Assembly (NCBI GenBank): GCA_013152275.1
Contig: JAADGS010000037.1
Coordinates: forward strand, 1 to 45,539
DNA: 45,539 nucleotides
Direction of reading: 5' to 3'
Source of the DNA: Actinomycetota bacterium
Lineage (GTDB): Bacteria; Actinomycetota; Acidimicrobiia; Spongiisociales; UBA4744
A program made the position numbers and the translations under genes. Every line of letters starts with the position of its first letter. Positions within the stretch are counted from its first letter, which is position 1. The notes beneath the pieces are model-generated. The model saw only the letters and a program-made list of their open reading frames with translations, was not told the DNA's origin and did no database searches. Of this stretch, positions 1 to 45,539 are shown piece after piece.

Positions 1-388
1 CGCGACCGACCGTAGGCATATCCGCCAGACCGAGCAGGTCCCGCACCGCGGTCCGCACCAACCGACCCTGCACAAACCGACGCAACGCACGTTTGTCGGG
101 CGCCTCGGGTGCTTCGACGGGATCGTCGCGAAACGATGCCAGCCAGGCGGGGTGAGCGCTCAGCAAGGTCGGGATCGCCCTGCTCGCCGCGAAGACGGTG
201 ACGAAGGCCTTGCCGAGGTCGGGGTCACTGCCGGCGAGCTCGGCCAGGTCGGTGTTTGCCTCGAGGAAGTTCAGGAGATGCTCGAGCTCGGCATCCGGGT
301 CATGGGCGCTCTGTAACGTCAGGAGCAGCGTCTGTGCATCCGTCCAGCCGACGGCGTCGAGGCGCTCCAATGCATGCCCGGTGATCAT
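1..388 (-). CDS. glnE: Glutamine synthetase adenylyltransferase, N-terminal part (runs off the window edge)
   Basis: Not in the ORF track. Manual translation from ATG at 388 gives MITGHALERLDAVGW...HDPDAELEHL...LRRFVQGRLVRTAVRDLLGLADMPTVGR, resembling the GlnE 'DPD.AL..L' and 'LRR...RDL.G.AD...VG' blocks. Divergent from nadE. Confidence 0.75.
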   Translation of the reverse strand, partial: MITGHALERLDAVGWTDAQTLLLTLQSAHDPDAELEHLLNFLEANTDLAELAGSDPDLGKAFVTVFAASRAIPTLLSAHPAWLASFRDDPVEAPEAPDKRALRRFVQGRLVRTAVRDLLGLADMPTVGR

Positions 389-462
389 GTACCCGACGAT
401 AGAGCGTCGGCTCCCTTGACGAGGCGCATCGGGTATTCGGCGCTCGGTCCCGCCGGCGGCCC

Positions 463-513
463 CAGTCTCGTCTCTGGCAGCCCGACCAGGTGCGGCCGGC
501 ATTGATGAGAACG
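463..513. repeat. Degenerate copy of the 47-nt-core intergenic palindrome
   Basis: Left arm CAGTCTCGTCTCTG is identical to the arm at 13796; right end CATTGATGAGAACG resembles the right arms at 37203 and 30488. Confidence 0.65.
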
Positions 514-536
514 GGGAATCTCCTAGGCTTGCGACC

Positions 537-2255
537 ATGACCGACACCCTCCGTGTTGCAGGGGCTCAACTCGACCTCGTCGTGGGGGATCTCGAAGGCA
601 ACAGCAGCCGGATCGTCGACGCCATGCGGTGGGCGGAAGGCCAGGATGCAGACATCCTGCTTCTCCCTGAACTGGCTGTTACGGGCTACCCGCCCGAGGA
701 TCTGCTGCTCCGACCCGACTTCGTCGATGAGAACCTGCGCACCGTTCGCTCCCTGGCGCATGAAGCAGGCCGGACGGTCACGATCGTCGGTTTCGCAGAC
801 CCCGTCGATCCGCCCTCCGACGTCCTCGACGATGCCGTCGTGCGCGTTGTGGCCAACGCGGCGGCAGTGCTGTGCGAAGGGAAGGTCAAGGGCGTTTATC
901 ACAAGGTGCTGCTGCCCAACTATGCGGTCTTCGACGAAGACCGCTACTTCCTGAGAGGGCTCGAACCCGACCTGGTTTGGGCGGTATCCGGCGTCGCCGT
1001 CGGGGTGTCGATCTGTGAGGACATCTGGGTGCCGGAAGGACCGCCCACGCATCAGGCGGAGGCGGGGGCGCAGATCCTGTTGAACATCAACGCATCGCCC
1101 TATCACAAGGACAAGGCGGAAGAACGTTCCTCGCTGCTGTCGGCGCAGGCGGTCCGCTCGGGCGTCCCGGTGGCGTATCTGAACATGGTCGGAGGCCAGG
1201 ACGAGTTGGTGTTCGAAGGCGACAGCATGATCTTTACCGCCGACGGTGATCTGCTCTATCGCGCCGTGGAGTTCGAGGAAGAGAGGTTTGTCGTCGACGT
1301 GCCCCTGCCGACGCCGAAGACCGTCAACGGTCGCGTCGTGGAAGTCCGCGGCGGGGCGCTGCCCACGCGAGCACCGCAGCGGCTGCCGGTGAGCCCTGCA
1401 CGTATCGAACCCGAAGAGGCGGAGATCTACACGGCGCTCACGACGGGGCTGCGGGACTACGTACACAAGAACGGGTTCGAGGATGTCGTATTCGGGTTGT
1501 CGGGTGGCATCGACTCGGCACTCGTCGCGGCCATCGCTGTGGACGCTCTCGGTTCCGAACATGTGCGTGGGGTTGCGATGCCCACACGGTTCAGTTCCGA
1601 AGGGTCGGTCACCGACGCACGCGACCTGGCGGAGCGCCTCGGCATCCGCCTCGACCTGATCGCGATCGACGACATCTTCTCTGCATACCTCGACGCCCTC
1701 GGTCCCGTCTTCGAAGGAACCGAGTTCGGCGTTGCCGAGGAGAACCTGCAGGCTCGGATTCGCGGGGCCATCGTGATGGGGATCTCGAACAAGTTCGGGG
1801 AGATGGTCGTGGCGACCGGCAACAAATCCGAGATGGCCGTCGGCTACGCCACCCTCTATGGCGACATGGCGGGCGGGTTCGCCGTTCTCAAAGATGTCTT
1901 CAAGACGCTCGTGTACCGCCTGGCCGAATGGCGCAATCGAGATCGAGAAACGATTCCGCGTTCGATCATCACGAAGGCGCCGTCGGCCGAGCTGCGGCCC
2001 GACCAAAAGGACACCGACTCGCTGCCGCCCTATGAGATCCTCGATCCGATCCTGGAGCGCTACATCGAACAGGACCTGTCGATCGATGAGATCGCGGATG
2101 ACGGATTCGATCGAGACGTTGTCGTTCGGATCGCCCGCATGGTCGACCGGAACGAGTACAAGCGCCGCCAGGCAGCGCCCGGTGTCCGGATTACACGCAA
2201 GGCGTTCGGCAAGGATCGAAGGCTCCCGATCACGAACCGTTACCGACGCACCTGA
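537..2255 (+). CDS. nadE: Glutamine-dependent NAD+ synthetase
   Basis: N-terminal nitrilase domain (PEL..TGYPPEDL, K.LLPNY, SICED) plus synthetase domain (GLSGGIDS, ENLQARIRG, TGNKSE, PSAELRPDQKD, EYKRRQ). Confidence 0.97.
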   Translation: MTDTLRVAGAQLDLVVGDLEGNSSRIVDAMRWAEGQDADILLLPELAVTGYPPEDLLLRPDFVDENLRTVRSLAHEAGRTVTIVGFADPVDPPSDVLDDAVVRVVANAAAVLCEGKVKGVYHKVLLPNYAVFDEDRYFLRGLEPDLVWAVSGVAVGVSICEDIWVPEGPPTHQAEAGAQILLNINASPYHKDKAEERSSLLSAQAVRSGVPVAYLNMVGGQDELVFEGDSMIFTADGDLLYRAVEFEEERFVVDVPLPTPKTVNGRVVEVRGGALPTRAPQRLPVSPARIEPEEAEIYTALTTGLRDYVHKNGFEDVVFGLSGGIDSALVAAIAVDALGSEHVRGVAMPTRFSSEGSVTDARDLAERLGIRLDLIAIDDIFSAYLDALGPVFEGTEFGVAEENLQARIRGAIVMGISNKFGEMVVATGNKSEMAVGYATLYGDMAGGFAVLKDVFKTLVYRLAEWRNRDRETIPRSIITKAPSAELRPDQKDTDSLPPYEILDPILERYIEQDLSIDEIADDGFDRDVVVRIARMVDRNEYKRRQAAPGVRITRKAFGKDRRLPITNRYRRT

Positions 2256-2338
2256 GTCGATCTGCGTTGCACCCGGTGTTTCTCACCTGGTGCCAGGATC
2301 CGACCTGATCACAAGCCGCGGTACCTATCCTTGTCGAC

Positions 2339-3166
2339 ATGCGCGTACTCATCGACGGACGAGCGGTCGACGCAGCCGACGCGGCGATCTCGGTGTTCGA
2401 TCATGGCCTGCTGCGGGGCGACGGATGCTTCGAGGCTCTGCGCTCCTACAACGGATCACCGTACGCCCTCGGTCCTCACCTGGACCGGCTGGCGGCAAGC
2501 GCCGCCCTGCTGCACCTGGATCTGCCGTCGCGCGAGGAAATGGAGACCTGGATCCGAGCGGTCGCTCGCGACGGAGGCGATTGCACGGTTCGGGTCGTCG
2601 CGACAAGAGGAGGCTTCGATCCCGATGTGGACGCGGGCCCACGCGTCGTCGTTCTCTGGGAACCCATCCCGGAGCTTCCGGAGCATCTCCGTGTGCTCCC
2701 ACTGGAGGCGCCGTGGCATTCGGACGGGGCGACGTCGGAGCTCACGGGCGCGAAGACGCTCTCCTATGCGCCCAACATGGCGGCGAACCGTGTTGCCAGG
2801 CTCGCAGGATTCGACGACGCTCTGCTGTACGGGCGTTCGGGTCGGATTCTGGAAGGCCCGACATTCTGTGTCGCCTGGGTGGTCGACGGTGTGTTGGAGA
2901 CCCCGTCTCTGGATCTCGGGATCCTCGCCTCGATCACTCGAGGTGCGACCCTTCAAGAGGCCGAGCGTGCCGGCATCGGGGTTCGTGAGGGACACTTTGG
3001 TCTGGATCGTCTCGATGATGCAGACGAGGTGATGGCTCTGTCGACGGTGAAAGAGGTCAAACCGGTCGTACGAGTGGGAGAACGGCGATTCGTGCCGGGT
3101 CCGGTCACCGAACTTCTCGCACGGCGTTATCGGCAACGTGTGGAAACTGTGCTGACAAACGGCTGA
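2339..3166 (+). CDS. PLP-dependent class IV aminotransferase (IlvE/Dat/PabC family)
   Basis: DHGLLRGDGCFE, HLDRL..SA, AKTLSY (PLP Lys), EGPT, GILASITR. Confidence 0.9.
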   Translation: MRVLIDGRAVDAADAAISVFDHGLLRGDGCFEALRSYNGSPYALGPHLDRLAASAALLHLDLPSREEMETWIRAVARDGGDCTVRVVATRGGFDPDVDAGPRVVVLWEPIPELPEHLRVLPLEAPWHSDGATSELTGAKTLSYAPNMAANRVARLAGFDDALLYGRSGRILEGPTFCVAWVVDGVLETPSLDLGILASITRGATLQEAERAGIGVREGHFGLDRLDDADEVMALSTVKEVKPVVRVGERRFVPGPVTELLARRYRQRVETVLTNG

Positions 3167-3208
3167 CTTGCAGTACCGTGGGGTTGAATCGAACGAAGGA
3201 GTGAGCCA

Positions 3209-3688
3209 GTGCGACGCCTCATCCCTCTTCTCGCGCTCGTGATGATCCTTGCGGCATGCAGCAAGGGGACGGAACCGGACCTGACAACGACGACGAGGGC
3301 GGTTTCCTCGACGACGACTGCCACGACTCTTGCCTCCACTACGCCCACGACGCAATCGTCCGACACGACCAGCACAACGTCCGGCAGCCTTCCCGGCTAT
3401 ACGGTCGTCGCCGGAAGTGCAGGAGGCACCCTCGTGATCCTTCTGGATCCTGGCAACTACAGCGACATCGACATACGCAACGTCGTGGATGACGCGATCG
3501 AGCGGTTCTCGCCGGTCGAACTCCACGTGGTCGACTCTCGAGAGGCAGCCGATCTCGTCCTCGTCGAGAATCCGACCGCGGATCAGCAGAAGATCCTTGA
3601 TGCCCATCAGTTCGCCCGGGTCACCGACGATCAGCTCGAGTTCCTCGGCCCGTACGCATCCTCAGGATCGGTGAGCATCGGGTCCTGA
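3209..3688 (+). CDS. Hypothetical lipoprotein with Thr/Ser-rich linker
   Basis: GAAGGAG RBS, GTG start, signal peptide with lipobox LAAC, poly-Thr/Ser tract, then a small domain. Confidence 0.8.
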   Translation: MRRLIPLLALVMILAACSKGTEPDLTTTTRAVSSTTTATTLASTTPTTQSSDTTSTTSGSLPGYTVVAGSAGGTLVILLDPGNYSDIDIRNVVDDAIERFSPVELHVVDSREAADLVLVENPTADQQKILDAHQFARVTDDQLEFLGPYASSGSVSIGS

Positions 3689-3930
3689 TCTTCAGGAGGT
3701 CGCCAGGCCGTTGGGGAAGATATCACCCGACGGCAGCCGTGTCGGGGGTCGAAGGGTGTTCGTGTGGCCGGATCGGCTTCGAATCGGAAGTGCGCGAGCG
3801 AGTCGTCTGCGTGCGAAGGGAAACCCACCATCGAGGATGCCTGTGGGTGGAGACTCTCGAGGTGGGGTGTCACGGAACGTGGCACGGTACTTTCCACCAG
3901 AGCCCGCACAACCACCCGCCGAAGACGAAT

Positions 3931-5325
3931 TCAGGCGCAGCCTCGCGGCGGGTCCGTCGAGAGAACGAGGAGCGTATCCCCGAAACCGACCGGTGAAGTC
4001 CAGACGGGATCCCGGGTGATGGTGGTCCAGAGCGTTTCCCCGGTCGATGGGTCGACGCGACGGAGGACACCCTGATCCGGATCTGCCTCGCTCCCGCCAC
4101 CAGACCTGTTCTCGGCGACGTACAAGTCGCCGCCGAGAACCACGGGAATGTCCGCCACGGTCGAGTAGCGATCGGCGATGGTCAGCGTCTTTTCCCAGAG
4201 GACTGTGCCGTCGGAAGCGAGTATGGCGGAGAGTGTTGCTGTACGAGTGCCGCTGGTTGCGATGAAGATGCGCCCCTCGCCGGATGTCGCGGCCAATCGC
4301 ATGTTCCGATCGGGTTCGACTTCGAGGTCCCAGGCGACCTTCCCGGTGGCAATCGAGATGGCGTTGACGACTCCGATCTGCGGCCAATGCAGCAATACGA
4401 GCGGGCCGCCCGTGGAGATGGTTTCGGCCGGCATGCGTGGAGCATCTTCACCGACCGCAGGATTCACCAGTTGCACGGCCCAGAGCTGCGCGCCGGTCTC
4501 CGCATGCAGACCGACCAGCCGATCTCCGTCCTGGGGTGCCGGGTACTCCTTGCCTCCAAGGAGGGTGGTCAAGCGATCGGTATGGACCACCACCACGTCT
4601 TTCCACAGATCGATCCCGCGGACCGTCACTCCGGATCGGGCATCCCACTTCCAGAGGGCATCTCCGGTCTCCGGATCGAGCCGAGAGACACGACCCTCGA
4701 ACGCCGGATGGAAGAGCAGTCCATCGAGTACGACCGGGTTACTGCCGAAGTCGCCGAGCGTGGCGTGGTTCCAGAGTTCTTCGCCCGTGTTCACATCGAT
4801 GGCCCGGACGGTGCCACCGACGTTGACGAAGAGCCGATCACCATCGAAGGCCGGATCGGCATTGAACTCCCCGCCAGTTTTGTACTTCCAGGCCTCTCTC
4901 CCTGACGCCGGGTCGAACCGTACCAGCAGGCCGGAATCCCAATCTGCCACCACAACGGAGTCGTCGGCCAGGATCCATCGGTCGTTCCCGCGTCGCAATG
5001 CCTGCCACAACGGGGCGCCGGTGAGCGCGTCGACCACAACGGCCCCCGTATCCGTCTCGATCATCGCGAGTCCATCACTTGCCTGCAATCGGCCTGACGA
5101 CGAGTGCGGCACGTCCACCTGCCAAAGGACCTTGCCGGTCTCGACCGACACGGCACTCAGCTGTGCTTGCAGGTCGAACGAGCAGTTCCCACGGCCAGAC
5201 GACCGATCGATCTTGAAGCCCTCACCGTCCCCGAGCGTGAACGACCGGTCGACGAGGACACACGACGCCAACAACACGGCAATCGTGAGGACGGCAGAAA
5301 CCCTGGCAAGCCTCATGGACTCCAT
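3931..5325 (-). CDS. PQQ-like (BamB-type) beta-propeller repeat lipoprotein
   Basis: Lipobox LASC; many 'A(I/L)D..TG...W' tryptophan-docking repeats. Confidence 0.85.
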   Translation of the reverse strand: MESMRLARVSAVLTIAVLLASCVLVDRSFTLGDGEGFKIDRSSGRGNCSFDLQAQLSAVSVETGKVLWQVDVPHSSSGRLQASDGLAMIETDTGAVVVDALTGAPLWQALRRGNDRWILADDSVVVADWDSGLLVRFDPASGREAWKYKTGGEFNADPAFDGDRLFVNVGGTVRAIDVNTGEELWNHATLGDFGSNPVVLDGLLFHPAFEGRVSRLDPETGDALWKWDARSGVTVRGIDLWKDVVVVHTDRLTTLLGGKEYPAPQDGDRLVGLHAETGAQLWAVQLVNPAVGEDAPRMPAETISTGGPLVLLHWPQIGVVNAISIATGKVAWDLEVEPDRNMRLAATSGEGRIFIATSGTRTATLSAILASDGTVLWEKTLTIADRYSTVADIPVVLGGDLYVAENRSGGGSEADPDQGVLRRVDPSTGETLWTTITRDPVWTSPVGFGDTLLVLSTDPPRGCA

Positions 5326-5506
5326 TGTGTCACCTATCGACGCGCGCGCAGTCGCTTTCCGCCCACCGCACCGCCACTGTCACCAGTTCTCTGCGGCTCG
5401 ATCCTCGCCCTTCCGGGACCGACCACACCGGAACGTGGGTGTCTCGGCCTCGGATCTCCCTTCGATGCCGAAGAGTGTCCGTGGCGGGAGTTCTGGAGGG
5501 GCCCCC

Positions 5507-5534
5507 TCAACTTTCGCGCCCGGTGTGACGATAG
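5507..5534 (+). promoter_or_regulatory. Candidate sigma28 (FliA/WhiG-type) promoter
   Basis: TCAA-N16-GACGATAG versus consensus TAAA-N15/16-GCCGATAA, just upstream of the AGGAGG RBS of the diguanylate cyclase gene. Confidence 0.5.
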
Positions 5535-5549
5535 AGGCCCCAGGAGGTA

Positions 5550-7130
5550 GTGCTGAAACCGAGAGTCCTGCTCGTTGACGACGACCTGGTCAGCAGAACT
5601 GCTTCATCACGCATACTTGCCGAGGCGGGTATCGAAGTCGTTAGTCATGCCGGGAGTGCCGAAGAGGCACTCCAAGTGGCGCGCATGACTCAGCCCACCG
5701 TGGTGGTGGTGGATGCCGGCCTACCGGGTTCGCAGGAACTCGTCGGCAAGCTGCGATCATCCATGGAGACCCGGCTGGAAGTCATAGCGGCGAGTGGCTT
5801 CGGAAGTGTGGACGGAATCGGGAAGATGGTCCTTTCAGGTGCTTCCGCCTTCGTGGTCAAGGGCAAGCCTTCCGATCTCGTCGCTGCCGTCAGGTCCGTC
5901 TCTGTCGGATCCGGTCTGCTCTCGGCCGAGGCGAGCGCACCGGTGCTTCGCGAGGTTCGGAAACTGTACGAGCGCGAACGGACTCGCAACGAGCGTCTCG
6001 AGAAGGCGGTCCACAGGCTGCAGACACTTTCGGTCACCGACCCACTCACGGGACTCAAGAACCATGGGTTCTTCTTCGATCGCCTCGGAGAGGAACTCGA
6101 ACGGGCCCGCCGCTACGAACGCCCACTCTCCGTGATCATCGCCGACATCGACGATTTCAAGGCGATCAACGACACGTACGGCCATGCCGTCGGAGATCGG
6201 GTGCTCCGTTCGCTCGGCGAGGCCTTTGGCAGTCGGCTTCGCGAGGTCGACATCGCCTGTCGAATCGGAGGCGAAGAGTTCGGGTTCGCGTTGCCGGAAA
6301 CCGACGAGACGGGAGCGGTACAGGTTGCCGAACGACTGCTCACATCCGTCGAGCATCTCGATCTTCCAGAGGCGGGCCTCGTCACACTCAGCATCGGCAT
6401 CTCCGTGTTTCCGGCCCATGCCGACAACCAGGAGGAACTCGTCGAATCCGCCGACATGGCGCTCTATCAGGCGAAACACGAAGGCAAGAACTGTGTGCGG
6501 GTCGCCGGGCACAGCTTGCTCACCACGGAGGTGACGCGAGCGCGCCCTGTGATGGCACCGGTCGTCGACGCCCTGATCGGAGTTCTCCGTCTCCGCTCAC
6601 CCAAGATGTTCGAACAGTCGATGAAGGTCGCCGACGTCGCCACATCGATCGGTGGCGAACTCGGGTTGAGCGTCGCCAGGACCGGACGTGTGCACTTGGC
6701 GGCAATGCTGCACGATGTCGGGATGGTCGGCGTCCCGGACTCCATCTTGCTGAAACCGGGCCCGCTCGAGCCTTCGGAGTGGGAAGTCGTTCGGCGGCAT
6801 CCGCACAGCGGCATCGAATTGGTCGCCGGATCGGTCCATCCCGAGGTGACTCAGGCCGTGCTGACCCACCACGAGCGGATGGACGGAACGGGATACCCGA
6901 ACGGCGTGCCCGGTGCCTCGATCCCGCTGCTCGGTCGTGTCTTGCACACCGCCGACGCGTTCGTGGCGATGATCTCATCCCGTCCTCGGAGACCGGCCAT
7001 GTCTCCCCAAGAGGCCATTGCGGCGATGCGCGCCCAGGCAGGTACCGACTTCGACCCGGATGCCGTCGAAGCCCTCGAGAGGGCCGTTGTCGGATCCGGT
7101 GTCACGCCGTTGCGCCTCGTTGTCGGCTAG
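5550..7130 (+). CDS. REC-GGDEF-HD-GYP response regulator / diguanylate cyclase
   Basis: REC (LLVDDD, VVVVDAGLP), TDPLTGL.N, DIDDFK.IND.YGH..GD, RxxD (REVD) with GGEEF, HDVG...HHERMDGTGYP. Confidence 0.92.
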   Translation: MLKPRVLLVDDDLVSRTASSRILAEAGIEVVSHAGSAEEALQVARMTQPTVVVVDAGLPGSQELVGKLRSSMETRLEVIAASGFGSVDGIGKMVLSGASAFVVKGKPSDLVAAVRSVSVGSGLLSAEASAPVLREVRKLYERERTRNERLEKAVHRLQTLSVTDPLTGLKNHGFFFDRLGEELERARRYERPLSVIIADIDDFKAINDTYGHAVGDRVLRSLGEAFGSRLREVDIACRIGGEEFGFALPETDETGAVQVAERLLTSVEHLDLPEAGLVTLSIGISVFPAHADNQEELVESADMALYQAKHEGKNCVRVAGHSLLTTEVTRARPVMAPVVDALIGVLRLRSPKMFEQSMKVADVATSIGGELGLSVARTGRVHLAAMLHDVGMVGVPDSILLKPGPLEPSEWEVVRRHPHSGIELVAGSVHPEVTQAVLTHHERMDGTGYPNGVPGASIPLLGRVLHTADAFVAMISSRPRRPAMSPQEAIAAMRAQAGTDFDPDAVEALERAVVGSGVTPLRLVVG

Positions 7131-7170
7131 AGCCTCCAGACTCGCCCTGCGGTCTTGCAGCACCGCCGGT

Positions 7171-7218
7171 ACCGAATACCGAATACAAAGCACGAGGTGC
7201 CAAGTACAGAGCACGGCG
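7171..7218. repeat. Degenerate 7-nt tandem repeat
   Basis: ACCGAAT ACCGAAT ACAAAGC ACGAGGT GCCAAGT ACAGAGC ACGG. Confidence 0.6.
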
Positions 7219-7268
7219 AGTGACGCGCACAGCCGCCGGTCCACGCACCGGCATCACTCGGCAGACCC

Positions 7269-8648
7269 CTACAGCAACAGGCTCGCGACCAGGAGGAAGC
7301 CCCCGAAGCCGGTCAGGTCGGTGATCGTCGTCACGAAGAGGTTGGATCCCAGCGCAGGATCGAATCCGAGTCTGCGAAGGGCGAGGGGGAGGGCCGATCC
7401 TGCAAGGCCCGCGACGATGAGGTTGGCCAGGACACTGATGAAGATGACGAGACCGATGTGCGGATCCTTCAGGAGGGCTGCGGCAATCAGCCCCGCGAGT
7501 GTCGCCGTCAAGATGCCGTTGGAAAACCCGAGGGCGAGTTCTCTGGTGATGACGCGAAAGCTTCTGTTGGGGGAGATATCGCGTGTCGCGAGACCGCGGA
7601 TCACGACCGCGAGGCTCATCGCACCGCTGTCGCCGCCGATCCGGGCGACGAGCGGCATCAACGAGGCCAGCAGTGGAGCAGCGGCGATCTGAGTCTGGAA
7701 GGTGGCGACGACCAGCGACACGGTGCCCGAGAGCGCCAGATCGAAGAACAGCCAGGGCATGCGCATTCGGATCGATCGCCGGACGGGTGTGAATACGGTC
7801 TCTTCTCCACCGGCACCCATCGCAACCGCAAAGTCCTCGCCGGCTTCCCGCTCTACGGCGTCGATGACCTCGTCGACCGTGACTATCCCGAGGAGCCGGT
7901 CGTCGAAGTCGACGACCGGGACGCTGAAGAGGTTGTATCGCCGGGCGAGCTCGGCCACTTCCTCACGGTCCGTCAGCGGGGTCACTTTGACGGGGTTGTG
8001 GACCATCACCTCGTCGAGGCCATCGCCGGGCCGGGCGAACACGAGCTCGCGAAACGACAGGACGCCGACGAGGCGACCGGAGTCGTCGACCACGTAGACA
8101 TACGAAAGATCCTCGATCTCCTCATGCAGCTGACGGATGCGTTCGATCGCTTCTCCCGCGGTGAGGCCGATGGGCAGCGTCGCAACGCGCAGCGTCATCA
8201 GACCGCCGGCAGAATCGGACGGGTAGGAGAGGATGTGACGGATCGCTTCCGCGGTCTGCTCGGAGACAGCCGACAGGATGCGCTCTTTGTGCTCGGGCTC
8301 GAGTGCACCGATCAGGTCGGCTGCCTGAGCGGGAGGCATGGCCTCGATGAGCGACGCCGCTCGTATCGCGGTGACCTCTTCGAGAACGTCGGCGGCCAGA
8401 TCATCCTGCATCTCTTCGAGAATGTCTGCAGCTTCCGGAGGAAGGAGATTGCGGATCAGATCGGCGGCAGCCTCATCGCCCAACTCCTCGAGGATGTCCG
8501 CTGCGTCGTGCGGGTCGGCCTGCGCGAGTTCGGTCCACTCGTCGGTGTGCGAGTCGAGATAGGCCTCGACCTCCTCGGGCTTCTTTCGGGCGCGCGAAGC
8601 GAGCCGTTGTGCGAGTTCACGTGGGCGCGGCAGTCGCTTCTTGTCCAT
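7269..8648 (-). CDS. mgtE: Magnesium transporter MgtE
   Basis: Acidic N-domain repeats, Y..DSAGGLMT, CBS pair, R.PWL, DPAL.S..FVTTITD. Confidence 0.95.
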   Translation of the reverse strand: MDKKRLPRPRELAQRLASRARKKPEEVEAYLDSHTDEWTELAQADPHDAADILEELGDEAAADLIRNLLPPEAADILEEMQDDLAADVLEEVTAIRAASLIEAMPPAQAADLIGALEPEHKERILSAVSEQTAEAIRHILSYPSDSAGGLMTLRVATLPIGLTAGEAIERIRQLHEEIEDLSYVYVVDDSGRLVGVLSFRELVFARPGDGLDEVMVHNPVKVTPLTDREEVAELARRYNLFSVPVVDFDDRLLGIVTVDEVIDAVEREAGEDFAVAMGAGGEETVFTPVRRSIRMRMPWLFFDLALSGTVSLVVATFQTQIAAAPLLASLMPLVARIGGDSGAMSLAVVIRGLATRDISPNRSFRVITRELALGFSNGILTATLAGLIAAALLKDPHIGLVIFISVLANLIVAGLAGSALPLALRRLGFDPALGSNLFVTTITDLTGFGGFLLVASLLL

Positions 8649-8689
8649 GGGTCCTCCGGGCTGCCGCTCAGGCTACTTGGTGGTGCCGC

Positions 8690-9169
8690 TCAGTCGGCCT
8701 CGAACGGACGGATTCCTGCGACGACGACCGTGAAGACGCCGCCGGGTGCAGCATAGGAGACCTCGTCACCGACGGCGGCGCCGATGAGTGCCGTACCGAG
8801 AGGACCACCGGGAGAAGCGAGGAATACTCCAGGAATCTTGTTCTCCGGTGTTGCGATGAGGTACTCGGTTTCGTCGCCGTCTTCATCGACGACCGTGACG
8901 AGTGAGCCGATCTCCACCTTGTCGGTGGCTCCGACTTCACGAACCTCGGCGTGTTCGATGATCTGGCGGACCTTGCGGATCCGGGCTTCCATCAGCCCCT
9001 GCTCGTTTTTGGCGGCGTCATAGTCTGCGTTCTCTCTGATATCCCCGTGAGAGCGCGCCTCGGCGATGCGCTCTGAAGCGCTGAGGCGGCCTTCGCCTTC
9101 GAGGTAGTTCAGTTCGTCGAGGAGCTTGCGGTGAGCCGCCGGCGTGAGCCAGATTGTTTCGCCCGTCAT
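8690..9169 (-). CDS. greA: Transcription elongation factor GreA
   Basis: WLT..A..KL..EL, IAEARSHGDIRENADYDAAK.EQ..EARI, SP.GPLG.AL.G; start trimmed to ATG 9169. Confidence 0.95.
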   Translation of the reverse strand: MTGETIWLTPAAHRKLLDELNYLEGEGRLSASERIAEARSHGDIRENADYDAAKNEQGLMEARIRKVRQIIEHAEVREVGATDKVEIGSLVTVVDEDGDETEYLIATPENKIPGVFLASPGGPLGTALIGAAVGDEVSYAAPGGVFTVVVAGIRPFEAD

Positions 9170-9203
9170 GGCCGGGCAGCATAGCGAGATGCAATCGGTA
9201 CCG

Positions 9204-10085
9204 ATGAAGCGCTCTGCGCTTTGGTTTGCGCTCTCCGCCGCGCTGTTGTGGGGCGTGAGTGGAACCGTTGCGGCGGATGTGTTCAACAAAGTCCCTCCTC
9301 CTCGTGTCGCGGAGGTGCGGGCTCTCGTGGCGGCACTGTTCCTCGTTCCGTACGCCGGCTTGCGAGGGCAGCTCCGAACCCGTGGCAACGGATTGTGGCT
9401 GGTCCTGTTCGGACTCACTCTGGCAACGGTGCATGTCACCTACTACTGGGCCATCGAGGGCTTGGGTGTCGGCCCCGGTGTGACCGTGCAGTTCCTGGCC
9501 CCGATCCTCGTGCTTTTCTGGATGCGGTTCGCGGAACGTCGTCACGTTGCCGTCGGCGTCTGGATCGCGGCCGTTGGGGCCGTTGCCGGCCTGGTGATGG
9601 TGACGCGTGCCTGGGAGGCCATCTCGGTCGACGCGTGGGCACTTGGAGCCGGGCTTGCATCCGCACTCACGTTCGCGACCTACCTGGTGATGGGGGAACG
9701 GCTCGGGCGCCGCATCGGCGCGGTCACGATCCTCACGTACGGATTCGTCGTCGCGGCCGTATTCTGGCTCGTGGTCCAGCCGCTATGGACATTCCCGCGG
9801 GCGCTGGACGCGAAGGACATCTCCGAGCTCGTCTGGGTTGGCCTCGGAGGCACGATGGTGCCGTTTCTGTTGGAGATGGCGGCGCTTCGAAGAGCTGCCG
9901 CAGCCTTGGTGGGCCTGGTTGCGACGGTCGAGCCGGTCATCGCCGCCATGACGGCGTGGATATTCCTGAGCCAGGCCTTGACGCTCGTGCAGATCGTCGG
10001 CGGAGTCGCCGTGCTCGGTGCGGTCCTCCTGGTTCAGCGCCGGGGAGTTGCAGAGATCGAGGCTCCGATGCAACCGGGACGATGA
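9204..10085 (+). CDS. EamA/DMT family transporter
   Basis: About 10 TM helices, two EamA repeats (LWGVSG, QFLAPI, EPVIA, QIVGG); start 9189 or 9204. Confidence 0.9.
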   Translation: MKRSALWFALSAALLWGVSGTVAADVFNKVPPPRVAEVRALVAALFLVPYAGLRGQLRTRGNGLWLVLFGLTLATVHVTYYWAIEGLGVGPGVTVQFLAPILVLFWMRFAERRHVAVGVWIAAVGAVAGLVMVTRAWEAISVDAWALGAGLASALTFATYLVMGERLGRRIGAVTILTYGFVVAAVFWLVVQPLWTFPRALDAKDISELVWVGLGGTMVPFLLEMAALRRAAAALVGLVATVEPVIAAMTAWIFLSQALTLVQIVGGVAVLGAVLLVQRRGVAEIEAPMQPGR

Positions 10086-10096
10086 ATGCCGGCGAC

Positions 10097-10200
10097 CAGT
10101 GTTCGGTCATCAGTCTTCAGTTGTCGGCAAGACACGCGGCCACGCGTAGTTCGTATCTGATGACCGGCTGTTGACCGACGGCGGTCTGCCAGACTGGCGG
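10097..10200. repeat. Heptamer-based imperfect palindrome upstream of selD
   Basis: CAGTGTT CGGTCAT CAGTCTT CAGTTGT; CGGTCATCAG (10104-10113) is the reverse complement of CTGATGACCG (10157-10166). Confidence 0.55.
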
Positions 10201-10216
10201 TCGAAGGAGGTGACAC

Positions 10217-11266
10217 GTGGCGAAGAAGCTGACTGCGTTCTCGCACGGCAGCGGCTGAGCATGCAAGCTCGGTCCTGACGAGCTGGCGCAGGTCCTGCGC
10301 CGACTGCACAATCACCCGGTGACCTTCCATCCGGACCTGGTCGTCGGGTTGCACCTGGCCGACGACGCCGGCGTGTTCCGCATGCCCGGTGGCACGCTGC
10401 TGCTGCAGACGGTCGACTACTTCACCCCCGTCGTCGATGACGCCTTCGACTGGGGGCGCATCGCCGCGTCCAACGCGCTGTCCGACATCTACGCGATGGG
10501 CGGTACTCCGCTCACCGCCATGCAGCTCATCGGCTGGCCTCGTGGAGCGATCTCCTTCGATGTCCTCGACGACGTGATCGCCGGTGGGGTCGAGATCCTC
10601 CAGCAGGCAGGGTGTGTCCTCATCGGTGGGCATTCGGTCGACGATCGCGAGCCCAAGTACGGGTTCGCGGTGAGCGGCACCGTCGAAGAGAAGAACCTCG
10701 TCATGAATCGGGGCGCCCAACCCGGTGATGTGCTCGTGCTGACCAAGCCGTTGGGGACCGGCGTGATCGCCACCGCACTCAAGGCCGGCCGCGCTCCAGA
10801 GGAGGTCGTCTCCAGAGCCGTCACCACGATGGTGACACTCAACGAAGGCGCTGCGAAGGCGATGAACCGTGTTGGCGTCCATGCGGGCACCGACGTGACC
10901 GGCTTCGGGCTGCTGGGACACCTTTCCGAGATGCTCACGGCGTCGGAGGTGGGGGCAAGGATCCGCGTCGCCGATATCCCGCTGATGGACGGGCTGCGTT
11001 CGTTGGTCGAGGCGGGCTTGTTCCCCGGCGGGAGTGCCAGAAACCTCGAGGCGGTGCGCCCGACCCTCGTGGCCGAAGGGGTCGAGGATACGAGCATCCG
11101 GATCCTCGCGGATGCCCAGACGAGCGGCGGTCTGCTCATGGCGGTTGCACCCGAGCGTCTCGATGCGATGCTCGATGCACTCGTCGAGGAGCGCACACCG
11201 GCGGCGGCCGTCATCGGGGAGATCATCGAGGACGACTGCGCGTCGATCGTGGTGATCGGGTCTTGA
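10217..11266 (+). CDS. selD: Selenide, water dikinase (selenophosphate synthetase), selenocysteine-containing; UGA 10256-10258 = Sec14
   Basis: AAGGAGGT RBS at 10204-10211, GTG 10217, MAKKLTAFSHGSG-U-ACKLGPDEL in frame with ORF 10319..11266 (DDAGV, QTVDYFTP, SNALSDIYAMGG, GGHS, TDVTGFGLLGH, DAQTSGGLL). Confidence 0.95.
10259..10301 (+). promoter_or_regulatory. Candidate bacterial SECIS element
   Basis: Two hairpins directly 3' of the UGA: AGCTCG-GTCCTGA-CGAGCT (10266-10284) and GGCGCAG-GTC-CTGCGCC (10285-10301), both with G-starting loops. Confidence 0.6.
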
Positions 11267-12453
11267 ATCGAGAATCGTTGCAGGGGCATCAGGAGTGGGT
11301 GCTGGCGACCGCCGTGGGGCTGGTGATGACGGGTGCGAGTCTCGTCGCGCCGATCCTGCCCCTCTACGCTCTCGAGTTCGGTGTCAGCTACACGGCGGCC
11401 GGGGCTCTCATCACCGGATTCGCCTTGGCAAGGCTCTCCTTCGACATGATCGGAGGTGTGGCCGGCGACCGGTTCGGCGCCCGCCGTGTCACGATGAGCG
11501 GTGCGCTGCTCATCGCAGTCGCCGGTGTCACTGCGGCGCTGGCACCCTCGTATTGGGTGTTGCTCCTTTCACGCTTCATCGAAGGCGTCGGATCGGCGTT
11601 GTTCACCACGGCGGCGTTCCAGTTCCTCGTCCAAATCACCGAGCGATCCCGGCTCGGTCGGGCAACCGCGCTCTTCCAGACGGGAATGCTGGTTGGCTTT
11701 GCGATCGGTCCGTTCGCCGGCGGTTACCTTGCTCAACTCGGCGACTTCAGGACGCCGTTCTGGGCATACGCGGCGTTCGGAGTGCTGGTCGCCGTCATCT
11801 CCAGGCTCTTGATCACCGATGTCCCCTCTTCTGGCCGGACGATCGGCGAGGTGTTTCGCGCCGCGGGAAGCCTCCTGCGCAAGCGTGAGATTCGTGTCCT
11901 GGCGTTGGTCGCCTTCGCGCTGTTCGTCATGCGGTCGGGAGCGCGGATCACCCTGTTCCCTCTCTACGGCAACAAGGTCATCGGACTGGACCCGGCTTCG
12001 ATCGGAACCATCCTCAGTGTGTCGGCCGTCGCCAACCTGTTCGTCGTCAACTTCGTGGGGCGAATGGTCGACAGGGTCGGGAGGAAACCGGTTGCAGTCT
12101 GGGGTTTGGTGGCGTCCGCGTTCGCGACGGCGGCATATGGCGCGTTCGGCACGTTCACTTCTCTGATGATCGTTTCCGCGGTGTTCGGGGTCGCCTCGGG
12201 TGTAGCTTCGATTCCGCCGCCGACGATGGTCGGTGACCTCGCTCCCGAAGGGCTCGAAGGATCCGCGGTCGGCTTGTACAAGATGGCAGGCGACCTTGGG
12301 TTTGTCGTCGGTCCTCTCATGGTTGGGGCGATCGCCGACGCGGGAGCGTTCACCACCGGTTTCGTGGTCAGTGGCGCGATACTTCTCGTTGCCGCCGGTG
12401 CGATGCTCACCATCGGAGAGACGGGAAGAAAGCTCGGAAAGGCTTCGTCGTGA
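11263..12453 (+). CDS. MFS transporter (DHA1/TetA-like)
   Basis: About 12 TMs, motif A (G.AGDRFGARR; GRMVDRVGRK), GP.AGG; TTG start overlaps the selD stop (TTGA). Confidence 0.9.
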   Translation: MNRESLQGHQEWVLATAVGLVMTGASLVAPILPLYALEFGVSYTAAGALITGFALARLSFDMIGGVAGDRFGARRVTMSGALLIAVAGVTAALAPSYWVLLLSRFIEGVGSALFTTAAFQFLVQITERSRLGRATALFQTGMLVGFAIGPFAGGYLAQLGDFRTPFWAYAAFGVLVAVISRLLITDVPSSGRTIGEVFRAAGSLLRKREIRVLALVAFALFVMRSGARITLFPLYGNKVIGLDPASIGTILSVSAVANLFVVNFVGRMVDRVGRKPVAVWGLVASAFATAAYGAFGTFTSLMIVSAVFGVASGVASIPPPTMVGDLAPEGLEGSAVGLYKMAGDLGFVVGPLMVGAIADAGAFTTGFVVSGAILLVAAGAMLTIGETGRKLGKASS

Positions 12454-12863
12454 CGAGACTCGACAAGATCGCCGGGGCGCTGTCGATCGGAAGATTGCAG
12501 CGGCACATCTTCCTCTGTGCGCAGCAGGCCACGCCTCGCTGCTCGACCTACGAAGAGAGCGTCGAAGTATGGCGCTTTCTGAAGAAGCGGCTCAAGGATC
12601 TCGACCTCGCGAGCGCCCCCGCTCCATGGCGTGGTGACTTGGGCGTCGAACCCGATACTCCCCGAGGCACCGGCACGGTGCTGCGCTCGAAAGTCGACTG
12701 TTTTCGCATCTGCGAGCAAGGGCCGATCGCCGTCGTCTACCCGGAGGGGACGTGGTATCGGTCCGTGACGGTCGAGGTGATGGACCGCATCGTCACCGAG
12801 CATCTGATCGGGGGAGTTCCTGTGGAGGAGTTCGTGTTTGCGACCGATCGACTGGGAGCGTGA
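12450..12863 (+). CDS. Thioredoxin-like [2Fe-2S] ferredoxin
   Basis: RHIFLC...PRC...RSKVDCFRICEQGPIAVVYPEGTWY...EHLIGG; GTGA overlap with the MFS gene. Confidence 0.92.
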   Translation: MTRLDKIAGALSIGRLQRHIFLCAQQATPRCSTYEESVEVWRFLKKRLKDLDLASAPAPWRGDLGVEPDTPRGTGTVLRSKVDCFRICEQGPIAVVYPEGTWYRSVTVEVMDRIVTEHLIGGVPVEEFVFATDRLGA

Positions 12864-12864
12864 C

Positions 12865-13761
12865 GTGAAGCTGTTGAGAAGCCTTGGTCTTGGATGGCTG
12901 GCGTGGCGCCTGCTCGGTCCCGAAATGCCCCCGCGCTACACCGTGCCACAGCGGCACCCCCTGCTCCTGCCGGGCCGGACGGTGTTCGTGGGCGATCGGG
13001 AGGTGTTCGTTCGGGAGGCGGGACCGGCCGATGCCCAGGTGCTGGTGTTGCTGCACGGGCTCGGGCTCGATTCGATGCTGGCGTGGTACCGGCTCATCCC
13101 GTTACTCGCCGAGCGATTTCGTATTGTGTCCATCGACCTGCATGGCGCCGGCAAGACCGACAAGGGGCGCGACCCCTTCGAGATTGCCGACATGGCGGAT
13201 CAGGTCGCGGGCGCGTTGGGCGCGCTCGGCATCGACCAGGCAACGGTGGCCGGCTACTCGATGGGTGGTGCCGTCGCTCAGGAACTCGCTCACCGGCATC
13301 CACACCTCGTCGAACGGTTGGTGCTCATCGCCACGCTCTCCTATCACCCGCCGGCGTGGCGTTGGGGACGCACGGTCATAGGGCTGGTCGGTCGGGCGCT
13401 CGAGCGGGTCAGCAGGGTCGAGGTGTCGTGGGTCTGGTACCGGTATCTGCTGTGGGTCGGTGCCGTCGACCGGATCGGTGAACGTTGGCTGTGGGAGACA
13501 CGGATGAACCGTGATCCGGAGGTGCAGTACCGTTCGATGTTCGCGCTGTTGCGCTTCGACAGCCGGCGGTGGCTGGCAGGGCTGAACGTTCCCGCGCTGG
13601 TGATCATCCCGCAGTCGGACCAGCTGGTACTTCCGGCATGGCAGCGGGAGATGGCGGCACTCCTGCGGGATTCGACGGTGGTTGAGGTGGCCGGCGCTCG
13701 TCATGAGCTGCCGATGACGCATCCCGATCAGGTCGCCGAGGCGGTCGAGGAGTTCCGGTGA
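12865..13761 (+). CDS. Alpha/beta fold hydrolase
   Basis: LLHGLG, DLHGAG, GYSMGG nucleophile elbow, SDQLV, ARHE; GTG 1 nt after the ferredoxin stop. Confidence 0.9.
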   Translation: MKLLRSLGLGWLAWRLLGPEMPPRYTVPQRHPLLLPGRTVFVGDREVFVREAGPADAQVLVLLHGLGLDSMLAWYRLIPLLAERFRIVSIDLHGAGKTDKGRDPFEIADMADQVAGALGALGIDQATVAGYSMGGAVAQELAHRHPHLVERLVLIATLSYHPPAWRWGRTVIGLVGRALERVSRVEVSWVWYRYLLWVGAVDRIGERWLWETRMNRDPEVQYRSMFALLRFDSRRWLAGLNVPALVIIPQSDQLVLPAWQREMAALLRDSTVVEVAGARHELPMTHPDQVAEAVEEFR

Positions 13762-13795
13762 TCGAAGGTTTTCTCGCCGGCTCCCCTGAAATCCT

Positions 13796-13846
13796 CAGTC
13801 TCGTCTCTGCCGGCAGCACTGTTTGTGGCCGGCAGAGACGAGACTG
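13796..13846. repeat. Perfect 19-bp inverted repeat (palindrome family copy; possible bidirectional terminator)
   Basis: CAGTCTCGTCTCTGCCGGC-N13-GCCGGCAGAGACGAGACTG between convergent genes. Confidence 0.85.
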
Positions 13847-13848
13847 CG

Positions 13849-14994
13849 TCAACGACCGAGGAGCTTGGCCATCACGACCCGCTGGATCTGGTTGGTCCCC
13901 TCGTAGATCTGGGTGATCTTGGCGTCGCGCATCATGCGCTCTGCCGGATAGTCCCTCACATACCCGTAGCCACCAAGTATCTGTACCGCGTCGGTCGTGA
14001 CGTACATCGCAGTGTCCGATGCGAACGCCTTCGCGGCCGCGGCCACGTAGGTGAGTTGCGCATCCTTGCGGTCGATCATCGCATGTGCCTCGTACACGAG
14101 ATGCCGTGCCGCTCTCGTCTTCATATCCATGTCGGCGAGCATGAAGCCGATCGCCTGGTTGTCGATGATGCGACGGCCGAACTGCTTGCGCTCCTTCGCG
14201 TAGTCGCGGGCAAGCTCGAATGCTCCTTGGGCGATGCCGAGCGCCTGGGCGGCGATGCCGGGACGTGAACGGTCCAGCGTCATCATGGCGATCTTGAAGC
14301 CCTCACCTTCTTCGCCAACCAGGTTGTCCGCAGAGATGCGCACGTCGTCGAGGGTCAGCTCCCCGGTCGGGGAGCCGTGCAACCCCATCTTGTGCTCATA
14401 CCTCGTGACCTGGAATCCGGGTGTGGCGGCGGGGACGATGAAACACGATATGCCACGGTGGCCGGCATCGGGGTTGGTCTTGGCGAAAATGGTGTAGACG
14501 GTGGCGATGCCGGCGTTCGAAATGAAGCGCTTGCCGCCGTTGAGCACCCACTCGTCGCCATCGCGGACGGCCTTGGTCCGCATCGCTGCGACGTCCGATC
14601 CCGCCCCGGGTTCGGTGAGCCCGTACGCGGCCTGCTCTTCGCCCGCGATGATCTTGGGTATCCATGCGAGCTTCTGGTCGGACGTGCCTCTGAGCAGGAC
14701 CGGGATCATGCCCAGCTTGTTCAGCAGCGGGATCATCACGGCGGATGCGCTGACTCTGGACATCTCTTCCACGAGGATCGCCTGCGTGATCGAGTCTGCT
14801 CCGGCGCCGCCGGTGTCTTCGGGGAACATCACGGAGAGGAGGTCGGCCTTGACCATCTCCTCGTGGAGATCGGCCGGATACTCGTCCGTCGCGTCGATCT
14901 CCTCGGCACGAGGAGCGATCTTGTCCTCGGAGAATTGCCGGACCATCGCTCGGAAGTCGTCGTGGATCTCGGACAGCTGATAGGGGTCGTTCAC
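13849..14994 (-). CDS. Acyl-CoA dehydrogenase (short/medium-chain type)
   Basis: YGLTEPGAGSD, NGGKRFISN, KMGLHGS.T, R.QFG, GGYGY..DYP.ER.MRDAKITQIYEGTNQIQ; GTG 14994 with GAGGAG RBS. Confidence 0.95.
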   Translation of the reverse strand: MNDPYQLSEIHDDFRAMVRQFSEDKIAPRAEEIDATDEYPADLHEEMVKADLLSVMFPEDTGGAGADSITQAILVEEMSRVSASAVMIPLLNKLGMIPVLLRGTSDQKLAWIPKIIAGEEQAAYGLTEPGAGSDVAAMRTKAVRDGDEWVLNGGKRFISNAGIATVYTIFAKTNPDAGHRGISCFIVPAATPGFQVTRYEHKMGLHGSPTGELTLDDVRISADNLVGEEGEGFKIAMMTLDRSRPGIAAQALGIAQGAFELARDYAKERKQFGRRIIDNQAIGFMLADMDMKTRAARHLVYEAHAMIDRKDAQLTYVAAAAKAFASDTAMYVTTDAVQILGGYGYVRDYPAERMMRDAKITQIYEGTNQIQRVVMAKLLGR

Positions 14995-15225
14995 GATGTC
15001 TCCTCGGGGCATGTCAGGATTCCGGCCTGTTTGGCGAGCCAGACGCCAATGCCGATCAGAACGAGGAAGAACAGCAGCTTCTTCATGGAGAACGCCTTTC
15101 TCTCGGAATGCATCATAGAGCCTGCTCCAGCCCGGTCGACCGGCACGCTCCGGCTTCTTTGGCCGAGGCTTCCGAGAGCCGTGTCCAGATGCCGGGTGCC
15201 AGGGTTCGGGACTCGTGTCCAACCG

Positions 15226-17733
15226 TCAGTCGGTCGCCTCCGGCAGCAGCTTCAGGTGCTCCTCCGATGCCGCCACGATGCTGTCGCGGTCCCAGTAGAG
15301 CGGAGCCGTCTCACCTGTGGCCCACCGCTGGATCATGTCGTCGTAGTGGGGGTGATACGCGTGCCCCGACTGGCCGGTCGTGTAGATCGCGGTCGATGCA
15401 TCGAGGTCGGAGAAGTCGATCACCATGCGCATCGAGGGGAGCGCGACGACTTCATACCCTTTCTCGACGAGCCAGCTCGTCGCATTCACCATGTCGGTAC
15501 CGCCGGGTACCTTGAACGGTCCTCGGTTGAACAGCATCTCGATTGGTGCGATTCCGGACTTACCGAATGTCTGGTTCACGAACGTCGCCGTGTGCAGGTC
15601 GCCCCAGTGCCACGAGGCGGGGTCTCCGAGCGTGTCGTTCAACTCGTTCCACGAGGCCAGCAGTGCCGCTTCCAGGATGTCGTCGCGTGTCTCCACCGCC
15701 GAAGTGGTCTGGTCATCCCACCAGATGTTCGTCGGGTCGTCGAGGATCCGTCGGATCGCCTCGAGCGAAGAGTCCCTTCCCGACGGGCGTAGGCCTTCCG
15801 GCAGGTCGTCGTTGTAGACCAGGATCAGCAGGTTCTTCCATACGGCTCCGAAGAGCGCGGCCCCCTGGCTGTCGACATCGAAGCGGTACTCGCCATCGTC
15901 ACCCGCCCAGGACTCCAGGATTGCCTGGGCTTTTCGAACGTCCGGGACGCCGGAAGCAAGTCCGACCAGGCGGGGCAGGAGCACGTCGGCGTGGATACTG
16001 GCGGCGTCGAACTGCATGGCGCGCACGTCATCGGGGCTGATGGACGTTCCTGCTTCCTGGATCATGTCGACGATTCGCTGCGCCCGCGTTCCGTACGCCC
16101 ACTCGCGGGCCAGGAAAGGGCCGACTCCGGGGCGGGTCACGGCGTTGTTCGCGGTGACGATGAAGCCTTCGGGCGGGTCGAAGCTCGAAGGGAGCCGGTC
16201 GAAGGGGATGAATCCCGTCCACTCGTACGTGTCCGTCCATCCGGGGACGGGCATGCGCCCGTCGCCGGCGGCTCGAATCGGGATCTTTCCGGGAGCGTGA
16301 TATCCGATGTGGCCGTCGACGTCCGCGTAGACGAAGTTCTGGGAGGGGACGTCCCACATGCGGAGAGCATCTTGGAACTCGTCCCAGTTGGCGGCACGAT
16401 CGATTGCCACGATCGATTCGAGTGTTCGAGATGGTTCGAGTGCCGTCCAGCGAAGAGCGATCGCATATGGCTCGGGGAGTGGCGTGTCGGTCTTCTCGTC
16501 GAAGTCTTTGAGGCGTCCATAGACATCGGAGATGATCGGACCGTGGCGAGTCACCCGGACGTTCATCTGCACGGGCTCGCCGCCGGCGACAGCGATGGTC
16601 TCGGTGCGGGTCTCCGCATCAACCCATTCACCGTTGACCTCGTACTGATTCTGGTTGTCCGGGTTGATCTTCTCCACATACAGGTCCTGCACGTCCGCGG
16701 CGAGATTGGTCACACCCCAGGCGATGTTGGCGTTGTGGCCGATGACGATTCCTGGAGCGCCGAGGAGGGAGAAGCCGGCGACCTCATAGGGGCAGGCATC
16801 CGATACGTTCGTGCAATGCAGACCTGTCTCATACCAGATGGCGGGCATCTGGATGCCGAGATGTGGATCGTTTGCCAGGATCGGCTCGCCGGTGGAGGTC
16901 AGGGATCCGGAGATCACCCAGTTGTTCGAGCCGATGTCCGAACCGACCGGTCCCGTGAGCTGATTGATGAGCTCGATCGTATCTGCAGTGCGGGCGAGGA
17001 GGTCGTCTGTCTCCTCCGGCAGGACCGGAGCGGCTGCGCTCGTCGCCGAACTCGCGTAGTCGGGGACGATGACGGGCCGGTCTTGCGGATACGGCGGGTA
17101 CAGGTCATCGACACGATCCCCGATCAGCTTGGACGCTTTTGCACGAAAGATCTCCAGATCCATGTTGGAGCGCAGGTCCCACGCCATCACCTTGGCCCAG
17201 ACAAGGCTGTCGATCGGACTCCATGGCGCGGGGACGTAGGAACGATTGTTCAGCTTCAGGATCGCGTACTCCAGGCTCAGGGATGCTCCCTGATGATCGG
17301 AGAGGTACGCGTTGACGCCATCGGCGAACGAAGCAAGGGCGAGTGCGCTGTCCGGTGAGGCAGCCGCCCATTCCTGCTCGGCGATCCGTTCCCATCCAAG
17401 CGTACGGAGGAACTGGTCGGTTTCGACCTGGGATTCGCCGAAGATCTCTGCAAGACGTCCGCGACCGACGTGACGCTGGAAGTCCATCTGCCAGAAACGA
17501 TCCTGCGCCTGGACGTATCCCTGCGCGAAGAACAGGTCGTGACTGCTCGTCGCATAGATATGGGGCACGCCGTCTCCGTCGCGATAGATGTCGACAGGAT
17601 TCTGGAGACCACGAACAGTCAGTTCCCCATCCGTGGTGGGGAACGAGGCGCGCACGGTGAGGAACCCGCCGGCGGCGACCAGGACTACGAGAACGAGGAC
17701 GAGGATGAGGAGGATCTTGAAGAATCTGCGCAT
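15226..17733 (-). CDS. Penicillin acylase family Ntn-hydrolase, N-terminal membrane anchor
   Basis: GVPHIYA, QGY.QAQDR.WQMD, GSNNW (catalytic Ser), ANDPHL, GQSGH...HY.D. Confidence 0.95.
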   Translation of the reverse strand: MRRFFKILLILVLVLVVLVAAGGFLTVRASFPTTDGELTVRGLQNPVDIYRDGDGVPHIYATSSHDLFFAQGYVQAQDRFWQMDFQRHVGRGRLAEIFGESQVETDQFLRTLGWERIAEQEWAAASPDSALALASFADGVNAYLSDHQGASLSLEYAILKLNNRSYVPAPWSPIDSLVWAKVMAWDLRSNMDLEIFRAKASKLIGDRVDDLYPPYPQDRPVIVPDYASSATSAAAPVLPEETDDLLARTADTIELINQLTGPVGSDIGSNNWVISGSLTSTGEPILANDPHLGIQMPAIWYETGLHCTNVSDACPYEVAGFSLLGAPGIVIGHNANIAWGVTNLAADVQDLYVEKINPDNQNQYEVNGEWVDAETRTETIAVAGGEPVQMNVRVTRHGPIISDVYGRLKDFDEKTDTPLPEPYAIALRWTALEPSRTLESIVAIDRAANWDEFQDALRMWDVPSQNFVYADVDGHIGYHAPGKIPIRAAGDGRMPVPGWTDTYEWTGFIPFDRLPSSFDPPEGFIVTANNAVTRPGVGPFLAREWAYGTRAQRIVDMIQEAGTSISPDDVRAMQFDAASIHADVLLPRLVGLASGVPDVRKAQAILESWAGDDGEYRFDVDSQGAALFGAVWKNLLILVYNDDLPEGLRPSGRDSSLEAIRRILDDPTNIWWDDQTTSAVETRDDILEAALLASWNELNDTLGDPASWHWGDLHTATFVNQTFGKSGIAPIEMLFNRGPFKVPGGTDMVNATSWLVEKGYEVVALPSMRMVIDFSDLDASTAIYTTGQSGHAYHPHYDDMIQRWATGETAPLYWDRDSIVAASEEHLKLLPEATD

Positions 17734-17988
17734 GAGTCGAGGCTAGTGGCTCGGTAGGCAACGTTCCTGGCAGGCAAGGGGGAAGGACGGTCTGTCAAGG
17801 GGTATGTGGTCCGATCGCCGGTGATCGCGAGGCGTGAAGCGCCTTGACGCTCGTGAGCCGGTGGGCACTCTCAAAGCCGTTCGGCTGTTGCGGTCCCGGA
17901 ACAGCCGGCCGTTCCTGTTCCCTTGCCCGGCCGGTTCTCTCAGCCGGTGGAAGGGCGATGGTGATCGATATCGTTCCGGGCCGACGGT

Positions 17989-18708
17989 TCACTTCTCTTC
18001 CCATGTGAAGAACCAGCCTGCCAGCGCCGGGCCGAGGATGGCCCAGAAGATCATCGCGGCGAGGTCGGTGGGGAAGAAGCTTGCCTGGTGGAGTGCGGCA
18101 CGGAACAGTGCGGTGAGTGGCGCCGCCGGCAGGATCTTGGCGATCACGATCATGGCCGGCGGAAGCACCCAGATCGGGAAGATGATGTCACCGAGCACCA
18201 GCAGCGTGAGATAGAGGCCGTTGGCGACGGCGAGCGTCGCTTCGGCCCGGAAGGTCCCCGCGATGAACAGACCGATCCCCGACATCGCCGCCGATCCCAG
18301 CAGCATCGTCACGATGAACAGGCCGATGTTCGGGTCGGCGCTCCAGTGGAACACGGTCATCGCCACCCCGAGGAGGATCGCCACCTGGATGATCTCGATG
18401 ATGAACACCGAGGTCGTCTTGGCGATGATCAGCGCGGTGCGTGGCATGGGGGTCGCGCCGAGTCGTTTCAGAACGTGATATTTGCGTTCGAAGCCCGTCG
18501 TGATGGCCAGGCTCGTGAGCGATGCCGAGAGGATCGCCAGTGCGAGCAGCCCGGGGATGAGCATCTCCACGCTGAGCCCGAACAAGCCCGTGAAGCCGAA
18601 GAAGAGCAGGATCGTCAGCGGGACGAGAACGAGCAGGAGGATCGCCTCGCCACGCCGGGCGGCGTTGGTGAGCTCAAACCTGGTCTGTGCTCTGATCGCA
18701 CGCAGCAT
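17989..18708 (-). CDS. ABC-2 type exporter permease
   Basis: 6 TMs; ER...LKRLGATP..R. Confidence 0.9.
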   Translation of the reverse strand: MLRAIRAQTRFELTNAARRGEAILLLVLVPLTILLFFGFTGLFGLSVEMLIPGLLALAILSASLTSLAITTGFERKYHVLKRLGATPMPRTALIIAKTTSVFIIEIIQVAILLGVAMTVFHWSADPNIGLFIVTMLLGSAAMSGIGLFIAGTFRAEATLAVANGLYLTLLVLGDIIFPIWVLPPAMIVIAKILPAAPLTALFRAALHQASFFPTDLAAMIFWAILGPALAGWFFTWEEK

Positions 18709-18711
18709 CGG

Positions 18712-19602
18712 TCAGTCCTCCGCCGTGAGTTCGAGGAACACGTCTTCGAGGCCGGTGGCTCCGACGCGGAGTTCGCGTAGCAAGATGCCTCGCTCGGCCA
18801 GCCAGGTCGTAAGCGTCGCCAGGGCTTCGGGGGTGACCGGGTCGACATCGACGACGTACCGTCCGGGAGCCAGTTCCGTCGTGGGGATCGGGAAGCGCCT
18901 GGTGTCGAGGCCAGGCTCGGCGAGCAGCGTCACGCCACCACTCTTTTGGATGAGCTCCGAAGGAGATCCCTCGGTGATCAGGCGTCCGTTGGCGATGATC
19001 CCGATCCGATCCGACAGCCGTTCGGCTTCGTCCATGTAGTGCGTGGTCAGCAGGGTTGTCACACCTTCGTCGTGGAGTGTTTCGATGATCGCCCACGTGT
19101 TTCTGCGTGCCATGGGATCCATGCCGGACGTGGGCTCGTCCAGGAAGAGCACCTGGGGGTTTCCCACGAGGGCCAACGCGAGGGACAGGCGCTGTTTCTC
19201 GCCACCAGAAAGTTGGCGGTACGGGGTCTTGAGGCGACCGGTCAGTCCGGTCAGCTCGACGAGCTCGTCCAGATCGCGTGGGTGATCGTGGAATGCGGCG
19301 AACAGGCGAAGCGCCTCGATCGGCCGGGTGGCCGGAGAGATGCCACCTTCCTGCAGCATGACACCGATGCGCTTGTGGAGTTCCCGGGGGCGCTTCGACG
19401 GATCGATGCCGAGCACGGAGACACCTCCTCCACTCGGGTCGCGTAGGCCTTCGAGGATCTCGACGGTGGTCGTTTTGCCGGCCCCGTTCGGTCCCAGCAG
19501 AGCGTACGATTCACCTTCTTCGACGGACAGGGTGAGGTGGTCGACCGCGGTGTGCCGGCCGTACCGCTTGGTGAGGTTCTCGATGACGATCGCTGGAGTC
19601 AC
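18712..19602 (-). CDS. ABC exporter ATP-binding protein
   Basis: GPNGAGKTT, LSGGEKQR, FLDEPT, TTHYM, LEDVF; start trimmed to GTG 19602. Confidence 0.93.
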   Translation of the reverse strand: MTPAIVIENLTKRYGRHTAVDHLTLSVEEGESYALLGPNGAGKTTTVEILEGLRDPSGGGVSVLGIDPSKRPRELHKRIGVMLQEGGISPATRPIEALRLFAAFHDHPRDLDELVELTGLTGRLKTPYRQLSGGEKQRLSLALALVGNPQVLFLDEPTSGMDPMARRNTWAIIETLHDEGVTTLLTTHYMDEAERLSDRIGIIANGRLITEGSPSELIQKSGGVTLLAEPGLDTRRFPIPTTELAPGRYVVDVDPVTPEALATLTTWLAERGILLRELRVGATGLEDVFLELTAED

Positions 19603-19832
19603 GGACGAGCATGGTAACCGGCATTGCAGGGGCGGGATTCGGGAGGAGGGTTCGTTCACGGCGGCAGCCTCGCCGACGACCCGCCAGGTCCATCCGGCTT
19701 TCCGGACGTGCTGCCCGAACAGATGGCACTGGAAGGTTCGGGGAGGGCGCGCCTTGCCGCCGACCGGGGCGCCGGTACCACTCGGCGGCTCCGTCGTGTC
19801 GTCTTGGTGGTGTGTCGTGGCGTGGACGGTTG

Positions 19833-21088
19833 TCAGGGCGGGTCGTTGCCGCCGGGTTTGAGGAATCGGCGTCGTTGGGGTGGCGTGTCGGGGTCGATCC
19901 GATAGCCCATCCCGTGGATGACGACATGGTGGTGATACCAACACAGCGTCGTGAGGTTCTCCGGATCGGTCGGCCCACCTTGGGAGTACGGGGTGATGTG
20001 GTGGGCTGAGTGCCTCGACAGGCAACCTTTGCGGCGTTCTGCCGGCCAGGAACGCCGCTCGCTGCGTTCTCCGCCTCGACGCACCTGCCGGTGCGCCTTC
20101 GTTGTGCGGCCTTGCCATCGGCGTTCCTGACTCGGCATCGACACCACGAACGTTGCCTGCCAAGGCACCGAAGGCGGTAGCGGCTCGTGCAGGCGTCTAC
20201 CGTGCACACGCAGGCGTCTCTCTGCAGGATCGCTCTCCGTAACGCGGGGTTGACCGTTCGGGTGTGTCTTCCGACGGCCAACGGGGTTCCGTCTCTGGTG
20301 AGGATCGTTTCGATCTGGCTGTCACACAGGAGTCCGTCGAGAGCATCGGGTCCGATCCGTACGCCCGAATCGAGGATGACGCCGGTCTTGTTCTGGGTCT
20401 GGGTTGCCCGGCCGGCATCGACGAAGACGGTGATCAGGGGCGTGCAGGTTCCTTCACCGGCCGTTGCCGTGAGGGAATCCTGGGCAATCGAGGTGAGGGC
20501 GTCCGCCTGTCGCTGCCCCAAGGCCGGCCTCGTTCCATCAGGCAGGGCGGGGAATGCGTCGGCACGTCGGATGAGGGCTTGTTCGACGATCTGGCCGTCG
20601 ACGCCGGGCAGGAGCCCCCACAGGCGCCATGAGGTCTGGTCCAGGTTGGGCTGCATGGCGAGGTACCGGTCGCAGACACTCTGGCGTTCCCGATCACGCG
20701 AGAGGCGATGCCTTCTGAAGATCTCGCGGCGCAGACCGCCGATGTCGAATCGCCATCCGGTCTCTACGGTGTTGTCGACACCGGTCGCGGCGTATCTGCA
20801 CAACTCGACGGCACGGTCGAAGGTGATTCCCCCTGCGCCGAGCGCTTCGGCCACCTCGGGCGTGTCCAGGGCCGCACGGGAGGTCCGCATGAGTGCCGAT
20901 GCGGTCTCCGGCGCCACATCCAGGCGGCTTGCGGTCCATTCGACCATGGAACGGCACCCATCTGCGGTGGATACCTGGCGGCGATCCAGCTCGGCCAACA
21001 CGGCGATCTGCACCGCTCGACTCCGAGCGATGACTGTTTCGGTCGCCAACAGGGTCTGTTCCAGGTCGTCTGTGGTTCGACTGTCCAT
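19833..21088 (-). pseudogene. DUF222/REP13E12-like HNH endonuclease gene interrupted by an insertion
   Basis: Frame 1 ends ...ALRRAILQRDACVCTVDACTSRYRL; the HNH continuation HHITPYSQGGPTDPENLTTLCWYHH is in another frame about 160 nt later. Confidence 0.85.
20010..20168. mobile_element. MITE-like non-autonomous element, ~159 nt
   Basis: 17-nt terminal inverted repeats GTGCCTCGACAGGCAAC / GTTGCCTGCCAAGGCAC (15/17 match), internal IR AGGAACGCCG/CGGCGTTCCT, flanks TGA/CGA; sits inside the HNH motif. Confidence 0.8.
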
Positions 21089-21094
21089 ACCGGC

Positions 21095-21116
21095 AACATA
21101 TCATCCGGGTGTGACA
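21095..21116 (-). promoter_or_regulatory. RecA-NDp/PafBC-type DNA-damage promoter, leaderless
   Basis: TGTCAC-N10-TATGTT, then 6 nt to ATG 21088. Confidence 0.65.
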
Positions 21117-21183
21117 GAAAACGACTGGCAACGATAGATGACGAAAGAAGAGAGTCTCTACCCGGGCGACTGTCGCCGTTCGG

Positions 21184-21858
21184 TCAGGTCGGCTTCGTGC
21201 CCCGGACCCGGATGTAGCGGATCCCGCGCCCGAGGCTCCAGGGGCCGGAACCCAGGAGGTGTGTCGCTGCAGCAGCCCCGGTGGCGAGGCGGCGCTCCCA
21301 CACCGGTCGCACCAGGTCGGTCAGTTCGCGGACTTCGACGTCGACCATGCCGGCCTCTTCCATCCATCCCGCGAAGTCATCCGGCGTGGCGACGCACAGG
21401 TAGTCGAGGTGAGCTTCGGTGAACGCCGCGCGGATGTCGGCGGGCGGATCCTCCGGAGCGATCACATCGGTGATGGTCATCACACCGCCGGGACGGAGCA
21501 CTCTGGCCATCTCGGACTGACCGATGTCGGTCACCTCCGAGGTCGGGTACACGATGAACTCACTCACCACACCATCGAAGGCTGCATCGGGAGACGGAAT
21601 CCGGTCGGGCAGCGCCTTGTCGAACCTGACCGGGACACCTTCGGTCTTGGCGCTCCGGGCCGCGCTCAGCAGCTCTTCGGAGAGTTCGAGCCCGAGCACC
21701 TCACCGCCGCCGACCCGATCGGCGATTCGGAACGCCACCTCGCCGGACGCCGAGCACAGCACGAGAATCCGTTTTCCCTCCAGCGGTTCCAGGTCGGCGA
21801 GAATCGTTTCGACCACCGGAGACAGCAACTCCCGTTCGGTCTTCGCCCACGGCGCCAT
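21184..21858 (-). CDS. Class I SAM-dependent methyltransferase
   Basis: ILVLCSASG (atypical motif I), GLELSEELL..AR, P.PDAAFDGV, EMARVLRPGG. Confidence 0.85.
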   Translation of the reverse strand: MAPWAKTERELLSPVVETILADLEPLEGKRILVLCSASGEVAFRIADRVGGGEVLGLELSEELLSAARSAKTEGVPVRFDKALPDRIPSPDAAFDGVVSEFIVYPTSEVTDIGQSEMARVLRPGGVMTITDVIAPEDPPADIRAAFTEAHLDYLCVATPDDFAGWMEEAGMVDVEVRELTDLVRPVWERRLATGAAAATHLLGSGPWSLGRGIRYIRVRGTKPT

Positions 21859-22016
21859 CGATCTACTCCCTGCATCGAACCTACTCCATCGGGGGTGGGT
21901 TCCGTCGCAGGAATCCGGGGGTGGATCTCATGGCGGGCCGGTAGCCTGTACCGCCGATGAGGACCCATCGTCGATGGGTCGTATCAAGCGAGGCGGCGAG
22001 GAATGGGGAGCGCGCA

Positions 22017-22532
22017 GTGGGTGATCTGATCACGCTGATCGGTACCACCGAGCAGTTGGGAGCTTCGGCGGCCGTTCTGGCGCGCGGATACGAGGCCAGG
22101 CCGATGGCGGTGTCGGATGCGGACGCCGTCGGCTCCCTGTATTTCGCCGCATACGATCCTGGTGAGGCATGTGACACGTTGGAGGAGTCGGTCGCGGATG
22201 TCGTCATGTCGCTGGACGGCGACTACGGCCCGTTTTGGGCCGAGGCGTCCCCGGTCATCGGCCGTGGCAGCCAGGTCGTTGCCGCCGTGATGACGGTTCG
22301 CCGAGCTCCGTGGCACGACACGCCGGACTGTCCGTTCATCATCGAGGTGTTCACCGATCGTGCCCACCGCCGGCGCGGACTCGCCCGGTTCGGTATCGGA
22401 TGGTGCCTGAGGATCGTGCGCGAGGCGGGCGAGTCTTCCGTGGCGTTGCGGGTGATGGATGACAACACCCCGGCCCTCGCATTGTACGAATCCCTCGGCT
22501 TCACACCGTGGAAGCCCGTGCAGCACGGGTGA
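22017..22532 (+). CDS. GNAT family N-acetyltransferase
   Basis: VFT..AHRRRGLA (motif A), N.PA.ALYESLGF; GTG 22017 after GGGGAG. Confidence 0.88.
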   Translation: MGDLITLIGTTEQLGASAAVLARGYEARPMAVSDADAVGSLYFAAYDPGEACDTLEESVADVVMSLDGDYGPFWAEASPVIGRGSQVVAAVMTVRRAPWHDTPDCPFIIEVFTDRAHRRRGLARFGIGWCLRIVREAGESSVALRVMDDNTPALALYESLGFTPWKPVQHG

Positions 22533-22801
22533 CGCGAGGTCCGGACATTCGGGTGCCCGCGGAGCAATACAGGGAGAGCATTCCCCACCCCAACCCCACA
22601 GCCTCTACCACCACGCATGAGAACGATCTCCTGGCGGCCATAGACCCCCTACAAACAAGGAACGATGTCCTGGCGGCCCGCCAGTACGGAATACGTGAGT
22701 GCCCACCCGACCCCCGATTCACACGCTCGTGTCACTCGACGGATTCCCGGTCCTCGACGACTCTTGAACGTAGCCATAATCTATGATAGGGATGTGGCGT
22801 C

Positions 22802-23071
22802 ATGGAGATCTCGGTGGAAGTCGGTATCAGAGAGCTTCGGAATCACCTGAGCCGGTATCTTGCCCTGGTGCGGTCCGGTGAGGAGGTCGTGGTCACCGAT
22901 CGTGGCCGGGCTGTGGCGCGTGTGGTCCCGCTGATCGAGGAACGACCCATCGACCGGCTGGTCGCCGAGGGAGTCGTGATGCCCGCCAGAGAGCGTGTGC
23001 GCTCCCGGCCGCACAGGCGGATCGAGGGCGCGGGGCAGGTGAGCGATCTGGTGGCCGAGCAGCGACGATGA
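22802..23071 (+). CDS. Phd/YefM family antitoxin
   Basis: VGIRELRNHLSRYL..V..GEEVVVTDRGRAVARVVP. Confidence 0.92.
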   Translation: MEISVEVGIRELRNHLSRYLALVRSGEEVVVTDRGRAVARVVPLIEERPIDRLVAEGVVMPARERVRSRPHRRIEGAGQVSDLVAEQRR

Positions 23072-23487
23072 TCGCCTACTTCGATACGTCGGCGTTGCTT
23101 CCGCTCATCGTTGACGAACCGGCGTCGGAGGTGGCCGCCCGAGTGTGGGATGTGGCCGATCGTGTCGTGTCTGTTCGGCTCGTGTATCCGGAGGCAAGGG
23201 CGGCACTGGCCCGCGCCCATCGTCTGGGTCGGATCACGTCTCGTCGGCTGCAATCAGCCGTAGTCCAGCTCGACCGTCTACTCGATCAGCTCGATGTCGT
23301 CGAGATCACCGCCAGACTGGCTCGGCGGGCAGGCGAGCTGGCCGAGCATCAGAGCCTTCGTGGCTACGACGCCGTCCACCTGGCCGGGGCCGAGCTCATC
23401 AACAGTCGGGACACGGTGCTCGTCGCCGGCGACACACGGCTCTGCGATGCAGGAGAACGACTCTGGATCAACGTCGCCCGTCTGTGA
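23068..23487 (+). CDS. vapC: VapC (PIN-domain) toxin
   Basis: YFDTSAL, E...AL, LRGYDAVHLA, GD..L; ATGA overlap with the antitoxin. Confidence 0.92.
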   Translation: MIAYFDTSALLPLIVDEPASEVAARVWDVADRVVSVRLVYPEARAALARAHRLGRITSRRLQSAVVQLDRLLDQLDVVEITARLARRAGELAEHQSLRGYDAVHLAGAELINSRDTVLVAGDTRLCDAGERLWINVARL

Positions 23488-23533
23488 CCGATCGACGTCG
23501 AGCCTGCGTGAAGACTCGCCGGGGTCGGCACCG

Positions 23534-24004
23534 ATGGAGAGACCCTCGGACGTGACGGTTGCCCGGGATGTGAAACTCGTAGACTCGTTTCCAGTGAGAG
23601 ACATTTCCAGGGTCGGGTATGTCGTTCTGTCGATCGTCGGCCCGGTGCTGACTGTCGGCCTGATCGTCGGCTTCGTCGCCATCAGAGATCGCCAGGGCGT
23701 CGGTGGTGAACCGCAGCAAGAAGCCGCGATTCCCATTGTCGCCGAGTACCAACGCGCCCTCGCCGAGGGCGATCTCGATACGTACCGAAGCATCAGCAAA
23801 CCGATGCTGGGAACCTCCATCACCGAGGCCTTCGCCGTTGAACGTGGCTGCCTCGACTGGAACGTTGTTGTCGTGTCCCTTCGAGATCATGAGATCTCTC
23901 CATACGTAGCCGTCGCCACGTTCTCCGATGGAGACCGAAGCCTGGCCCGGACGTTGATGTATGAATCGAACGGATGGATCGTCACCGTCCAGCCCGATTG
24001 CTGA
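23534..24004 (+). CDS. Hypothetical single-TM membrane/secreted protein (start uncertain)
   Basis: Hydrophobic VVLSIVGPVLTVGLIVGFVAI, then 'Y.RALAEGD...Y' and 'GW.V', which suggest an NTF2-like fold. Confidence 0.6.
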   Translation: MERPSDVTVARDVKLVDSFPVRDISRVGYVVLSIVGPVLTVGLIVGFVAIRDRQGVGGEPQQEAAIPIVAEYQRALAEGDLDTYRSISKPMLGTSITEAFAVERGCLDWNVVVVSLRDHEISPYVAVATFSDGDRSLARTLMYESNGWIVTVQPDC

Positions 24005-24259
24005 GCGCGATCACGGGCGCGATTCCCTGTCACGCGCCGGACGTGCCTGCAGTTCGCGCATGACTGCGGTCAGAGGTCGACGGCGCCAGGTGCACCCCGG
24101 TTCGCCCTCCATCCGGGTTCATTTCGACAGAACCGTCGAGCCGGTCGAACACGTGAAGGCAGGGTTGACACCGACCACGTCGGTGAGGTGGGCGGGACGG
24201 GGGTGTTCCATCTCGAAATCCAAAGCGCCGACCATCCAAGATCCTGTAGGGTCGCGTAC

Positions 24260-25204
24260 ATGCCGGCGGTAGAAGTCCAGGGGCTCCGAAGGGTCTTCAA
24301 GGTGCATGGTCGCGCCTCCGAGCCGGTCGTGGCACTCGACGGCATCGACCTCGCCGTGGAGGAGGGCACGATCCATGGGCTGCTCGGTCCGAACGGCGCC
24401 GGCAAGACGACGCTCGTGAAGATCCTCGCCACGGTGCTGCTCCCGACGGAAGGAACGGCGTCGGTGCTCGGCTTCGACGTCGTCGCCGAGACAGCCAAGG
24501 TGCGGCCGCTGATCGGCCTCGTGTTCGGTGGCGACCGAGGGCTGTACACCCGGCTGACGGCACGTCAGAACCTCATCTACTGGGCTGCACTGTATGGAGT
24601 GTCGGCATCGGAGACGCCCGCCGTCGTGGATCGGCTGCTCGATCGTGTGGGTCTCGCAGACCGGGCCGGCGAACGGGTGGAGACCTTCTCTCGAGGGATG
24701 AAACAGCGCCTCCATCTCGCCCGGGGACTGGTGTCGGATCCGCCGGTGTTGTTCCTCGACGAGCCGACCATCGGGCTGGACCCGATGGCGTCGCTCGAAT
24801 TCCGACGCCTCGTCGTCGAGCTGCGCGATGCCGGCAAGACCGTGTTTCTGACGACTCACAACATGGCCGAGGCCGAGGCGCTGTGCGACCGGGTATCGCT
24901 CATCGACCGCGGTCGGATCGTCGCCACCGAATCCCCGACGACGCTGGGGCTGTGGATGTCTCGCTATGAATGGGTCGAAGCCCAGCACGTTCTCGACGAG
25001 GTCGTTGCCGAGATCGAGGTGCTCGTCGCCGATGTCGAGCGGCGCCCCGACGGCTGGGTTCGGTTTCAGCCGGACGCCGACGGGGTCGGTCGGCGTGTCC
25101 TGCGCCGCCTTGTCGACGCCGGCGTGTCATCGGTACGCACGGGATCGCCGTCCCTCGAGGACGTGTATATGAAGCTCATCGGCGACCGGGGCATGGAGTT
25201 GTGA
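24260..25204 (+). CDS. ABC exporter ATP-binding protein (DrrA-like)
   Basis: GPNGAGKTT, FSRGMKQR, FLDEPT, TTHNM, PSLEDVY. Confidence 0.93.
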   Translation: MPAVEVQGLRRVFKVHGRASEPVVALDGIDLAVEEGTIHGLLGPNGAGKTTLVKILATVLLPTEGTASVLGFDVVAETAKVRPLIGLVFGGDRGLYTRLTARQNLIYWAALYGVSASETPAVVDRLLDRVGLADRAGERVETFSRGMKQRLHLARGLVSDPPVLFLDEPTIGLDPMASLEFRRLVVELRDAGKTVFLTTHNMAEAEALCDRVSLIDRGRIVATESPTTLGLWMSRYEWVEAQHVLDEVVAEIEVLVADVERRPDGWVRFQPDADGVGRRVLRRLVDAGVSSVRTGSPSLEDVYMKLIGDRGMEL

Positions 25205-25968
25205 ACGCCGCAGCGGCCGCGTTCAAGATGCAGCTACGTCTCGCGTTACGCACTCCCAACTACTGGATGGTGCAGATCTCCACGATCCCGCAGGTGATCA
25301 TCTTCTTCTCGGTGATCGAGGCGTTCGACCGTCCCGATCTGCTCATCAATGCGCTCCTCGCACCGATCCTGATGGCGATGTGGAGCACGGCGCTGTGGAC
25401 GGGGGGAAGTGTGGTGCGTGACGATCGGTGGATGGGCCGTCTCGAGCTGCATGCCGCCGCGCCCGTCGGCTACGGGCTGGTGGTGACCGCCCGTGTGGCT
25501 GCCGTCGTGATGCTGTCGCTCCTCGTCGTTCCACTCACGCTCGCCACCGCCTGGGCGACCTACGGGATCGACATCCGCATCGCCCACCCGGTCGTGCTGG
25601 TCGTCGCGCTGCTGCTCACCGCGGCGGCGATCACCGGCACCGGCATGATCTTCTCCAGCATGACGATCCTGAGCCGCGCCGCGACCACCTTCCAATCGTC
25701 GGCGTCGTACCCGTTTCTGCTGCTCGGCGGCGTGTTCGTGCCCCTGGCGCTGCTGCCGGTCTGGGCTCGGCCGTTCGGACGCCTGGTATTCCTTTCGTGG
25801 GGCTCCGACCTGATTCGTGACAGCGTCACCCAACCGGTGGTCACTGCCCTGCCATGGCGTCTCGCGGCGATCGTGGTCCTGGGGGCTGTCGGCTTCGGTG
25901 TCGCCCAGTGGCTCGTTCGGGTGGTGCTCTACCGAGTGAGAGCGACAGGGGAGATCGCGGCCCCATGA
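25201..25968 (+). CDS. ABC-2 permease
   Basis: 6 TMs, DRWMGRLE...AP, GGVFVP...LP.W; GTGA overlap. Confidence 0.88.
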   Translation: MNAAAAAFKMQLRLALRTPNYWMVQISTIPQVIIFFSVIEAFDRPDLLINALLAPILMAMWSTALWTGGSVVRDDRWMGRLELHAAAPVGYGLVVTARVAAVVMLSLLVVPLTLATAWATYGIDIRIAHPVVLVVALLLTAAAITGTGMIFSSMTILSRAATTFQSSASYPFLLLGGVFVPLALLPVWARPFGRLVFLSWGSDLIRDSVTQPVVTALPWRLAAIVVLGAVGFGVAQWLVRVVLYRVRATGEIAAP

Positions 25969-26750
25969 CCGCCGCTCTGCGCATCGCCCGCAACGCCGCC
26001 CTCGTCGGCTACCTGGACGTGCGCGCCCAGTACACGTGGAAGTCGTGGCTGTTCGGCTGGATCGTCCGTGCCACCGCACAAGTGCTGTTCTTCACCGCGA
26101 TGGGACTGCTCGTCGGTGGACGCGACCTCGTCCTGTTCGCGTTCGTCGGCAACGTGGCCGCCAGGGCTGCACAGGCGCCGCTCGGCACGGGACCCGACAC
26201 GGCGTGGGAACGGGGTCTCGGGACGCTGCCGCTGCTCGTTGTGGCGCCCCGGTCGATGCTGCCGGTGTTCGGTGGACGGTCGGCCTTCTACATCGTGCAG
26301 GGCCTCGTGGAGGCGAGCCTCATCTTCGTGATCCTCGCACCGTTCGTCGGGTTCTCCGGCAACTGGTGGTGGCTTCCCGTCGGATTGCTGGCCATCAGCC
26401 TCGGGGCATACGGGCTCGGCCTGTTCCTCGCCGCGATCGCCATCCGGCGCCTGCGGATCGGCAACATCCTGTTCAACCTGGTCTTCTACACGCTGATCAC
26501 CATCGGCGGGGTGAACGTGGCGACGAGCGTCTTCCCGACCTGGGTGCAACGAACCGCCGACCTGCTGCCCTTGCACCACGGGCTCCTGGGGTTGCGGGAG
26601 CTCCTCGCCACCGGACCCTCGAGAGGCGCGTTCGGCCAACTCGGCCTGGAGCTTCTGGTCGGTGTCGGCTGGTTCCTCATCGCCCTCGTCGGGTTCCGCC
26701 TCTTCGCCGAGGGTGGCCGGCGCGACGGCACGATCGATCTCGAGGAGTAG
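25965..26750 (+). CDS. ABC-2 permease
   Basis: 6 TMs, WERGLGTL.LL..AP, LPLHHGL; ATGA overlap. Confidence 0.88.
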   Translation: MTAALRIARNAALVGYLDVRAQYTWKSWLFGWIVRATAQVLFFTAMGLLVGGRDLVLFAFVGNVAARAAQAPLGTGPDTAWERGLGTLPLLVVAPRSMLPVFGGRSAFYIVQGLVEASLIFVILAPFVGFSGNWWWLPVGLLAISLGAYGLGLFLAAIAIRRLRIGNILFNLVFYTLITIGGVNVATSVFPTWVQRTADLLPLHHGLLGLRELLATGPSRGAFGQLGLELLVGVGWFLIALVGFRLFAEGGRRDGTIDLEE

Positions 26751-27086
26751 CGAGCCTGTGTGAGGATTGTCGGGCGTTCCGGTCGCCGGCAGGAGTGCGA
26801 ATCTCGGCGGCGGCCCCAACTTCGGCGGTGAGCATCGGGTGATCGAACACGCCTGCCTGTGCGCTGTGAGAGGTTGGTCGATCCTGGCGCCGAAACGCGG
26901 TGCGGCCGGTGCTGCCGAGATGAGTGCCGGCGAGTTCGCCGAACTTGCCCGACCGTTGAGAGCGCCGAATTCCCGGTAGCAGGAGCGGGAGCCATCGTGC
27001 CGTGCCCGCCGAGGTCGTGGGCGATGAGTCGGTCGGCGAGCTTCGAGACGGAAGCTGCTCGTCCGCCGCCGAACCCGTCTCGCCCG

Positions 27087-28028
27087 TCAGAGCGCCAGCG
27101 CCAGGAACCCGACATAGGCGACGACGAGCACCGCACCTTCCCAGCGCACGAGACGGTTCCCCGTCGCGGTCAAGATGCCGGCGAGGGCCGAGATGACGAG
27201 CATGAAGATGATCGGGACTCGGAAATCGGCGGTGAAGGTGCCGGTTCCCGCAAGAGCGGCTGCTCCGGCGACACCCAGAGAGTTGAACAGGTTCGAGCCG
27301 AGAACGTTGCCGATCACGAGTGCGTTTTCGTGTCGCCTCGCTGCGGCGATTCCGGTGGCGAGTTCCGGCAGGCTCGTGCCGACGGCGACGAGCGAGAGTC
27401 CGATGAACCCCTGGCTGAGACCCAGTTCGACGGCCACGATGCGGGCACCCCTGACCAGCAGATCGGCGCCGACGAGCGTCAGGGCCAACGCGATGAGTCC
27501 GACGGTGAGCTCGACTGCGGCCCCTTTGCCGGGGGGAGCGAGCTCGTTGACGTCGAGTTTCACGATGCCCTCTGCGATGTCCCGCCGTGACCACGAGACC
27601 AGCAGGAACGCAGAGATGACGATTCCGACGATGAGCACCACCCCCTCGACGGCGCTGATCGTTCCCTCCCACGCCAAGGCGCTGAAGGCAACGACGCCGG
27701 CGAGCATGAGGATGCCTTCCCTCTTGATCGTGTGCAGATGCCCGGCAACGGGCAGGATCATGACCGAGACACCCAGCACAAGGCTCAGGTTCGCCACGTT
27801 CGATCCGACGATGTTCCCGATCGCCATGTCCATCTCGCCCCGGGCGGCGGCGAGCGTGCTGACCAGCAGCTCGGGAGCCGAAGTGCCCATTCCGATCACG
27901 AGCGCACCGATGAGCACCGCGGACATCCCCCAGATTCGGGCAAGACGCGCCGCGGAGAGCACCAGCCGATCGGCGGCAACGGTCAGCAGCACGAGTCCGA
28001 GTACCACGAGCACGACGGCACCGATCAC
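27087..28028 (-). CDS. Calcium/sodium antiporter (YrbG/CaCA)
   Basis: Two alpha repeats: GTSAPEL...GN.VGSN and GTSLPEL...GNVLGSN. Confidence 0.93.
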   Translation of the reverse strand: MIGAVVLVVLGLVLLTVAADRLVLSAARLARIWGMSAVLIGALVIGMGTSAPELLVSTLAAARGEMDMAIGNIVGSNVANLSLVLGVSVMILPVAGHLHTIKREGILMLAGVVAFSALAWEGTISAVEGVVLIVGIVISAFLLVSWSRRDIAEGIVKLDVNELAPPGKGAAVELTVGLIALALTLVGADLLVRGARIVAVELGLSQGFIGLSLVAVGTSLPELATGIAAARRHENALVIGNVLGSNLFNSLGVAGAAALAGTGTFTADFRVPIIFMLVISALAGILTATGNRLVRWEGAVLVVAYVGFLALAL

Positions 28029-28795
28029 CGCTCATCCCTCCATGCGAGCCACTCTTTGACGGCTCCGGTGTCGTAGGACGGCCCGTCGAGGCTGAGCACC
28101 ACCTGTTCCGCCCCGGCGGCGACGAGATCGTCCGCCAGGTCGATGCGCCGTTCGCTCACACCGACAGACCGTTCGATCGTGGAAGGGTCCCTGCCGATGC
28201 GGCCGCACCAGCGATCCAAGACCCGGTTCTTGTGCGCGTAGAGCTCCGGGTTTGTCGTGCTGAAGAAACCATGCCAGATGTTCGCGTGCTGGGCAGTGAT
28301 CCTCAGGGTCACCTTCTCTCCACCGCCTCCGACCAGAATCGGGATGGAGCGTTTCGGAGGTGGGTTCAGGTCGGCCAGACGAGCCTTGATGATCGGGAGA
28401 TCGCGATCCAGGTCGCGAAGGCGACTTGGCGCCGTTCCGAATTCATACCCGTATTCGTCGTAGTCCCGCTGAAACCATCCCGACCCGATGCCCAGGATCA
28501 GGCGGCCCTCGGAGATGTGGTCGACCGTACGGGCCATGTCGGCGAGCAGATTCGGATTCCGATACGAGTTGCAGGTCACCAGGCATCCGATCTCGACCTG
28601 CTCGGTGATCTCCGCCCACGAGGCCAGCATCGTCCACGCCTCGAAGTGTTTGCCGTCACGGTCGCCGGACAACGCGAAGAAGTGGTCCCAGTTGTAGATG
28701 ATGTCGACGCCAAGGGCCTCACATTCGAGCACTGCCCTGCGAATGTCCGAGTACTCGGCATGTTGGGGCTGCAGTTGCACAGCGATTCGGAGCAT
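28025..28795 (-). CDS. LLM-class F420-dependent oxidoreductase
   Basis: WDHFF, EAWT.L, VTCNSYRNP.LLA.MARTVDHISEGR.ILGIGSGW, GGGGEK.TL; ATG 28795. Confidence 0.9.
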   Translation of the reverse strand: MLRIAVQLQPQHAEYSDIRRAVLECEALGVDIIYNWDHFFALSGDRDGKHFEAWTMLASWAEITEQVEIGCLVTCNSYRNPNLLADMARTVDHISEGRLILGIGSGWFQRDYDEYGYEFGTAPSRLRDLDRDLPIIKARLADLNPPPKRSIPILVGGGGEKVTLRITAQHANIWHGFFSTTNPELYAHKNRVLDRWCGRIGRDPSTIERSVGVSERRIDLADDLVAAGAEQVVLSLDGPSYDTGAVKEWLAWRDER

Positions 28796-28846
28796 GCGCG
28801 CACAGTAGCGGGCGTAGGCTGGAAACGATCGACCAGAGGAGTGAAT

Positions 28847-30430
28847 GTGGAGTTCCAGTCCTATGCCTACGGCCAGAACTTTTTCACGATCGACGCAGAC
28901 CTCTCCGTGGTGCTGAGCCGGTACTGGCAGGATTTCGACGCCCACCGCGAGGAGATGACACGGTGGGGCCGGCTGATGGGATCCGAGGCCTACGAGGTCG
29001 GCTACCACATCGACCAGGGGGCGGTACCGGAGCTGGTGATGCATGACCTGGACGGCAACCGGGTCGATCGTGCGCGGATCTCTCCGGCGCAGAAGGCGTT
29101 GCTGGCGAAGCTCGCACCGATGATGCGTCCCATCTACGACGGGGGGAGCTGGCATCACCACTACGCGATCGGGTATCTCCTCGGCGACCCGGGCTTGTAC
29201 TGCATTCTGACGATCACCCAGCAGACGGCGTACGCGATCCACAAGTATGCGCCCGAGCTGGGCGAGTGGAAGGATCGGCTCCTGGCGGGGGAGGCTTGGG
29301 GTGCGACGTGGATGACCGAGATCCAGGGTGGGAGCGACCTTGGTGCGAACAAGACCGTTGCTCATCGCGACGAGGAGGGTTGGCACCTCTCCGCGGGTGA
29401 CAAGTACTTCGCGAGCGGGGCGGGCCTGACCGACGTCGCGATCACCACCGCCCGTCCGGAAGGAGCACCGGAAGGCCCGAAAGGCCTTGCCTTGTTCCTC
29501 GTGCCCCGTCTTCGCCGGGACGGCACGCTCAACTTCACGGTGCGCAGACTCAAGAACAAGTCTGCGACCCGCGCCGTTCCCTCCGGAGAGGTCGAGTTCG
29601 ATGGCGCAGAGGCATACCTCATCGGGCGACCCGAAGAGGGGATCTACTACACGTTGGAGAACCTCACGATCTCGCGACTGGCAAATGCGGTCGCCGCGAT
29701 GGGGATCGCCAAGAAGGCGCATCTCGAGACGCTGACCCGGGTCCAACGGCGCACCGCCTTCGGACACCCGCTCGCAGAGCTTCCGTTGATTCGCCGGGAT
29801 ATGGTGGACCTCGCGGTCCGACAGGCCGGTGGCATGGCGATTGCATTCCGGGCCGTCGAAGCGTTCGATCATGCCTGGCATGACCGGCCTCCCTACACCG
29901 CCGAGTATCACTACGCCCGCTTCCTGTCGCACCTCGCCAAGAACCGCACCGCCAACCACGCGGCAGAGATCACTCGCCTCGGTATGGAGATCTTCGGGGG
30001 GCTGGGGTTCCTGGAGGAGTATGCGGTCGCACGCTGGCACCGGGAGGCTCTCATTACGCCGATCTGGGAAGGTCCCAGCAACGTGCAGGCGATCGACATG
30101 CTCGAAGCGATGCAGAAGAAGGGAGCGCACGAGCAGTTCGTCGACGAGTTCACAACGCTGTTGGAGAGCGTGGGTACGCCCGCTGCGGAGATGGCCCTCA
30201 AGACGATCCAGGGGACTCTCTCGGATCTGGCCCGTATGGGCGCCGACGAGGCCCAATGGCATTCGAAGCGCGCACTGGTGAGATTCGCCGATGCGGCACA
30301 GGTCGGTCTTCTCTACGACCTGGCCGATACGGGTGGTGACCGGTACGCCAAGCTGGCGGAACTCTATGCGGCGCACTTCATCGAAGGCGAGGAGTACCCG
30401 GCTTGGGCCATGAAGGACGCCTCCGTGTAG
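28847..30430 (+). CDS. Acyl-CoA dehydrogenase, AidB-like
   Basis: GATWMTEIQGGSDL, KYFAS, LFLVPR, RLKNK, R.AFG..L, IWEGPSNVQ; start 28841 or 28847. Confidence 0.88.
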   Translation: MEFQSYAYGQNFFTIDADLSVVLSRYWQDFDAHREEMTRWGRLMGSEAYEVGYHIDQGAVPELVMHDLDGNRVDRARISPAQKALLAKLAPMMRPIYDGGSWHHHYAIGYLLGDPGLYCILTITQQTAYAIHKYAPELGEWKDRLLAGEAWGATWMTEIQGGSDLGANKTVAHRDEEGWHLSAGDKYFASGAGLTDVAITTARPEGAPEGPKGLALFLVPRLRRDGTLNFTVRRLKNKSATRAVPSGEVEFDGAEAYLIGRPEEGIYYTLENLTISRLANAVAAMGIAKKAHLETLTRVQRRTAFGHPLAELPLIRRDMVDLAVRQAGGMAIAFRAVEAFDHAWHDRPPYTAEYHYARFLSHLAKNRTANHAAEITRLGMEIFGGLGFLEEYAVARWHREALITPIWEGPSNVQAIDMLEAMQKKGAHEQFVDEFTTLLESVGTPAAEMALKTIQGTLSDLARMGADEAQWHSKRALVRFADAAQVGLLYDLADTGGDRYAKLAELYAAHFIEGEEYPAWAMKDASV

Positions 30431-30445
30431 CCAGACCCCCCACTC

Positions 30446-30502
30446 ATCCGTTCTCGTGACACTTCGAGGGGATAATCCCAGCCAACCGTCACGAGAACGG
30501 AT
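30446..30502. repeat. Perfect 15-bp inverted repeat (palindrome family copy)
   Basis: ATCCGTTCTCGTGAC-N27-GTCACGAGAACGGAT between convergent genes. Confidence 0.85.
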
Positions 30503-30517
30503 AGGTGGGTCGGCGGT

Positions 30518-31171
30518 CTACCGTCCTGTTGCGAGCTGCTTGGCTGCTTCGACGAGTGCCTCGGGAGGGACCTCCCCCGGGAAACGGAAGTCGACGTTGC
30601 CTTCGGCGGTCACGAAGACGAAGAACGGGAATGCGTTGAGCCCGAACGCCTGGGCCGCAGAGTTCTGTGCGTCATCCGCCATGGTCGGGATCGGCCAGTC
30701 GGCCAGCCACTTCGACGGTGGGTAGTTGGGTGCCGTAGGATCTGATGCCGTCGAGACCGCGTAGAAGTCGACCCCGTCGGGCAGGCCGTTCGCCTTGATG
30801 TACGGTTTCAGTTCTTTCACGTCGTTCTGACAGTGCGGGCACCAGTGGGTGAGGAAGATGATGATCTTGGGTTTCCCATCGTTGGTGATGGAGATCGGGG
30901 TGCCATCGAATGAGAAGCCGGACAACGTCGGAGCCTGCTGCCCGACGGCCGGGTCGGCGCCCTTCTCGGGATAGCGTGGCAGGGCCACACCGGAGACGGT
31001 GACCGGTTGGGTCTCGCTGATGGTGCCGCCGCCACCCGGGGAGCCGTTTCCACCTCCGGTCGAAAGGGCGGCAATTCCCGCGATGGCGAGAACCGCCACG
31101 ATTGCGACGACGATGACCGTGCGTCGCGATCCGGTGGTGTCGGCGCGTTCTTGTTCAACGTTCTTACTCAT
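30518..31171 (-). CDS. Membrane-anchored TlpA/redoxin-family thiol-disulfide oxidoreductase (CPHC)
   Basis: N-terminal TM, THWCPHC, cis-Pro AFPF; ATG 31171 overlaps the dsbB end. Confidence 0.9.
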   Translation of the reverse strand: MSKNVEQERADTTGSRRTVIVVAIVAVLAIAGIAALSTGGGNGSPGGGGTISETQPVTVSGVALPRYPEKGADPAVGQQAPTLSGFSFDGTPISITNDGKPKIIIFLTHWCPHCQNDVKELKPYIKANGLPDGVDFYAVSTASDPTAPNYPPSKWLADWPIPTMADDAQNSAAQAFGLNAFPFFVFVTAEGNVDFRFPGEVPPEALVEAAKQLATGR

Positions 31172-31721
31172 GTTCCTGCCTCGTCGACGTGCGGGCCCAC
31201 AGCAGGAGCAGTCCAACGAGTGTCAGCCCTGCAAGGGACATCATAGGGATCGAGATGAATCCCAGTTCCCAGACCCAACGGAGCGTGCATGGGGCGTCGG
31301 GGTTGCACACGCCTGTGTCGAGCGACGGGAAGTTCTGAAGGGTGTACTGGTAGGCGGCGATACCCCAACCGATCGCGACGACCGGCAACGTATAGGTGCT
31401 GATCCGCGTGTCCTTTCGGTGTGCGGCGATGGGCAGCACGACGACCAACGGGTACCAGACGATGCGCTGGTACCAGCAGAGATGGCATGGATTGAAGCCG
31501 ATCACCTCCGAGTAGAAGAGGCTTCCTACGGTCGCACCGAGGGCAATGGCGGAAGCTATCCAGAGTGTCGAGCCTCCAAACAGATCGTCGAGCCGGTCGG
31601 AGGCGGACTGGAGCAGCGCCGAGCGCCGTCTTCCAAGGAGCAGCACCACCAGTCCGATGTCGACGACGATGATGAGCAGCGTGATGAGCCCGAAGAATCG
31701 GTTCACGAATGCAGGGTTCAT
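31164..31721 (-). CDS. dsbB: Disulfide bond formation protein B (DsbB/BdbC-like)
   Basis: GSLFYSE..GF.PCHLCWYQRI..YP, second Cys pair C.PDAPC, GFISIP.MSL. Confidence 0.9.
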   Translation of the reverse strand: MNPAFVNRFFGLITLLIIVVDIGLVVLLLGRRRSALLQSASDRLDDLFGGSTLWIASAIALGATVGSLFYSEVIGFNPCHLCWYQRIVWYPLVVVLPIAAHRKDTRISTYTLPVVAIGWGIAAYQYTLQNFPSLDTGVCNPDAPCTLRWVWELGFISIPMMSLAGLTLVGLLLLWARTSTRQEHE

Positions 31722-31751
31722 GGGGTCGGAGATTAGTGGCGACGGGTCGGC

Positions 31752-32393
31752 CTACCGGCCGGCCAACTGCTCGAGAATCTTGTAGAGCGTTTCGGGAGGC
31801 ATGTCGCCTTCGTTCCTGCCCACGACCTTGCCGTCTGCGCCGACGAAAACAACGAAGGGGAATCCGGAGAGACCGAACGCTCGTGCCGAGGAGCTGTTCG
31901 AGTTGTCCGCGATCGTGGGAACCGGCCAGTCGGCCAGCCACTTCGACGGCGGATAGTTCGGCTTGGCGGCGTTCACGCTCGTCGAGATGGAGAAGACTTC
32001 GACACCTTCCGGAATGCCGTTCGCCTTGATGTACGGGGTCAGCTCTTCCACCTCGGTCTGGCAGTGCGGGCACCAGTGGGCGAGCAGGATGATGGCTTTC
32101 GGTGTGCCGTCGTTCGTGATCGACAAGGGGGTCCCGTCGAAGGTCGCGCCGGTGATCTCGGGGGCCGGCATGCCGACGGCGGGATCGGCCGTTCCGCTCT
32201 GATACAAGGGCAGAGCCTGGCCGGTGATCTTGACCGACCTGGTCTGTTTGATGTTCGCGTCCCCGGAGCCGGATACGGTGGTGAGGAGAGCGACGAGTGC
32301 CACGACGGCAAGGACGGCGACGCCGATGAGAATGGGCGTCTTGCGTGAACGACGTTTCCGCGGGGGCGGCTTCTTGACGGCCTTCTTGCTCAT
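31752..32393 (-). CDS. Membrane-anchored TlpA/redoxin-family thiol-disulfide oxidoreductase (CPHC), paralog
   Basis: Basic N-terminus plus TM, AHWCPHC, GFPF. Confidence 0.9.
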   Translation of the reverse strand: MSKKAVKKPPPRKRRSRKTPILIGVAVLAVVALVALLTTVSGSGDANIKQTRSVKITGQALPLYQSGTADPAVGMPAPEITGATFDGTPLSITNDGTPKAIILLAHWCPHCQTEVEELTPYIKANGIPEGVEVFSISTSVNAAKPNYPPSKWLADWPVPTIADNSNSSSARAFGLSGFPFVVFVGADGKVVGRNEGDMPPETLYKILEQLAGR

Positions 32394-32449
32394 GAGTTCC
32401 TCACAGGGAAGCGTGATACGTCGAGAGCATAGCCTTGTGGGAGACGCGC

Positions 32450-34951
32450 CTATTCGGCCAGGTAGGCGGCCAGCCGCCCACCCGCCCGGTCACGGAACGC
32501 CGCCATCGCATCGAGCCGTTCGAGCTCCTGAGCGACGGCCTTCTCGGCATGGTGAACGGTTCTCCGGTCGAAGAACGCATGGACCTCGTCCGCCCTATTG
32601 CTCAACGTCCAGAGTGTTCCCAGCGTGCGTTTGAGCAGCGACGGCGGGAAGGCTCGGACCTGTTCCTCCCAGTGGCGGGTGTAGAGATCCCATGCGACCC
32701 GACCCGCCGTGCGGTTTGCGAGCAACTGTTCCACGACGAACGGAGCGTCCTGAGTTCTGATCCGGCCATCGAGTGCCATCGCGAAGGTGCGCTCGGCGAG
32801 GTCCGTATCCGGGAACAACGGCAATGCGTGCAGGTAGCGGTTCTCGTCCTGAGGCGTTTGTGCATGTTCATATTCGGAGAGGAACGTCTCGTAGTCGGCA
32901 AGTCCGGCATCCGCAGTGACGGTGATGACCGCCCGGGTCACCTCAGGGTCGAGAGCATGATCGAGAACGGCCGGCAGTAGTTCGACGGCACGGGCCCGAA
33001 CCCGGCTGTCGTGTCCATAGCGGCCGAGGGCCGAGATGAGCAGGCCGCGCAGGCGGCTGGTCTGACTGTCCTCATTCGGTCGAGGGTCCCAACCGAGGCG
33101 TTCGAGTGCCGGTGTGAGCAGATCGCGAACGTACCGCTCGAAGGCAGGGCTCGAATCGAACGTGTGATGGATCTGGTCGATGCTTCCGACGATCGCCGTC
33201 CACACTGCGTACTCGGTCTCGTTGCCGAAGCGGGTGAGGAGATCCAGATACGTGGCGATGTCGGTCTGGCCGGCGATGACACAGGCCCACGCGTCATCGA
33301 CGAGGCCGTATCGGTCGAGTGCGGAGAGGCGGTCGAGGCGATCGAGGAGGCGTTCGAGGAGATCCGGCGAGTAGCGGCTCCGGTAGTAGCCGTGCCCGCC
33401 GGCGTTTGCGAGCACCCAGTCCACGGGGTGCTCGACGTCGATGCGAATCTCTGGTGTGTCGAACACCACGTCGGTCCGATGGACCACATCACCGGCTCCG
33501 TAGGCGAGGGTGAGGGGGATCTGCCACAGGTCGTCATCACCGGACGGCCGGTACCGGAAGCGATGCTGTCGCGCGACGATGCTCCCGTCGTCCAGGCCGA
33601 TGTCCACCTGCGGGTAGCCGCCGGCAAAGATCCAGGACTTCATGACCGATCCGACCGGTTGGCCCGAGGCCTGTTCGAGAGCCGCCCACAGGTCGCTCGT
33701 CTCGGTGTTCGCGAACGCGTGAGTGTCCAGGTACGCCTTGATGCCCTTTCGGAAGACCTCTTCGCCGAGGAACTGCTGAAGCATGCGAACGAGTGAAGAG
33801 CCCTTCATGTAGGTGAGCACATCGAACATCTCGTCGGCCTCGTGCGGAGCGACGACGGGAAACTCGACGGGTCTGGTCGCCTGGAGGGCGTCGGTGATCA
33901 TGGATCGGGAGCGCAACGGCGCGAACGAAAGCCAGGTCTTCCATTCGGGTTTCCACGCATCCTGGGCGATCATCTCCATGAACGTCGCGAATGCCTCGTT
34001 GAGCCAGACGCCGTTCCACCACTTCATGGTCACGTAGTCACCGAACCACATGTGGGCGAGTTCGTGGGCGATGACCTCCGAGACGCGCCGTATCTCGGCG
34101 TGGGATGCGGTCTCGAGGTCGACGAGGAGGGTGCTTTCCCGGAACGTGACGGCACCGAGGTTCTCCATCGCTCCGAATGCGAAGTCGGGGATCGCGATGA
34201 GGTCCATCTTGTGTCCCTGGTATGGGATGTCGTAGTAGTCGGCCAGCCACTGCAGGTAGTGGGCACCGGCTTCGACTGCGAACTCGGCGAGCTGCTCCTG
34301 CCCGGCCTGATGGATCACTCGCAGGGGAACGCCACCGGCGTCGACCGGTTCGGTTGCGGTGAACGGTCCGACGACGAAGGCCACCAGATAGGTCGACATT
34401 CTGGGTGTGTCGGAGAAGAGGACCCTGATCGTGCCGTCGTCGAGCTTTGTTCGACCGATCTCGGCTCCGTTGGATACGGCGAGGAGACCCTCGGGCACAA
34501 CGAGAGTGATGCCGAACACGGCTTTGTATTCCGGTTCGTCCCAGCAGGGAAACGCGCGTCGGGCATCGGTCGCTTCGAACTGGGTTGTGGCGATGACGTG
34601 GTCGCGACCGTCTGCATCCGTGAACGTGCTCCGGTAGAAACCGTGGAGCTTGTCGTTGAGGATTCCAGAAAAGCGGAGAGACAGGGTGTGTTCTCCCGGC
34701 GGGATCTGCGCACCGTCGGACAGGCGGATCCGTTCCGTTTCGGACTCATAGGAGGTCGAGAGGCTGCGGTCGCCAAGCGTGGCTTCTTCGATCTCGATCT
34801 CGACGGCGTTGAGGATGATCTCATCGGTCGGCTCGTTGACCGTGACACGAATCGTCTCGGTTCCGGAGAACGTTGCCGCGTCGAGGTCCGGACGCAACGC
34901 GATGTCGTAGCGGCTTGGGAACGCGATCTTGGGAAGGCGGTAGGGATCCAT
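32450..34951 (-). CDS. pepN: M1 family aminopeptidase N
   Basis: TQFEATDARRAFPCWDEP, GAMEN, HELAH...WLNE, Y.KG; ATG 34951 with GAGGAG RBS. Confidence 0.93.
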   Translation of the reverse strand: MDPYRLPKIAFPSRYDIALRPDLDAATFSGTETIRVTVNEPTDEIILNAVEIEIEEATLGDRSLSTSYESETERIRLSDGAQIPPGEHTLSLRFSGILNDKLHGFYRSTFTDADGRDHVIATTQFEATDARRAFPCWDEPEYKAVFGITLVVPEGLLAVSNGAEIGRTKLDDGTIRVLFSDTPRMSTYLVAFVVGPFTATEPVDAGGVPLRVIHQAGQEQLAEFAVEAGAHYLQWLADYYDIPYQGHKMDLIAIPDFAFGAMENLGAVTFRESTLLVDLETASHAEIRRVSEVIAHELAHMWFGDYVTMKWWNGVWLNEAFATFMEMIAQDAWKPEWKTWLSFAPLRSRSMITDALQATRPVEFPVVAPHEADEMFDVLTYMKGSSLVRMLQQFLGEEVFRKGIKAYLDTHAFANTETSDLWAALEQASGQPVGSVMKSWIFAGGYPQVDIGLDDGSIVARQHRFRYRPSGDDDLWQIPLTLAYGAGDVVHRTDVVFDTPEIRIDVEHPVDWVLANAGGHGYYRSRYSPDLLERLLDRLDRLSALDRYGLVDDAWACVIAGQTDIATYLDLLTRFGNETEYAVWTAIVGSIDQIHHTFDSSPAFERYVRDLLTPALERLGWDPRPNEDSQTSRLRGLLISALGRYGHDSRVRARAVELLPAVLDHALDPEVTRAVITVTADAGLADYETFLSEYEHAQTPQDENRYLHALPLFPDTDLAERTFAMALDGRIRTQDAPFVVEQLLANRTAGRVAWDLYTRHWEEQVRAFPPSLLKRTLGTLWTLSNRADEVHAFFDRRTVHHAEKAVAQELERLDAMAAFRDRAGGRLAAYLAE

Positions 34952-35036
34952 GTGAGGCTCCTCGCTCGTGCCCGGCGATGGTAGCGACGGCTCACGGGCT
35001 GCCGGCCGGTAGGGTTCGGCGGACGGAAGGAGACCG

Positions 35037-35930
35037 ATGGAAGCGATCTTGCGATGGGGCGTCGATGTCGTTCTGTGGCTCCAGCAGGCGAGCCCGTCGT
35101 TGGACGGACTCTTCAAGGCGCTGACGTTTCTTGGGAGCGAGGAGTTCTACCTGGTGCTGCTCCCGTTGGTCTATTGGAGTGTGGACCGCGTCATCGGGAT
35201 GCGGCTGATCGTGCTCCTGCTGTTCTCCAACCTGGTCAACATGGCGGTGAAGCTGCTCGCAGCCCAGCCGAGGCCCTTTACCTACGACGCCCGGGTGAAG
35301 GCGATCACCCACGAGGCCTCATATGGCTTCCCTTCGGGGCATACGCAGAACACGGTCGCGGTGTGGGGATACCTCGGATCGAGAGTCCGGGCAGGGTGGT
35401 TCTGGGCTCTGGCAGGCCTGCTGATGGTGGGAGTGCCGCTTTCCCGCATCTACCTCGGTGTGCATTTTCCCACCGACGTGCTCGGAGGGTATGTCATCGG
35501 TGCCGTCGTCCTGTGGTTGTTCTTGCGCTTCTGGAAGCCGGTCGAGCGCTGGTTCTGTGATCTCGCGCTCGTGTGGCAACTGGCGATCACCGCGTTTGGT
35601 CCCCTGGCGCTGCTCGCTCTGCACGTCTCCGAATCGGTTATGACCGGCGTGGGCACGATGGTCGGTATGGGGGTCGGCTTCGTGTTGGAGCGGCACTGGG
35701 TTCGGTTCGAGACTGCCGGACCGGCCATGCACCGTGTCCTGCGGCTCCTCATCGGGTTGGTCGTCATCATCGGGCTTTGGGCGGGCCTTAGGGCGCTGTT
35801 CGCCGGCATCGAACCGGCCTTGGTGCTGCGTTTCGTCCGGTACGCCCTCGTCGGACTGTGGGGGGCGTTCGGGGCACCGTGGCTGTTCGTCCGGTTGAAG
35901 ATTGCGCCTCAGAGCACGATGCCTGCCTGA
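35037..35930 (+). CDS. PAP2 family membrane phosphatase
   Basis: K......[20 protein letters not shown]. Confidence 0.92.
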
Positions 35931-37090
35931 CGGTTTCTCACACGCCAGTAGTGGCGCACATAGGGGGGACGCCGATCCGGCGTGTCCGGAATCCGCTCGG
36001 TCCACGCGGCGAGCAGGTCGTGGGCTTGGGCGAACGCATTCTCCGGACTCGGGGGATCCTCGAGCCATCGGCGCTCGATGTCGTCTCGTTCGGAGTCGAA
36101 CAGCGGGAGGAGTCGGCTCGGGTCGCGCAGCACTCTGCGGTGGAGGGGCTCGTGCGCCCACCAGAGGGTTCGGGGATCGTAGGCGGCAGTGGGCTCGGGG
36201 CCGAGGTCGAGTGGCTGCAGGACGTTCACGGGTTTGAAGAGGCCGGTGCAGGGGGCAGAGGTGCCGGTCACCCAGTGGTGAGATCCGACGGAGGTGAGTT
36301 CCGCGACCCAGGAGGCGACGGACTCCGATCCGGCTGCAAGCCCCCCTGCGTGCATGCATGGTGCGGCCATCGCACCGTTGAGGATCCCGTACCGGGGTTC
36401 GTCCCCGCCGTGATCGCGGAGCAGGGCCATCAGGTCCGCGGGTCCGGTCGCTGCGGCCGCCCTGGCCTGGGTGAGCGGCTGTCGAACCCTGCAGGCAGAG
36501 ACCTTTGTCTTGAGCCGGTCGGAGTGCTGCTCGGCGAAGCCGGGAATCGTCAAACCGTTCGAGATGCTCCGCGCCCCATCGGTGACGCGTTCGACCTCCC
36601 ACAGCTTGCCGGCCGTCTCGAGCACGAAGGCTTCGCGGGGGTCGGCGACGAGAAAGCTGTTGTGGTACGTGAAACGCGGGTGCTCGAATCCGCAACCGCC
36701 GCCCTGACCGTGGCGTTCGAGGAGATCGGTGATGGTGTCGACGGCGGTCCTCGCGGAGTCGGCCCGCTCCAGGGCAAGACGGATCATGTCCATGCCGGTG
36801 AGGCCGGTTTTCGCGTAGGGCTGATCGGTGAAGACCGCCTCGTTGCCGATCGTCACGCCGTGTTCGTTCGCTCCGATCTCCGCGCCCCACATCCAGAAGG
36901 GTCGAGAGAGCAGCACGGCGTTGGTTTCCGGCACCTGTGGGATCTCGATGTGCGTGCAGCGCACCGTTGCGCCGGCCGGGTAGGTTCGCCGTGGCTGCCA
37001 ATCGAGGAGCTGGGCCTCGTTGGGGTCCCGATCCGAGTTCTTCGCGAAGAGCACCCGGTCCGGTTGGACGATGACGACCGTGTCGCACAT
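35909..37090 (-). CDS. Peptidase C69/secernin-like Ntn-hydrolase
   Basis: N-terminal MCDT nucleophile, FAKNSDR.PNE.Q, WMWGAE.GANE.GV.IGNEA, GMD.IRLALER. Confidence 0.92.
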
Positions 37091-37106
37091 GGATCCGAGC
37101 CTATCT

Positions 37107-37217
37107 CTTTCTCGTCAATGGCGCCGTCGCTATTCGACGCTGCCATTGACAGGAACAAGGGGTTGTGTTTCTCGTCAATGCCGCCGTCGCCATTCGACGC
37201 CAGCATTGACGAGAAAC
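37107..37217. repeat. Two tandem copies (60-nt period) of the palindrome family
   Basis: TTTCTCGTCAATGGC...GCCATTGACAGGAAC and GTTTCTCGTCAATGC...GCATTGACGAGAAAC (perfect 15-bp IR). Confidence 0.85.
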
Positions 37218-37234
37218 TCGATATCCTTGTGTTT

Positions 37235-37963
37235 GTGGAAATCCTGGGCATCGACATCGGCGGGTCGGGCATCAAGGGTGCTCCCGTCGACATCGCGCGG
37301 GGAGCACTGACCCGTGAGCGATACAAGATCCTGACGCCTCGACCCGCCACTCCCGAGGCGGTCGCCGGGGTCGTCGCGGAACTCGTGGCCCATTTCGAAT
37401 GGCAAGGCCCGATCGGCTGTACGTTTCCCGCCGTTGTGCGCCGCGGCGTCATCTACACGGCCGCGAATGTGGATCAGTCGTGGGTCGGTGTGGACGGCGA
37501 AGCGCTGTTCAAAGGGGCGACGGGGCTGTCGGTGAAGCTCCTCAATGATGCGGATGCGGCCGGAGTTGCCGAGATGCGGTTCGGCGCCGGCAAAGGATGC
37601 GACGGCGTCGTCGTGTTGCTGACGTTCGGGACCGGTATCGGGAGCGGCATGTTCATCGACGGTCGGCTGATGCCGAACACCGAACTCGGACACCTGGAGT
37701 TCCGGGGCGACGATGCCGAACACTACGCCGCAGCCCGGATTCGCAAGGAGGAGAAGCTGAGTTGGCACGAGTGGGGGAGGAGAGTCGATCGTCTTCTCGA
37801 TTATCTCGACTTGCTGTTCTCTCCCGACCTCATCATCGTGGGCGGCGGGGTGAGTCGCCGGTTCGAGCGTTTCTCCGAAGCGCTCTCAGTGAGAACCAAG
37901 GTCGTTCCGGCCCTTCTCCAGAATGAGGCGGGCATCATCGGGGCTGCGCTGGCTGCTTCCTGA
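37235..37963 (+). CDS. ppgK: Polyphosphate glucokinase (ROK family)
   Basis: [61 protein letters not shown]. Confidence 0.9.
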
Positions 37964-38089
37964 TCCCCGACTACCGGCCTTCACGCCATTCTGTCGGGCA
38001 AACACTGGCCGTGAGTTTTTTCGTTGTATTGGCGACACGATGGAGCCTGCGTGTGGGATGATGCAGCGAGTCTCGGAGGAGGGATTTCT

Positions 38090-38641
38090 ATGACCAGCGA
38101 TGGTGCAGAAGGAACTGTGAGCGAAACGATGATAAATCGAGTCGTTCGTGCCGTGAAGCTTGATCCGACTTTGTACAGAGAGGTGTCCAAAGACGGAACC
38201 AAGACGACCGAAGCGATGATCGTCGTCGCCATTGCCGTCCTCATCGGGGGACTCGGCCCGATCATCGGTCCTGGCCACTTCAGAATCGGTGGCTGGATCC
38301 TGATGGCGATTCTTGCTCCGACGCTCTTCCTGGCAATCGGCACGGGTGTGTTGTGGCTCGTCGGAAAGCTGTTCAGCGGCAAGGCGGAGTTCATCGAGAT
38401 GTTCCGTCCGCTCGGCTACGCGTATGCGCCTTACGCTCTCGGGATCATCCCGTTCATCGGCGGCATCGTCGGAGGGATTTGGTCGATTGTCTGCGCTGTC
38501 ATCGCCGTGCGTGAGTCGGAGGAGGTCTCGACCGGTGCATCCGTTGCCATCGTGTTGATCCCGGCGGCGATTCTCTTCATTCTGATGTTGATCGCCGGTA
38601 CCGTCATCGGCCTGACGATGCTTGGGTTGGCCAGGGGCTGA
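38090..38641 (+). CDS. YIP1 family membrane protein
   Basis: GGAGGAGG RBS; L.P.LY.EV..D, multiple TMs, R.LGYAYAP, AVRE. Confidence 0.8.
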   Translation: MTSDGAEGTVSETMINRVVRAVKLDPTLYREVSKDGTKTTEAMIVVAIAVLIGGLGPIIGPGHFRIGGWILMAILAPTLFLAIGTGVLWLVGKLFSGKAEFIEMFRPLGYAYAPYALGIIPFIGGIVGGIWSIVCAVIAVRESEEVSTGASVAIVLIPAAILFILMLIAGTVIGLTMLGLARG

Positions 38642-38660
38642 GGACTCGCATCGGAGCTAC

Positions 38661-38695
38661 AAGGTTCGGGGCAGCATGCCCCGAACCTTTTCTCT
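38661..38695 (+). terminator. Intrinsic terminator between convergent genes
   Basis: AAGGTTCGGGGCA-GCA-TGCCCCGAACCTT followed by TTCTCT. Confidence 0.8.
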
Positions 38696-38747
38696 CGGAG
38701 ATCCCGGACCTGCGCCGACGGACGGGACCATGAGCCTGACCGACCGT

Positions 38748-40034
38748 TCAGGCGATCGCCGCCTCGAATCTCTCGACACGGTCTGAGGCGAGCCGCACGG
38801 TGACCGTGATCGCGGTCTCCCCATGCCGTTCATCCACCACTTCGCCCTCCCGATACAGGGCGGCGAGGACTTCTCCACGCGTGTAGGGGATCGTCAAGGT
38901 CGTAATAACCGTCGCTGGACTGAGGGCGTCTCCGATTCGCTCCAACAGCTCATCGATGCCTTCGCCGGTGGCCGCCGAGAACGCGAGAGCCTCCGGGTGC
39001 AGAGTGAGCAGGCGGCGGAGGTGGACGGGATTCGCCGAGTCCTGTTTGTTGAGCGCCAGCAACTCCGGAATCGCTGCGGCGTCGAGATCGGCGAGCACAT
39101 TCCTCACCGTGGCAATGTGGGATTCGGCATCGGGATCCGAAGCGTCGACCACATGGATCATCAGGGTGGCGTCGGCGACCTCGTCGAGTGTGGATCGGAA
39201 TGCTTCGATGAGTCCGTGGGGGATGCGTCGTACGAACCCGACCGTGTCGGAGAAGACGACTTGCCGACCGTCGGGAATCTGGAATCTTCTGATCGTGGCA
39301 TCCAGTGTCGAGAACAGACGATCTTCCACGAGTACGTCGGTTCCGGTGAGGCGGTTCAGCAGTGTCGACTTTCCTGCATTCGTGTAGCCGACAAGAGCAA
39401 TCAAAGGGACGTTGCCTTTTCGGCGAGCCTTGCGTTGGGTCGTCCGAGTGCCGCGAAGCTTCGCAAGGTCCCGTTCGAGGCGGGTGATCCGCTGCTCGAT
39501 CCGACGTCGATCGGTCTCCAGTTTCGTCTCGCCGGGCCCGCGAGTCCCGATGCCTCCAGCCTGTCTGCTCAAAGCCGTGCCGTGTCCGCGTAGCCGTGGA
39601 AGGTGGTAGCGAAGTAGCGCCAGTTCGACTTGGAGCATGCCGGCTCTGCTCGTGGCGTGCTGAGCGAAGATGTCGAGGATCAGTCCGGATCGGTCGACGA
39701 CGTCGCAGCCGAAGATCTTCTGGAGATTCCGCTGTTGGGTCGGCGTGAGGTCGTCGTCGAAGATGACGACATCGATGTCGAGACGCCGGGTCTGCTCGGC
39801 CAGCCGAGATGCCTGGCCTGAACCGATGAACGTTGCAGGATCCGGTTTCCTACGCCGCAGGGATGTTCGGTCGACAGGGTCGGACCCGGCGGTATCGGTC
39901 AAGCGAGCCAGCTCATCGAGCGAAGCGGCGCTGTCAAACAGGGAACCGACCAGGTACGCACGCTGTCGGGTGATCTCGAGGTCGGTAACCGTGGCCGTCA
40001 GTCTGCGTCCGGCACGACCTTCCGACGGAGTCAC
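38748..40034 (-). CDS. hflX: Ribosome-splitting GTPase HflX
   Basis: SLDEL..L..TAG, LTPTQQRNL, ILDIFAQHA, GPGET.LE.DRR, GYTNAGKS, LF.TLD, DTVGF, NK.D; GTG 40034 overlaps the upstream stop. Confidence 0.96.
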   Translation of the reverse strand: MTPSEGRAGRRLTATVTDLEITRQRAYLVGSLFDSAASLDELARLTDTAGSDPVDRTSLRRRKPDPATFIGSGQASRLAEQTRRLDIDVVIFDDDLTPTQQRNLQKIFGCDVVDRSGLILDIFAQHATSRAGMLQVELALLRYHLPRLRGHGTALSRQAGGIGTRGPGETKLETDRRRIEQRITRLERDLAKLRGTRTTQRKARRKGNVPLIALVGYTNAGKSTLLNRLTGTDVLVEDRLFSTLDATIRRFQIPDGRQVVFSDTVGFVRRIPHGLIEAFRSTLDEVADATLMIHVVDASDPDAESHIATVRNVLADLDAAAIPELLALNKQDSANPVHLRRLLTLHPEALAFSAATGEGIDELLERIGDALSPATVITTLTIPYTRGEVLAALYREGEVVDERHGETAITVTVRLASDRVERFEAAIA

Positions 40035-40342
40035 AAGTAGCGGCCTCCGGGAGACTGATCTTCGTGCCGTTCCTCGGCGATGATCTGTGCTTCCCGTACG
40101 GCGATCACGACCTGGCCGGTGATCGGCCAAATGAACCGCCACGCCTCCGTGGGAACTGCCCAGAACCGGTCACCGGTCTCGACGTCGACGAGTGCGAGGG
40201 CCTCGGTCGACTTCTCTGCGACGGTCGCGGCCGGCACAAGCAACCCGGAGCGGGTGGTGGACTCTTGGACGAGATGGCCGACACGCCATCCGGGAAGTAC
40301 CCGGAAGCCGTCGGCATCGCCGGAGATCGGACCGTTGTTCAC
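40031..40342 (-). CDS. Divergent GroES/Cpn10-like small protein
   Basis: ESTTRSGLLVP...AEK (mobile-loop-like), DVETGDR, G.V.IAVREAQIIA; GC-rich third positions; coupled to hflX. Confidence 0.6.
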   Translation of the reverse strand: MNNGPISGDADGFRVLPGWRVGHLVQESTTRSGLLVPAATVAEKSTEALALVDVETGDRFWAVPTEAWRFIWPITGQVVIAVREAQIIAEERHEDQSPGGRYL

Positions 40343-40423
40343 GGCTCCATGGTGGCACACGCCGGCACTTGACTCCAGTCCGAAATGTTCGCCGGCCGGC
40401 ACTCTCCTGTAGCCTGCCCCGGA

Positions 40424-41731
40424 ATGACGTCACCCCTTCGCCTCAACATCCCTGTGGAACGATCGAAGCTCGACAACGGGCTCAGGATCGTCTTGGTTCC
40501 AGACCGGTCGAGTCCCGTCGTTGCCGTTTCCGTGCTCTACGACGTCGGCTTTCGTTCGGAGCCCGAGGGGCGGAGTGGTTTCGCCCATCTCTTCGAGCAT
40601 ATGATGTTTCAGGGCTCCGAGCAGGTTCCAAAGGGAGAGTTCGACCGGTTGCTCATGGGGAACGGGGGTGTGCTCAACGGTACGACGACCCCCGACTTCA
40701 CCGCCTATTTCGAAGTCCTTCCGTCCGCGGCCTTGGAGATGGCGCTCTTTCTGGAAGCCGATCGGATGCGCTCGCTCGTGGTTGATCAGGAGAACCTCGA
40801 CAATCAGACGGCGGTCGTGCAAGAAGAGATTCGACTCAACGTTCTCAACCGTGCCTACGGGAAGTTCCCCTGGATTCTGCTTCCCGCCTTGCTGTTCGAC
40901 ACCTATCCGAACGTCCACGACGGCTACGGGAGTTTCGAAGATCTGGAGGCTGCGCGACTCGAGGACGTACGAGAGTTCTTCGCCCGTTTCTACACACCTG
41001 CCAATGCCGTTCTGGCGGTTTGTGGCGACCTGCATCCGGATGATGTCGTTGAACTGATCGAGCATCATTTCGCCGGCATCGGGGGGCGACCGCGCCCTCG
41101 CCTGCAGTCGTTCGCGGAGCCGATCCGGGACGGCGTCCGGCGGTCTCGATACCGGGATGCGTTTGCTCCCGCTCCCGCCCTGGCACTTGGGTACCGGGTC
41201 CCCGATCCGATCATTCACCTCGATCAGGTTCTGGCGCTCGACGTCCTGGCACGAGTGCTGGCCGACGGGCCTGCTTCCCGTCTCGAGCAGCGACTCGTTC
41301 GCAAAGAAGGGCTGGTCACCTCTGTCGATGCCTGGATCGGAGAGGCTCCGGGCTGGGGCGGCCCGTTCGAGATGCGTGATCCGACCCGGTTCCAGATCAG
41401 TACGTTCTATCCGCGTGCCTCCGACAGAAGCCGCATCATCGAAGCGATCGACGGGGAGATCGAAGGTGTCGCCGGGGGCCTCGAGCCCGGCGAGGTGGAT
41501 CGGGTGATCAGTCGTGTGACCGCCGAGTACGCGCGCAAGATGGATCACGTGCTCAACCGATCCCTGGGCGCGGCTCGGTTGGAGCTTCTTCACGATGAGC
41601 CGGGTTTGCTGGATTCGATTCCCGCGCTCTACGCGAAGGTGACGGCACGAGCAGTCTCGGAGGCTGCCCGAGTGTGGCTCCGTCCCGATCGCCGGGCGGA
41701 ACTCGAGGTCGTTCCGGGGGGTGGGCAGTGA
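40424..41731 (+). CDS. M16B zinc peptidase, catalytic subunit
   Basis: L.NGL, Y.VG.R.E..G.SGFAHLFEHMMFQGS (HxxEH), LEADRM, VQEE. Confidence 0.93.
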   Translation: MTSPLRLNIPVERSKLDNGLRIVLVPDRSSPVVAVSVLYDVGFRSEPEGRSGFAHLFEHMMFQGSEQVPKGEFDRLLMGNGGVLNGTTTPDFTAYFEVLPSAALEMALFLEADRMRSLVVDQENLDNQTAVVQEEIRLNVLNRAYGKFPWILLPALLFDTYPNVHDGYGSFEDLEAARLEDVREFFARFYTPANAVLAVCGDLHPDDVVELIEHHFAGIGGRPRPRLQSFAEPIRDGVRRSRYRDAFAPAPALALGYRVPDPIIHLDQVLALDVLARVLADGPASRLEQRLVRKEGLVTSVDAWIGEAPGWGGPFEMRDPTRFQISTFYPRASDRSRIIEAIDGEIEGVAGGLEPGEVDRVISRVTAEYARKMDHVLNRSLGAARLELLHDEPGLLDSIPALYAKVTARAVSEAARVWLRPDRRAELEVVPGGGQ

Positions 41732-43041
41732 TTCCCGAGGTCGGACGGCTGAAGCGGATGCGACTCCCGCGCGTGCTCGATGAAATGCTCCCGAACGGGC
41801 TGCGGATGGTGATCGTGCGGCGGGCCGGGGCCCCCTTGGTTGAAATGCGTCTGCGAATCCCGATGCCGGCGACGACGGCCGGGGAGGAGGCCAGGCGTGA
41901 TCTCCTGGCCCGAACATTGAAGAGTGGGACGAGTCGGCGTTCCGAGGTCGACATCGCAGCGAGACTCCAGGAGATCGGCGGGTCGCTCGGTGTCGGCACG
42001 GACGAAGACGGACTCCACCTGTCGGGATCGGCGCTCTCCGGGCGGATGGGTGATCTTCTCGATCTGATCGTCGAGATCCTCACCGACGCCACATTCCCCG
42101 ATTCGTCCGTGTGGACGGAGCGTGAGCGGTTGGCGCAGGAGGTTGTTCTGGATCGCTCGCAGCCAGAGGTCGTTGCGGACGAGGAGCTTCGCAAGCGCTT
42201 CTTCGGGAGGCATCCGTATGGGATCGGGCTGCCTTCGCCATCAGGGTTGCGGCGGATCACCCCCGGCAGGCTGCGGACACTCTATGACGAGCTCGTTCGG
42301 CCCGGCGGTGCCGTTTTGGTGCTTGTGGGAGATCTTCGTCCTGCTGCGGCCGCCGAGAGCGTCGCCGGCGTGATGCGGCGGTGGAAACGGAGGCGGCGCC
42401 CCGCTCCCGTACCGAAGCCGTCGGTGCCTCGTTCTCGGCCCATGCTGGTCGTGCATCGGCCTGGGTCTCGGCAGACGAACATCCGTCTCGCCGGCTTGGT
42501 ACCGGCGTCAGGATCGGAGATGTTCCCTGCGTTCGAACTGGCGAATCTGATCTTCGGCGGGTACTTCTCGTCCCGGTTGGTCGCCAACCTCCGTGAGGAC
42601 AAGGGGTTTACCTACAACCCCGCCTCCCAGATCCGCCATGCCGTCGCCGCGTCGACAGTCACGGTCTCGGCCGATGTGCGTTCCGAGGTGACGGGGGCGG
42701 CGCTCGTGGAGATCGTCTACGAGCTGGGCCGTATCGTGTCGTTACCTCCCGAAGCGACGGAGCTGGAGGAGGCTCGTCGCTACCGGATCGGTACGCTTGC
42801 CATCGGGACGCACACGCAGGCGGGGTTCGCGGACACGCTGGACGCGCTGCTCTCCAGGGGCCTCGATGCCTCGTATATTCGCAGTCATCAGGACCGCCTC
42901 GAGAAGGTTTCCGTCGATGACGTTCTGGCAGTCGCCAGGGAGTTCTTGGCACCGTCATGTCTGGTCCCGGTGCTGGTCGGTGATGCCGATGTCATCGTTG
43001 CCCAGATCGCACCATTCGGGAGATTCCAGGTTCGCGCTTGA
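41728..43041 (+). CDS. M16B peptidase, non-catalytic partner subunit
   Basis: LPNGL, no HxxEH, HPYG, GG.FSSRL..NLREDKG.TY (R/Y pair); GTGA overlap. Confidence 0.9.
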   Translation: MIPEVGRLKRMRLPRVLDEMLPNGLRMVIVRRAGAPLVEMRLRIPMPATTAGEEARRDLLARTLKSGTSRRSEVDIAARLQEIGGSLGVGTDEDGLHLSGSALSGRMGDLLDLIVEILTDATFPDSSVWTERERLAQEVVLDRSQPEVVADEELRKRFFGRHPYGIGLPSPSGLRRITPGRLRTLYDELVRPGGAVLVLVGDLRPAAAAESVAGVMRRWKRRRRPAPVPKPSVPRSRPMLVVHRPGSRQTNIRLAGLVPASGSEMFPAFELANLIFGGYFSSRLVANLREDKGFTYNPASQIRHAVAASTVTVSADVRSEVTGAALVEIVYELGRIVSLPPEATELEEARRYRIGTLAIGTHTQAGFADTLDALLSRGLDASYIRSHQDRLEKVSVDDVLAVAREFLAPSCLVPVLVGDADVIVAQIAPFGRFQVRA

Positions 43042-43068
43042 GGTCTCGACGGTGCTACGTTCGCGGTG

Positions 43069-43647
43069 ATGAAGATCATCCCGCGCTACGAATACCGTGT
43101 CTGGGGCGACGACCTCGGCTCCGCACAGGCGCAGCTTCTCGAACTGGGGACCGGGCTGAAACGTAGACGGACCAGCGAAACCTATATCGTCTCACGCGCC
43201 GAGCAGACGAATGTGAAGATCAGGTGGGGAATCCTGGACATCAAGCGACTCCTGGATCGGTGGAACTGCCTGGAGCGGTGGAAGCCCGTGTCCAAGGTCG
43301 CGTTCCCTGTCGAGAGCCAGGTGGTGTCGACGTCCGTGTTTCCACTGCTCGGGGTCGAGGCATCGTTGCCGGCGGGCGGTCTGCTGAGTGAGGAGGAGTT
43401 CGTGTCCATGGCGGATCGTCTCGAAGGGGTGATGGCCGTTCCGGTGGAAAAGGTACGCTCCCTGGTATCGATCGGGGCCTGCCGAGTGGAGGCCGGCCTT
43501 GTGACGGTCGACGGCAGCGAGCATCTGACGGTCGCGGTGGAGTCCGCAGATCCCTCGGCGGTGGAAGAAACCATCACCTTGCTGGGGATCGCCGGTCGTC
43601 CGAACGAAAGTTATCCGGCTCTGCTTCGGAGGTTGCGATGGGCGTAG
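43069..43647 (+). CDS. Hypothetical protein, possibly a divergent CYTH-like fold
   Basis: PRYEYR, ETY, NVKIR, DIK, V.K.R, VAVE pattern parallels the CYTH strands; overlaps the downstream CYTH gene. Confidence 0.55.
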   Translation: MKIIPRYEYRVWGDDLGSAQAQLLELGTGLKRRRTSETYIVSRAEQTNVKIRWGILDIKRLLDRWNCLERWKPVSKVAFPVESQVVSTSVFPLLGVEASLPAGGLLSEEEFVSMADRLEGVMAVPVEKVRSLVSIGACRVEAGLVTVDGSEHLTVAVESADPSAVEETITLLGIAGRPNESYPALLRRLRWA

Positions 43648-44123
43648 AGATCGAACGCAAGTTCTTGGTCACGGGCGACGAGTGGCGTGATCTCGCCGAC
43701 GGTGTCGACTATCGACAGGGATACCTGTGTACGGTCAAGGAGCGGACCGTGCGGGTTCGCACCGTCGGCGGGCGCGGCTACCTCACGGTCAAGGGCATTT
43801 CGGTTGGTGCGGTGCGTGCCGAGTTCGAGTACGAGATCCCTCGCGAGGATGCAGACCAGATGCTCGACGAGCTCTGTGAACGCCCCCTGATCTCCAAGAC
43901 CCGCTATGCCATCCCCTTCCGCGGGCATGTGTGGGAGGTGGACGATTTCCACTTGGAGAATGAAGGCCTCGTCGTTGCAGAAATCGAACTGTCCGATCCG
44001 GACGAATCGTTCGACACCCCGCCGTGGATCGGGGAGGAAGTCACCGGTGATCCCCGGTTCTTCAACGCGAACCTGATTGCACACCCCTACTCGGTTTGGG
44101 GCGACGAGGAACCCGCCGGGTAG
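43638..44123 (+). CDS. CYTH domain protein (triphosphate tunnel metalloenzyme)
   Basis: EIERKFLV (ExExK), QGYL, VRVR, LTVKG, R.EFEY.IP, KTRY, WEVD.F, AEIEL, EVTGD.RF.N. Confidence 0.93.
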   Translation: MGVEIERKFLVTGDEWRDLADGVDYRQGYLCTVKERTVRVRTVGGRGYLTVKGISVGAVRAEFEYEIPREDADQMLDELCERPLISKTRYAIPFRGHVWEVDDFHLENEGLVVAEIELSDPDESFDTPPWIGEEVTGDPRFFNANLIAHPYSVWGDEEPAG

Positions 44124-44135
44124 CCTGACGGCTCG

Positions 44136-45413
44136 ATGGCCGAGGGCTCCAACGTCGAACCGGACGATTACCGACGCAATTTCGCTGCCGGGCTCGTCCA
44201 CGGGATCTTCTTTCAGGCATCGTCGGCCCTTGCGAACGTACAGACGGTGCTTCCGTCGTTCGTCGCACTGCTGACGCCGTCGGCGCTCGCCGTCGGATCG
44301 ATGGCTGCGGTGCAGGGCGCGGGACAGGTGATTCCACAGCTCTTCACCGCGTATCTGATCGAAGATCGGCCGCGTCGTAAGCCGATCCTGTTGTGGGTGA
44401 TCACTCTGCGATGGGTGTCCTTCGGGTTGCTTGCCTTCTTGACCTGGCAACTCGGAGCGACCAGGCCGGGTGTGGTCCTCGGGGTGTTCCTCGTCCTGTT
44501 CGGGATGTTCTCGCTGGCAGGTGGTGTGGGAACGGTCGTCTACGCCGATGTATTCGCCAAGGCGATCCCGACTCGACGGCGGGGAAGGTTCATCGGATGG
44601 CGCCAGCTGCTCGGATACGGTCTCGCCATCGCGGCGGGGTACCTGGTCAAGGCGGTGCTGGGGAACGAGCGGATCGCATTCCCGTCGAATTACGCGTTGA
44701 TCTTCGCGTTCTCCGCGCTGGCGCTCCTGGTGGCCTTCACCGGGTTCGCGATGATCCGGGAGCCGGTGTACCCGGTCGAGCGCCGGTCGAGTTCGCTGGG
44801 GGATCTTCTTCGACGCGCCTGGCGCCTTGCAGGTGACAACGCCAATTTCCGCTGGTTCCTCACGACACAGGCGCTCACGATGGCGGTGCTGTCGCTGGGA
44901 CCGTTCTACGTGGTCTTTGCTCTCGGCAGTGGTGACGTATCCAGGGGGCAGGTCGGTGTGTTTCTTGCCATTCAGATGGCCGGGGCGGCGCTTTCGAATC
45001 TTCTCTGGGGTTGGATGGGCGACCGGTTTGGAAACCGGGCCGTGATCATCGGGGTGGTTCTCGTCGGGGGGCTGACCCCGATTTCGGCACTCGTGGCAGG
45101 TTCGGCGCCCGGGCTGTTCGTCATCGTGTTCGCTCTGATGGGGAGCACCATCAGTGGGGTACGGCTTGGGTTCAACAACATGATTCTCGAGATGGCGTCG
45201 GTGTCGTTGCGACCGACCTGTGTGGCGCTCCAGAACACGCTGCTGACGCCGGTGATGCTGTTGCCGTTGATCGTGGGAGCGGTCGCCGATGCGTGGACAT
45301 ACGCGGCCCTCTTCTGGTCGGGCGGCGTGCTGATGCTGCTCGGCGTGTTCGCTGCGTTGCGGATTCGTGATCCCCGGTTCGATCCTGAGGCGGTCTGCGT
45401 CGAGAAGCGGTAG
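44136..45413 (+). CDS. MFS transporter
   Basis: About 12 TMs, KAIP..RRG.F.G, WG..GDRFGNR. Confidence 0.88.
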   Translation: MAEGSNVEPDDYRRNFAAGLVHGIFFQASSALANVQTVLPSFVALLTPSALAVGSMAAVQGAGQVIPQLFTAYLIEDRPRRKPILLWVITLRWVSFGLLAFLTWQLGATRPGVVLGVFLVLFGMFSLAGGVGTVVYADVFAKAIPTRRRGRFIGWRQLLGYGLAIAAGYLVKAVLGNERIAFPSNYALIFAFSALALLVAFTGFAMIREPVYPVERRSSSLGDLLRRAWRLAGDNANFRWFLTTQALTMAVLSLGPFYVVFALGSGDVSRGQVGVFLAIQMAGAALSNLLWGWMGDRFGNRAVIIGVVLVGGLTPISALVAGSAPGLFVIVFALMGSTISGVRLGFNNMILEMASVSLRPTCVALQNTLLTPVMLLPLIVGAVADAWTYAALFWSGGVLMLLGVFAALRIRDPRFDPEAVCVEKR

Positions 45414-45466
45414 TGGACTCGGTTGCAGTGGCCGGCGATCGGTGTCGTGTCGGTGAGGGTTTCGCC

Positions 45467-45497
45467 ACGAAGTACGAAGTACCAGGTGCGAAGTACG
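45467..45497. repeat. 7-nt tandem repeat
   Basis: ACGAAGT ACGAAGT ACCAGGT GCGAAGT ACG. Confidence 0.65.
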
Positions 45498-45539
45498 TCC
45501 TTCGCCGGGGGGCCCTGGTGGGCGTTGGTGGAGGCGGAC

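Follow-up and report, generated by a model that had tools for sequence, protein, structure and literature searches.

The selD gene at 10217–11266 (plus strand) is full-length, and the UGA codon at its catalytic position very probably specifies selenocysteine (Sec) through the standard SelA, SelB and tRNA-Sec, with a GGUCY-loop hairpin as the likely guide. The window, 45,539 nucleotides, is the whole contig C87 of a genome of 3.07 Mb and 64% GC that is rated 100% complete (G000). For comparison we used 40 relatives that share its genus, family or order.

Reading frame and catalytic residue of SelD

A single frame holds the start codon GTG 10217, the internal TGA at 10256–10258 and the stop codon TGA at 11264–11266. 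With TGA read as U, it gives a selenophosphate synthetase of 349 residues with the motif G-U14-A-C-K17 near the N-terminus. The start is preceded by a Shine-Dalgarno site, AAGGAGGTG, at 10204–10212 (plus strand), and an AGGAGG-type site is found at the same start in many relatives. The mechanical ORF list begins selD at GTG 10319, and inspection of the sequence before this codon found no motif resembling a ribosome-binding site. Against TIGR00476 (selD) the read-through protein scores 388 bits (cut-off 125) over model positions 1–309, while the ORF from 10319 scores 348 bits and covers positions 35–309 only. Against PRK00943 the read-through protein scores 354 (cut-off 299). Aligned with homologues, U14-A-C-K17 falls on C17-G-C-K20 of PDB entry 3U0O, with U14 on Cys17 and K17 on Lys20. 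The original prediction had described a strong ribosome-binding site and an in-frame GTG start, an ORF call that loses the catalytic N-terminus, and a UGA at the catalytic residue; the frame, the profile coverage and the alignment agree with all three.

Both hallmarks of the SelD family, the whole-protein score and the N-terminal (C/U)xxK loop, are present. Membership in this family suggests that the protein would carry out ATP-dependent synthesis of selenophosphate. UxxK is a catalogued SelD motif, and Sec-containing SelD is listed as experimentally verified in Table 1 of PMC13188914. Behind the last TGA (11264–11266) the frame has a non-coding score, and the scan for GGUYY hairpins described below found no GGUCY hairpin there. 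In annotation terms, gene callers drop 34 codons of selD together with the catalytic residue.

The stop codon overlaps the TTG start of the downstream gene, which encodes an MFS transporter at 11263–12453 (plus strand; MFS families below cut-off) and overlaps selD by 4 nt. Upstream, a DMT/EamA-type transporter is encoded at 9144–10085 (plus strand; TIGR00950 below cut-off). The DMT/EamA transporter adjoins selD in 16 of 28 loci of relatives and the MFS transporter in 17 of 28. Altogether, selD sits within a run of DMT/EamA, MFS, ferredoxin-like and alpha/beta-hydrolase genes at 9144–13761. The three closest named SelD records, at 76–77% identity, are labelled "uncultured Acidimicrobiia bacterium", and the three best-matching sequencing runs are hydrothermal-vent metagenomes of one study; no RNA run was among the matches listed, which says nothing for or against expression.

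Conservation of the UGA codon

SelD is matched in 38 of the 40 relatives. A TGA lies within the match in 34 of these 38 (33 of 37 when the unpublished genome G034 is left aside), and the other four matches have no stop. Identity among the relatives with TGA ranges from 51 to 90%. At the level of codons, including G000 and G034, the catalytic position is TGA in 28 of 30 loci and TGC in two, all at the same position. An in-frame UGA that aligns with a Cys of homologues and is conserved, the pattern by which bacterial selenoproteins are recognised, is thus present in selD. Among 80 actinobacterial SelD loci, the codon is TGC or TGT in 76, TGA in three and unreadable in one; the three TGA loci appear to be close relatives of this lineage that are already counted above, so they are not independent.

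The two TGC forms belong to G025 and G036, where hairpin 2 (see below) is decayed and both selB and tRNA-Sec are kept. These SelD genes, and a DUF411 gene of G405 with TGT and a weakened hairpin, are probable Sec-to-Cys reversions within Sec-using lineages.

Selenocysteine machinery and the tRNA-Sec locus

SelA and SelB are encoded next to each other on contig C83. SelA scores 445 bits against a cut-off of 268. SelB exceeds its own cut-off and has both the SelB beta-barrel and the winged-helix domains. Across the 41 genomes of the order sample, which includes G000 and the unpublished G034, selB is above cut-off in 38; tRNA-Sec is above cut-off in 32 of the 40 relatives (G034 included). Recoding of UGA as Sec, together with genes for SelA, SelB and tRNA-Sec, had been anticipated from the window alone, and the conserved TGA and the two genes bear this out. 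The same proposal called Sec use a patchily distributed trait, which does not describe this lineage.

A whole tRNA-Sec was not found in the assembly with Rfam (150 of 536 candidates scored), with ARAGORN at default and lowered thresholds, or with motif scans. A second "tRNA-Ser(tga)" call of ARAGORN on contig C63 was rejected as a poorly paired false call. BLAST with the genes of relatives located the two halves, and the gene is missing as a whole because a contig break cuts it. The last 10 nt followed by ACCA lie at the very end of the window (45526–45539, minus strand), and at its end contig C5 carries two full copies and part of a third copy of the 5' 34 nt, repeated about every 67 nt. The window's fragment has A before CCA where relatives have G, so it may be a duplicated 3' part instead of the original end of the gene. 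The tandem copies on C5 (108290–108438, period about 67 nt) each consist of a leader and the 5' 34 nt. Degenerate copies also occur in relatives: a 3' half downstream of the gene in G002 and a 5' copy upstream of it in G014. In addition, a repeat of about 42–69 nt near the G002 locus matches at least 12 contigs of G000, often near contig ends, and is possibly a REP-like element.

G002, a member of this genus, has an intact tRNA-Sec of 79.9 bits between the same two flanks. With this locus as reference, we compared contigs from the sequencing runs over the gap. Record 9 of run X2 holds a whole tRNA-Sec, with three differences from G002, joined to a 17-nt stretch specific to the C5 flank. Record 5 of run X1 covers tRNA-Sec positions 5–91 at a depth of 30.6, against 33 for the flank; judged by depth, its two differences fall in the variable arm, and none of the differences listed is at the anticodon. 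The tandem repeat is also seen in run contigs, as loose ends in X1 and as a joint in X3, which argues that it is not only an assembler artefact. An intact tRNA-Sec with anticodon UCA is therefore present at the level of the population and not in the assembly, where the gene is split by the contig break; the run contigs may derive from another strain.

Profiles for SelU/YbbB, YqeB and YqeC (TIGR03167, TIGR03309, TIGR03172) found no match in the genome. Thus SelD appears to be dedicated to Sec synthesis, supplying a minimum of four selenoproteins: SelD itself, FdhA, an AhpD-like protein and a CopG/DUF411 protein.

RNA signal downstream of the selD UGA

Two hairpins follow the UGA. Hairpin 1 (10266–10284, plus strand; −8.4 kcal/mol) has 6 bp and a variable 7-nt loop 13 nt past the UGA. 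Hairpin 2 (10285–10301, plus strand; −11.3 kcal/mol) pairs GGCGCA with UGCGCC around the loop GGUCC, 32 nt past the UGA. Folding of 10256–10310 gives z = −1.38, with 18 of 200 shuffles equally stable, and folding of 10265–10315 gives z = −2.56, with two of 200. Hairpin stability on its own is weak evidence; it is the conservation across relatives that sets the hairpins above chance.

Constraint at the RNA level was measured on 27 UGA-bearing sequences, a set that excludes G034 and the two Cys homologues. In codons +1 to +14 after the UGA, the summed synonymous diversity is 2.44 against 7.48 expected, a ratio of 0.33; in 153 windows elsewhere the minimum ratio is 0.78 and the median 1.01. Mild constraint is also seen in the upstream control (2.91 against 4.02), so that the resampling p-value overstates the significance, and the related genomes are also not independent. 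In these 27 sequences the loop of hairpin 2 is GGUCU in 14, GGUCC in 10 and another sequence in three. Its stem is 98.7% paired, and 3–4 of its 7 pairs are broken in both Cys homologues. No compensatory change was found in hairpin 2, whose stem barely varies and is constrained by the protein sequence as well.

According to Figure 2 of PMC13188914, a bacterial SECIS element (bSECIS) has a loop of 3–9 nt with G in the first two loop positions, a stem of 4–16 bp, a distance of 16–37 nt from the UGA and a minimum free energy of −7.5 or lower. Hairpin 2 falls within all of these limits, with 6–7 bp, the loop GGUCC or GUC, 32–33 nt and −11.3 kcal/mol, and it is likely the site for SelB. Hairpin 1 lies too close to the UGA, at 13 nt. 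Stem-loops directly 3' of the UGA had been part of the original prediction; both exist, and only the second fits the published spacing. Hairpin 1 is conserved and possibly acts as a spacer.

In the pathway described in PMC13188914, the complex of SelB, GTP and Sec-tRNA would dock on hairpin 2 with the UGA positioned in the A site. The docked complex would outcompete RF2 at this codon and deliver Sec. SelD with Sec14 would then convert selenide and ATP into selenophosphate, and SelA would use selenophosphate to charge tRNA-Sec, so SelD would feed its own synthesis.

Alternative readings of the UGA and its signal

The SelB element could also be hairpin 1, or a three-way junction closed by an outer helix (10262–10266 with 10304–10308), rather than hairpin 2 alone; Sec would be inserted in either case, and such an assignment is compatible with the decoding proposed here. 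In G000 hairpin 1 carries GGUCC as well. Moreover, 98.5% of its cells are paired, and it shows the only compensatory change, one pair that is changed on both sides in three of 26 distinct sequences. The outer helix is 86.9% paired. However, the loop of hairpin 1 comes in 8 variants among the 27 sequences, and its 13 nt from the UGA fall below the range of 16–37 nt. The RNAalifold consensus lacks the outer helix, in which no compensatory change was seen, and covariation does not support the three-way junction. Hairpin 1 and the junction would also probably be melted by the ribosome. We regard this assignment as rather unlikely and keep hairpin 2 as the probable bSECIS.

Other readings concern the decoding itself. 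A nonsense mutation or a sequencing error, with selD being a pseudogene or a Cys enzyme, would agree with a single TGA in a frame that is otherwise open, and the reads were examined at the tRNA locus rather than at 10256–10258. It is refuted by the orthologues, which carry TGA at the same position in nearly all loci, and RNA-level constraint lies right behind the codon; its probability is negligible. No better is the case for genome-wide reassignment of UGA to Trp or Gly, or for insertion of Cys by a route other than Sec. Homologues do have Cys here, and Cys insertion would likewise yield an active enzyme. Yet TGA is the commonest stop of the genome, for which a variant code is rejected: it terminates 646 of 883 long coding-like ORFs, behind which the frames score as non-coding (median −0.26). 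RF2 is encoded, the sole tRNA-Trp has the anticodon CCA, and every recovered UGA takes the place of a Cys in a redox or metal motif. A further reading holds that the strain has lost a working tRNA-Sec through the tandem repeats of its 5' half, which would leave selD and the other UGA genes as relics of recent origin. It draws on the assembly, which has only the copies of the 5' 34 nt on C5 and the final 10 nt in the window, and on the recurrence of the 5'-half repeat in run contigs X1 and X3. Against it stand the whole tRNA on this genome's own flank in X2 and the X1 record at the organism's depth. The contig of G001 breaks at the same tRNA-Sec locus too, and selA, selB and four UGA genes show no other damage. 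Such a loss is very improbable, and we infer that Sec is incorporated into SelD by the standard machinery.

Comparison with known Sec-containing SelD

With known bacterial Sec-SelD (TIGR00476; PDB entries 3U0O, 2YYE and 2ZAU), the protein shares the family score, the catalytic position, the UxxK motif, the bSECIS and the background of selA, selB and selC. It differs only in its host lineage, and the conserved region after the UGA has two hairpins. PMC1794560 and PMC13188914 place SelD among the two selenoproteins with the widest distribution in bacteria, and the former already lists Sec-SelD for the actinobacterium Rubrobacter; PMC5029168 provides background on the subject only. The selD finding is thus correct but ordinary, a well-known arrangement that gene callers shorten.

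A closer case is Ca. Actinomarina, also of the Acidimicrobiia. A preprint (bioRxiv 10.64898/2026.04.03.716425) reports selA, selB, selC and selD, with SelD as a predicted selenoprotein, no YbbB/SelU and about five selenoproteins per genome. Both cases have the same class, the same machinery and no SelU. Unlike Ca. Actinomarina, the present genome has 3.1 Mb and 64% GC and matches hydrothermal-vent runs, and a bSECIS is delimited here, whereas the preprint defines none. Our literature search on selenocysteine or selenoproteins together with Acidimicrobiia gave this preprint as the sole relevant match.

Other selenoproteins of the genome

At least three more UGA genes, for FdhA, an AhpD-like protein and a DUF411 protein, are cut by ORF calling with table 11, in line with the expectation of further mis-annotated selenoproteins. 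FdhA (C9:34485–36380, plus strand) has its UGA in a U-H motif and scores 670 bits against TIGR01591 (cut-off 666). Of 34 matches, 29 contain a TGA and the other five are paralogues at 44–47% identity. The frame begins at about profile position 50, and the frames of relatives are similar in length; this Sec-FdhA appears to be a form without the N-terminal Fe-S segment. Directly upstream of fdhA lies a gene for a class V aminotransferase, similar to cysteine desulfurase or Sec lyase and below all cut-offs. The AhpD-like protein (C30:14434–15006, minus strand) has a CxxU motif and passes TIGR01926, and a TGA is found in all 20 matches, including G034 and a more distant paralogue group. Both proteins belong to families listed in the 2026 selenoprotein table in PMC13188914.

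The same loop, GGUCU, is located 18 nt past the UGA in all 12 fdhA loci and in 10 of the 11 AhpD-like loci that were read. The GGUCY loop of selD is 32 nt from its UGA, against 18 nt in these two genes of the same genome. A scan for GGUYY hairpins, which retained 105 of 35,737 candidates, placed SelD, the AhpD-like protein and FdhA on top; since the motif was drawn from these three, the ranking is partly circular. The scan missed the DUF411 gene, so four selenoproteins are a minimum. Ab initio read-through scans were noisy and returned mostly gene junctions. None of the 12 AhpC-TSA matches of G000 has an internal stop. Peroxiredoxin-like AhpC-TSA genes with one in-frame TGA are observed in many relatives (G003, G005, G006, G008, G021–G023 and others), from which it follows that selenoproteomes differ within the order.

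UGA in the CxCC motif of a CopG/DUF411 lipoprotein

Outside the window, at C45:4255–4764 (minus strand), a gene for a CopG/DUF411 lipoprotein reads G-U-G-C-C: a conserved UGA stands in for the first Cys in CxCC, and a hairpin follows downstream. Within the order sample, TGA occupies this codon in 12 of 13 matches, and the thirteenth is a broken copy. Among 401 genomes of the class it is found in 18 of 21 matches. In 25 loci examined at the codon level, 22 were readable, with TGA in 21 and TGT in one; the TGT form, with its weakened hairpin, is that of G405. Outside the class, a sample of 400 genomes of the phylum gave six matches, all without a stop. All five TGA-bearing DUF411 genomes examined from another order have selB. 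The hairpin, about 20 nt past the UGA, is 95% paired; in G000 its energy is −6.6 kcal/mol, weaker than the model threshold, and −8.0 in a wider window.

The protein aligns with PDB entry 6WIS (E = 7e-23) over the CxCC and SCHT...EGH motifs, and its U falls on the first Cys of CGCC in 6WIS. This structure is CopG, in which a tetranuclear Cu cluster is bound through CxCC, as described in PMC7558416 and PMC8456105. The C45 protein is like CopG/DUF411 (PF04214; 6WIS/6WJE) in both motifs; unlike it, the codon of the first Cys is TGA and the N-terminus looks like a lipoprotein signal. No copper-resistance gene was found among the 53 neighbouring ORFs scanned. Of the 120 closest database proteins, 68 are truncated records in which the CxCC motif is missing.

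DUF411/PF04214 is absent from the table of 119 families in PMC13188914. A literature search for DUF411 with selenocysteine found nothing, and the supplements of the Actinomarina preprint and the deep-Sep lists may name it; the matches listed for CopG with selenoprotein were all animal or clinical studies.

Downstream, at C45:175–4076 (minus strand), are genes for a DUF1573 protein, a CCG-domain protein, an FAD-linked oxidase, a small Fe-S protein and a membrane protein. All are Cys forms, and the membrane protein has several lone Cys residues. DUF1573 is a known selenoprotein family elsewhere.

Implications

We think it likely that this lineage combines a Sec trait that is nearly universal in its order with an uncatalogued U-G-C-C CopG/DUF411 lipoprotein and a two-hairpin selD signal whose SelB loop is unusually distant. 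Use of Sec, reported in 2026 for Ca. Actinomarina, is hereby extended to another widespread, uncultured order of the Acidimicrobiia, given selB in nearly all of the genomes sampled. The occurrence of one loop at 18 and at 32 nt offers natural SECIS variants that are usable for testing spacing rules. If the CopG reading is true, selenium would be placed at a Cys of the copper-cluster motif in an exported protein. Sec-CopG is a more interesting lead than selD itself and, if confirmed, would represent a natural exchange of Se for S in a copper-cluster motif.
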